A stretch of 64,000 bases of DNA. It comes from an uncultured delta proteobacterium. Its GTDB lineage: Bacteria > Desulfobacterota > Binatia > DP-6. The position numbers and the translations under genes are program-made. Under the pieces are notes generated by a model. The model saw only the letters and a program-made list of their open reading frames with translations. It did not search any database and was not told where the DNA came from. The stretch is from assembly GCA_963815115.1 (NCBI GenBank), contig CAWFFN010000012.1:608001-672000 (forward strand), in the 5' to 3' direction. Shown here in pieces: positions 1-64,000 of the stretch (its first letter is position 1; the number at the start of each line of letters is the position of its first letter).

Positions 1-470
1 GTGGCGGTCAGCGTCTGCGAGTCCAGGAGGGTGCCGTCATGGTCGAAGCCCTGGGCCGTCACGATGCTGGCCCCCGCGCAGTCCGCGCCGAGCGTTCCGG
101 TGTCGAACTGGAAGGACTGGATCGGCGGATAGAAGGTGAGGAACTCGGGCGTCTGGGCGAGTCCGCCGGTCACCACGGGGAACGCGCTGACGAAGTAGAT
201 CACGTTCGGCAGGGAGATGTACGGGACCGAGGCGGGGTCGAACCCCGGGTTGAACAGGCCGCCTGCGTTCTGGCCGAACCCGGCGAACTGGACCCCCCGA
301 TTGACGTACTCGTTGGTGACGATGGGGAAGGGAATCTGCTGCCCCGGTCCGAGAGGGATGTCGTCGAAGTTGACGAGCGTCGCGGTCACTGGCGGAGGGG
401 TGAGCTGCGCCCCCGCACTGCCGACGAGCACCGTGAGTAGCAGGGCGCTCGCGATCCGTGAGGTTCTCAT
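1..470 (-). CDS. Secreted hypothetical protein, tandem paralog of 950..3079 (3' part runs off the window)
   Basis: Missing from the ORF track because it has no stop in the window. Reading minus from ATG 470 gives MRTSRIASALLLTVLVGSAGAQLTPPPVTATLVNFDD...VTNEYVNRGVQFAGFGQN...PEFLTFYPPIQ, colinear with the N-terminus of the 709-aa protein. Signal peptide ends AGA|Q. Confidence 0.9.
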   Translation of the reverse strand, partial: MRTSRIASALLLTVLVGSAGAQLTPPPVTATLVNFDDIPLGPGQQIPFPIVTNEYVNRGVQFAGFGQNAGGLFNPGFDPASVPYISLPNVIYFVSAFPVVTGGLAQTPEFLTFYPPIQSFQFDTGTLGADCAGASIVTAQGFDHDGTLLDSQTLTA

Positions 471-870
471 ACGAAGCCCCCAGTTTGATGACGTTGTGCA
501 GCGTTGGACGGACGATTTCGTCACCGGTGCATCAGCGCCGGGACGATGCCCCGGGCCTCGGGTCAGGCAGCTCCCATGGGGTCACCCTCCTGAAGGCGCC
601 TGGGACCTGGACGGATCCGCTGCGTTTTCCGGAGGGCTCAGCATGCGCCGCGGGGCACCTTCGTCACGCGAGACGGCGGGCTGGCTGCGCTGGGACGAAG
701 TGACAGCTTCGCCCAGTCTCCGGCTGCTTCCGGGTGAGGTCGACGGCTCGGCGATGTCCCGGATGCATCGGCACGCGGGCCGTAGACATCCGGCGTGGCC
801 TCGGCGGAGCAGGTGAGTACTGACACGTCAGTTTCGGTGGCCGGTACCCCTCCTCCGAGACGGATGTCAA
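471..870 (-). promoter_or_regulatory. Promoter plus long conserved 5' leader, copy 1
   Basis: TTGACA on the minus strand at 870..865, inverted repeat ACTGAC-AC-GTCAGT at 819..832, several hairpins. Nearly the same sequence lies at 3080..3389 upstream of the paralog. Confidence 0.6.
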
Positions 871-889
871 GCATCTTCGGACGACGGAC

Positions 890-920
890 CCCGGCGCCGG
901 CCGCGAGGGCCGGCGCCGGG
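890..920 (-). terminator. GC-rich hairpin downstream of the 709-aa gene, probable terminator
   Basis: CCCGGCGCCGGCC-GCGAG-GGCCGGCGCCGGG, a 13-bp stem 30 nt after the stop at 950. No clear U-tract. Confidence 0.5.
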
Positions 921-949
921 AGGTCGATCGCCAGGACCGCAGCGTGTGG

Positions 950-3079
950 CTACGGCACGGCGAAGAACTGCGCGTTGCCGGGCAGGCTGAGCGAGCCCGG
1001 TCCCGGCAGATCGGCCAGCCCGTCGAGTGCCAGGCTGCCGGTCTGCGGGATGCAGAAGTTGCTCACGAGCACGCCGGCGTGCGGCGCGCCGTCGGTCAGA
1101 TCACCCGCCGGCGATCCGTTCTGCGTGATCGCCTGCGCCCCCGCCTGTCCGAAGGCCCCCGCATGCCCCTGCGACGGGCAGAACAGCCCGTCCGCTGCCG
1201 GGGTCGTCACCGGGGACGAGGTCAGCGGATTGAGGCTGATCGGGAGGGTGGCTACGAAGATTCCCGCGGTCGGCAGACAGTCGAGGCTCGTCTGCGTGCT
1301 GTTGTTGGTGGTGCAGGGCTGCCCGGCGTTGGCGCCCCAGTTGCAGGCACCGCCGTCGCAGATCGGGCAGACCGTCGGCTGGCCGAGGGTCAGGTAGACG
1401 AACGACGCCAGCTCGATGTCGACCGTCGACTCGCCCGTGGCCAGGTTGAGGGTTCCGCTCGCATCCTGCGCGAAGGCGTTCACCACGCAGCTCGAGGGGA
1501 AGCCGTTCACGAGGACCGGCGGCCCGAAGTAGCAGGTCGGGTCGGTCTGGCAGCCGCCCGGCGCGAAGCATGCCGAGTCGTCGGTGCACTCGACCGGCGG
1601 GTTGTTGACGCAGTGCTTGGTGGTGCCCTGCGGCCCGACGGAGCAGTCCGCCCGGCTCGTCCCCAGGCTGCCGGACAGCGTCGTGCCGTCGGGGCTGTCG
1701 AGGACCGTGGTGGCGTTCTCCGGAATGACCGACGGGTTCACCGTCGCCGCGCCGCCGCCGATGTAGAGGCAGCCCGCCCCGAGGTCGGCGAGCTTGGTGC
1801 CGACGGTGTCGGAGTCGAGCTCACCCGAGAACGGCGGATCGGGCGGGATGACACAGTTCGCCGTCCCCGCGCTCGTCGTGAACGACAGGTGCTGGCCGAG
1901 CGGCGGCGGGGCGGTCGTCGTCGTGGTGCTCGTCGTGGTGGTCGTGGTGGTGGTGGTGGGCACGCTCTGCTGGCGATTCAGGTCGATCGAGAACTGATCG
2001 ATGAGCTGCTCGATCGGGGCGAGCTGCGTCGGCGTGCCGCACGCCTTGAGAGACGAGTTGAACGACGCGCCGGCCTTCGTCACACACGCCGGGTCCGTCG
2101 CGACGCCGCTCTTCGCGGCGGACGAGAAGCACTTGGCCACGGCCTGCAGCTTCTTGCCGATGGACGTGAGCTTCTTGCCGAAGCAGACGTCCGGCCCCGG
2201 CGACCCGCCGGTCACCATCTGGATCGCCTGCCCGATGACGGCGTTGACCGCCGCCCCGGTGGCGTCGCTGTCCGGGCTGACCAGGCAGTCACCCTTCTTC
2301 TGCGCATTGGTGAAGCCCTTGGTGAGACCGTCGGTCGCCTTCTGGAGACAGGCGTCGTCCACGGGGAGCCCCTTCTGGAGCGCCTTGGCGTAGCAGCTGG
2401 CCACCGCCTTCGCCTGCTTCCCGGCGGCGTCGTCGAGGCCCTGCGCGCACTTGCTCGCCTGTTGGTCGACCGGAATGAACGCGACGTTGTCCATGCTGAA
2501 GATCTCGACGCCGAAGAAGAGCTCGCCCGGCAGTCCGCAGCTGTGGCTGCTGGTGACGACCACCCGCTCCGCGCCCGGTGGCGGCAGGGTCAGGGCGAGG
2601 GTCTCGCCCTCCACGGTGGCGGTCAGCGTCGTCGAGCCCAGGAGGGTGCCGTCATGGGCGAAGCCCTGGATGGTCACGACGCTGGCGCCCTCGCAGTCCT
2701 GCCCGAACGTGCCGGTGTCGAACTGGAAGTACTGGATCGGCGGATAGAAGGTGAGGAACTCGGGCGATTGCGCGAGGCCGCCGGTGATCACCGGAAACGC
2801 GCTCAGGAAGTAGATGTTGTTCGGCGGGGAGATGTACGGCGCCTCCCCGGGGCCGAACGATGGGTTGTAGAGCCCGCCGCTGTTCTGACCGAACCCGGCG
2901 AACTGGACGCCCCGGTTCACATACTCGTTGGTCACGACGTTGAAGGGGATCTGTCCATTCGGGTTGAGATCGTCGAAGTTGACGAGGGTCGCGGTCACCG
3001 GCGGAGAGATGAGCTGCGCCCCCGCACTGCCGGCGAGCACCGTGAGCAGCAGAGCGTTCGCGATCCGTGAGATTCTCAT
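950..3079 (-). CDS. Secreted multidomain Cys-rich hypothetical protein with poly-Thr linker (709 aa)
   Basis: Signal peptide MRISRIANALLLTVLAGSAGA, a beta-rich N-domain, a Lys/Cys-rich helical region, a PTTTTTTTTTSTTTTT linker and a Cys-rich C-domain. AGGAG RBS upstream. Confidence 0.9.
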   Translation of the reverse strand: MRISRIANALLLTVLAGSAGAQLISPPVTATLVNFDDLNPNGQIPFNVVTNEYVNRGVQFAGFGQNSGGLYNPSFGPGEAPYISPPNNIYFLSAFPVITGGLAQSPEFLTFYPPIQYFQFDTGTFGQDCEGASVVTIQGFAHDGTLLGSTTLTATVEGETLALTLPPPGAERVVVTSSHSCGLPGELFFGVEIFSMDNVAFIPVDQQASKCAQGLDDAAGKQAKAVASCYAKALQKGLPVDDACLQKATDGLTKGFTNAQKKGDCLVSPDSDATGAAVNAVIGQAIQMVTGGSPGPDVCFGKKLTSIGKKLQAVAKCFSSAAKSGVATDPACVTKAGASFNSSLKACGTPTQLAPIEQLIDQFSIDLNRQQSVPTTTTTTTTTSTTTTTAPPPLGQHLSFTTSAGTANCVIPPDPPFSGELDSDTVGTKLADLGAGCLYIGGGAATVNPSVIPENATTVLDSPDGTTLSGSLGTSRADCSVGPQGTTKHCVNNPPVECTDDSACFAPGGCQTDPTCYFGPPVLVNGFPSSCVVNAFAQDASGTLNLATGESTVDIELASFVYLTLGQPTVCPICDGGACNWGANAGQPCTTNNSTQTSLDCLPTAGIFVATLPISLNPLTSSPVTTPAADGLFCPSQGHAGAFGQAGAQAITQNGSPAGDLTDGAPHAGVLVSNFCIPQTGSLALDGLADLPGPGSLSLPGNAQFFAVP

Positions 3080-3389
3080 GTGAGAGCTCCTGGTTGCATG
3101 ACGTTGTGCAGCGTTTGACGAACGACTTCGTCACCGGCGCGGAGCGCCGGGCCGATTCTCCGGGCCTCGCCTCAGGCAGCTCCCATGGGGTCACCCTCCT
3201 GAAGGCGCCTGACCTGGACGGAGTCGCTGCGTTTTCCGGAGGGCTCAGCATGCGCCGCGGGCACCTTCGTCACGCGAGACGGCGGGCTGGCTGCGCTGGG
3301 ACGAAGTGACAGCTTCGCCCAGTCTCCGGTGAGTACTGCCACGTCAGTCTTCCCGGTGGCGGGTACTCCTCTCGGTAGACAGGTGTCAA
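3080..3389 (-). promoter_or_regulatory. Promoter plus long conserved 5' leader, copy 2
   Basis: TTGACA on the minus strand at 3389..3384, imperfect inverted repeat ACTGCC-AC-GTCAGT at 3335..3348. Homologous to 471..870 but lacks the 90-nt hairpin. Confidence 0.6.
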
Positions 3390-3500
3390 GAACCTTGATG
3401 CGGACTCGGTGGTTATCCGTGTGCGACGCTTCCGGTGGTCGCCCAGCGATCGGCACGGACGCCGCTTCTGGCCACAGGCCCCGCGTGCTAGACGGCCCGG

Positions 3501-5798
3501 ATGTCGAAGCCGCTCGTGTATCGCGACGGGGAGCCTTTTCCCGGCCGCGCCGCCGCATCCTTGAACGAGTCCCTCCCGGCCTGGCCGGTGCCCGCGCGGG
3601 CTCCCGCGGGCGCTCCCAACGTCGTCCTGATCGTGCTCGACGACGTCGGCTTCGCCCAGCTCGGCTGCTTCGGCTCGGACATCGACACGCCACGTTTCGA
3701 TGGGCTCGCGGCGGACGGCCTGCGCTACCGCAACTTCCACACCACGGCGATGTGCTCGCCGACCCGCGCCTGTCTTCTCACGGGACGCAATCACCACACC
3801 TGTGCCATGGGCGGGATCACCGACCTCTGCATGGGGTTCCCCGGCTACAACGGGCGCATCCCGAAGTCGTGCGGGTTCGTCTCCGAGGTGCTCCGCCAGG
3901 CAGGGTGGGCGACGTTCGCCGTCGGCAAGTGGCATCTCGCTCCCTCCGACGAGCAGCATGCCGCCGCGCCGCGTGATCGCTGGCCGCTCGGGCAGGGCTT
4001 CGAGCGCTACTACGGGTTCATGGGCGGCGAGACCAACCAGTTCGCGCCCGACCTGGTGTGCGACAACTCGCCGGCACGGTTCACGCCGCGCGACGGCTAC
4101 CATCTCACCGAGGACCTCGTCGATCATGCGATCCAGCGCGTGACCGACGTTCGCACGGCCGATCCCGACAAGCCGTTCTTCCTCTACCTGGCGCTCGGTG
4201 CGTGCCATGCGCCGCATCAGGCGCCGCCCGAGTGGATCGAGCGGCACCGTGGGCGCTTCGACGGGGGCTGGGATGTGTGGCGCGAGCGCACGCTGGCGCG
4301 CCAGATCGCCGCCGGCATCGTTCCGCCCGGCACCACGCTGTCGGCCCGTCCGTCGTGGGTACAGGAGTGGGCCGCGCTGCCGGCGGACGAGCGGCGCGCC
4401 TACTCGCGCATGATGGAGGTCTACGCTGGCTTCCTGTCGCACACCGACCATCACGTCGGCCGCCTGCTCGATTTCCTCGCCACGAGCGGCGAGCTCGACC
4501 GCACGCTCGTCCTCGCGCTCAGCGACAACGGGGCGAGCGCGGAGGGCGGCGCCCAGGGCACGTTCAACGAGAACTTCATCTTCAACGGCCTGCCGCACGA
4601 CGTCGAGGCGACCCGTGCCATGCTCGACAAGCTGGGCAGCGCACAGACCTACGGACACTACCCGTGGGGATGGGCGCTGGCCGGGAACACGCCGTTCCGT
4701 CGCTGGAAGCGCGAGACGCACGAGGGCGGCATCGGCGATCCGCTGATCGTGCGCTGGCCGGCGATCGCCGACCGCGGCGCGGTACGCGCGCAGTACGTCC
4801 ACGCCATCGACGTGGCGGCGACCGTTCTCGACGTCACGGGCACCGAGATGCCGGCGTTGCTGAACGGCGTGCCGCAGGAGCCGCTGGCCGGCGCCAGCTT
4901 CGCCCGCTCGCTCACAGACGCGGCCGCACCGGAGCACCGCGAGACGCAGTACTACGAGCAGTTCGCCTGCCGCGCCATCTACCATCGTGGCTGGAAGGCC
5001 GTGACGTACCACGCGATGATGGATGGACTGTACACCGACGAGGACGATCCCGATCGGCCCTTCGACCAGGACCGCTGGGAGCTCTACCACGTCGCCGAGG
5101 ATCCCTCCGAGTCGCACGACCTCGTGGCGGCGGAGCCGGAGAAGCTGCGCGCGCTGCAGGAGCTGTGGTGGAGCGAGGCGGGGCGCTACGGGGTGCTGCC
5201 GCTCCAGTCGCGACGCATGTTCGCCGTCGGGCGGCCGCATGCGGTGCGGCCGCGCGAGCGGGTCGTGCTGCGATCGGGCGCCGCGCCTCTGCCCGAGGAT
5301 CTGGCGCCGAACGTCAAGATGCGGCCGCACCGGATCATCGCCGACGTCGAGATCGCCAGCGGCAGCGAGGGCGTCCTCGTGGCCCAGGGCGGTCGCTTCG
5401 GGGGCTTCAGCCTGTACCTGCACGGCGGGCGCCTGCACTACACCACCAACTTCGCCGGCATCGAGCGCACCACCGTTTCGAGCCCGCAGCCGCTCGCTCC
5501 CGGGCGTCACCTTCTGGGTGTCGCGCTCGAGCCCGCCGGCGGCATGGGCATGCGTGCCGAGCTGGTCGTCGGGGACCGGGTGGTCGCCGTGGCCGAGGCG
5601 GCGCGCACGGCGCCGTTCCGCTTCGCCCTCGCCGGCGAGGGTCTCTGCTGCGGCTACGACGACGGCACGCCCGTGGCGGACGTCTACGAGTCGCCCTTCG
5701 CGTTCACCGGAACGATCCACGAGGCGGTGATCGACGTCTCCGGCATGCCGGTGGTCGATCTGGTGGCGGAGCTGCGGCGCGCGTGGATGACCCAGTGA
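3501..5798 (+). CDS. Arylsulfatase (formylglycine-dependent, Cys-type) with C-terminal beta-sandwich extension
   Basis: PNVVLIVLDDVG, sulfatase signature CSPTRACLLTGR, GKWHL, SDNGAS and WELY motifs. Confidence 0.95.
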   Translation: MSKPLVYRDGEPFPGRAAASLNESLPAWPVPARAPAGAPNVVLIVLDDVGFAQLGCFGSDIDTPRFDGLAADGLRYRNFHTTAMCSPTRACLLTGRNHHTCAMGGITDLCMGFPGYNGRIPKSCGFVSEVLRQAGWATFAVGKWHLAPSDEQHAAAPRDRWPLGQGFERYYGFMGGETNQFAPDLVCDNSPARFTPRDGYHLTEDLVDHAIQRVTDVRTADPDKPFFLYLALGACHAPHQAPPEWIERHRGRFDGGWDVWRERTLARQIAAGIVPPGTTLSARPSWVQEWAALPADERRAYSRMMEVYAGFLSHTDHHVGRLLDFLATSGELDRTLVLALSDNGASAEGGAQGTFNENFIFNGLPHDVEATRAMLDKLGSAQTYGHYPWGWALAGNTPFRRWKRETHEGGIGDPLIVRWPAIADRGAVRAQYVHAIDVAATVLDVTGTEMPALLNGVPQEPLAGASFARSLTDAAAPEHRETQYYEQFACRAIYHRGWKAVTYHAMMDGLYTDEDDPDRPFDQDRWELYHVAEDPSESHDLVAAEPEKLRALQELWWSEAGRYGVLPLQSRRMFAVGRPHAVRPRERVVLRSGAAPLPEDLAPNVKMRPHRIIADVEIASGSEGVLVAQGGRFGGFSLYLHGGRLHYTTNFAGIERTTVSSPQPLAPGRHLLGVALEPAGGMGMRAELVVGDRVVAVAEAARTAPFRFALAGEGLCCGYDDGTPVADVYESPFAFTGTIHEAVIDVSGMPVVDLVAELRRAWMTQ

Positions 5799-6045
5799 TC
5801 GGCGCGATCGCGCTGCTCGCCGGCGATGCAGCGGTGCTCGGTCTTCATGCAATCGAGGGCTACGTTCGTTGAACAATGTACAGTGAGCGCAGAAACGATC
5901 GCGGGCGTCGACGCTCGCGACCCGTGCAGCGGCCACGTGCACGACGGCCTGGCGGGCGGGATTGCTGAATGTTCTCGATGGCCGCACGAAGGGCGCATTC
6001 GACGGGGTAATCCCACTGTCATCATCCAGTAGACGCCGGCTGCCA

Positions 6046-6060
6046 TGGCCCATTTCTTGC
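6046..6060 (+). promoter_or_regulatory. Candidate sigma54 -24/-12 promoter
   Basis: TGGCCC-ATTTC-TTGC (GG-N10-GC spacing), about 75 nt upstream of ATG 6134. Confidence 0.5.
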
Positions 6061-6133
6061 GGAAGGTACGGGTCCGCGCCGTTCGCGGTGCGTGTCTTCA
6101 CACCGAAAACCAAACAGATCGGCCCCCGTCTTC

Positions 6134-9100
6134 ATGCATCGCGAACGCTTGATCTTGCACTTGCGCAGCCTTCTCCTGGCTGCACTGCTACCTGTAGGCC
6201 TCGTCTCTCCGCTGTACGCCGCGGTGCCAGCGGGCTTCCAGGACACCACGATCGCGTCCGGGCTCTCGCAGCCAGCGGGCATGGCGTTCGCGCCCGATGG
6301 GCGCCTGTTCGTCGTAGAGAAGACCGGCGATCTCCGTATCGTCAAGAACGGCGCACTCCTCGCGACGCCGTTCCTCGACGTCACGCAGGTCGCGCAGTTC
6401 GACGACTTCTCCGAGCGAGGATTGCTCGGTGTCGCCTTCGATCCCGGCTTCCCCGCGTCGCCGTTCGTCTACGTCTACTACACGGTGTGCAAGGTTCCCG
6501 GATCGGGATCCTGTCAGACTGCGAAGAACCGCGTGGCTCGCTTCACGGCCGGCTATCAGGGGAATCCCGATCGCGCCGATCCGACGAGCCAGGTCGTTCT
6601 CCTCGACGACATCGACTCCGACGCCGGCAATCACAACGGCGGGTGGTTGGACTTCGGTCCGCTGGACGGCAAGCTGTACGTCTCTACTGGAGATGGAGGC
6701 TCCGTCCACACGAAGTCGCAGGACGTGAGCTCGCTCAGCGGCAAGATCCTGCGGTTGAATCCCGACGGAACCGTGCCCTTCGACAACCCCTTCGTCGGTC
6801 TCTTCGGCGCCCGTCCGGAAGTGTATGCGCTCGGCTTCCGGAATCCCTGGCGCTGCCGGTTCCATCCCGACGGCCGCCTCTTCTGCGGTGACGTCGGGGA
6901 GAACACCTGGGAGGAGATCGACTGGGTCGTGCCGGGCGGCAACTACGGCTGGCCGACCACCGAGGGCGACTTCAATCCCGCCACCTACCCGGAGTTCGTC
7001 CGGCCCATCGCGACCTACAGCCACGCCAGCGTCGGCGGTGGCGCATCGATCACGGGCGGCGACTTCGGCTCCGAGACGAATTTCCCCGGCGACTACCAGC
7101 AGAGCTACTTCTTCGGCGACTACGTCGTGGGATTCATTCGCCGGGTGATTCTCGGCGCCGACGGCGTCAGCGTCATCGGATCGGCCGCCGGCTTCGCGAC
7201 CGTGCAAGGGGTGACGGATCTGATCGCGGGTCCGGACGGGGCACTCTACTACTGCGACCTCCTCGGAGGGGGCATTCATCGCATCGCGACGACCGGCTCG
7301 AACCGCCCGCCGGTCGCGCGCGCCACGGCGACCCCGTCGCAGGGCCCTCCGCCACTCACCGTCCAGTTCTCGAGCGCCGGATCCACCGACGCCGACGGCG
7401 ACCCGATCAGTTTCCTGTGGAACTTCGGCGACGGCACCCCGACCTCGACGGCAACCGCACCGACCCATACCTACGGCGCGCTGGGCGAGTACACCGCCAC
7501 GCTCACGGTGAGCGACGGGCGCACGCCGACGCCGGGAACCGACACGACGACCCTCCCGATCACGGTGGGCACTCCTCCCGTCGTGACGATCACCCAGCCC
7601 GCGCCGAGCTCGCCCTTCCAGGGCGGTCAGACGATCACGATCGCCGGCACCGCCACCGACGCCGAGGACGGCGTGCTGCCAGCGTCGGCGCTGGTGTGGG
7701 AGGTGCGCTTCCAGCACGACACCCACTGGCATCCCTACCTGAGCGACGTCGCCGGCTCTCCCCAGTCGTTCGTCACCGCGACGACCGGCGAGACGTCGGC
7801 GAACGTGTGGTACCGTATCTTTCTCCGGGCGACCGACTCTGCGGGGCTCACGGGGGAGACCTTCGTCGACATCCTGCCGCGCACGGCGACGGTCCGGCTC
7901 GATACCACTCCGTCCGGGCTCCAGCTCACGCTCGACGGCCAGCCGGTGACGGCGCCGGCACAGTTCACCGGCGTCGTCGGCGTGGTACGGACGATCGGCG
8001 CTTCCTCTCCGCAGGGCCAGTACACCTTCAACCGATGGTCGGACGGCGGCGTCCAGGTGCACACGATAAGCACGCCGGCCTCCAACACCACGTACACCGC
8101 CATCTTCAACGGTCCCACGACGACCACGGTCGCGACCACGAGCACGACGAGGCCGCCGACCACCACGACCTCGACCTCGACCTCGACGTCGACGGTGCCT
8201 GCAACCTCGACCACCAGCACCGGAGCGCCGACGACCACGACGACGCTTGTGCCCCGCTTCGGCAACGCCACCGTCGGCAGCGCGACCAGCATCAACACGG
8301 CGGACTACGAGCGGGCGTCGCCCTTCACGCTCGGCGAGAGCGGGACGGTGACGCGCCTGGTGATCTACCTCGCGAGCCCCGCGGGTGGCACGCAGCGGAT
8401 GCAGCCGGTGATCTACCGCGACGCCGCCGGGAGCCCGGGGGCCCTTGCCGCCACGGGACCGGAGCGCGTCGTGACCGCGGCGCCCGGCGGCGAGTGGATC
8501 GGGCTGCCGCTGGCGTCCCCCGTGACGCTCGCACCCGGGACCTACTGGCTCGGGCTGCTCACCGGCGACACGAGCCAGGCGACGGTCCACTTCCTCGACA
8601 CCACGCCCGGATTGAAGGTCCACGCCTGGGATGCGTACAGCAACGGCCCCGCCGATCCCGCGCCTGCGGGTACGGTCGCAGCGGGGCCCATGTCGGTCTA
8701 TGCCGAGTACTCGCCGACGGCGGCCACGACCACCACCGCGCCGCCGACGACCACGACGACGTCCACGACACCGGCGACCACGAGTACGACGACGCCGCCG
8801 ACCACCACGACCTCGACGACGACGTCGACGGTGCCCACGACCTCGACCACCGGCACGACGGCGCCCACGACCACGACGACGTTGCCGCGCTTCGGCAACG
8901 TCGCGGTCGGCAGCGCGACGAGCATCAACACGGCGGACTACGAGCGTATGTCACCCTTCGCCCTCGGCGAGAGCGGGACGGTGACGCGCTTGGTGGTCTA
9001 CCTCGCGAGCCCGGCGGGTGGGACGCAGCGGATGCGGCCGGTGATCTATCGCGACGCCGCGGGCAGCCCTGGGGCACTTGCAGCCACTGGCCCGGAGCGG

Positions 9101-9913
9101 GTCGTCACGGCGGCGGCGGGCGGCGAGTGGATCGCGCTGCCGCTGGCGAGCCCCGTGACGCTCGCGCCGGGGACGTACTGGCTCGGCCTGCTCACCGGCG
9201 ACACGAGCCAGGCGACGGTGCACTTCCTCGGCACCACGCCGGGGCTGAAGGTGCATGCGTGGGATGCGTACGTCAACGGACCTACCGATCCCGCGCCCGC
9301 GGCCACGGTCGATGCGGGACCGATGTCGGTCTACGCCGAGTACACGCCGACGGCGGCCACGACCACCACCGTCCCGGTTACGACCACCACCGCACCGCCC
9401 ACGACCACGACGACGTCGACGGTGTCCGCGACCTCGACGACGCTGCCCCGCTTCGGCAACGCCACGATCGGCAGCGCGACCAGCATCAACACGGCGGACT
9501 ACCAGCGCGCGTCGCCCTTCGCGCTCGGCGAGAGCGGGACGGTGACGCGCCTGGTGATCTACCTCGCGAGCCCGACCGGCGACGCGCAGCGGGTACGGCC
9601 GGTGATCTATCGCGACGCCGCGGGGAGTCCGGGGGCGCTCGCGGCCACCGGCCCGGAGCGGGTGGTGACGGCGGCGGCGGACGGCGAGTGGATCGGGCTG
9701 CCGCTGGCGAGCCCCGTGAGCCTCCCGGCGGGGATATACTGGCTCGGCCTGCTCACCGGCGACACGAGTCAGGCGACGGTGCACTTCCTCGGCACCACGC
9801 CGGGCCTGAAGGTCCACGCGTGGGATGCATACGTCAACGGACCAGCCGATCCCGCGCCCGCAGCGACGATCGACGCCGGGCCGATGTCGGTCTTCGCCGA
9901 ATACACGCGGTAG
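6134..9913 (+). CDS. Secreted PQQ-dependent glucose/sorbosone dehydrogenase (GSDH) family protein with PKD/Ig-like domains and three C-terminal repeats
   Basis: Signal peptide (likely ATG 6134). GSDH motifs ERGLLG, NHNGGWLDFGPLDGKLYVSTGD, GKILRLNPDG, YALGFRNPWR, GGNYGWP. PKD motif FLWNFGDG. Thr-rich linkers separate three ~155-aa repeats. Confidence 0.9.
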   Translation: MHRERLILHLRSLLLAALLPVGLVSPLYAAVPAGFQDTTIASGLSQPAGMAFAPDGRLFVVEKTGDLRIVKNGALLATPFLDVTQVAQFDDFSERGLLGVAFDPGFPASPFVYVYYTVCKVPGSGSCQTAKNRVARFTAGYQGNPDRADPTSQVVLLDDIDSDAGNHNGGWLDFGPLDGKLYVSTGDGGSVHTKSQDVSSLSGKILRLNPDGTVPFDNPFVGLFGARPEVYALGFRNPWRCRFHPDGRLFCGDVGENTWEEIDWVVPGGNYGWPTTEGDFNPATYPEFVRPIATYSHASVGGGASITGGDFGSETNFPGDYQQSYFFGDYVVGFIRRVILGADGVSVIGSAAGFATVQGVTDLIAGPDGALYYCDLLGGGIHRIATTGSNRPPVARATATPSQGPPPLTVQFSSAGSTDADGDPISFLWNFGDGTPTSTATAPTHTYGALGEYTATLTVSDGRTPTPGTDTTTLPITVGTPPVVTITQPAPSSPFQGGQTITIAGTATDAEDGVLPASALVWEVRFQHDTHWHPYLSDVAGSPQSFVTATTGETSANVWYRIFLRATDSAGLTGETFVDILPRTATVRLDTTPSGLQLTLDGQPVTAPAQFTGVVGVVRTIGASSPQGQYTFNRWSDGGVQVHTISTPASNTTYTAIFNGPTTTTVATTSTTRPPTTTTSTSTSTSTVPATSTTSTGAPTTTTTLVPRFGNATVGSATSINTADYERASPFTLGESGTVTRLVIYLASPAGGTQRMQPVIYRDAAGSPGALAATGPERVVTAAPGGEWIGLPLASPVTLAPGTYWLGLLTGDTSQATVHFLDTTPGLKVHAWDAYSNGPADPAPAGTVAAGPMSVYAEYSPTAATTTTAPPTTTTTSTTPATTSTTTPPTTTTSTTTSTVPTTSTTGTTAPTTTTTLPRFGNVAVGSATSINTADYERMSPFALGESGTVTRLVVYLASPAGGTQRMRPVIYRDAAGSPGALAATGPERVVTAAAGGEWIALPLASPVTLAPGTYWLGLLTGDTSQATVHFLGTTPGLKVHAWDAYVNGPTDPAPAATVDAGPMSVYAEYTPTAATTTTVPVTTTTAPPTTTTTSTVSATSTTLPRFGNATIGSATSINTADYQRASPFALGESGTVTRLVIYLASPTGDAQRVRPVIYRDAAGSPGALAATGPERVVTAAADGEWIGLPLASPVSLPAGIYWLGLLTGDTSQATVHFLGTTPGLKVHAWDAYVNGPADPAPAATIDAGPMSVFAEYTR
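8252..9910 (+). repeat. Three intragenic ~465-bp direct repeats (start at 8252, 8885, 9446)
   Basis: Each encodes PRFGN..GSATSINTADY.R.SPF.LGESGTVTRLV.YLASP...YWLGLLTGDTSQATVHFL...GPMSV.AEY and is visibly near-identical at the DNA level. Confidence 0.95.
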
Positions 9914-9948
9914 ACCCTCGCGGCTGCCGCCGCGCTCCCGCCCCGACG

Positions 9949-10749
9949 CTAGGCGCCGGTGCGCTCCTTGAAGAACTCGATCACGCGCTGCTCGGCCCGC
10001 TTGGTAGGCCCCTCGGGATCGTCGTCCTTGAGATGGATGGTCAGCACCGAATGCGGCCTCATCCGTGGATCGTGCCTGGCGTCCGCCGGGTCGATCTCGA
10101 TGGCCTCGAAGCGCTCGCCGAAGGTGCGCTTGTAGGTGTCGAACCGCGCGCCGGGAACGGCGGCGTCTCCGTGGAAGCGGAGGCCGAGCAGGGACAGGTC
10201 CTCTGACTCGAAGCGCCGCTTCGCGCACGCGATCTCGTCGGGTGAGACGGCGATCGCCGGCTTGCGCCGGGCGCCGAGGGGGAGCGGCAGCGACGGCTGC
10301 GACAGCACGGGAGCGACCACCGCCGGCTCGGTCATCATGGCGAGCGCGAAGTTGCCCGTGAAGCACATGCCGACCGCGCCCACCCCCTTGCCGCCGCACT
10401 CGGCGTGGACCTTGCGGGCCAGGGCGCGCAGCCAGTCGACGATGGGGCTCGACTCGTCGGTCGCCCAGGCCCTGAACTCCCGGCTGATGCAGAGGGTCTT
10501 CAGTATCGTGCCGAGCACGTACCCCGTCGTGACCTCACGACCCGGCTCGCCGAAGAGGCTCGGACAGAACGCCGTCATGCCCGCCGCCGCCACCCGGTCG
10601 GCGAAGCGGACCACCAGCGGATGCAGCCCCGGCATCTCGTGGATGATGATCACCCCTGGACCCGTTCCCCTGCGGTAGACCGGCCGCGTCCAGCGGCCGT
10701 CGTCGAACGTGAACTTCTCGTACTCGGCGAGTGCACCTTCGCTCTTCAT
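9949..10749 (-). CDS. Dienelactone hydrolase family protein
   Basis: IIIHEMPG, nucleophile motif GMCFTG and HSVLT. Start placed at ATG 10749; the longer ORF-track start runs into the repeat element. Confidence 0.9.
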   Translation of the reverse strand: MKSEGALAEYEKFTFDDGRWTRPVYRRGTGPGVIIIHEMPGLHPLVVRFADRVAAAGMTAFCPSLFGEPGREVTTGYVLGTILKTLCISREFRAWATDESSPIVDWLRALARKVHAECGGKGVGAVGMCFTGNFALAMMTEPAVVAPVLSQPSLPLPLGARRKPAIAVSPDEIACAKRRFESEDLSLLGLRFHGDAAVPGARFDTYKRTFGERFEAIEIDPADARHDPRMRPHSVLTIHLKDDDPEGPTKRAEQRVIEFFKERTGA

Positions 10750-10801
10750 GGCGGTCCACCTCCCGGATCGACCCTGAGGGCGCCCCGTACCGCCGGAGCG
10801 C

Positions 10802-11106
10802 CTAGGAGGGCGACCCGAGACTTCGTCTCGGGTCGAAAGCGGAGGCGAGCGTGTGGCGTTCGGCGAATCGAGCGGGCGCCGTGCCGCGGCCGGCAAAGCC
10901 GGCGCGGCAAAACGTGGCATGCCCAAAGGCTCCGTCCCAATCCGTCCTCCGCCGACCCGAAGCATGCTGTTCCAGCTACGGGCTCGTCCTCCGGAAGGCT
11001 TGCCGCGGCGGCTTCGCCGCTCGGGGCACGACGAACGCACTGTTCATCGAGTCTGATTCTCGCCCTCCGTCTCGACCCGAGACGAGGTCTCGGGTCGCTC
11101 TCCTAG
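10802..11106. mobile_element. Non-autonomous palindromic element (MITE/REPIN-like), copy 1
   Basis: About 35-bp terminal inverted repeats CTAGGAG(G/A)GCGACCCGAGAC(T/C)TCGTCTCGGGTCGA, CTAG at both ends, and an 11-bp hairpin within each end. A homologous copy lies at 46589..46886. Confidence 0.75.
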
Positions 11107-11226
11107 CCCGCCGCCGGCGGGAGACGCAAGCAGGCCGATCCCCGGCCACCTCGCGGGCCTGCTGGGCGAGCAACGAACAATGTTCGACCCCTTTGAACAC
11201 CTCCCGGGCAAAGGGAGGACGCGACC

Positions 11227-14200
11227 ATGTCGTCGATCCGAACGTTCCGTAGCCTCGTGTCGCCTGTCATCGCGATGGCCGTGCTGGGCACGCCTGCTCG
11301 GGGGCATGGAAGAGCCGTCGTCTTCCCGCCCTGTCCCGCCGGGCGGTACCAGGTCGCGGGACCGGCGCTGGTCCCGGGTGGCGCGGCCGACGGGATGGAC
11401 GCGGTCGTGCTCGAGACGCCGGGCGACGGGGAGGGAACCGGCCCGCAGATCGCGATCGCCAGCGGCTGCCCCGACACCCCGGTCAGGCTCCGGGGGACGG
11501 TGAAGGGGACACGGCTCAGCGCCGTCTTCGCCTCGTGTCGTTCCCTCGGCAGTCGCGTGCGAGTGAGCGGGAAAACGGATGCCTCCTGCCAGACGCTCAC
11601 GGGAAAACTGAAGGCCAAGCGCCAGAAGACGCGCGCCTTCACCGCGACGCGCGTCGTCGGATTCGACGCCCGGGTCGTGGGCACGGTCTCCGCCGTCCAG
11701 GGGACGGCCTCGGTCCCGCTTCCGGGCGCCACCGTCTACCTCCGGGAGCACACGACGCACGCCCGCAACCCGCTCGGCGCCGTCACCGACGCCGGCGGCC
11801 GGTTCAGCCTGCCTCCGCAGCCGCCCGGCACCTACGACGCATGCGCCGAGGCGGCCGGGTTCGTTCCCACCTGCGACCCGACGCCCGTCGAGCTCGGGCC
11901 GGGTTCACCCGACTACAAGCATCGCGCGCTCCAGCTCCCGCCCGCCAGCGGCGCGATCCACGGCCACGTGCTGCTCGGCGATGGCAGCGCCTGCTACCGG
12001 GAGAACCCGGGCTACGACTCGCACGTCGCGGCCACGGTGAGACTCGGCTCTCGCGTCGTGACGGCGAACAGCAGCGGCGAATACGTCCTGACGGGCCTCC
12101 CCGGCGCCGGTGTCTACCTCATCGACGCGGCGTGCGCCGCGGCGTACGCCGCTCGCAGCGTCGAGGTCGGCGCCGGCCAGCTCTCGGGCGCGGTGCCGGT
12201 CGATTTCCGCATCGCGAACACACCGCCGACCATCATGCTGCTCTCGGCCAGCGACGCGAGCGGGCCGCTGCGCACCGGCATGCCGGGCGAGACCGTCACC
12301 GTCACCGTGCAGGCGACCGACCCCGACGGCGATGCGCTGCACTACGCGTGGCGCGACGGCAACGATCTCGTCGACTCGATCGACGGGCCGACCATCGCCT
12401 GGCCGCTGCTCGGCGTCGAGGCCGCCAATACCCTCAACGTGCAGGTGACGGACGGCAAGGGCGGCTTCGCCGAGCGCCAGCTCGTCGTGGGAACGAGCCC
12501 GACGGGCGACCGCTTCATCGGGACCGTCGTGGACGGCGCGACGGGCGCCGTGCTGCCGGGCGTGCAGGTGGACGTCGACGGGAGCGGCGCGACCACCGAC
12601 GAGGCCGGCGCGTTCCGCATCGCGGTGACCGAGGGCGAGCGCCACCTGCTCACGGTGCGCCACCCGGGCTACGCGCTGATCTCGCAGGTCCACCACGGCA
12701 ACGCGATCGGGCTCCGGCTTGGCCTCAGCCCCGCGAGGCGGACGCTCGTCGACCCGACGCAGGACATCGACCTCGCCGACGGCCGCAAGGGCGCGACCGT
12801 TCACATCGACGCCAACTCCCTGGTCGACGCGAAGGGCCGGAAGCCCGGCGGGCCGCTCACCATCGATCTCTCGACCTACGACCCGCTGCGGGGCGACGTC
12901 CCCGGCGACCGCGGCGCGCTCGACGCCGGCAGCCAGGTCATGATGGTCCATCACGTGCAGGCCATGTCCGTCGAGATCACCGACGCCGCCGGCGAGCGCT
13001 ACAACATCGCGCCCGGACATCGCGCGACGGTCGGCTTCCAGGCGCCGACCATCGCGTCGCTGCCGCGCACGCTCACGCTCTCGCACTACGACGAGGCGAG
13101 CGGCCAGTGGGCCGAGGCGGGCCAGGCGAGCCGGCGCGGCGCGCGCTACCTGGCGTCGGTGCCCAGCTTCTCGTCCTGGGATCTCGGCAAGTACGCCGGC
13201 AACGACACGGGGTGCATCCGTCTCTTCGCGGACGACACCGAGTTCGAGCGGCCGTTCCACCTGCGCGTCGGCATCAGGCCCGACCAGGTTCACGAGGAGA
13301 TCGTCGGCGACTACACGGTCACGGACCCGCTCAACGTCATCTACGGGCTGCCGGTGAACACCGAGGTCGTGCTCCACGTGAGCCCGCAGAGCGATCCGGA
13401 GCACGAGATCCAGGTCCTCACGACCAACTCCGGCCCGCTCGCCTTCCAGTCGCTTCCGCCATATCCCTACGCGGGCTGCTTCCCGGTCCAGCTGAAGACG
13501 TTCCTGCCGACGGACACCTGGCTCAACCGCTACGGCTTCGGCAGCGATGCGGATGCGGAGAAGTACTACGCGGAGATCGGTGCGCGTCCCGACAAGGACA
13601 CGTTCAAGAAGTGGCGCGCCGCGAACGGCTTCCAGCCCGGCGACTCGACCACCGACGTCGTCTTCTTCAACCCCAACGAGATCGGGCTCGGCCGGCGCGC
13701 GAACTGCCATCAGACGCTGGCGGGCGGCGTGGTGTTCTACGTCGCCTGCTACGTCACCAAGTTCGGCCACGTCGGTGGCGCACCGGACGAGATGCTGGAC
13801 GACACCGCGGACTCCCTGAACCCCGGCGATACGGTCGCGATGGAGTTCAGCCCCGGGCCGAACGCGGGCCCGCGCTTCGCCAAGTTCTACGTCTACGGTC
13901 CGGACGGCAAGCTGAAGACCCACACTGCCTTCGATCCCGAGGGGGACATCAAGCACGTGCCCAACGTCTGCCTGCACTGCCATGGCGCGTCGGATCTCGG
14001 TGGCGGCGGCAACTACGACCACAACGGCGACCGCAACGCGCGGTTCGTCACGCTGGATCCACAGGCCTACAAGTTCCCGGCGTCGGGACCATACACCCTG
14101 GACAACCAGCAGGAGCGCTTCCGCGAGCTGAACGCCATGATCTCGTACGCGCACCGCCACGACGGGCCGGGATGGGAACTCATGGACTCGCTCTACCCGC

Positions 14201-15387
14201 AGGACGTCCACACCCCCGGCTCGAAGGCCGTCCCTGCGCCGCTGCCTGCGGCCTGGGCGGGCTATGACGACATCTACTTCAAGGTCGTCAAGCCGAGCTG
14301 CCGCACGTGTCACATGTACCAGGGAAACACCTGGAACTTCACCCAGCCGCTCGAGTTCGGCACCCTTCTCGGCGTGCAGGAGGTGTGCCAGGGGCAGATG
14401 CCGAACGCGCTCTCGCCGATGCTGCGGCTCTGGCGCACCTCGGACCCGCACCTCCCCGATCTCTTCGCCAACACGGTCGGCGGCTTCCACCCCTTCTGCG
14501 GCGTCGAGAACACGCTGCCCGCCGTCCAGATCGTCACGCCCGCCAACAACGCCAGCGTCGCCTACGGCGGTCTCGGCATGGTGCACTTCGAGGCCACCGC
14601 GAGCGACGCCGAGGACGGGCCGAGCTGCTGCAGCATCAAGTGGTCGACCGACGAGGGCGCGATGGGCTACGGCCGCGCGATCGACTACGTCTTCGCGACG
14701 CCCGGTGATCACATCGTGACGGTGTGGGCGACCGACAAGGACGGCGGGCGGCGCTCGGCGGCGATCCTGGTCACCGCCGGCAACGACCCGCCGACGATGA
14801 GCATCATCAAGCCCACGGCAGGGCAGCTCCTCTTCCCCAACGTGACGTACACGTTCTTCGGCTCGTCGTCCGACCTGAACGAGCCCTATTTGAACCTGCC
14901 GTGCAAGAACCTCCTCTGGATCAGCAGCAAGCAGGGCGATCCCGCCGGCTCGGGCTGCCAGCCGCAGTTCACCTTCAGCACCCTGGGCCCGCGTACGATC
15001 ACCCTCTACGGCATGGACTCGGACGGGGCCATCGGCACGGCGACGCAGACCTTCACGGTCGGGGTGCCGCCGGCGAACTCTCCGCCGATCGTCGTCATCA
15101 ACCAGCCCGGCGACGGGGACGTCGTCCAGCCGGACGACCTGGTGACGCTGTCGGGGAGCGCGATCGATCCCGACGGCCAGGTGACGCCGACCGTGGCGTG
15201 GACGGCGAAGATCGGTGCGGCGCCCGAGGTGCCGCTCGGCAACACGCCGGCCATCTCGTGGACGCCGAGCGATCAGGTGCCGAACGCGTGCAGCTTCGTT
15301 CAGGTCGTGCTCCGGCTCTACGCGACCGATCCGGACGGGACCAGCTCCGACGCGATCACGGTGTCGGTGCAGTATCCCGCCTGCTGA
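11227..15387 (+). CDS. Large secreted protein: carboxypeptidase-regulatory-like/Ig domains, diheme c-type cytochrome region, PKD-like C-terminal repeats (1386 aa)
   Basis: GGGAGG RBS, signal peptide, TDAGGRF and TDEAGAF beta-sandwich motifs. CxxCH twice (CLHCH at 13969..13983, CRTCH at 14299..14313) and three P.V.I..P Ig-like repeats. Confidence 0.85.
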   Translation: MSSIRTFRSLVSPVIAMAVLGTPARGHGRAVVFPPCPAGRYQVAGPALVPGGAADGMDAVVLETPGDGEGTGPQIAIASGCPDTPVRLRGTVKGTRLSAVFASCRSLGSRVRVSGKTDASCQTLTGKLKAKRQKTRAFTATRVVGFDARVVGTVSAVQGTASVPLPGATVYLREHTTHARNPLGAVTDAGGRFSLPPQPPGTYDACAEAAGFVPTCDPTPVELGPGSPDYKHRALQLPPASGAIHGHVLLGDGSACYRENPGYDSHVAATVRLGSRVVTANSSGEYVLTGLPGAGVYLIDAACAAAYAARSVEVGAGQLSGAVPVDFRIANTPPTIMLLSASDASGPLRTGMPGETVTVTVQATDPDGDALHYAWRDGNDLVDSIDGPTIAWPLLGVEAANTLNVQVTDGKGGFAERQLVVGTSPTGDRFIGTVVDGATGAVLPGVQVDVDGSGATTDEAGAFRIAVTEGERHLLTVRHPGYALISQVHHGNAIGLRLGLSPARRTLVDPTQDIDLADGRKGATVHIDANSLVDAKGRKPGGPLTIDLSTYDPLRGDVPGDRGALDAGSQVMMVHHVQAMSVEITDAAGERYNIAPGHRATVGFQAPTIASLPRTLTLSHYDEASGQWAEAGQASRRGARYLASVPSFSSWDLGKYAGNDTGCIRLFADDTEFERPFHLRVGIRPDQVHEEIVGDYTVTDPLNVIYGLPVNTEVVLHVSPQSDPEHEIQVLTTNSGPLAFQSLPPYPYAGCFPVQLKTFLPTDTWLNRYGFGSDADAEKYYAEIGARPDKDTFKKWRAANGFQPGDSTTDVVFFNPNEIGLGRRANCHQTLAGGVVFYVACYVTKFGHVGGAPDEMLDDTADSLNPGDTVAMEFSPGPNAGPRFAKFYVYGPDGKLKTHTAFDPEGDIKHVPNVCLHCHGASDLGGGGNYDHNGDRNARFVTLDPQAYKFPASGPYTLDNQQERFRELNAMISYAHRHDGPGWELMDSLYPQDVHTPGSKAVPAPLPAAWAGYDDIYFKVVKPSCRTCHMYQGNTWNFTQPLEFGTLLGVQEVCQGQMPNALSPMLRLWRTSDPHLPDLFANTVGGFHPFCGVENTLPAVQIVTPANNASVAYGGLGMVHFEATASDAEDGPSCCSIKWSTDEGAMGYGRAIDYVFATPGDHIVTVWATDKDGGRRSAAILVTAGNDPPTMSIIKPTAGQLLFPNVTYTFFGSSSDLNEPYLNLPCKNLLWISSKQGDPAGSGCQPQFTFSTLGPRTITLYGMDSDGAIGTATQTFTVGVPPANSPPIVVINQPGDGDVVQPDDLVTLSGSAIDPDGQVTPTVAWTAKIGAAPEVPLGNTPAISWTPSDQVPNACSFVQVVLRLYATDPDGTSSDAITVSVQYPAC

Positions 15388-15399
15388 CCGGCGGGTCGT

Positions 15400-16245
15400 T
15401 CACTTCGCCGGCGCGGGCTGTTCTCCGGGTACCGACACGCTCCCGAGGTGGATGTCCAGGTCACCGCGCGGCGCGGAGACCTCGAGCCGCACCGGAACCG
15501 GTGCCAGCCCGGGCCGGACCGGCATCAGCCAGGCGGTGATCCGGGTGAGCGCCTCGGTTCGCTCGTCCTTCGACTTCCAGAAGCCGGCGATGGCCCGGAT
15601 GTGGGACCGGCACACCCGCGCCAGGCCCCGGAAGGGGTCGCGGCGCGATGGCTCGAGGGTCCGCTCGCCGAGGTCCTCGTACACCGTGTCGTAGCGCCTG
15701 AGTCCGTCGAACACGTGCCGCGTGCCCGTGCAGCTCTCACCGTGCGCCAGATCGTGGGCCAGCGCGGTGATCTCGGTGAGGGGGTCGATCGTCCCGGCGC
15801 GCAGCTCGGGCGGTACCTCGTCGCGCTGGTAGCCCTTGCCGAGGACGTCGTTCGAGAACGCTTCGAGCCTGTCGACGACGGGGTCGGCGCCGTCGTAGCG
15901 CAGGTCGACCTGCTGCACCCGTCCGTGGAACTCGCTCCGGCTCTGGAAGCGGTCGGGGGCGAGGCGGCCATCGTCGATCCGGCCCTGCACCTCGGAGCGG
16001 TAGGTCCAGGGAAAGAGGGTGCCGATGAGGCCCACCGTCTCCATCGTGGAGTGGACGTCGTAGGCATCCCGGTCGATGCGCGAGCGTGACTCGATCGTGA
16101 GCACCCGGAGCAGCGAGTAGTAGACGTCGTAGCGGAGATCGAGATCGCTCTCGCTCGCCGCGCCGGCGGCTCCGCCTCTCCCCAGCACCAGCAGCGCCAG
16201 GACGATGGTGGCGATCCCCCGCGTCTTCACCCGGCGCGCCTGCAT
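15400..16245 (-). CDS. DUF3108 family exported protein
   Basis: Signal peptide after ATG 16245. LRYDVY, GTIDPLT, VFDGLRRYD and PVPVRLEV pattern typical of DUF3108. Confidence 0.75.
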   Translation of the reverse strand: MQARRVKTRGIATIVLALLVLGRGGAAGAASESDLDLRYDVYYSLLRVLTIESRSRIDRDAYDVHSTMETVGLIGTLFPWTYRSEVQGRIDDGRLAPDRFQSRSEFHGRVQQVDLRYDGADPVVDRLEAFSNDVLGKGYQRDEVPPELRAGTIDPLTEITALAHDLAHGESCTGTRHVFDGLRRYDTVYEDLGERTLEPSRRDPFRGLARVCRSHIRAIAGFWKSKDERTEALTRITAWLMPVRPGLAPVPVRLEVSAPRGDLDIHLGSVSVPGEQPAPAK

Positions 16246-16468
16246 CCCGGTGCCGAGTCTTCCCGGCCCGGGGCAGGCTGGCAACCCTCGATGTGCCCCG
16301 CCGGGGTGAAGGGCGGTGGCCGACCCTCGCAGAGGCCTGGGTGCGGCGCCTGCCGTCGGAACGAAGTTCCCCATCGCATGAAGATGGGATGGCCGGCCGC
16401 TTCGGCTGGATGGTAGCACCCAGAATCGTCGTCAGGGAGGGCCCTCGGCCCCGGGAGGTCTCAATTCA

Positions 16469-17825
16469 ATGGACTCGTGGAAGCATCGTTCGGTTTTCTG
16501 GATCGGCGGCACGCTGCTCGCGCTCTCGGCAGCTCCGGCCATGGCAGGCATCGCCGGTACCGGCACGGCGAAGGTGGACGTCAACTTCATCACGCAGAAG
16601 CTCGGGGTCACCGCGACCTTCGCGGACCAGGGCGGTGACATCCCGGGCGTGAATCTGGGAACGCTCGCGCCCTTCATGGCCACCGGCGTGAAGCTCACCG
16701 ACGTGGACGTGCTCACGGGAGGATCGTTCGTCGTGCCGTTCACGAACGGCACGAGCGGCTTCGAGGCGGACGGCGACGCCGCCTGCCCCGCCGCCGGCTG
16801 CGCGACCATTCCGGGCAAATTCGCCTTCGTCGGCGGCCTCAACCAGGCAAACCTCGACGTCGGCCTCCTGCCCTCCGACAAGATCTACACCTTCGACGGC
16901 TCGGTCGACTGCACCGGCAACCCCTTCGCGGGCGTCAGCTGCACGGGACCCTTCGCGCTCAACTTCTTCGAGCCGAGCGATTTCCCGGCAGGCGCCCGGG
17001 TGGTGATCCCCGGCTCGGCGACCTACTTCGATCCGCTGCTCGGCGTGACTCGCCAGCTCGACACCCGCGTGACGCTGACCAACGCCTCGGCGGGCACGCT
17101 CGACGTGACGGCCTTCTCGCGCCGGCGTGGCGCGATCCCGCCTCCGTACCTGACCAGCACGGACGGCTTCAACGCCATCTACTTCGACGTTGCCACCGGA
17201 GCCATCTTCACCGACGCGGAGATCTGCGTGGTGGTGGACGCCGACCATGACGGCATCGTGGACGGCACCCAGACCGCCGTCAGCCGGCTCGAGGGCCTGC
17301 ACTTCGTCGGCAAGGCGTTCGTGCTCGAGACCATTCGCATCGACGACATCTACGCCTGTCTCACGGTGAACTCGCTGTCCCCGTTCGCGCTGGTCGCGAG
17401 CCCGCCGCCGGCCACGGTCAACGACCACGACCACCCTGCCGTCGTCCGGTCCCACCACGACGACCCCCACGTCGCCCGGTGCGGGAGGGACGACGACCAC
17501 CACCATTCCCGCGTGCACGACGGCGCGAGATTGTCTCGGCCGCCTGAAGGCCAGCGTGGACTGCCCGGAGGGCCTCGATCCCAAGCTCGGCTCGTTCATC
17601 GACAAGAAGATCGGCGCAGCGTCGGCGCGGCTCGCGAAGGCCGAGGCCAAGCCCACCAAGGCGGCGAAATTCGGCAGGCAGGCTCGCATCCTGGTGACGG
17701 CCATCGATCGCAAGGCCGCGGTGCTGCTCAAGCGAAAGAAGAAGCCGATCTCCGCCGAGTGCCGGGCGAGCATCGGCGAAGCGGTCGCCCCCGTTCTCCA
17801 AGCGATCGGCGCCGGCCAGCTCTAG
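16469..17825 (+). CDS. Secreted hypothetical protein with Thr linker and Lys-rich helical C-domain; +1 frameshift near 17417
   Basis: GGGAGG RBS and signal peptide. The sensible reading continues in the next frame as ATSTTTTTLP...CTTARDCLGRLKASVDCPEG...GAGQL* (joins ORF 17556..17825). The span is 3n+1. Confidence 0.75.
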
Positions 17826-19004
17826 CGCTGCGCGGTCCTGGCAGCCTCCGTCGCCGACGTCCCGCCGAGGGCGTCGGCGACGGCGGCGCTCAGGAGGTCG
17901 GCCGAACGATCCTCGGTGGCCAGGGCGGCGCCCGCCGCCTGCGCCGCCGCCGGACGCTCCTTGCCGGAGCGGATCGCGGCGGCCAGCTGCTCGAGCGATG
18001 CCGTCAGCCGGAAGTCGTGGCCGCCGAGCACGGCCAGTCGCGCGGCGGCGTCGTCCCCCCGCCCGTCGGCCGCATCGTACGCCGCCAGCAGCATCCCCGC
18101 CGCCGCGTGCACGTAGGCCTCGTCGCTGGCCTCCGCCTTCGCGGCTTCCGGCGCTGCTGCGGCAGGCCCTTCCAGCCGCCAGAGGGCGAGCGCGCGCCGC
18201 AGGCGGACCCAGCGCAGCTCGCGCTGCACGTTGCGCCACGCGCCATCCACCCCTCCCTCGTCCAGCCCGCGCGGCACCTTGCGCTCGCTCGCCCGCAGCA
18301 GGGCTTCCGCCTTCTCCCAGTCCCCGCGCGCGAGGAGCAGGTTCGCGCGGACGGAGTCCTGGATCATCTGCGCCACCACCTCGGCCGGGACACGGTCGAG
18401 CTGCCGCCGCGCGGCCGTGGAATCGCCGGCGAGCAGCTGCCAGCGCGCCAGCTCGAGACGGGGGCCGTCGCTCCAGGCGCTCGACGCGGCGGCGAGGCCC
18501 TTCAACGTGACCCGCGCCGTGGTCCGATCGCCGGAAGCGACGAGCGCACGCGCCAGCAGCAGACCGCTCCGCTCGTCGCCCGCATCGAGCTTGGTCGCCG
18601 TGCGGGCGTAGCCGACCGCCACGGCAGGCGCCCCCGCCGCGAGCGCCGTCGAGGCGCACAGGGCGGCGGTGTGGCCGCCGGCAGCTCCGCGAGCATGCGG
18701 GCTGGTCTGGTCCTCGGCGAGCAGCTGGTCGAAGACCGCACGCGCCTCGGACTCGCGACCGGCGCGCAGCAGGGCCCCGGCCCAGCGCAGCCGGTCGCCC
18801 TGGGCGAGCGTGTCCTTGGCGCGCGTCTCGTAGACCGCCAGGGCCTCCTTCAGCTTCCCGTCCCGGTCGAGCTTCAGGGCCATGTAGAAGGGCGGAGGGC
18901 CGGCTTCGGACTGTACCGGTGCGTCGCCCGGTGTCGGCCCAGGACGGCGCGGCCAGGAGCAGAACGAGGCAGGGGAGGTTCGTGAGCACGCGTCGGATCG
19001 TCAT
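17822..19004 (-). CDS. Exported TPR-like helical-repeat protein; +1 frameshift near 18927-18929
   Basis: Ala/Leu/Arg-rich helical repeats (ORF 17822..18883). The signal peptide MTIRRVLTNLPCLVLLLAAPSWA starts at ATG 19004, one frame off. Confidence 0.7.
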
Positions 19005-19078
19005 GTCGGGTGGCCCGGGTAGTGTCCGGGACCCGGCGCACAGGGGAGGACGCCGGGTCCCGGAGCAGGTTCTGGGGT

Positions 19079-20488
19079 TCAGATCGTGTTCAGGAAGTCC
19101 ACCACCGCCTGTTGATCGGTGGCGGAGAGTCCGTTGAACCCGTTTCGAGCTGCGGTTGCCTGACCGTCGTGCAGCTTGATCGCGTCGGCGATCGACTCGC
19201 CGCGGCCGTCGTGCAGGAAGCGGCTCTTCCCCCGGACGCCCCAGAGCGGAGCCGTCCGCATCATGCGAGGTCCGGCCGCGCCCGACGTGATGCCGTCTCC
19301 GAGCGCTCCCATGTCGTGCAGCAGGAAGTCGGAGTAGGGATGGATGGTCTCGTTCCCGAGGAACTGGTTGAGGCTCGCGCTGATGGGGACGCCTCCGGTC
19401 GTCTTCGGGATGAAGGCCGCCGGGTTGGCCGCCGTCTGGATGGTGGAGACATGGCAGCCCGAGCAGCCGAGGGACGAGAACAGGCCCGCGCCACGCCGGG
19501 CCGAGCTGGTCTGCGCCAGCACCGGGGGCGCGTCCAGCATGCGCATGAAGTCGGCGAAGTGGTCGATGTCCGCCCGACCGGTCTCGTCGGTGGTGTCCTC
19601 CGGATCGTCGTTCGCGTCGAGCAGGACGCCGAACTGGCTCCTGTTGAGCGCGCACCTGCTGCGCTCGTTGGGCTGATCGGGGCTCGTGATGCCCATCTCG
19701 TTCAGATAGGCGTCCGAGGCGAATCCGCGCAGGGTCGCGATGTCGTCCTTCCATCCGAAGCGTGCGACGCGCGTGGCGCCGAGCTCGTTGACCTGCTTGA
19801 CGGTGCCCCGGATCGACGACGGCTGATTGGCGGCGATGGCGGTGAGCGTCGAGTCGGCGATCGCCTCGATGAAGCCGAAGCCGAAGAGCGGCGTCGACTG
19901 GCGCTCGGCGGTGCAGTTCCCGCCGTTCAGGAACGCGGTGCTCGTCGGATCGCAGATCGGCAGCGTGGTGAGGAACGTCGTCCGGGTCGCTTCCTCGTTC
20001 TGGCACTTCGAGAGGTTGCACCTGGGCGAGCTGATCTGGCAGCCGATCGGCGTGGCCTCGACGCCCGTCGGGAAGATGGTCTGGTTGCCCTGCTTCTGCG
20101 GGCCGAGGCGCAGGATGTTGTCGCTGGCGAAGAGGTGCAGCGGTCCGCCGGCGTTGTTGTTGCGTACGCGGATCTCGTTGATGAAGCCGCCCGAGCCGCC
20201 GAGCGCGGGCTGGAAGTGGCAGCTTCCGCAGGCGCGGCTGTTGAAGATCGGTCCCATCTGCGGCAGGGTCTCGACCTCCGAGAAGTCGATCTGGCCGTCC
20301 GCGAACAGTGCGAAGTTGGCGGTGTTGCCGTTGGCCACCTCGCCGATGACGCCGAGCAGGGGGATGCCGAACCCGGACAGGTTCGGGATGTTGGTGTTGA
20401 GCGGGAGCTGAGCGCGGGCCGGTGCGGCGAGGGCGACGAGCCCGACGACGGCGCCCGCTACGGTCGAGTTCCAGAAACTGTGTCGCAT
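19079..20488 (-). CDS. Di-heme oxidoreductase (DHOR) family cytochrome c protein
   Basis: GGAGGAG RBS and signal peptide. GPIFNSRACGSCH, TPLFGFGFIEAI, RFGWK, AYLNEMGIT, GCSGCH, YSDFLLHDMG, RTAPLWG and FLHDGR motifs. Confidence 0.92.
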   Translation of the reverse strand: MRHSFWNSTVAGAVVGLVALAAPARAQLPLNTNIPNLSGFGIPLLGVIGEVANGNTANFALFADGQIDFSEVETLPQMGPIFNSRACGSCHFQPALGGSGGFINEIRVRNNNAGGPLHLFASDNILRLGPQKQGNQTIFPTGVEATPIGCQISSPRCNLSKCQNEEATRTTFLTTLPICDPTSTAFLNGGNCTAERQSTPLFGFGFIEAIADSTLTAIAANQPSSIRGTVKQVNELGATRVARFGWKDDIATLRGFASDAYLNEMGITSPDQPNERSRCALNRSQFGVLLDANDDPEDTTDETGRADIDHFADFMRMLDAPPVLAQTSSARRGAGLFSSLGCSGCHVSTIQTAANPAAFIPKTTGGVPISASLNQFLGNETIHPYSDFLLHDMGALGDGITSGAAGPRMMRTAPLWGVRGKSRFLHDGRGESIADAIKLHDGQATAARNGFNGLSATDQQAVVDFLNTI

Positions 20489-20729
20489 GTACTCCTCCGG
20501 CTGTCGTATCGATGTTTCGTGCATCGACCAGCTGACGGGGCACCGTCCTCGGCAATCGGGCCGGCCCCCCGGACAAGGCTCGCTTCCGTGCCGGGCGGGG
20601 CGCGTCCGCGACCGCAACCACTGCGACGTCCGTGGCACGCGACACCCGTGCTCACCCCGGCTTCGCTCAGGGATGCACCGATCATGAATTTTGTGATTGA
20701 GCGCCGCTGCGGCGCTCGACTCACGTCAC

Positions 20730-20744
20730 GCAAGATCGATGCCG
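20730..20744 (-). promoter_or_regulatory. Candidate sigma54 -24/-12 promoter for the DHOR-TPR genes
   Basis: Minus strand CGGCAT-CGATC-TTGC, immediately downstream of a sigma54 activator gene. Confidence 0.55.
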
Positions 20745-20861
20745 CGCTTCGAGTCCCGAATTGCGGTCAGATCGCGTGAGCCGGGCGGCGGACTGCTTCC
20801 ATCGGACACACCTCGGCTGCTCCTCGCTGTGTCCGCCGGACGCAGATGGCGGCGCGCAGGG

Positions 20862-22361
<1,500 letters not shown>

Positions 22362-22861
22362 GGTCTCGGACGCGAACGGCTCCAGGTGATCGCCGCCGCC
22401 GCGAGCGGCGCGTGTTCGACACTCGTCGCGTGCGTGGGCTGGCGTCGGTGCCGCCAAATCCCGTGACCCCCCGTGCATGTCCAGTGAACCTGCGTGAAGC
22501 GCCGCACGTTTACTCTCGGAGTGCGCGCGCAGTCAAGGTGAGCGCCGCGCGCGTTGCGCGCGCAAATCGAGGCGAAGCACCGCATTGAATCTTCATGCGA
22601 CGCTTGATGCGCGTCACCAGTGAATGACGCATCGCTATCGCCGCGAGGCGGGTGCGTCTGCGACGCAGCGGGACGCGATCGAACGCGGAGCGTCAGCGTT
22701 CGACCGCCATCCTGACTGCGACCTTTGGGCGGCTCCACCGCCCGATTGGACGTCAACGGAAATTGGCGTGCGCGCGTCGGTGCGACGGAATCTGCCGAAT
22801 CCAGCTTCCCGACGCGCTGGAGAAGTAGTCAAGCGACCGATACACCGCATCGACGAGGCTC

Positions 22862-23191
22862 TGTCTCAAGTCGGTCGACAACCGGCTGCAACCTCCCGGC
22901 ATGCAGGACAGCGTGATCATGAGCGAGGATGCGTTCGGCCACTCGGGCTTCGGCGGCTCGATCGGATTCGCCGATCCGGAGGCCCGTCCAGCAACGGACC
23001 ATCCGGCTGCACCGGGAGCTGCTCGAGGACGAGGTCCGGCGCGGGGGGCGCTCACCCTACCGGTCGACGTGCACACGATGGCCTACGCCCTGGTCCGCAT
23101 CGCCGAGTGGTTTCTCTACGCCGACGCCATCGCGGGGGAGCGGCCCGACCTCGAGAAGGCAGAGGAGATCCTCCGGCTCGTGCTCCGCTGA
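22862..23191 (+). pseudogene. Chimeric remnant: C-terminal fragment of a beta-lactamase-fold serine hydrolase joined to a QsdR/TetR-like C-terminal fragment
   Basis: KSVDNRLQPPGMQDSVIMSEDAFGHSGFGGSIGFADPEAR is a class C beta-lactamase/EstB-type C-terminal motif. It is followed by PVQQRTIRLHRELLEDEVRRG/ALTLPVDVHTMAYALVRIAEWFLYADAIAGERPD, with a frameshift in the G6 run at 23043..23048. Confidence 0.6.
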
Positions 23192-23358
23192 GCGGGGTCG
23201 TCGGCGGCGTCGCTGTCGGGCCGCTGCTGGAGGGGATTTCTGCCACGCGATGCCGCCGGACGGGGCAGGGTGCCGCCCGCGTGGTGAGCACGCGTGACGT
23301 CCGGGTATCCACTCGAAAGGTCTCCTGCGTGGCCGCTGATTTGCTATGGTGGGACGAT

Positions 23359-24363
23359 ATGCTCGGAGTCGCACGAGCCGAGACGTCTGCACTCGTCATC
23401 ACCCGGCCGGCGGAACGGACCGCGCCGGCTCGCCGGCTCGCCTGCCTGGACGCCTGCCGCGGCATCGCCGTCATCGGCATGCTGGTTGCCAACCTGGTCA
23501 ACGTCTGCCTGCACGACGTCCCGCGGGTCCTGACGCACAACTACGGAGACACGCTCCGCCTGTTCGACCTCCCGGCACCCCTCTTCCAGTTCCTGGTCGG
23601 GGTGTCGCTGCCACTGTTCCTGAGGCAGCGCCGTCGGGCGGGACGTGGGGAGCGCGAGGCCGGTCTGGACGCCGTCCGGCGCTTCTCGTTGCTCATCGCG
23701 CTCGGCGTCCTACTCGACGGGGCCGGTGCGCTGTCGCTCGTGCCGCGCTGGGGCGTGCTGCAGACGCTGGGGCTCGGCGGTATCATCGCGACTGCGTTCG
23801 TCGGGCTGCCGCGATCGGCGAGCGTGGCGGTCGCCCTGGTATTGCTTGCGCTCTTCTCGGGCCTCGCGAACGGCGTCGTGCACGCGAGCCCCGAGGCCGC
23901 GCTGGCCTTCGTGCCGCTCACGTTCGCCGGCCTGTTCGTGGGAGAGGCGTTCGCTCGAGAGGGCGGAGCGCGAGTCGCCGCGCGGCGGGCCGCGTACCTT
24001 GCCGCCGTGACGTTCCCGCTCGCCGCCGGCCTCTGGGCGGGCGGCGTGCCGTTCAACAAGCTGATCGGCACCAGCAGCTTCGTCGCGCTGTCCACGGCAA
24101 CCTCGGCGACGGTGTTTGCACTCGCCGCCCGGGTGGATGCCGAAGGAGGCCGGTTCCCCGCCTGGCTGCTCGCGACCGGTCGCAGTGCGCTCACTGCCTG
24201 GGTGCTGCTCTACGTGCTGGTGTACTATCCTGCCTGGCTCGTGTTCCCGGGCTGGGAGCGCCTCGCGTTGTCGCGGGGGCTGGTGGCCGTCGCGGCGATC
24301 ACCGCCGTGCTGTGCGCCACGACGGTCTCGCTCGAGCGGCGCAGCATCCGCGTCCCGCTCTGA
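23359..24363 (+). CDS. HGSNAT/DUF1624-like membrane acyltransferase
   Basis: RLACLDACRGIAVIGMLVAN, DLPAPLFQFLVGVS, WGVLQTLG and PFNK..GTSSF motifs; multiple TM segments. Confidence 0.85.
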   Translation: MLGVARAETSALVITRPAERTAPARRLACLDACRGIAVIGMLVANLVNVCLHDVPRVLTHNYGDTLRLFDLPAPLFQFLVGVSLPLFLRQRRRAGRGEREAGLDAVRRFSLLIALGVLLDGAGALSLVPRWGVLQTLGLGGIIATAFVGLPRSASVAVALVLLALFSGLANGVVHASPEAALAFVPLTFAGLFVGEAFAREGGARVAARRAAYLAAVTFPLAAGLWAGGVPFNKLIGTSSFVALSTATSATVFALAARVDAEGGRFPAWLLATGRSALTAWVLLYVLVYYPAWLVFPGWERLALSRGLVAVAAITAVLCATTVSLERRSIRVPL

Positions 24364-24369
24364 AGAACC

Positions 24370-24394
24370 CGACCCGACACGGAGTCTCGGGTCG
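24370..24394. repeat. Solo REP-like hairpin, end unit of the palindromic element
   Basis: CGACCCGACAC-GGA-GTCTCGGGTCG between convergent stop codons, one mismatch from the element's terminal hairpin. Confidence 0.7.
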
Positions 24395-24398
24395 CGCT

Positions 24399-24761
24399 CT
24401 ACTCGAGCAGCTCCAGGACGCGTTCCGACGGGCGTGCGATGACCGCACGCTGGCCCTGGATCACGACCGGGCGCTCCATCAGCTCTGGATGGCGGAGCAG
24501 CAGGTCGACCACCTGCGAGCGCGTGACGTAGTCCTCGGCGCGCAGGCCGAGCTCCCGGAAGCGCTTGTCCTTGCGGACGAGGTCTGCTGGAGGGCCGCCC
24601 AGCAGTCCGAGGATGCGCTCGAGCGTGGCTGGATCGGGCGGATGGTCGAGATACTCGATCACATCGGCCTCCAGGCCCCGCTGGCGCAGGATCTCGAGCG
24701 CTCCGCGCGACTTCCCGCACGCGGGGTTGTGGTAGATGGTGACGGAGCCGTCGGCGCTCAT
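24399..24761 (-). CDS. arsC: Arsenate reductase (glutaredoxin-type ArsC/Spx family)
   Basis: TIYHNPACGKSR, LMERPVV and ARP motifs. Confidence 0.85.
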   Translation of the reverse strand: MSADGSVTIYHNPACGKSRGALEILRQRGLEADVIEYLDHPPDPATLERILGLLGGPPADLVRKDKRFRELGLRAEDYVTRSQVVDLLLRHPELMERPVVIQGQRAVIARPSERVLELLE

Positions 24762-24856
24762 CCGTGCTGGTGGTACTGCGGATCGGCACGGACGTCCAGC
24801 CGCTGGCAGCGGCCGCACTTGCCATCGCCCCCGCGCATCAGTAGGTCGCGACGGGG

Positions 24857-26071
24857 ATGCGGCGCCTGCTGGAGCTGGTCGAGCTGGAGGACGTCGTCGA
24901 CATCCTGCTCGTCACCACGCTGGTCTACACCGCCGTGGTCTGGATCCGCCGCACCCAGGCGGCGTTCGTCGCCATCGGTCTCTTCCTCCTGGCCGTGCTC
25001 TACGTGCTGGCCGAGGCGTTCGATCTCCAGCTCACGACGGCCATCTTCCGCAGCTTCTTCGCCATCTCGGTGGTGATCATCGTGGTGCTCTTCCAGGAGG
25101 AGCTGCGGCAGCTCTTCGAACGCCTGGGCGTGTGGAGCATGCGCCGGGGACGGTCGACCGCCGCCCGGTCCGCGCCCGCCGACATCCTGGTCGAGGCGCT
25201 CACCGACCTCGCGCGCCAGCGCGTCGGCGCGCTCGTCGTGCTGCCGGGAACGCAGCCGATCGCTCGCCACGTGCGCGGCGGCCTCGCGCTCGACGGGGTG
25301 CTGAGCGTGCCGCTCGTGAAGAGCATCTTCGACCCCCACTCCCCGGGACACGACGGAGCGGTGATCGTCGACGGCGATCGCGTGATCCGCTTTGCGGCGC
25401 ATCTCCCGCTGTCGACCAACTTCCTCGCCCTGGTCGGCGTCGGAACCCGGCACAGCGCCGCGCTGGGGCTCGCCGAGCTGACCGATGCCCTCTGCCTCGT
25501 GGTATCCGAGGAGCGAGGCGAGATCTCGGTGGCGCGCGACGGCAGACTTCGACGCCTGACCGATCCCGCGACCCTGAGCGCGGAGCTGGGACGCTTCCTG
25601 CACCAGCTCCGGCCGGACGACGGCGAGCGACGCTCCTTCTGGCTTCAGCTGCTGCGCGAGCACTGGGCCGAGAAGATCGCCTCGCTCGTGTTCGTGTCGG
25701 CGCTGTGGCTCGCGGTGGTCCCCGGAGCGCGCCCGCTCGAACGGACCTTCCGGGTGCCGGTGCAAGTCGCCAACCTGCCGCCCGAGCTGGTGGTCGACGA
25801 GGTGAAGCCGAAGGACGTGGAGGTGAAGCTGGCCGGGCTGCGCCGGGAGTTCTACCTGTTCAATCCCCGCTTCCTCCGCATCACCGTCGATGCTCGCCTG
25901 GCAAGCGCCGGCCGGAAGACCTTCCAGGTCCTCGACCGCGATCTCCGCTACCCGAAGGCGCTCACGCTCGACGGGATCGAGCCGGACAGCGTGCGGATCA
26001 CGGTGCGGCGGGCCGAGACGCCCGCGCCCCCCGAGGAAACACCCGCCGAGCCCGAGTCGCCCGTGCCCTGA
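24857..26071 (+). CDS. Diadenylate cyclase (CdaA-type, three TM helices plus DAC domain) fused to a YbbR/CdaR-like domain
   Basis: VLFQEELR, GALVV, HDGAVI, GTRHSAALGL and VVSEERG motifs. These are followed by a TM (EKIASLVFVSALW) and a VPVQVANLP...PKDVEVKL...IEPDSVRITV YbbR-like domain. Confidence 0.9.
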   Translation: MRRLLELVELEDVVDILLVTTLVYTAVVWIRRTQAAFVAIGLFLLAVLYVLAEAFDLQLTTAIFRSFFAISVVIIVVLFQEELRQLFERLGVWSMRRGRSTAARSAPADILVEALTDLARQRVGALVVLPGTQPIARHVRGGLALDGVLSVPLVKSIFDPHSPGHDGAVIVDGDRVIRFAAHLPLSTNFLALVGVGTRHSAALGLAELTDALCLVVSEERGEISVARDGRLRRLTDPATLSAELGRFLHQLRPDDGERRSFWLQLLREHWAEKIASLVFVSALWLAVVPGARPLERTFRVPVQVANLPPELVVDEVKPKDVEVKLAGLRREFYLFNPRFLRITVDARLASAGRKTFQVLDRDLRYPKALTLDGIEPDSVRITVRRAETPAPPEETPAEPESPVP

Positions 26072-26077
26072 CGCCTC

Positions 26078-26779
26078 GTGTATCCGACCTGGAACACCTT
26101 CTATCACAGTGACGTCCAGGGGCTCTGGGGCCTCATCGTCCTGCCGGCGCTGTTTCTCCTCGTCCGGCCCTGGCGGCGTCCGCGGCGTGCGGGTGCCGAC
26201 CCGCGAGCGGCGGACTTCGTGTGTGCCTGGGCGACGGTGTTCACCCTCGAGACGATCGCCGATCCGCCGGCCATCGTTCTTCTCGGCCTGCCCGTCCTCC
26301 CCTTCGTTCTCCTCGGCGACTTCCGGGTCTTTCTCCTCGTGCTGGGCGTCGCCGAGCCCGACCGGCCGCTCGCCGGAACCATCGCGCGTGCCGCCGCCTG
26401 GACGATGGTCGTGCCGCTGATCGCGTGGTCGTCGTACCGGCTGGCGATCGTCCTCGCCGGCCCGATACCCGAGCTGGTGCTCTGGCTGGTCTACGAGATC
26501 GCCTTCGTCGCCCTGGCGCTCTGGTGGCGAGCGCGCCGCGTCCCGGCACGCCGGCCGATCGCGCTCCGCTACCTGCGCGCGGTGCTGGCGTACGTCGCCG
26601 TGTACTATGCCCTCTGGGGAGTGGCCGACGTGCTGCTCCTCGCGGGCTTCGACGCGGGCTGGGCGCTCCGCGTGATCCCGAATCAGCTCTACTACTCGTT
26701 CTGGGTGCCGGTCGCCTGGGGGCTGTTCTTCTCGCGCCGGTACGCCTCGACGAGGAGCCCGGTCCAGGCGCGGAGGTAG
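26078..26779 (+). CDS. Hypothetical multi-pass membrane protein
   Basis: About seven hydrophobic segments and a GTG start 6 nt after the DAC stop; likely co-transcribed. Confidence 0.8.
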   Translation: MYPTWNTFYHSDVQGLWGLIVLPALFLLVRPWRRPRRAGADPRAADFVCAWATVFTLETIADPPAIVLLGLPVLPFVLLGDFRVFLLVLGVAEPDRPLAGTIARAAAWTMVVPLIAWSSYRLAIVLAGPIPELVLWLVYEIAFVALALWWRARRVPARRPIALRYLRAVLAYVAVYYALWGVADVLLLAGFDAGWALRVIPNQLYYSFWVPVAWGLFFSRRYASTRSPVQARR

Positions 26780-28482
26780 CGCAGCCCGCGCGCCGCATCG
26801 GCGCCCCGCGGATCGCCGACGGTGCCCTCGGGCGCGTGCATCCGGAGATCGGGATGGAACAGCTTCTGGGCGTCGTCGGTGCCGGTGAGCAGTCCCGCCG
26901 ACAGCGCCCCGCTGCGCACGCGCGCGGGAGCGAGGGCGAGGAGGATGGAGGTCTCGACCTCGCCGGCGTGATGGCCGGCGGCCGCTGGATCGACTCCGGC
27001 CGCCGCGCTCTCGGCGTGCAGCACGGCCGTCAGACGATCCAGATCGGTGAAGGCATCGACCTCGACGGCGCCGCAGTCACGGCGCAGCGCGGGCAGCCCG
27101 GCACGCAGCGGCTCCGCGTTGCCGCCGTGCGCGGAGAAGATGAACGCCCGGGCAATGCCATGGCGGCCGAGGGCGCGGATCGTGTCACGCAGCACCGCCA
27201 TCAGCGTCGCCGGCTCCACGTGCAGCGTCCCCGGAAACGACAGGTGCTCGCTGGCGCACCCGATGGGCAGGGTCGGACACGCGACGGCGTCGCCCACCGC
27301 CGCGCACAGGCGCTCGGCCAGCGCGTCACCGATCGCGGTGTCGGTGTCGAGCGGCAGGTGAGGGCCGTGCTGCTCCGTCGAGCCGAGCGGCAGCACGGCC
27401 GTCCGGCAGCCGCGCGCGACCAGCGCCGCGACCTCGGGCCAGACGTGCTCCGCCATGCGCCGGCCCGCCGGCAGCGCTGCCAGGGCATAGAGCGGCTGCT
27501 CGCGGTCGCGTCCGGGCCAGCGCACCTGATCCACGGCGCGTGCCTCGAGATCGCGCAGCAGGAGCGTGTTCAGCTGCATCTCGTGCTCGAGCAGGGCAAG
27601 GGGCATCGGCAGCGTCGCAGGCAGGCGGACGAGCGCGTGGCGCTGCGGGACGAGCACGGCCTCCAGGCGCGCGAGGAGCGGCTCCTCGTCGCGCGCGTCC
27701 GGGCGGGTCAGCGCGAGAAAGGTGGCGGGTGCCGCGAACGCCTGCTGGAACGGTCCGTGCGCGAACTCGAGCGGGTCCCACACCGGCGGCAGCGGGCGGA
27801 GCATGCCTTCGAGCACCTTGCGCCGGAGGTTGCTCACCAGGTCGACGTAGGATCCCGACGCGACGAGCGCGAGAGGCGCGGCGAGCGTCGCGGGCGTGAC
27901 GGCGGCCACGGCCGCCGGGGCGGCCTCCAGCGCGGCCTCGAGGCCGCCGTGCGGCACGGGAACGCGGACGCCGAAGCTGCCCGCGAGCCGCAGCGCACAC
28001 ACGAGGCCGGTGAGCGGGCCGATGACACGAACCAGCGTCCCGTACTCGTCCTCGCCGGCAAAGTGCACCACCGCGATGCCGCGCCCGCGAAGCGGCGCCA
28101 GCCGACCGGGGTCGGTCACGGCCGTCGCCAGCACCAGACGCTGCCAGCGCGCGGCATGGGTGAGGACGAGCTGGGCGTTCGGCGACAGTCCCTGGGAGAA
28201 GACGACGAGGGCGTCGTCGGCGTGCTCCGGGCCGGGCGCGAGCAGTGCGCTGGGGGGAAGGAAGCGGGCGGGGAGGGTGGTGTGCTCCGCGACCAGGTGG
28301 GCGAGGAGACGGGCGTGCGCTTCGGAGCTGCCGATCCCGGTCGTCGCCAGCCGGCGAGCTCGCAGCGGGCCGAGATCGAGCGCCACGTCCGTCTCGCGGG
28401 CGGCGCGGGCGACGATCGCGGGCAGCCGCGCCACCCGTTCCGTGAGGATCCGGTGGCCCTCGCGCCAGCCGTCACCCGTCAT
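26692..28482 (-). CDS. SIS (sugar-phosphate isomerase) domain fused to a creatininase-family amidohydrolase
   Basis: N-half has TTGIGSSEAHA, VFSQG and EFAHGP (GlmS/SIS-like). C-half has LPLGSTEQHGPHLPLDTD, SEHLSFPGT, HGGN and HAGEVET (creatininase/MftE/ArfB). ATG overlaps the upstream TGA (ATGA). Confidence 0.88.
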   Translation of the reverse strand: MTGDGWREGHRILTERVARLPAIVARAARETDVALDLGPLRARRLATTGIGSSEAHARLLAHLVAEHTTLPARFLPPSALLAPGPEHADDALVVFSQGLSPNAQLVLTHAARWQRLVLATAVTDPGRLAPLRGRGIAVVHFAGEDEYGTLVRVIGPLTGLVCALRLAGSFGVRVPVPHGGLEAALEAAPAAVAAVTPATLAAPLALVASGSYVDLVSNLRRKVLEGMLRPLPPVWDPLEFAHGPFQQAFAAPATFLALTRPDARDEEPLLARLEAVLVPQRHALVRLPATLPMPLALLEHEMQLNTLLLRDLEARAVDQVRWPGRDREQPLYALAALPAGRRMAEHVWPEVAALVARGCRTAVLPLGSTEQHGPHLPLDTDTAIGDALAERLCAAVGDAVACPTLPIGCASEHLSFPGTLHVEPATLMAVLRDTIRALGRHGIARAFIFSAHGGNAEPLRAGLPALRRDCGAVEVDAFTDLDRLTAVLHAESAAAGVDPAAAGHHAGEVETSILLALAPARVRSGALSAGLLTGTDDAQKLFHPDLRMHAPEGTVGDPRGADAARGLRYLRAWTGLLVEAYRREKNSPQATGTQNE

Positions 28483-29588
28483 GGCGTGGCCGGCGTGACC
28501 CGCACGCCCGCGCGGGCGAGCCCCGCGACGGCCGGATCCTGCGCCCCGCCGAGCCAGCGCGCCCCCCGGCGCGGGAGATGACGGGCGAGCAGCGCCAGCG
28601 AGGCCGGCCCCGGCTTCTCGCCCTCGGCGAGGAACAGGACGCTGCCGGCGCCGTGGCGTCCGATGGCGGCACGAGCGCGCGCCCACGTCCGGGCGAGCCG
28701 TGGTCGGCGGAGCGGGAAGCGCTCGTGCAGGACGTCGTGCTGCACGTGGACGAGCGGCGCCGTGCCGGCGCGTCGCGGAGCGCCGTGGGTGAGCACGACT
28801 CGCTCGCGCCGCCGCGCGACGTCCAGGTAGAGGTGCAGGCGGAACCACGTCGGCGCCGGAGCGCGGAGCGGGATGAGATAGGAGGCGAGCCGGACGACGC
28901 CGGGCACCCCGCGGAGCGCGCGTGGCTCGAGCCGCCGCACGGTCTCCGGCGGCTGGGCGGCGGAGCCGCCCGCGGCGGCGAGGAGATGGCCGGAGCGCGA
29001 CTTCGCGTCCAGGTAATGGCGGCTGTACGGCGAGGCGCGGACGGCGAGCGGACGGTGGCCGGCGACGGAGACGCCGGCGGCGCGCAGCATGGCGAGCTTC
29101 TCGGGGTTGTTGGTGAGTACGCGGAGCGGTGCGTTCACCCCGAGCAGGCGGCAGGCGGCGGCGACCTCGTCGTAGCGCCGCTGGTCGGGCCACAGGCCGA
29201 GCTGGGAGTAGGCCTCGAAGGTCGTGAGACGATTGCGGCTCGCCTGCACCAGCATGCGGTCGCGTGCCTTGGCGGCGAAGCCGGCGCCCCGGCCCTCCTG
29301 CGTCAGGTAGAAGAGCACGCCGCGCCCGGCGGCGGCGACGGCCGCGAGCGCCGCATCGAGCTGCTCGGCGCAGTCGCAGTCGCACGCGCCGTACACCTCG
29401 CTCGTCACGCACGAGGAGTGCACGCGCGCCAGCACCGGGGCGCGCCCGGTGAGATCGCCGGTGGCGACGGCGAGCGCCGGTTGCCCGGTGGTCAGGTTGT
29501 GAAAGCGGTGGGCGCGGAACGGCCCGTGCACGGTGTCGAGCGGGCGCTCGCCGAGCGCGAGCAGCGCGCCCTCGATGGTCGGCTTCAC
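28479..29588 (-). CDS. GTP cyclohydrolase II (RibA)-like protein with a degenerate second domain
   Basis: RVHSSCVTSEVYGACDCDC, QEGRG, DQRRY, VLTNNPEK and YLDAK..SGH motifs. GTG start overlaps the upstream TGA (GTGA). Confidence 0.88.
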   Translation of the reverse strand: MKPTIEGALLALGERPLDTVHGPFRAHRFHNLTTGQPALAVATGDLTGRAPVLARVHSSCVTSEVYGACDCDCAEQLDAALAAVAAAGRGVLFYLTQEGRGAGFAAKARDRMLVQASRNRLTTFEAYSQLGLWPDQRRYDEVAAACRLLGVNAPLRVLTNNPEKLAMLRAAGVSVAGHRPLAVRASPYSRHYLDAKSRSGHLLAAAGGSAAQPPETVRRLEPRALRGVPGVVRLASYLIPLRAPAPTWFRLHLYLDVARRRERVVLTHGAPRRAGTAPLVHVQHDVLHERFPLRRPRLARTWARARAAIGRHGAGSVLFLAEGEKPGPASLALLARHLPRRGARWLGGAQDPAVAGLARAGVRVTPATP

Positions 29589-30421
29589 CGGGTGACTCCC
29601 GGGTCGTGCTTCTGGGTCTTCATGACCTGGAAGTACGCGATGAGGGCGTCGAGGTCGCGCGCGGTGAGGTACTCGTGGGGCGGCATGTTGCCGTATCGGA
29701 AGGTCGCCGGATTGCGGATGTAGGCCTTCAGCTGCTCGATCGGGCGATACTCGACGACGCTCTGCGGGACGTTGAGATCGGGTCCGACCTTGCCGCCCTC
29801 GCCGTTGACGGCGTGGCAGGCGATGCACTCGTCGCGAAAGATGTCGAAGCCCGCCCAGGCGGCCGAGTCGTGGGGCACGTCGCGCGGCACGGTGTGCGGA
29901 AAGCGCCGCGTCAGGTCCGTGACCTCGATCGCTTCGAGCTGGTACGGCCAGGGATACGTGTTGGTGTCGCGCTGCGCGGGCTTGGTCCACACCAGGTAGA
30001 ACGGTCCCGGATCGATGCCCTTGCGCCCGAGCGGCGCGAAGCCGGCGGCGCGATCGGCATCGGCGAACGCGACGTAGCCGCCATCCTCCGTCAGGCGGCT
30101 GCCGGGCACCGGTTTGACGTAGCCGTCGAGCGCCCGGAAGAGCACGTCGTGTCCGCCGAGCGCCGTCGCCTCGGCGCCCAGCCCGATCCGGAGCACCTCG
30201 CGCAGCGGGCAGGCGCGGTAGCGATGGCGCCCCTCGTACTGCGGGTCGTCGACCGTGACGACCTCGACGGGACAGCGCCGCTCGAGCGCCGCGACGTCGA
30301 GCCGCCCGACCTCGGTGTCGTCGCGCAGGAAGCGCAGCGTCGCGCTGCCCGCGGCCCCAGCCCAGAGCGCGCAGGCGAGAAGGAGGGCTCCCCCGACGAG
30401 GACCCGCGATGGCCCGGGCAT
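29585..30421 (-). CDS. Exported mono-heme cytochrome c with N-terminal molybdopterin-oxidoreductase-like domain
   Basis: Signal peptide, FRALDGY, GPFYLVW, WPYQL, CIACH, GPDLN and distal MP. An alternative coupled GTG start lies at 30478. Confidence 0.85.
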   Translation of the reverse strand: MPGPSRVLVGGALLLACALWAGAAGSATLRFLRDDTEVGRLDVAALERRCPVEVVTVDDPQYEGRHRYRACPLREVLRIGLGAEATALGGHDVLFRALDGYVKPVPGSRLTEDGGYVAFADADRAAGFAPLGRKGIDPGPFYLVWTKPAQRDTNTYPWPYQLEAIEVTDLTRRFPHTVPRDVPHDSAAWAGFDIFRDECIACHAVNGEGGKVGPDLNVPQSVVEYRPIEQLKAYIRNPATFRYGNMPPHEYLTARDLDALIAYFQVMKTQKHDPGVTR

Positions 30422-30474
30422 CGAGCCCGATGTAGCCAAAAGCGAGGCGGAGCGATACCCGAGCCGGCGCACGG

Positions 30475-32738
30475 TCACGACAGCGGCGTCACCCGATCCA
30501 GCTCGCGTGCGAAGGCTCCCGGTTCGCTCGTCGGTCGCTGGCAGACGCGGCGCTCGCAGACGTACGCCGTCGCGCGCCCGTCCTGCGCCGTTTTCTCCTC
30601 GACCAGGGGCACGGTCGCTGCGAGCGCACGCTGCGCCGTGCCCTCCGCGACGACCACCAGCACGCGGTTCGGCACGAAGCGCGCGTGCAGCGCGGCGAGC
30701 AGGGGGCCGGCTCCCTCGCCGCCGGCGGGCGTGACGATGACGATCTCCTTCGGCCGATCGAGCGCGAGCTCGAGCCCGCAGAGCATCCGCGGGAGCATCT
30801 GCGGCTCGGCGGCGAGCGCCGGCGCGAAGGCGCGCAGCAGCTGCTCGGCCCGCGTCCGCCAGCGCTCGTCGCCGGTGAGCTCGTCGAGCCGCAGCAGGTT
30901 CTCGAGCGCGACCGAGTTTCCCGAGGGCTCGGCGCCGTCGAAGTCCGGCTTCTCGCGTACGAGGAGCGTCTCGTCGTCGGCCGCGGTGTGGAAGTAGCCG
31001 CCGGCGGGATCCGCGAAGCGCCCGTCGAGCGTGGCCTGCAGCGCGAGGGCACGCTCGAGCCAGTGCGGGTCGCCGGTCGCCTCGAAGAGATCGAGGAGGC
31101 CGGCGATGAGGAAGGCGTAGTCCTCCAGGTACCCGTGCCCCGTCGCCACCCCGTCGAGGGCGCTGCGGCGGAGGCGTTCGCCGTCGGCCAGGCTCGACAG
31201 CAGGAAGGTGGCGGCGCGGATCGCCGACTCGGTGTAGCGCGGTTCGTTCAGGGCCTGCGCGGCGCGCGCGAAGGCCGAGATCGCGAGCCCGTTCCATGCC
31301 ACGATGATCTTGCGGTCGACGGCCGGCGGCACGCGCCGGGCGCGAGCCTGGAGGAGCGACGCCTGCGCCGCGGCGAGGAGGGCGCGCGCCCCCTCCGCGT
31401 CCATCGCCTGTCGTGCGGCGAGGTCGGCGATCGGCTCGGGAGTGTGGAGCACGCTCCGTCCGTCCACCGGACCGTCCGCGGCGACGCCGAAGTACGCCGT
31501 GGCGAGCACGGCGCTCCGCGGATCGAGGACCGCGGCGATCTCGTCGGGCGTCCAGGTGTAGAAGCGCCCTTCGATGCCCTCGCTGTCGGCGTCGACGGCG
31601 CCATGGAAGCCCCCGCCGGGAGCGCTCATCTCGCCCGCCATCCAGTCGAGCGTCCGGCGGCCGACCGCGGCGAAGTCGGCGCGGCCGGTCGCCTGAGCCG
31701 CCTCCACGTACACGGTGGCGAGGAGCGCGTTGTCGTAGAGCATCTTCTCGAAGTGCGGCACGAGCCACGCCGGATCGGTGGCGTAGCGGTGGAAGCCGCC
31801 GCCGAGCTGGTCCTGGATGCCACCCGCCGCCATGGCCTCGAGGGTGCGCACCACCATGGCGAGGGTGTCGGCATCGCCGGTGCGCCGCTGGTAGCGCAGC
31901 AGCAGCGCGAGCGTCGCCGGGCTCGGGAACTTGGGCGCCCTGCCGAACCCTCCGTGCTCGGCGTCGAAGCTCTCCCGCAGCTCCGCCTGGGCATGGCGCA
32001 GGACGGGAGCGCCCGGCAGGACGTCCCCGGGCGCCGGCGCGGCGGCGTGCTCGAGGCGCCCGACCACGTCCGCCGCGGCCGCGGCGACCCGCTCCGGATC
32101 GTCGTGGTAGGCCTGGTCGAGGCGGCGGAGCAGGTCCAGGAATCCGAAGCGGGCACCACGCGCGCCTGCGCGAGGCGGGAAGTAGGTGCCCCCGTAGAAC
32201 GGACGTCGGTCCGGCGTCAGCCACACCGTGAGTGGCCAGCCCCCGCCGTTCCCCATCGCCTGCACCGCGCTCATGTACACCGCGTCGACGTCGGGTCGCT
32301 GCTCGCGATCGACCTTGATGGCGACGTAGTGCTCGTTCAGGTAGGCCGCGATCTCCTCGTCCTCGAACGACTCCTCCGCCATCACGTGGCACCAGTGACA
32401 CGTCGAGTAGCCGATGCTGAGCAGGATGGGCCGGTGCTGGTCGCGCGCCCGGGCGAAGGCCTCCTCGCCCCACGGGTACCAGTCGACGGGATTGTGCGCG
32501 TGCTGGCGGAGATACGGGCTGGGCTCGCCGGCGAGTCGATTGGTGTAGCGCGGCGAGCCGTCCGGATTGCGATGGTGCGCAGGCGGCTCGTCGGCGGCCA
32601 CCCGCGCCGCGGTCGGCTCCGTGTCGGCGGACCGCCGCGCGAGGAGTCCGTGCGCGATCGTCGCGAGCAGCGCGCCGGCAGCGACCAGCCGGATCAGCGC
32701 GGGTGCGCGGAGCCTCGCGACGGGGTGCCTCTCGCCAT
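30475..32738 (-). CDS. YyaL/SSP411 (DUF255) thioredoxin-domain protein; probable -1 frameshift in the N-terminal leader
   Basis: [46 protein letters not shown] and DGAEPSGNS motifs. ATG 32738 needs one more C at the run 32722..32725 to join a hydrophobic leader; otherwise the start is GTG 32601. Confidence 0.9.
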
Positions 32739-32759
32739 GTGTCCCGATCTGCCGCGACT

Positions 32760-34382
32760 CTACGGGCAGGCCGGTGGTGTGGGTGCGTTCTTGGCGGAGA
32801 ACGACTTGCTCGCCGTGAACTTCGTCTCGCCGCCGAAGGTGGCGCAGTAGCGCCGCGCGCCGACCGAGAGAACGATGGTGACGGGCTCCGGACTGGTCGT
32901 CCCGATCGCGAAATTCAGCCCGGCGCCCTTGGCGCTGGCCTTGACGAGCTTGTCGGCCTTCACCTGGGCGCTCTTCACCGGGCCCGCCAGCCGCTTGCTG
33001 TCCTTGTACTTGAAGCCCTTGTGATCCTCGGGCTTGCCGATGACGCTCCAGTTGGCAGCCGGGAGCGGGTAGGACTGGTCGATGCCGGTGCCCGTCACGC
33101 TGAGCGATCCGCCCACCACGGTCGGATCGTCGCCCAGGACGATCCCGTCCTTCGCCTGCACCGAGAGCGACTTCTTCGCCGGGTTGGTGGCGTTGTCCTT
33201 CAGCGTGAGCCTGGAGCCGAAGACGGGCTGATCGCCACCGGCGGCGACCGGTGCCACGCGAACCACGTTGCCGGCCACGGAGACGTAGTAGAGAGCGCCG
33301 TCCGGCCCGAAGATCATGTCGGACGGGGTATCGACCGAGTCGACGAAGAGCGCCGGGGTGCCGACGTCGGTGCGCGCGCCGTTGAGCGGCGCATAGTACA
33401 GCCGGTTCCTGACGCAGTCGCCGAAAAAGTAGGTGTCACCGAGGGTTCCGAAGCCGGGGCCCGAGATCGCGCCGCCGATGACGCAGGTGCCGAGCGAGCT
33501 GGCGCCGCTGTGCGGATAGGTGAAGATCGGATCGACGTCGCCGGTGTTCTCGCAGCCGGACGGCTGGGTGCCCTCGCAGTGTGGCCAGGCGTAGTTGCCG
33601 CCCGAGGTGACGATGTCGAGCTCCTCCCAGGTCAGATCGCCCACGTCGGCGAGCCACAGGCTGCCGGTCACGGGATCGAATCCGAAGCGGAAGGGATTGC
33701 GGAACCCGTAGGCGAAGATCTCGCCGCGCTTGCCGGCCTGGCCGGCGAACGGGTTGTCGCCGGGGATCGAGCCGTCGAGGTTCAGGCGAAGCACCTTGCC
33801 GTTGAGCGAGTTGAGGTCCTGGGCGTAGGGGTTGGTCGAATTGCCGGGCGCCACCTGGTCGCCGAGACCCGTGTCGCCGACGCTGGCGTAGAGCTTGCCA
33901 TCGGGCCCGGTGCGGAGGCAGCCGCCGTCGTGGTTCCCCAGGTCCGTCCGGATGCCCGTGAGCAGCACCATGAGCGAAGCCGGGCTCACGGTATCGCCCG
34001 GGCCCATGGTCACGCGCACGACCTGGTTGGAGCGCCCCGTGGCACTGGTGCAGCCATTGCTGTTGTCGGTGCGATAAAGATAGATGAAGCCGTTGGTCGC
34101 GAAGCTGGGATCGACCGCGACGCCGAGGAGGCCCATCTCGGACGCGTCGCACACGCCGATGGTGATGAGCGTCGACGCGGACGTGCCGTTGGAGAGCTTG
34201 AGCGCGCCGCCCTTCTCGGTGATGAGCAGCCGGCCGTCGGGAAGGAAGGCGATGGCCGTGGGCGTATCGAGCCCGCCCTGGAAGACCGACTCCTCGAATC
34301 CCGAGATGGGAACGCCGGCGCCCGCAGGGGCTGCGACGGTCAGGGCCGCGAGGACGAGCACAGCGCGCACAGGTGTCCACAT
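32760..34382 (-). CDS. Secreted PQQ-dependent GSDH family protein with Lys-rich C-terminal domain
   Basis: Signal peptide; [31 protein letters not shown] and GGNYAWP motifs. Confidence 0.9.
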
Positions 34383-34483
34383 GGAGGGGTCCATACTCCA
34401 CGCCGGCCGGGATGGCTACCCCTTTTCGTTGGACACGTTGCTGCATCGGGTGTCACGCTGATGTAACGTCGGGCGTGGCCGCG

Positions 34484-34894
34484 ATGTTCCCCGTCAGTCC
34501 GGAAAAAGAGGCCGCGCTGGCGGCGCGCCTCGCCGCGCTCGGCATCCGCGATGACGATCTCGTCGAGCGCTTCGTCCGTTCCGGCGGCAAGGGCGGTCAG
34601 AACGTGAACAAGGTCGCGACCTGTGTGATGCTACGGCACCTGCCGACCGGCGTCGCGATCAAGTGCCAGGACGCGCGCACCCAGGCGATGAACCGCTTCC
34701 TCGCCCGCCGCCGGCTCGCCGACACGATCGAGGCACGCGTGCGGGGCATCGCCACGGCACGCGAGCAGGAGATCCAGCGCATCCGGCGTCAGAAGCGCCG
34801 CCGATCGCGTCGCGCGCAGGAGCGCATGCTTGCAGGAAAGCGAGCTCAGGCGGAGAAGAAGGCCCTGCGCCGGGCACCGGGCTCGGAGGAGTGA
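34484..34894 (+). CDS. Peptide chain release factor-like protein (ArfB/C12orf65-like ribosome rescue factor)
   Basis: ERFVRSGGKGGQNVNK (GGQ motif), RTQAMNR and a basic C-terminal tail. Confidence 0.9.
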   Translation: MFPVSPEKEAALAARLAALGIRDDDLVERFVRSGGKGGQNVNKVATCVMLRHLPTGVAIKCQDARTQAMNRFLARRRLADTIEARVRGIATAREQEIQRIRRQKRRRSRRAQERMLAGKRAQAEKKALRRAPGSEE

Positions 34895-34912
34895 TCGTGC
34901 GGCCGTCGCGGC

Positions 34913-36763
34913 TCAGAGCGCCGTCGAGAATCCCCGATCGGGTACGTCGAGTGCGCTGCGATCGGCGGCGGTGATGGCCGCCGTCTTCGCGTGCACGCCG
35001 GGCAGGATGAAGTTCACGAAGAACTTCGCCGCCGCGGTCTTGCCCTCGTAGAAGTCGTCCTCCTCGCTCTGGTCGTCCTCGATCGCGCGCCGCTTCGACT
35101 CGGCGATGACCGCGGCTTCGAGCAGCAGGTGGGCGATCGTCACCTCGGCCATGGTCTCGAGGAAGGCGTTCGCGTACAGCGTCACCTGGTCGACCTTGCC
35201 CGCCATGAAGTATTCCATGAGGGCGCCGGCGCAGCGCTTGAGCGCGTCGACCGCCTCGCCGAGTGCGCGCATCTCGCCGCCGATCCCCGGCTGGCGTTCG
35301 TTGGTGCGGACGAAGCCTTCGATCTCGGCCAGGAACGCGGCGAAGGCGGAGCCGCCGTTCGCCTGCAGCTTGCGGGCAACCAGGTCGGTGGCCTGGATGT
35401 GGTTCGTGCCCTCGTAGATCGAGAAGATCTTGGCGTCGCGACAGTACTGCTCGACGGGATGGTCCGTGACGAAGCCCGCGCCGCCGTAGGTCTGGATGGC
35501 GAGCTCGGCGATGCGGAAGGCCTGGTCGGCGCAGTACGCCTTCACGATCGGCGTGAGCAGATCGACCTGGCACTGGTGCTGCTGCGCCGTGGCGGGATCG
35601 CTGCCCTCGAGCGCCATCGCGAGGTCGGAGTGCAGGGCGAGCTTGACGGCGAGCGTGCGCATGCCCTCCACCTTCGCCTTCATCTCCAGCAGCATGCGAC
35701 GGACGTCGGCGTGCTCGATGATCGGGACGCGCGGCGCGTTCGGGTCCTTGAAGTGACGCACCGAGGAGCCCTGGAGCCGCTCGCGCGCGTATCCGAGCGC
35801 GTTCAGGTAGGCCGTCGAGGCCACGGCCACGCCCTGGATGCCGACGGCGATGCGCGAGCTGTTCATCATGCGGAACATCTGCTTGATGCCCTGGTGCTGC
35901 TCGCCGCCGACGAGAATCCCACGGCAGCCGCCGTTCTCACCGAAGTTCAGCACCGCCGTTGCGGACGCCTTGATGCCGAGCTTGTGCTCGATCGACCCGG
36001 TGACGACGTCGTTCGGCTGGCCGGGGCTGCCGTCCTCGTTCACCCAGAGCTTCGGCACGATGAAGAGCGACAGGCCCTTGGTTCCCGCCGGGGCGCCCTC
36101 GATGCGCGCCAGCACGAGGTGGATGACGTTCTCGGCGAGGTCGTGGTCGCCGGCGGAGATCCAGCACTTCGTGCCGCTGATGGCGTAGACGGTTCCCTCG
36201 AGCTGCTTCGCCCTGGTCTTCGTCGCGCCGACGTCGGAGCCGGCGTGCGGCTCGGAGAGGCACATCGTCCCCGCGAACCGCCCGCTCAGCATGTGGGGCA
36301 GGAAACGCTCCTTGTGCTCCGGCAGCGCGAAGTGCGCGATCACGTCGGCCGCCCCGTGGGTCAGGCCGGGGTACATGTTGAACGCCGTGTTGGCGCCGCT
36401 CTGGAGCTCCTGGAGGATCACCTCGATGGCGTGCGGGCCGCCGAAGCCCCCCGAGTCGGGGGGCATGGCGAAGGACACGAAGCCGAGCTCGAAGAGCGTG
36501 TTCCACGCCCGTTTGAAGCCGCTCGGCGTCGCGACCCGGCCGTCCTCGAAGTGGCAGCCGACGCGGTCGCCCGGCCCGTTGAGTGGTCCGGTCACCTCGG
36601 TGACGAAGCGGGCGCACTGATCGATGACCGCATCGCACTCCGCGCGGGAGAGGTGGGCGTAACGCTGGTGCTCGAAGAGCTGCTCGATGTGGAGGTGCTC
36701 GTAGAGGGTGAAGTCGATGGCGCGGCGGTCGAGCTTGTAGGTGTTCTGGGGGGTTTCGGACAT
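34913..36763 (-). CDS. Acyl-CoA dehydrogenase (long, ~600-aa type)
   Basis: TMCLSEPHAGSDVG, GTKCWIS, EHKLGI, GGAGF and IYEGTNHIQ motifs. Confidence 0.95.
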   Translation of the reverse strand: MSETPQNTYKLDRRAIDFTLYEHLHIEQLFEHQRYAHLSRAECDAVIDQCARFVTEVTGPLNGPGDRVGCHFEDGRVATPSGFKRAWNTLFELGFVSFAMPPDSGGFGGPHAIEVILQELQSGANTAFNMYPGLTHGAADVIAHFALPEHKERFLPHMLSGRFAGTMCLSEPHAGSDVGATKTRAKQLEGTVYAISGTKCWISAGDHDLAENVIHLVLARIEGAPAGTKGLSLFIVPKLWVNEDGSPGQPNDVVTGSIEHKLGIKASATAVLNFGENGGCRGILVGGEQHQGIKQMFRMMNSSRIAVGIQGVAVASTAYLNALGYARERLQGSSVRHFKDPNAPRVPIIEHADVRRMLLEMKAKVEGMRTLAVKLALHSDLAMALEGSDPATAQQHQCQVDLLTPIVKAYCADQAFRIAELAIQTYGGAGFVTDHPVEQYCRDAKIFSIYEGTNHIQATDLVARKLQANGGSAFAAFLAEIEGFVRTNERQPGIGGEMRALGEAVDALKRCAGALMEYFMAGKVDQVTLYANAFLETMAEVTIAHLLLEAAVIAESKRRAIEDDQSEEDDFYEGKTAAAKFFVNFILPGVHAKTAAITAADRSALDVPDRGFSTAL

Positions 36764-36864
36764 GGGCGACGTCCTCCCTGCGGGGTCTGGACTCAAGAAG
36801 GCAGGCGAATGCCGCACCATGTCAAGCATGGCGGCCCTTGCCGGTCACGGCTATGGTCGAGGCC

Positions 36865-38328
<1,464 letters not shown>

Positions 38329-38353
38329 GCTCGGCGAGCGTGGCGGTCGGCGA

Positions 38354-38917
38354 TCACGACCGCCGCCGATCGCGTTCCGGCGTGAGGCCGTTGTCACGGC
38401 ACAGCTCGGCGATCTCGGCGGCGAAGGCCTCGCGCACCGACGGCTGGCCGGGCAGCTCGCGACGGGGCGCGACGCACCCGATCCCGTGCGCCGCCGGCTG
38501 GACGCCGAGGCGGACGGTTCCGCACTCGACCTCGAGCAGCAACGGCCAGTGCCGGCAGGCGGCCGGCTTGACCGCCGTCACCGGCCGGCCCGTGCGGAGC
38601 GCGAGGTGATGGATCGCGCACAGGGCGTGCCGTCGTGTGCGCAGCAGGAACGGGCAGGTCCCGTCCTCGGCGGTCTCGATGACGTATCCGGGGGGATCCT
38701 CGACGAAGACGCTGGCATAGCCGTCGGCGGCGCGCAGGTGCGGCAGCAAGCGGGACAGCTCGTCCATCAGCGAGTCGACGGCGCGCACCTCGTGCCGCGA
38801 CGCCTCCACGACCAGCCCGACGCAGCACGTGCGCCCGCGCGGGCAGCCGTCGGGCCAGCAGCGGTAGGCCAGCGTGTCGAGGGCGCGGTCGAGGACGAGT
38901 CGCCTGCCGCGTGTCAT
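38354..38917 (-). CDS. Cys-cluster protein (DUF3109/YkgJ-like)
   Basis: C....C....CC, CPFL, CAIH and KPAACRHWPL motifs; ATGA overlap with the MscS stop. Confidence 0.75.
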   Translation of the reverse strand: MTRGRRLVLDRALDTLAYRCWPDGCPRGRTCCVGLVVEASRHEVRAVDSLMDELSRLLPHLRAADGYASVFVEDPPGYVIETAEDGTCPFLLRTRRHALCAIHHLALRTGRPVTAVKPAACRHWPLLLEVECGTVRLGVQPAAHGIGCVAPRRELPGQPSVREAFAAEIAELCRDNGLTPERDRRRS

Positions 38918-40716
38918 CGGGGGGGCGATCCCTCGGGTGGCCAGGGCAGCGTGCCGGCGAGCTCCCCGGCTCGCTCGCCCGGCACGTCGGGCAGGGGAAG
39001 CGTGCCTGCCGCGCGCCACGAGGCCACCGCCGCCTCGGCTGCCTTCTGGCGCTCGGCATCGATCCCCGCGTCGGCCGCCGTGTACGCGAGCTGCGCCGGG
39101 AACGCGAAGCCGGTGCCGCTCGCCGCGACGACGTCCATGATGCGCAGGAGAAGGTCCTCCTGGATGGCGAGGAACTCGTCGCCGTCGCCGGTCTTCACGA
39201 ACGCGAAGAGCTCGACGTCGAGGGACGATGCGCCGAGGTTGGTCAAGCGGACGCGGGCCGGATCGGGCGACACCTTGGGATGGGACAGGAGGAGCCGTTT
39301 GAGCTCGACGAGCACCCAGCGCAGCTGATCGGGTGTGGTCTCGCGACGCAGCCCGATGGTCGTCGTCATGCGCATGCGGTCGCGCGCCGCGAGATTCTCG
39401 ATCTGCATGGTGGCGAAGTCGGCGTTCGGGATGGTGACGATGGTGCGGTCGAGCGTCCGCACCCGGGTCGAGCGCAGCCCGATGTCCTCGACCGTGCCCT
39501 GCTGGGAGCCGAAGCGGCACATGTCGCCGACTCGCACCGGCTGGTCGGCGATGAGCGACAGCCCGCCGAAGAGATTCTCGAGCGACTTCTGGGCCGCGAG
39601 GGCGACCGCGAGGCCGCCGACGCCGAGCCCGGCGAGGATGCCGGTGGCGTTGAAGCCGAGGTTCTGGAAGACCGCGAGCAGGGCGAGCAGCGCGACGAAC
39701 GCCTTCAGCGCGCGTCGGGCGAGCGGCACGACCGAGATCGCCGCCACCTGACCGCTCGCCACCCAGCGCGCCGTCATGACGCGCGCCATGGCGTCGATCA
39801 GCCGGAGCACCAGCCACGTGAAGGCGAGCGTCAGGAGCGCCTTGGTGAAGCCGACGAAGGCCCACTGGGCGGGCAACGCGAGCCGCAGGGCGTAGATGCC
39901 GGTCAGGACCAGCAACGTCCCCACCGCCAGCCGCACGGGCCCGACGATGAGCTCGGCGAAGACGTCGTCGACGGACGTCCGGGTGCGGCGGGCGATCGCG
40001 CGGATCAGCCGGAGCACCGGCGCGGTCAGCAGCCACGCGAGCGCCACCGAGGCGAGGAGCAGCGCGGCGAGGGCGATCCACTGCCAGAGCTGCACGTCGA
40101 GGAAGCGGACGTCGAAGAACGCTTGCGGCAAGCGCTCGGCGAGCACACCGTCGCCGAACGCGTCCCAGAGTGCGGGGATCTGCTGCACGGTGACCCGCGC
40201 GATCTTCCACTGGCGCGTGCCGCCGGGGCCGGCGACGCGCTCGACCAGGATCTTCACACGATCGCCGCCGGGCATCGTGATCGTGCCGACGAGGTCGCGG
40301 GCGGCCGTCTCGCCGTCGGACGGGTCACCCTCGGGTGCGTTGCTGATCGCGTCGAGGTCGACCCAGAGCTTGCGATCGAGGATGGTCTTCAGCTCTCGCG
40401 CGAGCGCCTGGCCCTCCTCCGGATCGCGCCCGCGCAGGTCGAGGTGCGACGCCGCGGCCTGCCAGTCGCCGCTCCGCCCCGCGTACAGGAAGCCGCGCAT
40501 GGTTGCGCGCGGGGTGTCCAGGCCGACGTCGCTGTCCTCCTCGGGTGGCCCGGGTTGCGAGGTGGTGGTCGTGGATGGCGCCGGCTCCTGCACCTGTCCC
40601 TGCAGGTGTCCTTGCACTTGCGCCGCGGTGCCGGCCGCGCACGCCAGCACGAGGGCGAACGCCAGCGCGGCCGCGTGGCGCTGGCGGTCGGAGGTGCGGG
40701 GTGACTGCGGATGCAT
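38914..40716 (-). CDS. Mechanosensitive channel, MscS family, with periplasmic N-domain
   Basis: TPRATMRGFL, GLGVGGLAVALAAQ, GTVEDIGLRSTRVRT and IPN motifs. Confidence 0.93.
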   Translation of the reverse strand: MHPQSPRTSDRQRHAAALAFALVLACAAGTAAQVQGHLQGQVQEPAPSTTTTSQPGPPEEDSDVGLDTPRATMRGFLYAGRSGDWQAAASHLDLRGRDPEEGQALARELKTILDRKLWVDLDAISNAPEGDPSDGETAARDLVGTITMPGGDRVKILVERVAGPGGTRQWKIARVTVQQIPALWDAFGDGVLAERLPQAFFDVRFLDVQLWQWIALAALLLASVALAWLLTAPVLRLIRAIARRTRTSVDDVFAELIVGPVRLAVGTLLVLTGIYALRLALPAQWAFVGFTKALLTLAFTWLVLRLIDAMARVMTARWVASGQVAAISVVPLARRALKAFVALLALLAVFQNLGFNATGILAGLGVGGLAVALAAQKSLENLFGGLSLIADQPVRVGDMCRFGSQQGTVEDIGLRSTRVRTLDRTIVTIPNADFATMQIENLAARDRMRMTTTIGLRRETTPDQLRWVLVELKRLLLSHPKVSPDPARVRLTNLGASSLDVELFAFVKTGDGDEFLAIQEDLLLRIMDVVAASGTGFAFPAQLAYTAADAGIDAERQKAAEAAVASWRAAGTLPLPDVPGERAGELAGTLPWPPEGSPPR

Positions 40717-40751
40717 GAGGCGACTCCTTCTGCGCGCGACCGGTGGTGCCG

Positions 40752-41459
40752 TCAGGACGGGAAGAGGCGCGCGACGAGCTCCGCCAGCTCGCCGACCGGC
40801 AGCTGGCCCGGGGCGGTCCCTCGCCCCGCGGCGCCGTAGGTCAGCAGCGACCCGGCGGCCGGCAGCACCAGGCGGGAGAGGGGCCCGAGCGGTCCCATGG
40901 CGAGGGTGACGACGCCTCCGGAGCGTGCCGCCAGCGTGACCTCGAGCAGGGTGCGAAGATCGTCCGGCGACGCGGCCTGCGTGGCGAGCTTCGCCAGGTC
41001 GGCGCCCAGGGCACGGGCTCGGTCGACGCGGCTCAGCAGCGTCTCGCGCGCTGGCGTCGCCGTGAAGTCGTGCGCGGACAGGATCACGATGCGGCCCGCC
41101 GCGTGGGCGCGCGTGACCAGCTCGTCCGCGAGCGCCGCGGACGCGATCTCGACGTCGATCGCGTCGACGCGCGGAAGGGCGGCGCGATACAGCTCCGCGC
41201 GCAGGTCCTCGGGCATGGCGCGACCGCCCTCGGCTGCGGCGCGTGCGGTGAACACGATGGGTCGGCCGGCCGCCCGGAGCCGCGCGAGCGCCTCGAGGAT
41301 CCTGTCCGGCGTGGGGTCAGCGAACAGGTCGGCACGCAGCTCGACGAGATCGGCGCAATCGGCCGCGACGAGCGCGTCGAGGTCGGCCTCGCCGGCGGCG
41401 GCGACGACGGCGGGCCGGGCACCGAGGCGCAGCGCCCCGATCACCAGGTCGCGGGCCAT
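40752..41459 (-). CDS. aroD: Type I 3-dehydroquinate dehydratase
   Basis: DLVELRAD, FTAR...EGG, SAHDF..TP, ADLAKLA, MGPLG..SR and APGQ motifs. Confidence 0.92.
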   Translation of the reverse strand: MARDLVIGALRLGARPAVVAAAGEADLDALVAADCADLVELRADLFADPTPDRILEALARLRAAGRPIVFTARAAAEGGRAMPEDLRAELYRAALPRVDAIDVEIASAALADELVTRAHAAGRIVILSAHDFTATPARETLLSRVDRARALGADLAKLATQAASPDDLRTLLEVTLAARSGGVVTLAMGPLGPLSRLVLPAAGSLLTYGAAGRGTAPGQLPVGELAELVARLFPS

Positions 41460-41602
41460 GAGGGGTCGGTATCGTGCGCGATCCGGGGGGTCAAGGTCGC
41501 CGGCAAATCGGCGCCCGCCGGGACTCCGGCGCCGGCTTGCCCGGTGGGCTCGCGACCATGTACTCGGGTATCTCGCTCCGTCACGTGAGGAGGAAGGGCG
41601 CG

Positions 41603-42394
41603 ATGAAGAAGCGGACGAAGACGAGCAAGGCGAAGCGGCCGGCGACGAGGAAGAAGAAGCCCGGAGTCGCGAGGCGGCAAGCCGCGACGAAGCGGAAGAA
41701 GCCGAGGTCCCGGAAGCGGGCGGCCAAGAAGTCCAGAAAACCGACGAAGTCCAGGAAGGCGACGAAGGCGACGAAGGCGAAGAAGCCGTCGGCGCGCGCG
41801 AAGAAGTCCACTACCAGGCCCAAGGCCGCCCGCCGCGCACGTCTGGCCTCGACGGCTCGCAAGCCGCGGAAGCCGGGCGTCGACCGCACGAAGCGCGCCC
41901 TCCGACCGGCGTCCGCCGCCCGCCCGCTGCCGGCGGAGAGACCGCTTCCGCGCGCCCTCGCTGTCCCCGGCGCGTGGGAGCAGCTGGCGCCCCGGGTCGC
42001 CGGTCAGCTCGAGGCACGGGGATGGTCGCGCCCCGACCCTGCCGTGGTGGAGGCGATCGCCGCGGTGGCTGCAGGCTACCGCAAGGGTCCTGCGGCGGAT
42101 TCGCCGTTCCCAACGGCGTTCGATGCCGACACCGCGGTCGCGGACGCGTTCGCCGACTTCTACTGGACCGGCAGCCGGAGTCCCGGGCCGGACCGGCGAT
42201 CGCGCCTGCCCGAGGTACGCGCGATGGCAGATGCTAGCCTGACCCAGCTCGGTCTGGCGCAGACGCCCGCCACGGCGCGCGACACGATCGCCTGGATCGC
42301 TCTCGGTGTGTGGAGACCGGGCCTCGAGGAGATCACCAGGCTGCACGCACTCCCCGGGTTCGCGGTGCCCTGGTACCGCGCCGGCCTGGAGTAG
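41603..42394 (+). CDS. Hypothetical protein with histone H1-like Lys/Arg/Ala N-terminal tail
   Basis: GAGGAGG RBS. About 100 aa of K/R/A/T/S low complexity followed by a Trp-containing globular domain. Confidence 0.8.
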   Translation: MKKRTKTSKAKRPATRKKKPGVARRQAATKRKKPRSRKRAAKKSRKPTKSRKATKATKAKKPSARAKKSTTRPKAARRARLASTARKPRKPGVDRTKRALRPASAARPLPAERPLPRALAVPGAWEQLAPRVAGQLEARGWSRPDPAVVEAIAAVAAGYRKGPAADSPFPTAFDADTAVADAFADFYWTGSRSPGPDRRSRLPEVRAMADASLTQLGLAQTPATARDTIAWIALGVWRPGLEEITRLHALPGFAVPWYRAGLE

Positions 42395-42473
42395 CGAACC
42401 GCATCGACCCGAGCACGACCGGGGTCCACCGAGGTGGCACACCGGTCGTGCCCTGGACTACCATGCTCCGCCC

Positions 42474-43865
42474 ATGGTCGGCATCACGCGCCTCGCCACC
42501 TACCTCCCCCGCCGCCGTCTCGATCGCGCCCTGATCGCCAGGGCGTGGGGCTCCCGTCCCGCGCCCGGCAGCCGGACCGTCGCCGGCGTCGACGAGGATT
42601 CGCTCACCATGGCCGTCGACGCTGCACTGGCTTGCCTGGGCGACGACGAACCCGGCGCGTTCGACGGGCTCCACTTCGCCAGCACGAGCGCGCCGTATCT
42701 CGAGAAGCAGGTCGCGAGCGCGATCGCGACGGCGCTCGACCTGCCGCGCGACGCCAGCGTCGCGGACCTGTGCGGCTCCGCGCGCGCCGGGCTCGCCGCG
42801 CTCCGCCTGGCGTGCGACTCGGTGCGGGCGGACAGTCTCTCCCGCTCGCTCGTCGCCGCCGCCGACGTGCGGCTCGCCGAGCCCGGCTCGGAGCTCGAAG
42901 CGCAGCTCGGCGACGGTGCGGCGTGCGCCGCGGTCGGTCGCGAGGACGTGATCGCGGAGCTGGTGAGCGCGGCCTCGATCGCCGAGGAGTTCACCTATCT
43001 GTGGCGCACCGACGAGCAGCGCTACCTGCAGGTCGCCGACGCCCGCTTCGGCAACCAGTACGGGGTCGCGCGCGACCTCCCCGAGGCGGTCGGTGCAGCG
43101 CTCCGCAAGGCCGAGCTGCCGCCGGCGCGCGTGGCGAAGCTCTGTCTCGCGGCCCCCGACGTACGTGCCGCCGCGGACCTGGCGAAGCGCATCGGCTGCG
43201 ATCCGAAGACGCAGCTCGAGCCCGCCTGTGAAGCGGGCGTCCTCGGTACGCCCGACCCGCTCGTTCTCCTCTCGCACGCGCTGGAGACGGCGGCACCCGG
43301 TGATTTCCTCGTCGTCGCCGCGTACGGCGAGGGCGCCGAGGCGCTGGTCTTCCGTGCCACGGATGCCCTGGCGGCGCGCCGTCCCGAGCCGCTCGCGGAG
43401 CGGCTCGCCAACGGCCTCGCGCTGCCCTCGTACGAACGCTGGCTGCGCGCCCGCGGCGTGCTTCCCGCCGACGTCGCCGGGGAGGCGGTGCCGACCTACA
43501 TCGAGTGGAAGGAGCTCAAGCAGGACGTCCGGCTCTATGCCAGCCGGTGCGAGGCGTGCGGGCTGGTGCAGTACCCGCAGGCGCTCGTCTGCATCGGCTG
43601 CCAGGTGCGCGGCCGCCTCGGCGAGCAGCGCCTGGCGAAGCGTGGCACCGTGTTCACCTTCACCATCGACAACCTCGCGCCGGTGGCGGAGCATCCCATG
43701 CCCATGGCGGTCGTCGATCTCGACGGTGGGGGGCGCATCTACCTCCAGGGCACCGATTGTGCCGAGGGCGACATCGCCGTCGGCAAGCGTGTACAGCTCA
43801 CCTACCGCCGGCTCCACGAGGCGGGCGGGAAGCGCAACTACTTCTGGAAGGTCAGGCCAGCATGA
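42474..43865 (+). CDS. HMG-CoA synthase/KAS III-like fold fused to a DUF35 Zn-ribbon/OB domain
   Basis: DEDSLTMAVDAA, GDGAA and YGEGA motifs; C-terminal CEACG...CIGC, GTVFTFT and YFWK. Confidence 0.88.
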   Translation: MVGITRLATYLPRRRLDRALIARAWGSRPAPGSRTVAGVDEDSLTMAVDAALACLGDDEPGAFDGLHFASTSAPYLEKQVASAIATALDLPRDASVADLCGSARAGLAALRLACDSVRADSLSRSLVAAADVRLAEPGSELEAQLGDGAACAAVGREDVIAELVSAASIAEEFTYLWRTDEQRYLQVADARFGNQYGVARDLPEAVGAALRKAELPPARVAKLCLAAPDVRAAADLAKRIGCDPKTQLEPACEAGVLGTPDPLVLLSHALETAAPGDFLVVAAYGEGAEALVFRATDALAARRPEPLAERLANGLALPSYERWLRARGVLPADVAGEAVPTYIEWKELKQDVRLYASRCEACGLVQYPQALVCIGCQVRGRLGEQRLAKRGTVFTFTIDNLAPVAEHPMPMAVVDLDGGGRIYLQGTDCAEGDIAVGKRVQLTYRRLHEAGGKRNYFWKVRPA

Positions 43866-43919
43866 GCCGCCTGCACACACGTTGGACGCTTCGCTGACCG
43901 GAGCCGCAGGAAAGAGCGC

Positions 43920-45404
43920 ATGGCCGCGATCGATTCGTTGCTGGGCATCGTCGACCTGAAGAAGGCCGACGGCATCGTTCTGGCGACCGACGAGGTGCCC
44001 GCGCTGCTGATCGGTGGCAGCCGCAGTCCGCTCACCATGCCGCCGCTGTCCGCGTCGATGGTGGAAGGGGCGCTGGCCGAGCTGCTGACCCCCGAGCTCA
44101 GGGCGGAGCTCGGCTCCGCGGGACACGTCGAGACCAGCCACGCCAGCGGCAGTCGGGGCACCTTCAACGTCCGGGTTCGCGTGGCCGACGGGAGGGCGAC
44201 GGTCACGCTGGAGAAGGGATACGACACGCGAGGTGCCGCGCTCGGAGCGACCGCCGCGCCGTCTCCCGTCGCGCCGGGCGGCCTCGAGACGTCGGCGGAC
44301 AACGAGCCCATCCCACTCGCGGCGGCGCTCGATCGCGCCCTCGCCCGGCGTGCCTCCGACGTGCTGCTGTCGACGGGCTTACGACCCCGCGTGCGAGTCG
44401 AGGGCGAGTGGGTCGAGGTCGACGCTGCTCCCGTCGTTGCCGCGGCGGATCTCGAGCACGCGTTCGTGTCGCGTCTGGCGGACGAGCGCCGGCGCTCGCT
44501 CGAGCAGACGGGAAGCGTGGACCTGGCGTTCGTGCGCCGGGATCCGCGCACCGGCGAGGACGTTCGCTTCCGGGTGAATCTCTTCCGTCAGTTCGCGGGG
44601 CTGGCCGCGGCCCTGCGCCCGCTGTGGACGATCCTGCCCAGCCTGGCCGACCTGCACCTGCCCGCCGCGCTGCAGCCCATCATGAGCTTGCGTCACGGGC
44701 TCGTGGTGATGACGGGAGCCACCGGCTCGGGCAAGTCCACGACACTCGCGGCCCTGCTCGATCACGTCAATCACACGCGGCCCTGTCACATCGTGACCCT
44801 CGAGGACCCGATCGAGTACCTCTTCCGGCCCGACCGTGCGGTGATTCATCAGCGCGAGATCGGGACGCACGCGAACGGCTTCGCGTCAGGCTTGCGTGCA
44901 GCGCTGCGCGAGAGCCCGGACATCATCCTGGTGGGCGAGATGCGCGACGCCGAGACCATCCGCCTGGCGCTGACCGCGGGCGAGACGGGACACCTCGTGA
45001 TGTCCACGCTCCACAGCGGCACGGCGGCGATGGCCATCGATCGCATCGTCGACGTCTTCGGCGAGGCGGAGAAGAGCGAGGTGCGGCAGCAGCTCGCCGG
45101 TACGCTGCGCCACGTGATCGCGCAGCAGCTCGTCCCCACGCCACAGGGAGATCGCATCCCCGTGCTGGAGATGCTGACGGTGACGCACGCGATCGCGGCG
45201 CAGATCCGCGAGGGCCGTACCCACTTCCTGGCCGCTCAGATGGAGATCGAGGCGGGCGAGCGCATGGTGACGATGGAGCGCGCGCTCGCGGAGCTGGTCC
45301 GCACCGGGCGCCTCGCTCGCCAGTCCGCACTCGAGGCCTCGCAGCGGCGCGACGAGCTGCTCAAGCTGCTGGACGAGCGCGCACCCGGCGCCACCAGGCG
45401 CTGA
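43920..45404 (+). CDS. PilT/PilU-family type IV pilus ATPase with duplicated N-terminal domain
   Basis: RFRVNLF, GATGSGKSTT, TLEDPIE, QREIG, ALRESPDIILVGEMRD and ETGHLVMSTLH motifs. Confidence 0.9.
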   Translation: MAAIDSLLGIVDLKKADGIVLATDEVPALLIGGSRSPLTMPPLSASMVEGALAELLTPELRAELGSAGHVETSHASGSRGTFNVRVRVADGRATVTLEKGYDTRGAALGATAAPSPVAPGGLETSADNEPIPLAAALDRALARRASDVLLSTGLRPRVRVEGEWVEVDAAPVVAAADLEHAFVSRLADERRRSLEQTGSVDLAFVRRDPRTGEDVRFRVNLFRQFAGLAAALRPLWTILPSLADLHLPAALQPIMSLRHGLVVMTGATGSGKSTTLAALLDHVNHTRPCHIVTLEDPIEYLFRPDRAVIHQREIGTHANGFASGLRAALRESPDIILVGEMRDAETIRLALTAGETGHLVMSTLHSGTAAMAIDRIVDVFGEAEKSEVRQQLAGTLRHVIAQQLVPTPQGDRIPVLEMLTVTHAIAAQIREGRTHFLAAQMEIEAGERMVTMERALAELVRTGRLARQSALEASQRRDELLKLLDERAPGATRR

Positions 45405-45448
45405 CGCGGTGGCGTGCGCCTGCCCGGGTGGTCTAGGCTGTCCGCAGC

Positions 45449-46591
45449 ATGAAGGACCGCATCGCCGTCATCGGGGTCGGGTGCACCAAGTTCGGCGAGC
45501 GCTACGACCGGGGCTACGAGGAGCTGATCTGCGACGCCGCGTTCGCGGCCTACGAGGACGCGGGCATCGAGCCGGCGGAGATCGAGGCCGGCTACCTGGG
45601 CACGTACCTGCCTGGACCGGGCGGCGGAAAGTCGGCCACGTCGCTGGCGGATGCGCTCCGCCTGTACGGACGGCCGATCACGCGGGTCGAGAACTACTGC
45701 GCCACCGGCACCGACGCCTTCCGCAACGCCTGCCTCGCCGTGGCCGCGGGCGTGCACGACGTCGTCCTCGTCGTCGGAGCCGAGAAGCTCAAGGACCGCG
45801 GTGGCCGCGGCATCCCGCGCCTGGGACATCCGCTGCTGGCCCGCGGCAACACGGCGCCGGGACTCTTCGCCCTCGCCGCCAACCGCTACATGCACACCTT
45901 CGGCCTCGGCCGCGAGACGATGGCCAGGGTCGCCGTGAAGAACCACGCCAACGGCGCCAGGAACGAGAAGGCGCATCTACGCTCCGAGATCACGGTCGAG
46001 CAGGTCTTGAAGGCGCCGATCATCGCGTGGCCCTTCGGTCTCTTCGACTGCTGCCCGACCACCGACGGCGCCGCCGCGGCCATCGTGTGCCGGCCCGAGG
46101 TGGCGAAGCGGTTCCGGAAGCCTGCCATCCTCGTGAAGGGTGCGGCGCTCGCCGTCGAGACCGGCAAGCCGTACTTCGATCCGACCTTCGACTACCTGGG
46201 ATTCCGCTCGACCCAGAAGGCGGCGCAGGCGGCCTACACCATGGCGGGCATCACGGCGCGCGACATCGACTTCGCCGAGGTGCACGACTGCTTCACCTGG
46301 ACGGAGATCTCGAACACCGAGGATCTCGGCTTCTGCCGCAAGGGCGAGGGCGGGAAGCTCGTCGAGGAGGGCCGCACGGCGCTCGACGGCGACATCCCGA
46401 TCAACCCGAGCGGCGGACTCAAGTCGTTCGGCCATCCCATCGGCGCGAGCGGCGTCCGCATGATCTACGAGGTGGTCACCCAGCTCCGCGGCGAGGCGGG
46501 CGCGCGCCAGGTGAAGAATCCCCGGCTCGGCCTCGCGCACAACGTCGGCGGGCCGGGCGCGGTGTCCTGCGTCGTCGTCCTCGGGAATTAG
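45449..46591 (+). CDS. Thiolase (SCP-x/acetyl-CoA acetyltransferase-like)
   Basis: ENYCATG, DGAAA, EVHDCF, GHPIGASG and HNVGG motifs. Confidence 0.93.
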   Translation: MKDRIAVIGVGCTKFGERYDRGYEELICDAAFAAYEDAGIEPAEIEAGYLGTYLPGPGGGKSATSLADALRLYGRPITRVENYCATGTDAFRNACLAVAAGVHDVVLVVGAEKLKDRGGRGIPRLGHPLLARGNTAPGLFALAANRYMHTFGLGRETMARVAVKNHANGARNEKAHLRSEITVEQVLKAPIIAWPFGLFDCCPTTDGAAAAIVCRPEVAKRFRKPAILVKGAALAVETGKPYFDPTFDYLGFRSTQKAAQAAYTMAGITARDIDFAEVHDCFTWTEISNTEDLGFCRKGEGGKLVEEGRTALDGDIPINPSGGLKSFGHPIGASGVRMIYEVVTQLRGEAGARQVKNPRLGLAHNVGGPGAVSCVVVLGN

Positions 46592-46886
46592 GAGCGACCC
46601 GAGACTTCGTCTCGGGTCGAGACGGAGGGCGGGGACGAGACTCCATGAACAGTGCGGACGTCGTGCCGCGGCCGGCGTAGCCGGCGCGGCAAACGTTCCG
46701 GAGTCGAGACTCTGGAGCTGAGAACGGCATGCCTGTGGGCCGGTCAGGACGGATTGGGACGGAGCCCTGGGCATGCCACGTTTTGCCGCGCCGGCTTTGC
46801 CGGCCGCGGCACGGCGTCCGCTCGATTCGCCGAACGCCACACGCTCGCCTCCGCTCTCGACCCGAGACGCAGTCTCGGGTCGCGCG
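46589..46886. mobile_element. Non-autonomous palindromic element, copy 2 (inverted relative to copy 1)
   Basis: Terminal hairpins at 46595..46619 and 46858..46882. The internal sequence matches the reverse complement of 10802..11106 over long stretches. It lies between convergent stop codons. Confidence 0.75.
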
Positions 46887-47342
46887 TTATCGCCGGATCG
46901 ACATCACGAAGATGACGGCCAGCAGCAGGATCATCACGGCGATGAAGAATCCCGAGAAAGTGCGGAAGGCCGACACGTTGGCGTTGACGCCGCCGATGTC
47001 GCCCTTGAGCTCGTCGAGCTGCTGGCGCAGGCTCGAGGTCTCGACGTAGAGACCCTTCACCTCCTCGCGCAGCTTCTGCACCTCTTCGTCTCGCGCGCTG
47101 TTCTGATCCTTCAGCTCGCTGACCAGCCCGGGGACGGCGTCGATCCCCTCCTTCACGTGCCAGAGCTGCTCGCCGGCCCACTTCTGCGCCTCGGCGAGCT
47201 GGCGCAGCAGGTCGTCGGTGGCCGCGCGTGCCGCGGTCGCGTTCGCGGCAGCGGCGCTCGCGCCGGCCTTCTGCTGGGCGTGGGCCGCGCCGACGAGCAG
47301 ACACACGAGGGCCGCGATGAGGACCGTGCCGCGTCGATTCAT
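46887..47342 (-). CDS. Exported coiled-coil protein with C-terminal membrane anchor
   Basis: Signal peptide ending AHA|Q, heptad-rich middle and C-terminal TM followed by RR. Confidence 0.8.
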   Translation of the reverse strand: MNRRGTVLIAALVCLLVGAAHAQQKAGASAAAANATAARAATDDLLRQLAEAQKWAGEQLWHVKEGIDAVPGLVSELKDQNSARDEEVQKLREEVKGLYVETSSLRQQLDELKGDIGGVNANVSAFRTFSGFFIAVMILLLAVIFVMSIRR

Positions 47343-47401
47343 CAGCCGGCCACTCTTATGCGCCAGCCGCGGAGACCGTCAAGCCATCACGGGCGCAGCC
47401 A

Positions 47402-48697
47402 TCACGGGCGCAGTCGCTCCAGCATGCGCGGGAAGGGAATCGTCTCGCGCACGTGGTGCAGGCCGCACAGCCAGGCGACGCAGCGTTCGATGCCCATGCC
47501 GAAGCCGGCGTGCGGAACCGAGCCGAAGCGGCGGAGGTCGAGATACCACGCGAACGCCTCGCGCGGCAGGGCGTGCTCGCCGACGCGCGCTTCGAGGGTT
47601 GCCAGGTCGTCCTCGCGCTGGCCGCCGCCGATGATCTCGCCGTAGCCCTCGGGGGCGAGCACGTCCACGCACAGCGCGAGGCGGGGATCGGCCGGGTCGG
47701 CCTTCATGTAGAACGCCTTGGTGGCGAGCGGATAGCGGTGGACCATCACGGGGCGGTCGAAGGACTTCGACAGCGCCGTCTCCGCCTCGGCGCCGAGGTC
47801 GTCGCCCCACGCGATCTCCACTCCCTGCTGCCGCAGGCGCTCGATCGCCTCGCTGTAGGTGATGCGGGGAAACGGCTTCTGGATGCGCTCGAGAAGGGCC
47901 AGGTCGCGCTCGAGCGTGCGCAGCTCCGGGGCGCGGCGCTCGAGCACGCGTCCGACGACGTGCGCGAGGAAGTCCTCCGCGAGGTCCATGTCCTCGTCGA
48001 GCCCGGCGAACGCCATCTCGGGCTCCACCATCCAGAACTCGGTGAGGTGTCGCCGGGTCTTCGACTTCTCGGCGCGAAACGTCGGCCCGAAGACGTACAC
48101 CTTGCCGAACGCCAGCGCGCCGGCTTCCGCGTAGAGCTGCCCGCTCTGGGTCAGGTAGGCGGTGTCGCCGAAGTACTCGACCGGGAACAACGTCGTCGTT
48201 CCCTCGCAGGCGGCGGGAGTGAGGATGGGCGCGTCGAAGCCGAGGAAGCCGTGGCCGTCCAGGTAGTCGCGCGCGGCACGTACCACCTCGGCGCGGATGC
48301 GGAGCACGGCGTGCTGGCGGCCCGAGCGCAGCCACAGATGGCGGTGCTCGAGCAGGAAGGCGGTGCCGTGGTCCTTGGGAGCGATGGGATACTCGTCGAC
48401 CGGGACGTGCAGCACGCGCAGGTCGGAGACGCCGACCTCGACGCCGAGAGGTGCCCGGGCATCGGCGCGCACCGCGCCCGTCACCTCGAGCGACGTCTCC
48501 TGCGGCAGGTGATCGGCGCGCGTGAAGACCTCGGCCGCGACGTCGTTCTTCCCCATCACGCACTGCACGGTGCCCGTGCCGTCGCGCACCTGGAGGAAGT
48601 GGACCTTCCCGCTCGACCGCCGCGATGCCAGCCAGCCGCGCAGCGTGACCGTCTCGCCTACGTGTGCGCCGAGGCCGTCGATCGTCACCACCGGCAT
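47402..48697 (-). CDS. asnS: Asparagine--tRNA ligase
   Basis: OB-fold [58 protein letters not shown] and GFGMGIER motifs. Confidence 0.96.
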
Positions 48698-48780
48698 GCG
48701 CCCCTCTAACCTCGGCGAGCTGCAAAGTCACGCCGGTGAGGAACGATCGGCACGCGCGTCACGACCGTCTCGTCGAAAGC

Positions 48781-48814
48781 CGACGGGCCGGCGGGTTTCC
48801 CCGCCGGCCCGTCG
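48781..48814 (-). terminator. Intrinsic terminator after amtB
   Basis: Perfect 15-bp stem with GAAA loop on the minus strand, followed by GCTTTC, 22 nt after the amtB stop. Confidence 0.75.
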
Positions 48815-48836
48815 CCGCGCTCGGAACCGTTCCTCG

Positions 48837-50552
48837 CTATCCCGCCAGCCGCTGCCCGGACGGATGAATCTGGAAATCCGGGTAGCCCAGCGTGCCCATC
48901 TCGGGGCCGTCCAGCCCCTCCAGCTCCGTTTCCGCGCTCACGCGGATCGGCGTGATGAGATCGCTCAGCTTGAACCAGACGTACGCCATCAGGAAGCCGA
49001 ACACCGCCACCACCACGCAATCGATGGCCTGCATGATGAACTGCGAGAAGTCGCCATACAGCAGGCCGCGCACGCCATCCGACCCGTACGCCTGCACCAT
49101 CGCGTCGCGCACCACGCCGTTCCAGCCGGCGCCGTACTGACCCGTCGCGAAGATCCCGACGGAGAGCACGCCCCAGAGGCCGTTGACCCCGTGCACGGAG
49201 ATGGCCCCGACCGGGTCGTCGACGCCGCGAGCCTCGAAGAAGAAGACGCTCACGACCACCAACCAGCCGGCTACCGCACCGATCACGGCAGCCGCCCAGG
49301 GGTCGACGAACGCGCACGGCGCCGTGATCGCGACCAGGCCGGCGAGCATGCCGTTGCACATCATCGTGGGATCGGGCCGGAGCCCCCTCAGCATGAGCAC
49401 CACCATCGCGCCGAGGCAGCCCGTGATGCTGGCCAGCATCGTGTTCACCACGATGTAGCTGATCCGGAGGTCGGTTCCCGCCAGCGTCGAGCCCGGGTTG
49501 AAGCCGAACCACCCGAAGGCGAGGATGAACGTCCCGAGCACCACCATCGGGACATTGTGTCCCGGCATGGCCTGCGGCTTCCCCTTCGAGTCGTACTTGC
49601 CGATGCGCGCGCCGATGACCAGGGCTCCCGCGAGCCCGATGATCCCGCCCATCGCGTGCACGACGCCCGAGCCTGCGAAGTCCACCGCCCCGTGTCCCAG
49701 GCCCCAGTTGACGCCGCCCTGCGCCAGCCATCCACCGCCCCAGAGCCAGTTCGCGTAGATGCAGTACGGGAGCGCGATCCACAGGCCGTACAGGCAGAAG
49801 TTCTTCCACGCCCAGCGTTCGGCCATCGCTCCCGTCGGAATGGTCGCGGTGGTGTCCATGAAGACCATCATGAAGAAGAACAGCACCATCACGCTGACGT
49901 CGCCGACGGAGGTGCCGAGGAAGAAGCCCTTCGTCCCGATGATGCCATACGTGAATGCGCCTGTGGCGTTCCCGGCGGCGTCGGTGACGGCGCCCAGGCC
50001 GAGGCCGCTGTTCAGCACCGCCAGTCCGGGACCCAGCGAGGGATACCATCCCGGTGGCACCGGTCCGTTCCACCAGTTGCCCCAGCCGATGGCGAAGCCG
50101 TAGACCCAGAACCCGAGGCAGCCGAGCGGATAGATCATCAGGTTCATCGCCGAGGTGTGCGAGGCGTTCTTCGCCCGACACAGCCCGGTCTCGACGAACA
50201 TGAAGCCGGCCTGCATGAACATGACCAGGAAGCCCGCGACCAGGGCCCACACGTAATTGATCGCGTAGAGGTTGTGGACCACCCGATCGTAGACGTCGGT
50301 CACGGAGAGCGATCCGGGCACATCGCCCTTGCCGTCTCCTGCCGGGGTGGCCCACACGCCGGCTGCCCCGCCAGTCGGATCTGGCCACGCCGGCTTCGCG
50401 GCGTCCGGGCTCGTTGCCGTGAAGTAGCCGGGCAGCTGGGGCGCATCGTCCGCGCGTGCCACCCTGACGATCGAGGGCGCTGCAGCCGTGAGTAGGAACA
50501 GCGCCAGCACTCCTACAACTCGCTTCCGTGGGTTCACCATCGCGTTTTTCAC
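48837..50552 (-). CDS. amtB: Ammonium transporter (Amt family)
   Basis: FMQAGF, GAMAER, DFAGSGVVH, WFGFN, NGMLAGLVAIT, DDPVGAISVHG and EGLD..EMG..GY motifs. Start is GTG 50552 (AAGGAG RBS) or ATG 50540. Confidence 0.96.
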   Translation of the reverse strand: MKNAMVNPRKRVVGVLALFLLTAAAPSIVRVARADDAPQLPGYFTATSPDAAKPAWPDPTGGAAGVWATPAGDGKGDVPGSLSVTDVYDRVVHNLYAINYVWALVAGFLVMFMQAGFMFVETGLCRAKNASHTSAMNLMIYPLGCLGFWVYGFAIGWGNWWNGPVPPGWYPSLGPGLAVLNSGLGLGAVTDAAGNATGAFTYGIIGTKGFFLGTSVGDVSVMVLFFFMMVFMDTTATIPTGAMAERWAWKNFCLYGLWIALPYCIYANWLWGGGWLAQGGVNWGLGHGAVDFAGSGVVHAMGGIIGLAGALVIGARIGKYDSKGKPQAMPGHNVPMVVLGTFILAFGWFGFNPGSTLAGTDLRISYIVVNTMLASITGCLGAMVVLMLRGLRPDPTMMCNGMLAGLVAITAPCAFVDPWAAAVIGAVAGWLVVVSVFFFEARGVDDPVGAISVHGVNGLWGVLSVGIFATGQYGAGWNGVVRDAMVQAYGSDGVRGLLYGDFSQFIMQAIDCVVVAVFGFLMAYVWFKLSDLITPIRVSAETELEGLDGPEMGTLGYPDFQIHPSGQRLAG

Positions 50553-50631
50553 TCCCCGATCTCCTTGCGGTGAGATGGTCTTGCCGTCGTCCATGGCTTC
50601 ACTGCCCCGGTTCGGCGGCACGCAGCCAACG

Positions 50632-50647
50632 AGCAAGCAGGGTGCCA
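50632..50647 (-). promoter_or_regulatory. Sigma54 -24/-12 promoter of amtB
   Basis: Minus strand TGGCAC-CCTGC-TTGCT matches the consensus TGGCAC-N5-TTGCW; amt genes are classic sigma54/Ntr targets. Confidence 0.85.
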
Positions 50648-50843
50648 GCGGCCGAGAGATCGGCCAGTGATCCGGCAAAGGGCGGAAAACCGGGGGGAAT
50701 GCCCATAAATCGCGACTCGACCATGGAGGCGGGCAGGATCGAGAGATGGCGGGGCTGCTCAATGGATGAGCGAGCGCCCAGTCGTTGAGCAGTCGGCCAT
50801 CTGGTGCGGGCGCTCCCGGCCGGCAGCGGCGCGCGGGGCGCGA

Positions 50844-50999
50844 TCAGTGAGACGAACCGCCTCGCCTCCACCACACCAGGGCGCCGGCGACCAGCGCACC
50901 GATCGCAACGGGGATGGCCGGGGCGCCCAGGCCACCGATCAACACCACGGCGGCCACCAGGATGGCGCCCACCACGCTGCGCACCATGGGATCCTTCAT
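50844..50999 (-). CDS. Small two-TM membrane protein (51 aa)
   Basis: MKDPMVRSVVGAILVAAVVLIGGLGAPAIPVAIGALVAGALVWWRRGGSSH, with GC3-rich codons and a GAGGG RBS. Confidence 0.6.
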   Translation of the reverse strand: MKDPMVRSVVGAILVAAVVLIGGLGAPAIPVAIGALVAGALVWWRRGGSSH

Positions 51000-51109
51000 G
51001 ATCGCCCTCGCTGGAGATCGGGATAGCCGAGCGCTTTCATCCCCGGCAAGTGTCCCTCGGCCAGACCCCAGACGAGACGACGGGACACCCGGGTCGTCGT
51101 GATGCTCAC
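50996..51109 (-). CDS. Small ORF (37 aa) or remnant resembling the Amt C-terminal tail
   Basis: ITTTRVS...LPGMKALGYPDLQ aligns with ITPIRVS...GPEMGTLGYPDFQ of the adjacent AmtB. Its TGA overlaps the next ATG. Confidence 0.45.
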   Translation of the reverse strand: MSITTTRVSRRLVWGLAEGHLPGMKALGYPDLQRGRS

Positions 51110-51332
51110 GAGACGGGCGATCCGCTGCTCGCGTGGTCGACGGCGGCATTGCACCGCGAGCGACGAGCCAGCGCGACGCCGTTCAAAGATCGCACCACGG
51201 AGCCACGAGCCTGCCGCACGTCGCCGCCCGTCGAATGGGCGGCGGCCCCGGGGAAGCCGGCGCGCCACGAAGCCCTCGTTCGACGGAGGCGCCGTTCCAT
51301 CCGGGGGCGTATCCCTGGTAGATCCGGCTGCC

Positions 51333-52436
51333 ATGAAGCCCACGAGCTTCGACATGGAGCGGGGTATCGCGCGCTGTCGCATCTTCCTCTCCGTGGCTGC
51401 GATCCTCGCGTGGTACGTCGACCCGACCGATCCCTTGCTCACCCGCTGGCTCCCCCTCACGGGCGGCGCGTTCGCCATCGATCGATATTCGGTCACCGTG
51501 TTGCTGGCGCACCTCGGCTACAGCGTCACGATGGCGTGGGCACAAGGTCGTGCGGTCGTCCGGCCGGCTCGTCTGTCGACCATCGCCACCTGCATGGACG
51601 TCCTGTTCGGCGCCGCGATCGTCCTCGTCACCGAGGGAGCGACGAGCCTGTTCTACGCGTTCTTCGCGTTCGCCGTGCTGAGCGCGGGCCTGCGCTCGGG
51701 CCGGCGTGCCGCGCTGGCCGTCACGGCGGCGAGCATCCTGTTCTACGTGCTCCTGACCGCACTCGCGGCACGGGAGAACCACCACTTCTATGTCATGCGG
51801 GCCGCGTATCTCGCCATCACCGGCTATCTCGTCGGCTACCTCGGGCAGGAGCGGCTGAACCAGGAGGCCCGGCTGCGGGTCCTCGAGGGCAACGCGCAGC
51901 GCGAGCGCATCGCGCGTTCGCTGCACGACGGGTACGCGCAGGCCCTCGCCGGCGTCAACCTGCGGCTCGAGAGCTGCCAGGAGCTCTTCCGGCGCGGCCG
52001 GCAGGCGGACGCGATGGCCGACCTCGGTGAGCTCCAGTCCGGCGTACAGCGCGAGTATGACGAGCTGCGCGCGTACATCCGGTCGCTGGTCGAGGAGGCC
52101 GCGCCCGGTCCGATCGGCCCCCACGATGCGCCGCACTTCTCGGTGCACGCCGACTTCGCCGGCTCGGCTCCGTTCGTCGAGCACGTCCTCCACATCATGC
52201 TGGAAGGCACCCGCAACGTCCGCCGGCACGCCCGCGCCCGCTCCGCCGTGATCAGCGCCCGCACGGTCGCCGGCGAGCTGGTCCTCGCAATCGACGACGA
52301 CGGCGTCGGGTTCCCCGAGGGGACCGAGCCACCGTGGTCGATCGCGTCCCGGGTCAGCGAGTTCGGGGGCGAGCTCGTCCTCGGGAAGGAGGGACAGCCG
52401 GGCGGCCATCTGTTGATCCAGCTGCATCCGGCCTGA
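51333..52436 (+). CDS. Membrane sensor histidine kinase (HisKA_3/NarX-like)
   Basis: About five to six TM segments; ERIARSLHDG, EGTRNVRRHA and IDDDGVGF motifs. Confidence 0.92.
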   Translation: MKPTSFDMERGIARCRIFLSVAAILAWYVDPTDPLLTRWLPLTGGAFAIDRYSVTVLLAHLGYSVTMAWAQGRAVVRPARLSTIATCMDVLFGAAIVLVTEGATSLFYAFFAFAVLSAGLRSGRRAALAVTAASILFYVLLTALAARENHHFYVMRAAYLAITGYLVGYLGQERLNQEARLRVLEGNAQRERIARSLHDGYAQALAGVNLRLESCQELFRRGRQADAMADLGELQSGVQREYDELRAYIRSLVEEAAPGPIGPHDAPHFSVHADFAGSAPFVEHVLHIMLEGTRNVRRHARARSAVISARTVAGELVLAIDDDGVGFPEGTEPPWSIASRVSEFGGELVLGKEGQPGGHLLIQLHPA

Positions 52437-52437
52437 G

Positions 52438-53073
52438 ATGACGATGGCCATCCGGGTCATCATCGCGGACGACCACGCGCTGTTCCGTCAGGGGCTGAGG
52501 TCCATGCTCGCCTTGCAGCCCGACATCACCGTGACTGCCGAGCTGGAGCGGGCAAGCGAGCTCCTGCCGACGCTCGAGAACCACCGCTGCGACGTGCTCC
52601 TGCTCGACCTCCAGATGGAGCGCAACGCGCTCGCGGACATCGAGGCGCTGGCGGAGCGGGTCCCCATCGTCGTCGTCACCGCGAGCGAGCGATCCGAGGA
52701 CGCGCTGGCAGCCATCCGGGCGGGGGCGCGCGGCGTCGTCTGCAAGCGATTCGCTATCGAGACGCTGATGGCGGCCGTGCGCGCCGTCGCCGCGGGGGAG
52801 GTCTGGATGCCTCCGGCGCTCCAGGCGGCCGTCGCGGCCGGCCTGCGCGGGCCGGCGGGAGGCTCGCTCACCCGGCGGGAGCGCGAGATCGTGCGTCACG
52901 TCGCCCTGGGTCTCCGCAATGCCGAGGTGGGTAAGGAGCTCGGCATCGGCGAGGTCACCGTCAAGACGCACATCAACAACATCTTCCAGAAGCTGGGCAT
53001 CCGCGATCGCGTGGAGCTGGCGCTCTACGCGGTGAGAACCGGGATCATCGGGGTCCACGAGCGGCGCCTCTGA
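52438..53073 (+). CDS. NarL/LuxR-family response regulator
   Basis: IADDHALFRQG, LLLDLQM and LTRREREI...TVKTHINNIFQKL motifs. Confidence 0.95.
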   Translation: MTMAIRVIIADDHALFRQGLRSMLALQPDITVTAELERASELLPTLENHRCDVLLLDLQMERNALADIEALAERVPIVVVTASERSEDALAAIRAGARGVVCKRFAIETLMAAVRAVAAGEVWMPPALQAAVAAGLRGPAGGSLTRREREIVRHVALGLRNAEVGKELGIGEVTVKTHINNIFQKLGIRDRVELALYAVRTGIIGVHERRL

Positions 53074-53135
53074 GCGAGAGCTCGAGACGCGGCGAGGGTT
53101 GACGGCGCGGTGCCGCGTGCGGTCGGATCGCGCGC

Positions 53136-53903
53136 ATGGCCCATGACCCGCCCGAGCACGTCCGCCGCAACCGCGAGGTCTGGAACCGCTGGGCGGCCGA
53201 CTACGTGGAGCCCGGTCGGGCCCACTGGGCGCAAGCCGAGCCCCGGTGGGGCATCTGGGGTGTGCGCGAGTCGGCGCTCGGCATCCTTCCACCGGTCGCC
53301 GGCCTGGACACCATCGAGCTCGGCTGCGGTACGGGTTACGTCTCGGCATGGCTGGCACGGCGTGGCGCGCGACCCGTCGGGCTGGACGTCTCCTCCGCAC
53401 AGCTCGCCACCGCCCGCCGCTTCCAGCGCGAGTTCGGACTCGACTTCCCGCTCCTCCAGGCCAGCGCCGAGGCCGTGCCGCTCGCCGGCGAACGCTTCGA
53501 CCTCGCCATCTCGGAGTACGGCGCGTGTCTCTGGGCGGATCCGTACCGCTGGGTGCCGGAGGCGGCGCGGCTGCTCCGTCCCGGCGGATACCTCGTCTTT
53601 CTGACCAACGCCTTCCTGCTGGCGCTCTGCCTGCCCGACGCGGAGAACGCGGTTGCCGGCGACCGGCTGCTGCGCGAAGCCTTCGGCATGCACTGCCTGG
53701 CATGGAGCAGCGGCACCGAGGTCGAGTTTCACCTGCCGCACGGCGAATGGATCCGGCTGCTGCGTGCGAACGGCTTCGAGGTGGAGGAGCTGATCGAGGT
53801 GCGTCCGCCCGCGGACGCGACCTCGCGGTATCCGTTCGTGCCCCTGGACTGGGCGCGCCGCTGGCCGTGCGAGGAGGTGTGGAAGGCGAGGCGGAGGGCG
53901 TGA
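53136..53903 (+). CDS. Class I SAM-dependent methyltransferase
   Basis: IELGCGTG, GLDVS and RLLRPGG motifs. Confidence 0.92.
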   Translation: MAHDPPEHVRRNREVWNRWAADYVEPGRAHWAQAEPRWGIWGVRESALGILPPVAGLDTIELGCGTGYVSAWLARRGARPVGLDVSSAQLATARRFQREFGLDFPLLQASAEAVPLAGERFDLAISEYGACLWADPYRWVPEAARLLRPGGYLVFLTNAFLLALCLPDAENAVAGDRLLREAFGMHCLAWSSGTEVEFHLPHGEWIRLLRANGFEVEELIEVRPPADATSRYPFVPLDWARRWPCEEVWKARRRA

Positions 53904-53937
53904 ACCGCTCGCCGTCAGGGATGCCCGCCGTCGCGGA

Positions 53938-54228
53938 TCAGGTGGCGTGGCTCGCGGGGGATGGGCCGTGGCGGGCCTTCGACCTCGTGCGGGCCTTCGC
54001 CGCTTCCACCTCCCGGTCGCGCGGCGCCGCGCTGGTGACCAGCGAGTCCAGGAGCTCCCGGGCGGCACGGGTCACCTGATCCACGGCGTGCATGAAGGCA
54101 GGCTCGTTCGCCCGCGACGGCCTGGTGAAGCCGCTCAGCTTGCGCACGAACTGGAGGGACGACGCCCGGATCTCGTCCTCGGTGGCGGGCGGCCTGAAGT
54201 TATGCAGCGTCTTTATGTTCCGGCACAT
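53938..54228 (-). CDS. DUF2277 family protein
   Basis: MCRNIKTLHNFRPPATEDEIRASSLQFVRKLSG is the characteristic family N-terminus. Confidence 0.9.
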   Translation of the reverse strand: MCRNIKTLHNFRPPATEDEIRASSLQFVRKLSGFTRPSRANEPAFMHAVDQVTRAARELLDSLVTSAAPRDREVEAAKARTRSKARHGPSPASHAT

Positions 54229-54620
54229 CGGAGGTCCTCGGGGCGGCTGCCGTGCCCGGCGAGCCGGGTCTCGCGGCTCGAACGCCAGCGACGACCCGAT
54301 GAGGTAGTGCACCGGCGCAAGAGGGTCAATCCGGCCGGCGAACCGGTCGCCCGCGGCCGGAGTACGATCGCCGGGTCAGGCGACCGGCGCCGGACAGATC
54401 GCTCCCAAATGTCAACCCCGTCGCGCTCGCACGCGCGCACGGTGGAATCGTCTTGGAGGTGCGAGCCGTCGCGCGGTAGTCGCCGGCCAGGGCTCGTTCC
54501 CGGTCCCCAGGGCCGAGAAAGATCCTGCACAGAGTCTTTGCCTCTAACTTGGGGCTGGTATGTAAAGCCTGAGTATGTCATGGATCGGCGTGCTGCAGGA
54601 GATTCGCGGGAGATTTCGCC

Positions 54621-56840
54621 ATGGAGAACATTCTCAAGTGGTCGCTCGCCCTCGTCGCCGTCGCCCTGCTCCTGCCGGCACACGCAATGACCTGCACGAG
54701 CGACGACGATTGCGCCGATGGCAGCGCCTGCACGCTGAACGAGCGTTGCGACGGTGGGTTCTGCGTGAGCGACCCACTCGGCTGCGACGACGGGAATCCT
54801 TGCACCGCGGATTCGTGCGACGCGGTCGGCGGGTGCCAGCACGTCGATCAACCGGACGATTCCTCGTGCTCCGACGGAAACGTCTGTACCGGTGAGGAGA
54901 CCTGCCACAACGGGAGCTGCACGAATCCGCCCGACCTCGACTGCAACGACGGCAATCCCTGCACCGCGGACTCGTGCGCGACGCCGGGCGGCTGCCGCAA
55001 CACGCCGATCGCCGGTTGCTGCACGGCGAATTCCGACTGCTTCGATGGTAGCCACTGTACCACCAACGAGCGCTGCGACGGCGGCACGTGCGCCAGCGAC
55101 CCGGTCGACTGCAATGACGGCAACGCGTGCACCAACGACTCGTGCGATCCGGCGGTCGGCTGTCGCAACATCCCGGTGGTGGACGGGATCGCCTGCGGCG
55201 GTGACGGCGACGTGTGCAACGGCACCGAGACCTGCCAGGGCGGGAGCTGTGCGCCCGGCACGCCGCCGTCCTGCGACGACGACAACCCCTGCACGACGGA
55301 CGGATGCGATTCGGTCGCCGGGTGCACCGTGCAGACCATCCCGGGGTGCTGCAATACCGACGCGGACTGCACCGACTCCTCGGCCTGCACCGTCAACGAG
55401 CGCTGCGTCTCGCACGCGTGCGCGAGCGATCCGCTGACGTGCGACGACGGCAATCCGTGCACGACCGACAGCTGCAGCGCCGCGACCGGGTGTACCTTCA
55501 CCGCGGTGCCGAACGGACAGTCCTGCGGGGACCTCGATCCCTGCAACGGCCAGGAGAGCTGCCAGTCCGGGACGTGCGTCCAGGGGACGGCGCCGCTGTG
55601 CGACGACGGCAACCCCTGCACGGTCGACGCCTGCGACTCGGGCAGCGGATGCACGCACACGGCCGTCGCGGGCTGCTGCACGTCGGACGCGCAATGCGCC
55701 GACGGCGATGCCTGCACGGTGAACGAGCGCTGCGTCGCCGGAAGCTGCACGAGCGATCCGCGCAACTGCCAGGACGGCAACCCCTGTACCCAGGATGCCT
55801 GCGTCTCCGCGGTGGGGTGCGTGAACACCCCGCTGCTCGACGGCACCACCTGCCCCGACGGCAACCCGTGCAACGGCCATAACCTGTGCAGCTCCGGCGT
55901 CTGCCTTCCCGGCACGCCCCCCAATTGCAACGACAACAACCCCTGCACCAACGACTCCTGCAGCCCCGCGAGCGGCTGCCAGCATTCGGCGATCGCCGGG
56001 TGCTGCACCAGCGATGCGGACTGTGGGGACAGCGACCTGTGCACGCTGAACGAGCACTGCTTGCCGTCGCACACCTGCCAGAGCACGCCGCGCAACTGCG
56101 ACGACGGCAACGTCTGCACCGAGGACACCTGCAACCCGGCCTCCGGGTGCGTCCACTCCCCCGCCAACGGCCCGTGCAACGACGGCGATCTCTGCACCAG
56201 CAACGACAAGTGCAACGCCGGCAGCTGTGCCGGCGTACCCGTGGTCTGCAGCGACGGCAACTACTGTGACGGAACCGAGACCTGCAACGAGGCCACGGGG
56301 GCTTGCCAGGCCGGTGGGACGCTTCCCTGCTCGCCAGGCGGTCGCAGCCCGCTCCGCACCTGCACGGCGGAATGGTACGTCGACGATCCGAACAATCTCG
56401 GGGGAGCTCTGGCGAAGAAACACGTGTGCCGGCAGGGCGACTCGAGCTGCGATCACGACTCGTCGGCGACCACGTGTACCTTCCGGGTCGCCGTGTGCCT
56501 GCGCGTCCCCGACCCGCGCTTCGTTCCGGCGTGCACGCTCGCCGACGTGAGCGGCTACGAGCTGCCGCGGTCGCTGCTCAAGCGCAGCACCGGGATCGCG
56601 AGCGCCCTGATGGCCGCCCTCGATTCGCTGCCGGGCGCGCGCGTCGGCGGGATGTTCTCGAACTCCGTGACCTTCAGCCCGGTGGTCGACGAGACCGAGT
56701 GCACGCCGCTGTTCTCGGTGCCCGTGGCGCTCGGGAAGAAGCTGACGCTCAAGGGCATCGCGACGACGGTTCCAGGCGGAATACGAGGAACCGAGATCCG
56801 CGACAAGGACAAGCTGAAGCTGGCCTGCACGGCGGCGTGA
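54621..56840 (+). CDS. Secreted Cys-rich repeat protein (Dictyostelium CTDC-like repeats) with Lys-rich C-terminal domain
   Basis: GGAG RBS, signal peptide and many C-x-DGN-x-CT-x-D-x-C modules. Ends KKLTLKG...RDKDKLKLACTAA. Confidence 0.9.
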   Translation: MENILKWSLALVAVALLLPAHAMTCTSDDDCADGSACTLNERCDGGFCVSDPLGCDDGNPCTADSCDAVGGCQHVDQPDDSSCSDGNVCTGEETCHNGSCTNPPDLDCNDGNPCTADSCATPGGCRNTPIAGCCTANSDCFDGSHCTTNERCDGGTCASDPVDCNDGNACTNDSCDPAVGCRNIPVVDGIACGGDGDVCNGTETCQGGSCAPGTPPSCDDDNPCTTDGCDSVAGCTVQTIPGCCNTDADCTDSSACTVNERCVSHACASDPLTCDDGNPCTTDSCSAATGCTFTAVPNGQSCGDLDPCNGQESCQSGTCVQGTAPLCDDGNPCTVDACDSGSGCTHTAVAGCCTSDAQCADGDACTVNERCVAGSCTSDPRNCQDGNPCTQDACVSAVGCVNTPLLDGTTCPDGNPCNGHNLCSSGVCLPGTPPNCNDNNPCTNDSCSPASGCQHSAIAGCCTSDADCGDSDLCTLNEHCLPSHTCQSTPRNCDDGNVCTEDTCNPASGCVHSPANGPCNDGDLCTSNDKCNAGSCAGVPVVCSDGNYCDGTETCNEATGACQAGGTLPCSPGGRSPLRTCTAEWYVDDPNNLGGALAKKHVCRQGDSSCDHDSSATTCTFRVAVCLRVPDPRFVPACTLADVSGYELPRSLLKRSTGIASALMAALDSLPGARVGGMFSNSVTFSPVVDETECTPLFSVPVALGKKLTLKGIATTVPGGIRGTEIRDKDKLKLACTAA

Positions 56841-56977
56841 TCGAGCGGCCGTTCCGGCGCGCTCACTCGCTCGAAGGGTACCCGGTCACCGGAGCCGGGT
56901 GGCACGCTTCGTCAGGGCGACGGGGCCGGTATAGAGTCGTTGCGATTCCGCAAGCCCCGACACAGGAAGGTGCCCGG

Positions 56978-58048
56978 ATGGAGGCCGCGGCACCCGGCGT
57001 ACCCGGGACCCTCGCCGAGCCGGGACTGCCGATGCGGGCGGAGTTCTGCGGCAACGGGACCGAGTACTTCCGGATCTGGGTCGTGAACCTCCTGCTCAGC
57101 CTGGCGACCCTGGGCATCTACTCGGCATGGGCGAAGGTGCGGCGCGAGCGGTACTTCCATCGCAGCACCCGGCTCGCCGGGGCCTCCTTCGACTGGGATG
57201 CCAGGCCCGTCAGCATTCTGCGGGGGCGGATCCTGGCGATCGGGTTGATCGTCCTGGTGCAGGTGGCGGGCGTGTTCAGTCGGCTCGTCGCGGCGGCGTC
57301 GGTGGTCGCGCTCGCCGCCGCGGTTCCCTGGCTGCTGACCGCGGCCCTGCGGTTCCGCCTGTACCACACCGTGCATCGCGGCCTGCGATTCGGCTTCCGG
57401 GGGCAAGTGGGGGAGGCCGCGCGCGCGTTCCTTCTCTGGCCCGCGCTCGCCGCGCTCACGCTCGGAGCGCTCGCGCCGGCCGCGATCCAGAGACGGCAGC
57501 GCTTCGTCTACGGCAACGCGACCTTCGGGGCGAGCGCGTTCGAGAACGACCTGTCCGTCCGGCACGTCTACCGGGTCTGTGTCGGGGTGTCGCTCACGCT
57601 GCTCGCAACCATCGCCGTCCTGGTGGGACTGGTGTTTCTCGGCGGCGGCATCGAGGCGATGCGGAGCGCCTCGCCGTCGCGCCGCACGACTCTGGTGGTG
57701 TGCGCCGTGCTCGCGATGGTCGTGGGCCTCTCGACGACGGGCGCCGTCTACCGGGTGCGCCTCGCCAATCTCACGTGGAACCATCTGCGCCTCGGCCCGC
57801 ATCGCTTCCGCAGCGACCAGACGGTGCCGTCGTACCTGGCGCTCAACCTCGGCAACCTGATCGGGATGCTCGTGACGCTCGGTCTCTTCCGTCCCTGGGC
57901 CGCCGTACGCCGGGCACGCTACCGCGCCGGGCATCTCACCCTGCTGCCCGGCGCCAGCCTCGACGACCTGGTCGCAGGCGCCGGCGACCCTCAACCCGCG
58001 CTCGCCGACGAGGTCGCCGGCCTGCTCGGCTTCGACATCGGGTTCTGA
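56978..58048 (+). CDS. YjgN (DUF898) family membrane protein
   Basis: EYFRIWVVNLLLSLATLGIYSAWAKVR and TLGLFRPWAAVR motifs; ends FDIGF. Confidence 0.92.
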   Translation: MEAAAPGVPGTLAEPGLPMRAEFCGNGTEYFRIWVVNLLLSLATLGIYSAWAKVRRERYFHRSTRLAGASFDWDARPVSILRGRILAIGLIVLVQVAGVFSRLVAAASVVALAAAVPWLLTAALRFRLYHTVHRGLRFGFRGQVGEAARAFLLWPALAALTLGALAPAAIQRRQRFVYGNATFGASAFENDLSVRHVYRVCVGVSLTLLATIAVLVGLVFLGGGIEAMRSASPSRRTTLVVCAVLAMVVGLSTTGAVYRVRLANLTWNHLRLGPHRFRSDQTVPSYLALNLGNLIGMLVTLGLFRPWAAVRRARYRAGHLTLLPGASLDDLVAGAGDPQPALADEVAGLLGFDIGF

Positions 58049-58061
58049 GGCCTGCGGATCG

Positions 58062-59060
58062 ATGCTCCGGGCGCGCTTCTTCGACGGCAGGACCTCGCGG
58101 GAGCGGCAGGTGGCGCTGCGCCGCGAGGGAGACGTCCTGCGCCTCGACGGCGAGCACGTGCCGTTCGCCGTCCCGCTGCGCCAGCTCGAAGTCGGTGAAG
58201 CGACGGGGCACGGGGGGCGGATGCTGGTGCTGCCGGATGGTGCTCGCTGCGAGGTCGATGCCGGTCCGGAGCTCGAGCGCTTCCTCGCCGTCATCGGGCA
58301 CCGCGACGGGCGCGTCGCACGCTGGCAGGCCCGGTGGAGCGTCGTCGTGGGGGCGCTGCTCGTCGGCGGCGTCGTGCTCGTCGCGGGATACCGCGTCGGG
58401 CTTCCCTGGCTGGCGGAACGCCTGGCGCGCAAGGTGCCCGGGCGATGGGTGCAGGTTCTCGGGACGCACACGCTGGCCACGCTCGACCGCACCGTGTTCC
58501 AGCCGTCGCAGCTCGCGCCCGAGCGCCTGAAGCACTTGAGGACGCTGGAGGCGGGATTGCGGGACCCGGCGGGCGAGCTGCCGCCGCATGCGCTCGTGCT
58601 CCGCGACTGTCCCGCCCTCGGCGCCAACGCCTTCGCGCTGCCCGGCGGGGACGTCGTCGTCACCGATGCCCTGGCCGACATCGCCAGCGACGACGAGCTG
58701 CTCGGGGCGCTCGCGCACGAGCTCGGTCACCTGCACGCACGGCACGCGTTGCGGCAGCTGATCCAGTCGTCGGCGGTGGCGGCGGTCGCGGCGTACTGGT
58801 TCGGCGACGTCAGCGGGCTCGCGGCCGGTGTGTCGGCGAGCCTGCTGCAGGCCAAGTACTCGCGCGACTTCGAGATCGAGGCCGACGCCTACGCGGCCCG
58901 GGTGCTGCGGGCCAGCGGGCACAGCACCCGCGGGCTCGCGAAGCTCCTGGCCCGGCTCGAACGCCTCTCCGGGTCGGCGGACAGCCCGCCCGACGCCGCC
59001 GCCTACCTGTCGTCACATCCGCCCACCGCCGAGCGCATCAGGCGGCTGCGCGCCTCATGA
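58062..59060 (+). CDS. M48 family zinc metallopeptidase (usual YjgN partner)
   Basis: NAFALPGG, AHELGH, SRDFEIEAD and SSHPPTAERI motifs. Confidence 0.93.
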   Translation: MLRARFFDGRTSRERQVALRREGDVLRLDGEHVPFAVPLRQLEVGEATGHGGRMLVLPDGARCEVDAGPELERFLAVIGHRDGRVARWQARWSVVVGALLVGGVVLVAGYRVGLPWLAERLARKVPGRWVQVLGTHTLATLDRTVFQPSQLAPERLKHLRTLEAGLRDPAGELPPHALVLRDCPALGANAFALPGGDVVVTDALADIASDDELLGALAHELGHLHARHALRQLIQSSAVAAVAAYWFGDVSGLAAGVSASLLQAKYSRDFEIEADAYAARVLRASGHSTRGLAKLLARLERLSGSADSPPDAAAYLSSHPPTAERIRRLRAS

Positions 59061-59125
59061 GCCGGGAGTCCGTCGACGCCCCGCCAGGCTGGCGTTTCCG
59101 GGCCGCCGCGTCTATCCCACGATCC

Positions 59126-59893
59126 ATGCCGAGTCCCACGCCCGAGACCGTCCTCCTGGAGCGCGACGACGCCGTTCTCCTGATCACCTTCAACCGACCC
59201 GCACGGCGCAACGCCCTCGACCGGCGGATGTGGCGCGAGCTGCGGGAGGCCTTCGTCGATGCGCAGGACGACGCGGCCGTGCACGTCGTGGTGGTCACGG
59301 GGAGCGGGAGCGCGTTCTCCGCCGGGCAGGACCTGAGCGAGATGTCGGGCGAGGACGATCCCGGGTTCGGCGCCTTCATGGATTGCCTGTGCCGGTTCGA
59401 CAAGCCGCTGCTGGCGGCGGTGAACGGCGTGGGCGTCGGGTTCGGCCTCACGCTCCTGCTCCACTGCGACGTCGTCTACATCGCCGAGGGGGCGCGCCTG
59501 CGCCCGCCGTTCGTCACGCTCGGCGTCGTGCCCGAGGCGGCCAGCAGCCATCTCCTGCCCGCGATCATCGGCTGGCAGCGCGCGGCCGAAGCGCTCTTCA
59601 CCGCCGACTGGATCGACGCCGGACGCGCCGTCGAGCTGGGCATCGCGAGCCGTCTCTGCCGTCCCGACGAGCTGCTGCCCGCCCTGCGAGCCGTCGCCGA
59701 GCGTATCGCGCGCCAGCCCCCGCAGGCGGTGCGGCACACCAAGCGGCTCATGATGGCGACGCGCGCCGAGGGGATCCGCGCCGCGCGGGCGCGCGAGGAC
59801 GAGGCCTTCGCGGAGCGTGTGGGCACAGCGGAGAACCTGGAGGCGATCGCCGCCTTCTTCGAGAAGCGCGCGCCCGATTTCTCCCGACGCTGA
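59126..59893 (+). CDS. Enoyl-CoA hydratase/isomerase family protein
   Basis: FNRPARRNA, AFSAGQDL, AAVNGVGVG and LGVVPEAASS motifs. An alternative coupled start lies at 59057. Confidence 0.92.
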   Translation: MPSPTPETVLLERDDAVLLITFNRPARRNALDRRMWRELREAFVDAQDDAAVHVVVVTGSGSAFSAGQDLSEMSGEDDPGFGAFMDCLCRFDKPLLAAVNGVGVGFGLTLLLHCDVVYIAEGARLRPPFVTLGVVPEAASSHLLPAIIGWQRAAEALFTADWIDAGRAVELGIASRLCRPDELLPALRAVAERIARQPPQAVRHTKRLMMATRAEGIRAARAREDEAFAERVGTAENLEAIAAFFEKRAPDFSRR

Positions 59894-59925
59894 GCGCCGG
59901 TTGTCGCGGCCGGACGTTCCGCGCT

Positions 59926-60636
59926 ATGGCCGCCGGCATGCCCAAGGCTGCTCCGCCGGCGCGCTTCGAGGGCTTCGCCGACCGCGACGCGCGGTTCTTC
60001 CGGGCCCTGGCACGCAATCAGCGCCGGGAGTGGTTCGAGGCGCACCGCGAGGAGTACGAGAAGGGCTGGCTGGCGCCCATGAAGGCGCTCCTGTCCCAGG
60101 TCCGCGAGCGGGTCGAGGGCGTGTTCCCGCTCGAGCCGCTGGCGGTGAAGGTCTTTCGCATCCATCGCGACGTGCGCTTCTCGAAGGACAAGTCGCCCTA
60201 CAAGACGCACATCGGCGGCTACGTGGCGACCGAGGGCGATCGCTCGGGACCGTCCGCGACGGCGGTGCTCTATTTTCACGTCGGCGCCAAGGAGCTCTTC
60301 GTCGCCTCCGGCCAGTACATGATGGACGGCCCGCAGCTGGCGCGCTTCCGGGCGGCGCTCCTCGACGAGCGCTCGGGCGGCGAGCTGACGGCGATCCTGA
60401 AGAAGCTGACGCGCGCCGGATTCGGCATCGGCTCGCACGATGCGCTCCAGCGCGTGCCGCGCGGCATCGACCCCGACCATCCGCGCGCCGACCTGCTGAA
60501 GCGCAAGGGGCTCATCGTCTCCTTTCCCGAGCCGCCGCGCGCGCTCCTCGTCCGCCCGACCCTCGTCGACTGGCTGGTACGGCACACGAAGCGCGCCGCG
60601 CCGCTGGTCGAGTGGCTCGGGTCGCTGAGCGACTGA
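59926..60636 (+). CDS. DUF2461 family protein
   Basis: NQRREWF, FRIHRDVRFSKDKSPYKT and VPRG...DHP..DLLKRK motifs. Confidence 0.92.
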   Translation: MAAGMPKAAPPARFEGFADRDARFFRALARNQRREWFEAHREEYEKGWLAPMKALLSQVRERVEGVFPLEPLAVKVFRIHRDVRFSKDKSPYKTHIGGYVATEGDRSGPSATAVLYFHVGAKELFVASGQYMMDGPQLARFRAALLDERSGGELTAILKKLTRAGFGIGSHDALQRVPRGIDPDHPRADLLKRKGLIVSFPEPPRALLVRPTLVDWLVRHTKRAAPLVEWLGSLSD

Positions 60637-60707
60637 ACGACCGCCCGCCGCGCGCCCGTGGCGACGACGGAATCACCCTGGTAAGGTCCGCCGCCGGAGG
60701 ATCCCGC

Positions 60708-61847
60708 ATGCTCGGCTTCACCCTGAACGAGGAGCAGGAGGCGTTTCGCCTCGCCGTCCGCGGCTTCGCCGAGCGCTCGCTCGCGCCGCGCGTCGAGGAG
60801 CTCGAGCGCAGCGAGACCTTTCCGCTGGACCTGTTCCGCGAGCTCGGCCGGCTCGGCTACCTCGGGGTCGGCTATCCGGAGGAATACGGCGGGAGCGGCG
60901 GTGACATGGTGATGCGCTGCCTGCTCATCGAGGAGATCGCGCGCGTCAACTGCGGCTTCGCCGCCGCGCTGCTCGCCCACGTTGGCCTCGGCTGCATTCC
61001 GCTGCTGCGCTTCGGCACGGAGGAGCAGAAGCGCGAGTTCCTGGTGCCGGCGCTGCGCGGCGACAAGCTCGGCTGCTGGGGGCTCTCCGAACCCAACGCG
61101 GGCTCCGATGCGGCCTCGATCCGCACCACGGCGGAGCGCCACGGCGACCAGTACGTGATCAACGGCTCCAAGATGTTCATCACCAACGGCAACATCGCCG
61201 ACTACTGCCTCATCGCCGCCTACACCGACCGCACCAAGCGCGGCACCGGGATCAGCACGTTCGTGGTGGATACCAAGACGGCGGGGTTCCACGTCTCGCG
61301 GAAGCTCAGGAAGACCGGGCATCACACCTCCGAGACGGCCGCGCTGACCTTCGAGGACCTGCGCGTGCCGGCGACGGCGCTGCTCGGCGGTGTCGAGGGC
61401 GGGTTCAAGCAGGTGACCGGCACGCTCGAAGGCGGCCGCATCACGCATGCGGCGCGCTCCGTCGGTGTGAGCCAGGCCGCCCTCGAGGCGGCGCTCGGGT
61501 ACGCCCGCGAGCGCGAGCAGTTCGGCCAGAAGATCGCCAAGTTCCAGGCCATCAAGTTCAAGCTGGCCCGGATGGGCATGGAGGTCGAGACCGCCCGGAC
61601 GGCGATGTGGCGTGCGGCATGGCTCTTCGACCGCGGTCCCTGCATGCGCGAAGCCGCCATGGCGAAGCTCTTCGCCTCCGAGGTGGCGCAGCGGGTCACC
61701 TGGGAAGCGATGCAGATCCACGGCGGCTACGGCTACATCACGGAGTTCCCGGTCGAGCGTTACTGGCGCGATGCGCGGCTGATGACGATCACGGAGGGGA
61801 CGACGGAGATCCAGCTCACGATCATCGCGCGCGAGCTGGGGCTGTAG
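60708..61847 (+). CDS. Acyl-CoA dehydrogenase
   Basis: GGAGG RBS; LSEPNAGSD, NGSKMFITNG, REQFG, QIHGGYG and EGTTEIQ motifs. Confidence 0.95.
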   Translation: MLGFTLNEEQEAFRLAVRGFAERSLAPRVEELERSETFPLDLFRELGRLGYLGVGYPEEYGGSGGDMVMRCLLIEEIARVNCGFAAALLAHVGLGCIPLLRFGTEEQKREFLVPALRGDKLGCWGLSEPNAGSDAASIRTTAERHGDQYVINGSKMFITNGNIADYCLIAAYTDRTKRGTGISTFVVDTKTAGFHVSRKLRKTGHHTSETAALTFEDLRVPATALLGGVEGGFKQVTGTLEGGRITHAARSVGVSQAALEAALGYAREREQFGQKIAKFQAIKFKLARMGMEVETARTAMWRAAWLFDRGPCMREAAMAKLFASEVAQRVTWEAMQIHGGYGYITEFPVERYWRDARLMTITEGTTEIQLTIIARELGL

Positions 61848-61848
61848 C

Positions 61849-62544
61849 TTGCGACCGACCGTCGTCCTCTTCGACGTCGACGGCACGCTGCTGTCTGCCG
61901 GCGGCGCGGGCCGCCGCGCGCTGGAGCGTGCCTTCGCGGCCCACTGCGGGACGTCGGCCCCGCTGCACGACCTGCGCTTCAACGGCATGACCGACCCCGG
62001 CATCGTGCGCGCGGGGCTGGAGCAGCTCGGGCAGCCCGTCGAGCCGCAGCTGGTGGCGGCGATCCTCGCGGACTACGTCGGCCTGCTCGGTGACGAGCTG
62101 GCGCGGACGGCGGGCTTCGCGGTGCACGCCGGAGTGACCGCGATCCTCGACCAGCTCGCCGGCCGGAGCCAGGTGGCGGTCGGCCTCGGCACCGGGAACC
62201 TGCGCGACGGTGCGCGCCTGAAGCTCGCGCGCGCCGGCCTCGCGGCGTACTTCGCTTTCGGCGGCTTCGGCAGCGACCACGAGGATCGCGCCGAGCTCCT
62301 CCGCATCGGCGCGGCGCGGGGGGTGGCCCGGCTGGGGGCGCCCGCCGGGTGCTGCCGCATCGTGGTGGTCGGCGACACGCCGCTCGACGTCGCCGCGGCG
62401 GCGGCCATCGGCGCCGCGTCGCTCGGCGTCGCGACCGGCGGCTGCACGGCCGACGTGCTCCGCGCCGCCGGCGCCACCTGGGCAGTCGAGGACCTGACCG
62501 CGCCCGGCGCACGCGCAGCGCTCTGGGAAGGAGAGACGGCATGA
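61849..62544 (+). CDS. HAD-superfamily hydrolase
   Basis: LFDVDGTL, TGN and VGDTPLD motifs; TTG start directly after the previous stop. Confidence 0.9.
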   Translation: MRPTVVLFDVDGTLLSAGGAGRRALERAFAAHCGTSAPLHDLRFNGMTDPGIVRAGLEQLGQPVEPQLVAAILADYVGLLGDELARTAGFAVHAGVTAILDQLAGRSQVAVGLGTGNLRDGARLKLARAGLAAYFAFGGFGSDHEDRAELLRIGAARGVARLGAPAGCCRIVVVGDTPLDVAAAAAIGAASLGVATGGCTADVLRAAGATWAVEDLTAPGARAALWEGETA

Positions 62545-64000
62545 GACGGGTGATCGGACGCGATCCTCGCCACCATCGGCGCCGTGGTCGTCGGGGTGGC
62601 GGTGCTGGGGGCCGGCGCGCGGCTCCTCTGGCGCGGGCATCTGCCGGCACGCACGATCGTCGAGATCGACCTCGACCAGCCGCTGGCGGAGTTCGTGCCC
62701 GACGATCCGCTGGCCGGCCTGCTGCGCGGGCGCCGGCCCCGGCTGCGCGACGTGCTCGACGGGCTCCAGCGCGCGGCCTCGGACGACCACGTGCTCGCCC
62801 TCGTCGGCCACATCAGCACCGGGGCGGCCGGGCTCGGGCAGATACAGGAGCTGCGGGACGCGGTGGTCTCGTTTCGCGCCAGCGGAAAGCGAACGGTCGC
62901 GTTCGGCGAGGCCTTCGGCGAGTCCGGGCCCGGCAACGGGGCGTACTACCTCGCCACCGCCTTCGACGAGATCTACCTGCAGCCGTCGGGCGACGTCGGC
63001 CTCACCGGGATCCTGGCCGAGTCGCCGTTCGTGAAGGGCACGCTCGACAAGCTCGGGATCGTGCCCCGCTTCGGCGCGCGCGGCGAGTACAAGACGGCCG
63101 TGAACATGTTCACGGAGCGCCATTTCACGGAGAAGCACCGCGCGGCGACCTCGCGCATCGTGGCGTCGCAGTTCGGGCAGATCGTGCAGGGCATCAGCTC
63201 GGCACGGAAGCTGCCGGAGGCCGACGTGCGCGCGATCGTGGACCGCGCGCCGCTGTCGGCGCAGCAGGCGCTCGAGGCTCATCTCGTCGACGGGCTCGCG
63301 TACCGCGACGAGGTCTACGCCAAGCTCGAGGGCGGCGGCGAGAAGCCGACCCGGCTGCCGCTGCTGCGCTACCTCGGGCGCGCCGGGCCGCCGCCCGAGA
63401 ACGGCGACACGGTGGCGCTGATCCACGGCGTGGGAACGGTCCAGCGCGGCAAGAGCGGCATCGACCCCCTGTCGGGGGACGTGAGCATGGGCAGCGAGAC
63501 CGTCTCGGCGGCGTTTCGCAGCGCCGTCGACGACTCGGACGTGAAGGCGATCCTGTTCCGCATCGACAGCCCCGGCGGGTCCTACGTCGCCTCCGATACC
63601 ATCTGGCGCGAGGTGTCCAGGGCGCGAGCCGCCGGCAAGCCGGTGGTCGTCTCCATGGGCAACGTCGCCGCCTCCGGCGGCTACTTCGTCGCCATGCCGG
63701 CCGACCGGATCGTGGCGCAGCCCGGCACGATCACCGGCTCGATCGGCGTCTTCTCGGGCAAGATGATCCTCCCGGCCTTCTGGGAGAAGCTCGGCGTCAC
63801 GTGGGACGAGGTGCACACCGGCACCAACGCGACGATGTGGTCCAGCCTGAGCGACTTCAGCCCCAGCGAGCGCGCGCGCTTCGACGCCGAGCTCGATCGC
63901 GTCTACGCCGACTTCACCAGCAAGGCCGCCGAGGGCCGGAAGCTGCCGAAGGAGCGCGTGCTCGAGATCGCGCAGGGCCGGGTGTGGACCGGGGAGGACG
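62541..64000 (+). CDS. sppA: Signal peptide peptidase SppA (long form), truncated by the window end; +1 frameshift near 62558
   Basis: YYLATAFDEIYLQPSG, GEYKTA, FRIDSPGGS, SMGNVAASGGY, TITGSIGV and QGRVWTG motifs. AAGGAG RBS and ATGA overlap at 62541, but that ATG is one frame off the body. Confidence 0.9.
   Translation, partial: MRRVIGRDPRHHRRRGRRGGGAGGRRAAPLARASAGTHDRRDRPRPAAGGVRARRSAGRPAARAPAPAARRARRAPARGLGRPRARPRRPHQHRGGRARADTGAAGRGGLVSRQRKANGRVRRGLRRVRARQRGVLPRHRLRRDLPAAVGRRRPHRDPGRVAVREGHARQARDRAPLRRARRVQDGREHVHGAPFHGEAPRGDLAHRGVAVRADRAGHQLGTEAAGGRRARDRGPRAAVGAAGARGSSRRRARVPRRGLRQARGRRREADPAAAAALPRARRAAARERRHGGADPRRGNGPARQERHRPPVGGREHGQRDRLGGVSQRRRRLGREGDPVPHRQPRRVLRRLRYHLARGVQGASRRQAGGRLHGQRRRLRRLLRRHAGRPDRGAARHDHRLDRRLLGQDDPPGLLGEARRHVGRGAHRHQRDDVVQPERLQPQRARALRRRARSRLRRLHQQGRRGPEAAEGARARDRAGPGVDRGG

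What the first reader, a model, noticed from the sequence alone, without database searches (positions are those of the whole stretch)
471..870. Duplicated structured 5' leader with a precise 90-nt hairpin indel: candidate novel cis-regulatory RNA
Both tandem paralogs carry a 310-400 nt non-coding region from a TTGACA element to the ATG (second copy 3080..3389). Its core appears better conserved than the synonymous sites of the CDSs. Shared stems include CTGGG-A-CGAAG/CTTCG-CCCAG and CCCTCC..GAA/TTC..GGAGGG. GACGAAG (3300..3306) can alternatively pair with CTTCGTC at 3265 or 3126, a switch-like arrangement. Copy 1 has an extra segment, 724..813, that is itself a closed stem-loop (CTGCT-T-CCG/CGGAGCAG, GAGGTC/GGCCTC, GATGTC/GACATC), as expected for an optional helix in a structured RNA. 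I could not match it to a riboswitch consensus I know.
Basis: partly seen in the sequence, partly recalled or inferred. Interest (0 to 1): 0.7.

Follow-up and report, generated by a model that had tools for sequence, protein, structure and literature searches.

The report
Structured leader RNA with tiny uORF
The long untranslated region ahead of a family of secreted-protein genes in an uncultured soil bacterium holds a repressor binding site, a previously undescribed two-hairpin RNA element and a conserved four-codon mini-gene, which together look like a new gene-control leader of unknown trigger.

Summary
The genes are on the minus strand, and there are three tandem paralogs, not two (the third lies just outside the window). 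Each carries this leader. The leader is modular.

- A TTGACA-N18-TAnnnS promoter.
- A 14-bp palindrome at the predicted start site. The same palindrome precedes two TetR-family genes, so it is probably a TetR operator, a DNA element.
- A variable spacer that holds the 90-nt hairpin.
- A 71-nt two-hairpin RNA motif: H1 with invariant loop CUGUCA, and H2 with a loop ending AAGUGCC. Across 24 copies, 90.9% of cells pair, 12 of 18 pairs show double changes, and 0 of 500 shuffles reach this. It has no Rfam match.
- A strong Shine-Dalgarno site followed by an exactly four-codon uORF, kept in 13 leaders with nine different peptides.

The motif was found in one genus of 65 sampled in its class, and in soil metagenome contigs. 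The proposed "switch" pairing and the CCCTCC/GGAGGG stem are not conserved. The 90-nt indel is most likely a deletion in copy 2 within a variable spacer, not an optional helix of the motif.

Verdict: a real, new, narrowly distributed leader RNA motif with a mini-uORF. Its effector and mechanism are untested, and no RNA data were available.

The parts
889..920 (-). G+C-rich terminator-like hairpin (CCCGGCGCCGG...CCGGCGCCGGGG, no U tail) after the stop codon of paralog C. The same type follows other paralogs.
   Evidence: The simple terminator scan finds none because there is no T run.
865..870 (-). -35 hexamer TTGACA of copy B
   Evidence: Conserved at N17-18 from a TAnnnn -10 in paralog and TetR promoters; coordinates.
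841..846 (-). -10-like hexamer TACCGG of copy B, 18 nt after the -35
   Evidence: Not found by the consensus scanner, which requires T at position 6.
819..832 (-). Palindrome ACTGACGTGTCAGT, the putative TetR-family operator at the predicted transcription start
   Evidence: There are 8 perfect ACTGACATGTCAGT sites plus 3 variants in the genome. All lie in front of paralog-family genes or TetR genes.
724..813 (-). 90-nt hairpin in the variable spacer. Present in copies A and B and, diverged, in L089; deleted in copy C.
690..716 (-). H1 hairpin with invariant loop CUGUCA (copy B)
   Evidence: Model R1 hit at window 644-717; covariation.
675..689 (-). Conserved 15-nt linker between H1 and H2
645..674 (-). 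H2 hairpin, with a loop ending AAGGUGCC (copy B)
585..601 (-). Conserved block AGGCGCCUUCAGGAGGG, the Shine-Dalgarno site of the uORF
563..577 (-). Four-codon uORF, AUG GGA GCU GCC UGA
507..541 (-). Two small hairpins after the uORF (CCGGCGC..GCACCGG and GACGAA..UCCGUC). They are kept among copies A, B and C only.
475..483 (-). Shine-Dalgarno region of the main gene (copy B)
1..470 (-). 5' part of paralog B. The CDS runs off the window; the ATG is at 468-470.
3384..3389 (-). -35 hexamer TTGACA of copy C
3360..3365 (-). -10-like hexamer TACCCG of copy C
3335..3348 (-). Palindrome variant ACTGACGTGGCAGT (copy C)
3251..3323 (-). H1-linker-H2 motif of copy C (H1 at 3296-3322, H2 at 3252-3280)
   Evidence: Model R1 hit of 78.4 bits.
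3194..3210 (-). uORF Shine-Dalgarno block (copy C)
3172..3186 (-). Four-codon uORF (copy C)
950..3079 (-). Paralog C: a 709-aa secreted, Cys-rich protein of no known family

Best explanation
The region is the promoter plus a long (about 270-365 nt) 5' leader of a fast-evolving family of secreted-protein genes. Control is layered.

1. **Transcription (inferred).** A sigma-70-type promoter (TTGACA-N18-TAnnnS) is gated by a TetR-family repressor. The repressor binds the 14-bp palindrome ACTGAC(A/G)TGTCAGT that sits 2-13 nt after the -10.
2. **RNA structure (shown by covariation).** The transcribed leader folds into a 71-nt two-hairpin element. H1 has 9-11 bp and an invariant hexaloop CUGUCA. A conserved 15-nt linker follows. 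H2 has 7-8 bp and a loop ending AAGUGCC.
3. **RNA function (inferred).** The stems drift and compensate while the loops and linker stay fixed. The module also persists alone at a conserved locus with no paralog downstream. I therefore infer that it is an autonomous recognition site for a trans-acting factor. A sequence-specific RNA-binding protein is most likely; a small ligand is less likely. The factor would set stability or translation for the whole gene family.
4. **uORF (conservation shown, translation and role inferred).** Ribosomes load at a strong SD (GGAGGG) and translate a uORF of exactly four codons. It ends about 75-110 nt before the main start. This links the state of the upstream element to expression of the main gene, for example by protecting the leader from Rho or RNases, or by remodelling it.

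The 90-nt hairpin is a dispensable part of a variable spacer.

My odds for the individual claims:
- real structured RNA: about 0.9
- cis-regulatory role: about 0.6
- uORF is translated: about 0.7
- effector is a protein: about 0.35
- effector is a ligand: about 0.15
For: **Motif model and distribution**
- Model R1 finds 9 copies in this genome.
- It finds 3 in G001, 2 in G003 and none in the other 22 genomes of the family.
- Across the class it hits 3 of 121 genomes and 1 of 65 genera.
- 10 further copies occur among the 80 metagenome loci examined.

**Structure**
- On the 24-copy alignment (21 distinct rows), 90.9% of cells pair, against 31-47% when partners are slid.
- 12 of 18 pairs have changes on both sides, and 0 of 500 shuffles reach any of the five measures.
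- G-U cells number 24 against 10 A-C cells, which favours RNA on the gene strand.
- All 5 differences of copy A from copies B and C inside H1-H2 fall in stems and keep pairing.

**Context**
- 10 of the 14 genome copies lie 65-465 nt upstream of a paralog on the same strand.

**Core conservation**
- Copies B and C differ at 2 of 157 positions, against 0.217 at four-fold sites.

**Operator**
- There are 8 perfect and 3 variant palindromes, all just after a TTGACA/TAnnnn promoter of a paralog-family gene or of a TetR gene.
- The two TetR genes match TetR_N at 3.4e-16 and 1.6e-14.

**uORF**
- The pattern SD-ATG-N9-TGA occurs 29 times in 13.8 Mb (27 distinct sites).
- 8 of these are in 8 of the 15 paralog leaders, where 0.0006 per 300 nt is expected.
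- Further four-codon uORFs occur in G001 (L068) and in L089, L114, L130 and L131.
- The nine peptides are MGAA, MKAA, MRAG, MRVG, MRSV, MGIR, MGIV, MRGI and MRLG.

**Stand-alone copies**
- Six are conserved from about -15 to +45 around the motif, with different downstream genes.
Against: **Missing data**
- No transcript data exist, so the start site, transcription of the leader and translation of the uORF are all inferred (one search listed no RNA run).
- The consensus promoter and terminator scanner found nothing in 1-3600.

**Limits of the covariation evidence**
- The alignment was fitted to the model.
- The metagenome copies were pre-selected with a pattern that fixes parts of the H1 loop and of H2. 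H2 variation is therefore under-sampled.
- The sequences are related paralogs, which inflates shuffle tests.

**Folding**
- The whole leader folds only marginally better than shuffles (z -1.56, 13 of 200).
- No consensus structure was found between the uORF and the main start.
- Partition-function folding shows no consistent masking of either SD.
- No expression platform could therefore be defined.

**Exceptions**
- 4 of 14 genome copies are not followed by a full paralog.
- In L054, L059 and L093 the 'uORF' SD/AUG block is the real start of the main gene.
- L067 has AUA instead of AUG.
- L114 and L130 carry a second in-frame ATG one codon upstream, which would make five codons.
- G019 leaders have ATG-TAG, or no AUG at all.

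**Not identified**
- No candidate binding protein or ligand was found.
Confidence: 0.6

Rival explanations
1. H1-H2 is the aptamer of a new riboswitch class. A small ligand binds the conserved loops and linker and changes access to the uORF or main ribosome-binding site.
For: The motif has conserved unpaired nucleotides flanked by covarying stems. It lies in 5' leaders of one gene family. Its two-hairpin shape recalls guanidine-II, where two stem-loops with conserved loops are joined by a linker (abstract of PMC5558903). It matches no known family.
Against: No conserved expression platform or alternative pairing was found. Stand-alone copies have no gene to regulate. Distribution is very narrow, 1 of 65 genera. 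The regulated protein has no known function that would suggest a ligand. A TetR already provides small-molecule sensing.
Confidence: 0.15
2. The motif is mainly a trans-acting small RNA or RNA decoy. The stand-alone locus is the functional gene. The leader copies either release the same small RNA by premature termination or processing, or compete for its partner.
For: The stand-alone copies score highest (97 and 82.4 bits). They are conserved as an island with an extra third hairpin, while the flanks and downstream genes differ. In three loci the motif lies directly after a TetR gene rather than after a promoter.
Against: Most copies (10 of 14) lie at a fairly fixed position ahead of a paralog on the sense strand. 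No promoter or terminator is evident around the stand-alone copy. No RNA data are available.
Confidence: 0.12
3. H1 and H2 are DNA-level protein binding sites, for example further operators, and not RNA structure.
For: Both are inverted repeats near a promoter. The H1 loop CTGTCA shares TGTCA with the operator half-site.
Against: The arms vary and compensate while the spacers (loops) are invariant. This is the reverse of what a dimeric DNA-binding site shows. G-U pairs are strand-specific, 24 against 10 A-C. Copies lie 12-200 nt downstream of the predicted start site, and also after TetR genes.
Confidence: 0.06
4. Core conservation is only recent duplication or gene conversion among the tandem copies. 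The stems are chance in 70% G+C DNA and there is no function.
For: Copies A and B are identical over the last ~500 codons, so gene conversion does act here. The full-leader fold is not significant. The 90-nt hairpin of copy B is no better than shuffles.
Against: The motif and the uORF recur ahead of paralogs with 47-60% protein identity, where the rest of the leader cannot be aligned. They also recur in two other genomes and in metagenome contigs, with compensatory changes.
Confidence: 0.03
5. The conserved core encodes a small protein, on either strand.
For: There are open frames at 458-703 (+) and 3067-3309 (+). A sense frame in copy C runs from the palindrome to the uORF stop.
Against: Indels of 1 and 2 nt between copies B and C shift the frame for about 17 codons on the plus strand and close the sense frame in copy B. 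H2 loop lengths differ by 1, 2 and 4 nt among copies. The substitutions are compensatory in stems.
Confidence: 0.02

Closest known systems
Guanidine-II riboswitch (mini-ykkC)
   Same: Both have two short stem-loops with conserved loops joined by a linker, in 5' leaders (abstract of PMC5558903, seen in the listing).
   Different: Here the loops are unlike each other: a 6-nt CUGUCA and an 11-14-nt loop ending AAGUGCC, not two ACGR tetraloops. The linker is conserved rather than variable. The genes differ. The Rfam scan, which I recall includes mini-ykkC, gave no hit.
Sensory uORF leaders such as toiL-topAI of E. coli
   Same: Both have a short uORF with its own SD in a long leader upstream of the main ribosome-binding site. 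In toiL, uORF translation changes RNA structure and Rho-dependent termination (abstract of PMC12121999).
   Different: Here the uORF has only four codons, and its length is conserved while its peptide is not. No occluding structure around the main RBS could be shown. Nothing is known about Rho or antibiotics in this case.
TetR-family repressor/operator systems
   Same: A 14-bp perfect palindrome overlaps the start region of the target promoters and of the TetR genes' own promoters.
   Different: The targets are about ten dispersed promoters of a secreted-protein family rather than one divergent efflux gene. Binding is not demonstrated.
Orphan structured RNA motifs found by comparative genomics (Rfam-style cis-regulatory candidates)
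   Same: The motif is defined by covariation, conserved loops and a consistent gene context, with no known effector.
   Different: It is not in Rfam 15 and is restricted to one genus plus soil metagenome contigs.

Membership tests
Any Rfam 15 family | Covariance-model score at or above the family's gathering threshold | tested here: not met
   Window 1-6000 at E<=10 gave 4 sub-threshold hits, none inside 471-869 or 3080-3389. Six other motif loci at E<=1 gave only serC leader, 22.5 bits against a threshold of 35, outside the motif.
Guanidine-II riboswitch | Two hairpins capped by identical ACGR tetraloops | tested here: not met
   The loops are CUGUCA and ..AAGUGCC.
Guanidine-II riboswitch | Association with guanidine carboxylase or SugE-type genes | tested here: not met
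   The downstream genes are P0001 paralogs of no known family.
Riboswitch (generic) | Conserved aptamer with covarying helices and conserved unpaired positions | tested here: met
Riboswitch (generic) | Expression platform: mutually exclusive pairing with a terminator or an SD | tested here: inconclusive
   The alternative helix has no covariation. No consensus structure downstream. No consistent SD masking.
Riboswitch (generic) | Direct ligand binding | not testable with these tools
   Needs in-line probing or ITC.
Regulatory uORF / leader peptide | SD and start codon at proper spacing, with ORF length conserved across homologous leaders | tested here: met
   13 leaders have an SD, 4-9 nt, then AUG, three codons and a stop. 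In L114 and L130 a second in-frame ATG one codon upstream would make five codons. One further leader has AUA.
Regulatory uORF / leader peptide | Evidence that the uORF is translated and affects the main gene | not testable with these tools
   No RNA or ribosome data are available.
TetR operator | Palindromic site overlapping the target promoter or start site | tested here: met
   The palindrome lies 2-13 nt after the -10 at 11 sites in G000.
TetR operator | Cognate TetR gene carrying the same site (autoregulation) | tested here: met
   The C8 and C7 TetR genes each have the palindrome in front.
TetR operator | Binding of the repressor to the site | not testable with these tools
   Needs EMSA or footprinting.
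Intrinsic terminator / classical attenuator | G+C hairpin followed by a U tract | tested here: not met
   The scan found 0 sites in 1-3600. The hairpins after the uORF have no U run.
Mobile repeat (MITE/REP) | Dispersed copies without fixed gene context, with terminal repeats | tested here: not met
   The copies have a fixed orientation and context. The 90-nt segment occurs only in copies A and B.

The most novel reading that the evidence does not exclude
H1-H2 is the sensor of a new class of RNA switch, binding either a ligand or a dedicated protein. Its output is read through an exactly four-codon uORF. It works in series with a TetR operator to coordinate a whole family of about ten secreted-protein genes. 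A conserved stand-alone copy acts as a decoy or small RNA for the same effector.
Probability: 0.15. Interest if true: 0.75.

Novelty: new member of a known kind. Interest (0 to 1): 0.45.

Why it matters
If the reading is right, this is an undescribed leader RNA motif coupled to one of the shortest conserved bacterial uORFs. In that uORF the length is under selection and the peptide is not.

The leader sits in series with a TetR operator and is reused across a rapidly diversifying family of secreted proteins in an uncultured soil lineage. That gives a compact, testable case for two questions. One is how very short uORFs act. The other is how a paralog family is co-regulated at both the DNA and the RNA level.

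The narrow distribution and the lack of a cultured host limit its reach.

Tried and rejected
**RNA expression.** No RNA holder was listed for window 1-3500, so the start site and expression could not be examined.

**Switch helix.** The helix between the H2 loop (AAGUG) and the H1 3' arm (CACUU) was rejected as unsupported. Three pairs are invariant, one pair has a double change, and 414 of 500 shuffles pair as well. By eye I also considered loop-loop kissing, GKCAC with GUGCC. It has a central U-C mismatch in 22 of 24 copies, so I did not pursue it.

**H2 extension.** Extending H2 into the linker has weak support: 11 of 23 cells are unpaired at one pair.

**Structure after the uORF.** No consensus structure was found between the uORF and the main start. 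Folding gave no consistent masking of either SD. I looked at C and G counts after the uORF for a Rho-loading region and saw no clear C excess.

**Coding potential.** Rejected on either strand.

**90-nt segment as a repeat.** Rejected; it occurs only in copies A and B.

**Wider distribution.** The H2-only model R2 added only G019:C82 convincingly. G020:C122 and G019:C179 look like chance. The genome contigs pattern scan gave 9 loci. Three are real, on contigs of two MAGs titled 'uncultured delta proteobacterium'. L078 reached only 23.8 bits and lacks the motif's conserved loop sequences (H1 reads GCUGGCAC; H2 lacks AAGUGCC). The other five pattern loci gave no convincing match, the best being L070 at 13.9 bits. 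More copies therefore exist that I did not see.

**Protein function.** P0001 has no Pfam, NCBIfam, PDB-sequence or Atlas lead. The AlphaFold model is poor (mean pLDDT 50.5), so the Foldseek resemblance of the N-terminal beta-sandwich to carbohydrate-binding and BtuJ-type modules is only a weak lead.

**Papers.** For PMC12121999 I saw the abstract and outline. For PMC5558903 and the other guanidine-II papers I saw only the search listing with the start of each abstract. The Binatia search was a guess at the taxon and was not used. No search for this motif in print was possible by sequence. My only statement is that it is not in Rfam 15. Supplements were not consulted.
Full report
**What is there.** The two genes flanking the finding are on the minus strand. 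The window is G000:C12:608001-672000. There are three tandem paralogs, not two.
- Copy C is at window 950-3079.
- Copy B ends at window 470.
- Copy A lies just outside the window.

Each encodes a secreted, Cys-rich protein of about 709-715 aa with no Pfam, NCBIfam or PDB-sequence match. The genome holds 15 full-length paralogs. All three tandem copies carry the leader. Copies A and B have the 90-nt segment and copy C lacks it.

**Check of the observation.** The coordinates, the indel, the stems and the complementarities are as described.

Divergence between the copies:

| Region | Difference |
|---|---|
| CDS four-fold sites, B-C | 0.217 |
| CDS four-fold sites, A-C | 0.211 |
| CDS four-fold sites, A-B, first 200 codons | 0.17-0.39 |
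| CDS, A-B, last ~500 codons | near-identical (gene conversion) |
| Leader: promoter plus palindrome | 10-25% |
| Leader: 90-nt segment, A-B | 25 of 90 |
| Leader: H1-H2 | 0-6% |
| Leader: uORF block | 0-2.6% |
| Leader: segment after the uORF | 19-21% |

The CDS values come and the leader values. The core is indeed much better conserved than neutral sites.

**The leader is shared by distant paralogs.** A profile of the three copies found weak matches upstream of paralogs on other contigs. I built covariance model R1 (71 positions, two hairpins) from ten copies. Its hits were:
- 9 copies in this genome;
- 3 in G001 and 2 in G003, with none in the other 22 genomes of the family;
- 3 of 121 genomes and 1 of 65 genera across the class.

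A degenerate pattern scan of species-representative genomes gave 9 loci. Only three are real, on contigs of two MAGs titled 'uncultured delta proteobacterium'. Ten of the 80 are real at E<=0.01.

**Structure.** On the 24 copies (21 distinct rows), 90.9% of cells form standard pairs, against 31-47% when partners are slid by 1-3 columns. Twelve of 18 pairs change on both sides, and none of 500 shuffles reaches any of the five measures. The 14 genome copies alone give the same picture.

H1's stem was not constrained by the search pattern, and 8 of its 11 pairs carry double changes. G-U cells outnumber A-C cells 24 to 10, which favours RNA on the gene strand. Invariant or near-invariant positions are the H1 loop with its closing pair (GCUGUCAC), parts of the linker, and GUGCC in the H2 loop.

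Caveats:
- The alignment is fitted to the model.
- H2 was partly fixed by the pattern.
- Paralogs are related, which inflates shuffle tests.

No Rfam family matches, either in the window or at six other motif loci.

**Context.** Ten of the 14 genome copies lie 65-465 nt upstream of a paralog on the same strand. The other four are as follows.
- L055 and L064 are orthologous stand-alone copies after an alpha/beta-hydrolase gene. Together with four metagenome copies they form a conserved island from about -15 to +45 around the motif. The island includes a third small hairpin, and the downstream genes differ.
- L066, like the metagenome loci L114 and L130, is followed only by a remnant encoding the C-terminal ~35 residues of the paralog.
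- L068 precedes a different secreted protein.

In L062, L065 and L068 the motif lies directly after a TetR-family gene.

**Promoter and operator.** Upstream of the motif, paralog leaders share TTGACA, 17-18 nt, a TAnnnn hexamer, and then, 2-13 nt later, the palindrome ACTGACATGTCAGT. The genome has 8 perfect copies and the 3 C12 variants. My own back-of-envelope expectation for a given 14-mer of this composition is about 0.003, from the base frequencies.

All 11 sites precede a paralog-family gene or one of two TetR genes. Both TetR genes match TetR_N, at 3.4e-16 and 1.6e-14, and they are 54% identical to each other. Reading this as a TetR operator regulon is an inference from established TetR biology. 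Binding was not tested. The consensus promoter scanner finds nothing, because the -10 lacks the final T.

**The uORF.** Downstream of H2, ten leaders share a block GGC(C/G)CCUUCGGGAGGG. It is followed 4-9 nt later by AUG, exactly three codons, and UGA.

Genome-wide, the pattern SD-ATG-N9-TGA occurs 29 times (27 distinct sites). Eight of these are in 8 of the 15 paralog leaders, including two (C9) that lack H1-H2. Further cases:
- MRLG in G001;
- MKAA in L089;
- MRSV in L114 and L130, with a second in-frame ATG one codon upstream;
- MGIV with a UAG stop in L131.

The internal nine nucleotides are almost saturated with change, while the length, the start and the stop are kept.

Exceptions:
- L067 has AUA.
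- In L054, L059 and L093 the same block is the real start of the main gene.
- In genus g4, G019 has ATG-TAG in one leader and no AUG in the other, although that second leader keeps H2.

The stop lies about 75-110 nt before the main AUG. I could not define a conserved structure in that interval, nor any consistent masking of either SD.

**The 90-nt segment.** The spacer between palindrome and H1 varies from about 12 to 200 nt among leaders. The segment is unique to copies A and B within the genome.

Metagenome locus L089 is the positional ortholog of copy C. It has the same divergent sulfatase at 92% identity and a paralog at 71% identity. It carries a diverged 111-nt spacer. The short form of copy C is therefore most simply a deletion.

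Copies A and B share a fold with one compensatory pair, and three sequences still share an inner hairpin. The copy B fold is no better than shuffles. The segment is thus a dispensable hairpin in a variable spacer, not a helix of the conserved motif.

**Claims not supported.**
- The alternative GACGAAG/CUUCGUC pairing is confined to C12-type leaders, and its conserved core (AAGUG:CACUU) shows no covariation.
- The CCCUCC:GGAGGG stem is absent from L089 and from the other leaders.
- Open frames across the core are broken by 1- and 2-nt indels between copies.

**Mechanism.** Shown: a conserved two-hairpin RNA structure, a conserved four-codon ORF with its own SD, and a conserved palindrome shared with TetR promoters.

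Inferred:
- TetR gates transcription.
- H1-H2 is an autonomous recognition module for a trans-acting factor. Its loops and linker are invariant, its stems are free to drift, and it persists without a downstream paralog.
- Translation of the mini-uORF links that module to the main gene.

I rate a protein effector above a ligand. A TetR already supplies ligand sensing, and no expression platform is visible.

**Comparison and novelty.** In shape the nearest known element is guanidine-II, two hairpins with conserved loops (abstract of PMC5558903). In logic the nearest are sensory uORF leaders such as toiL-topAI (abstract of PMC12121999). Membership in either is not met. I file the element as a new member of the known kind 'structured 5' leader RNA with uORF'. 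It is restricted to one genus plus soil metagenomes.

**Verdict.** This is a genuine, uncatalogued, narrowly distributed leader RNA motif with a conserved mini-uORF and a TetR-type operator. Function and effector are untested. Interest 0.45.

Noticed in passing
window 819-832 and 3335-3348; also G000 C5:464444, C5:468521, C5:1276469, C5:1279014, C7:238307, C7:865150, C8:358797, C12:779573: A putative TetR regulon. The perfect 14-bp palindrome ACTGACATGTCAGT lies just after a TTGACA/TAnnnn promoter at 8 sites, plus 3 variants. Every site is in front of a paralog-family gene or one of two TetR genes.
   Followed up: partly
G000 C12:603644-608470 (copies A and B; window 1-470 is the 5' part of copy B): Copies A and B are identical or nearly so over the last ~500 codons but 12-18% different over the first 200 codons. 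This points to recent gene conversion of the 3' part only.
   Followed up: no
L114:409-1308, L130:1698-2262, L066 (G001:C7:813522 onward): The motif and uORF are followed by a mini-gene or remnant that encodes only the conserved C-terminal ~35 residues of the paralog. In L114 this is fused to a signal peptide. The arrangement recurs in three loci.
   Followed up: no
L055 (G000 C5:465976-466090), L064, L096, L139, L142, L154: A stand-alone class of the motif lies after an alpha/beta-hydrolase gene. It has an extra third hairpin (CAGGG-NNNAA-CCCUG) and different downstream genes.
   Followed up: partly
L065:1982-2030 (G003:C10:606337-606384): A second, weaker H2-like hairpin (32 bits with R2) sits immediately before the SD of the paralog, about 450 nt after the full motif.
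   Followed up: no
window 889-920 (-), and after other paralogs: Strong G+C hairpins of the form CCCGGCGCCGG-loop-CCGGCGCCGGG, without a U tail, follow the paralog stop codons. They are likely the organism's terminator type, which the standard scan does not see.
   Followed up: no
window 950-3079 (-), protein P0001: The protein has a signal peptide, a beta-sandwich, a Cys-containing helical repeat region, a poly-Thr linker and a Cys-rich C-terminal domain. The model is low-confidence (pLDDT 50.5). The N-terminal part weakly resembles carbohydrate-binding and BtuJ-like modules.
   Followed up: partly
window 977-1066 (+): A sub-threshold Rfam match to Cyano-2 (26 bits against a gathering score of 40) lies antisense inside the CDS of copy C. 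It is probably chance.
   Followed up: no
window 3501-5798 (+): A sulfatase-like gene lies divergent from copy C. Its ortholog (92% identity) has the same position in metagenome locus L089, which anchors the orthology of the copy C leader.
   Followed up: partly
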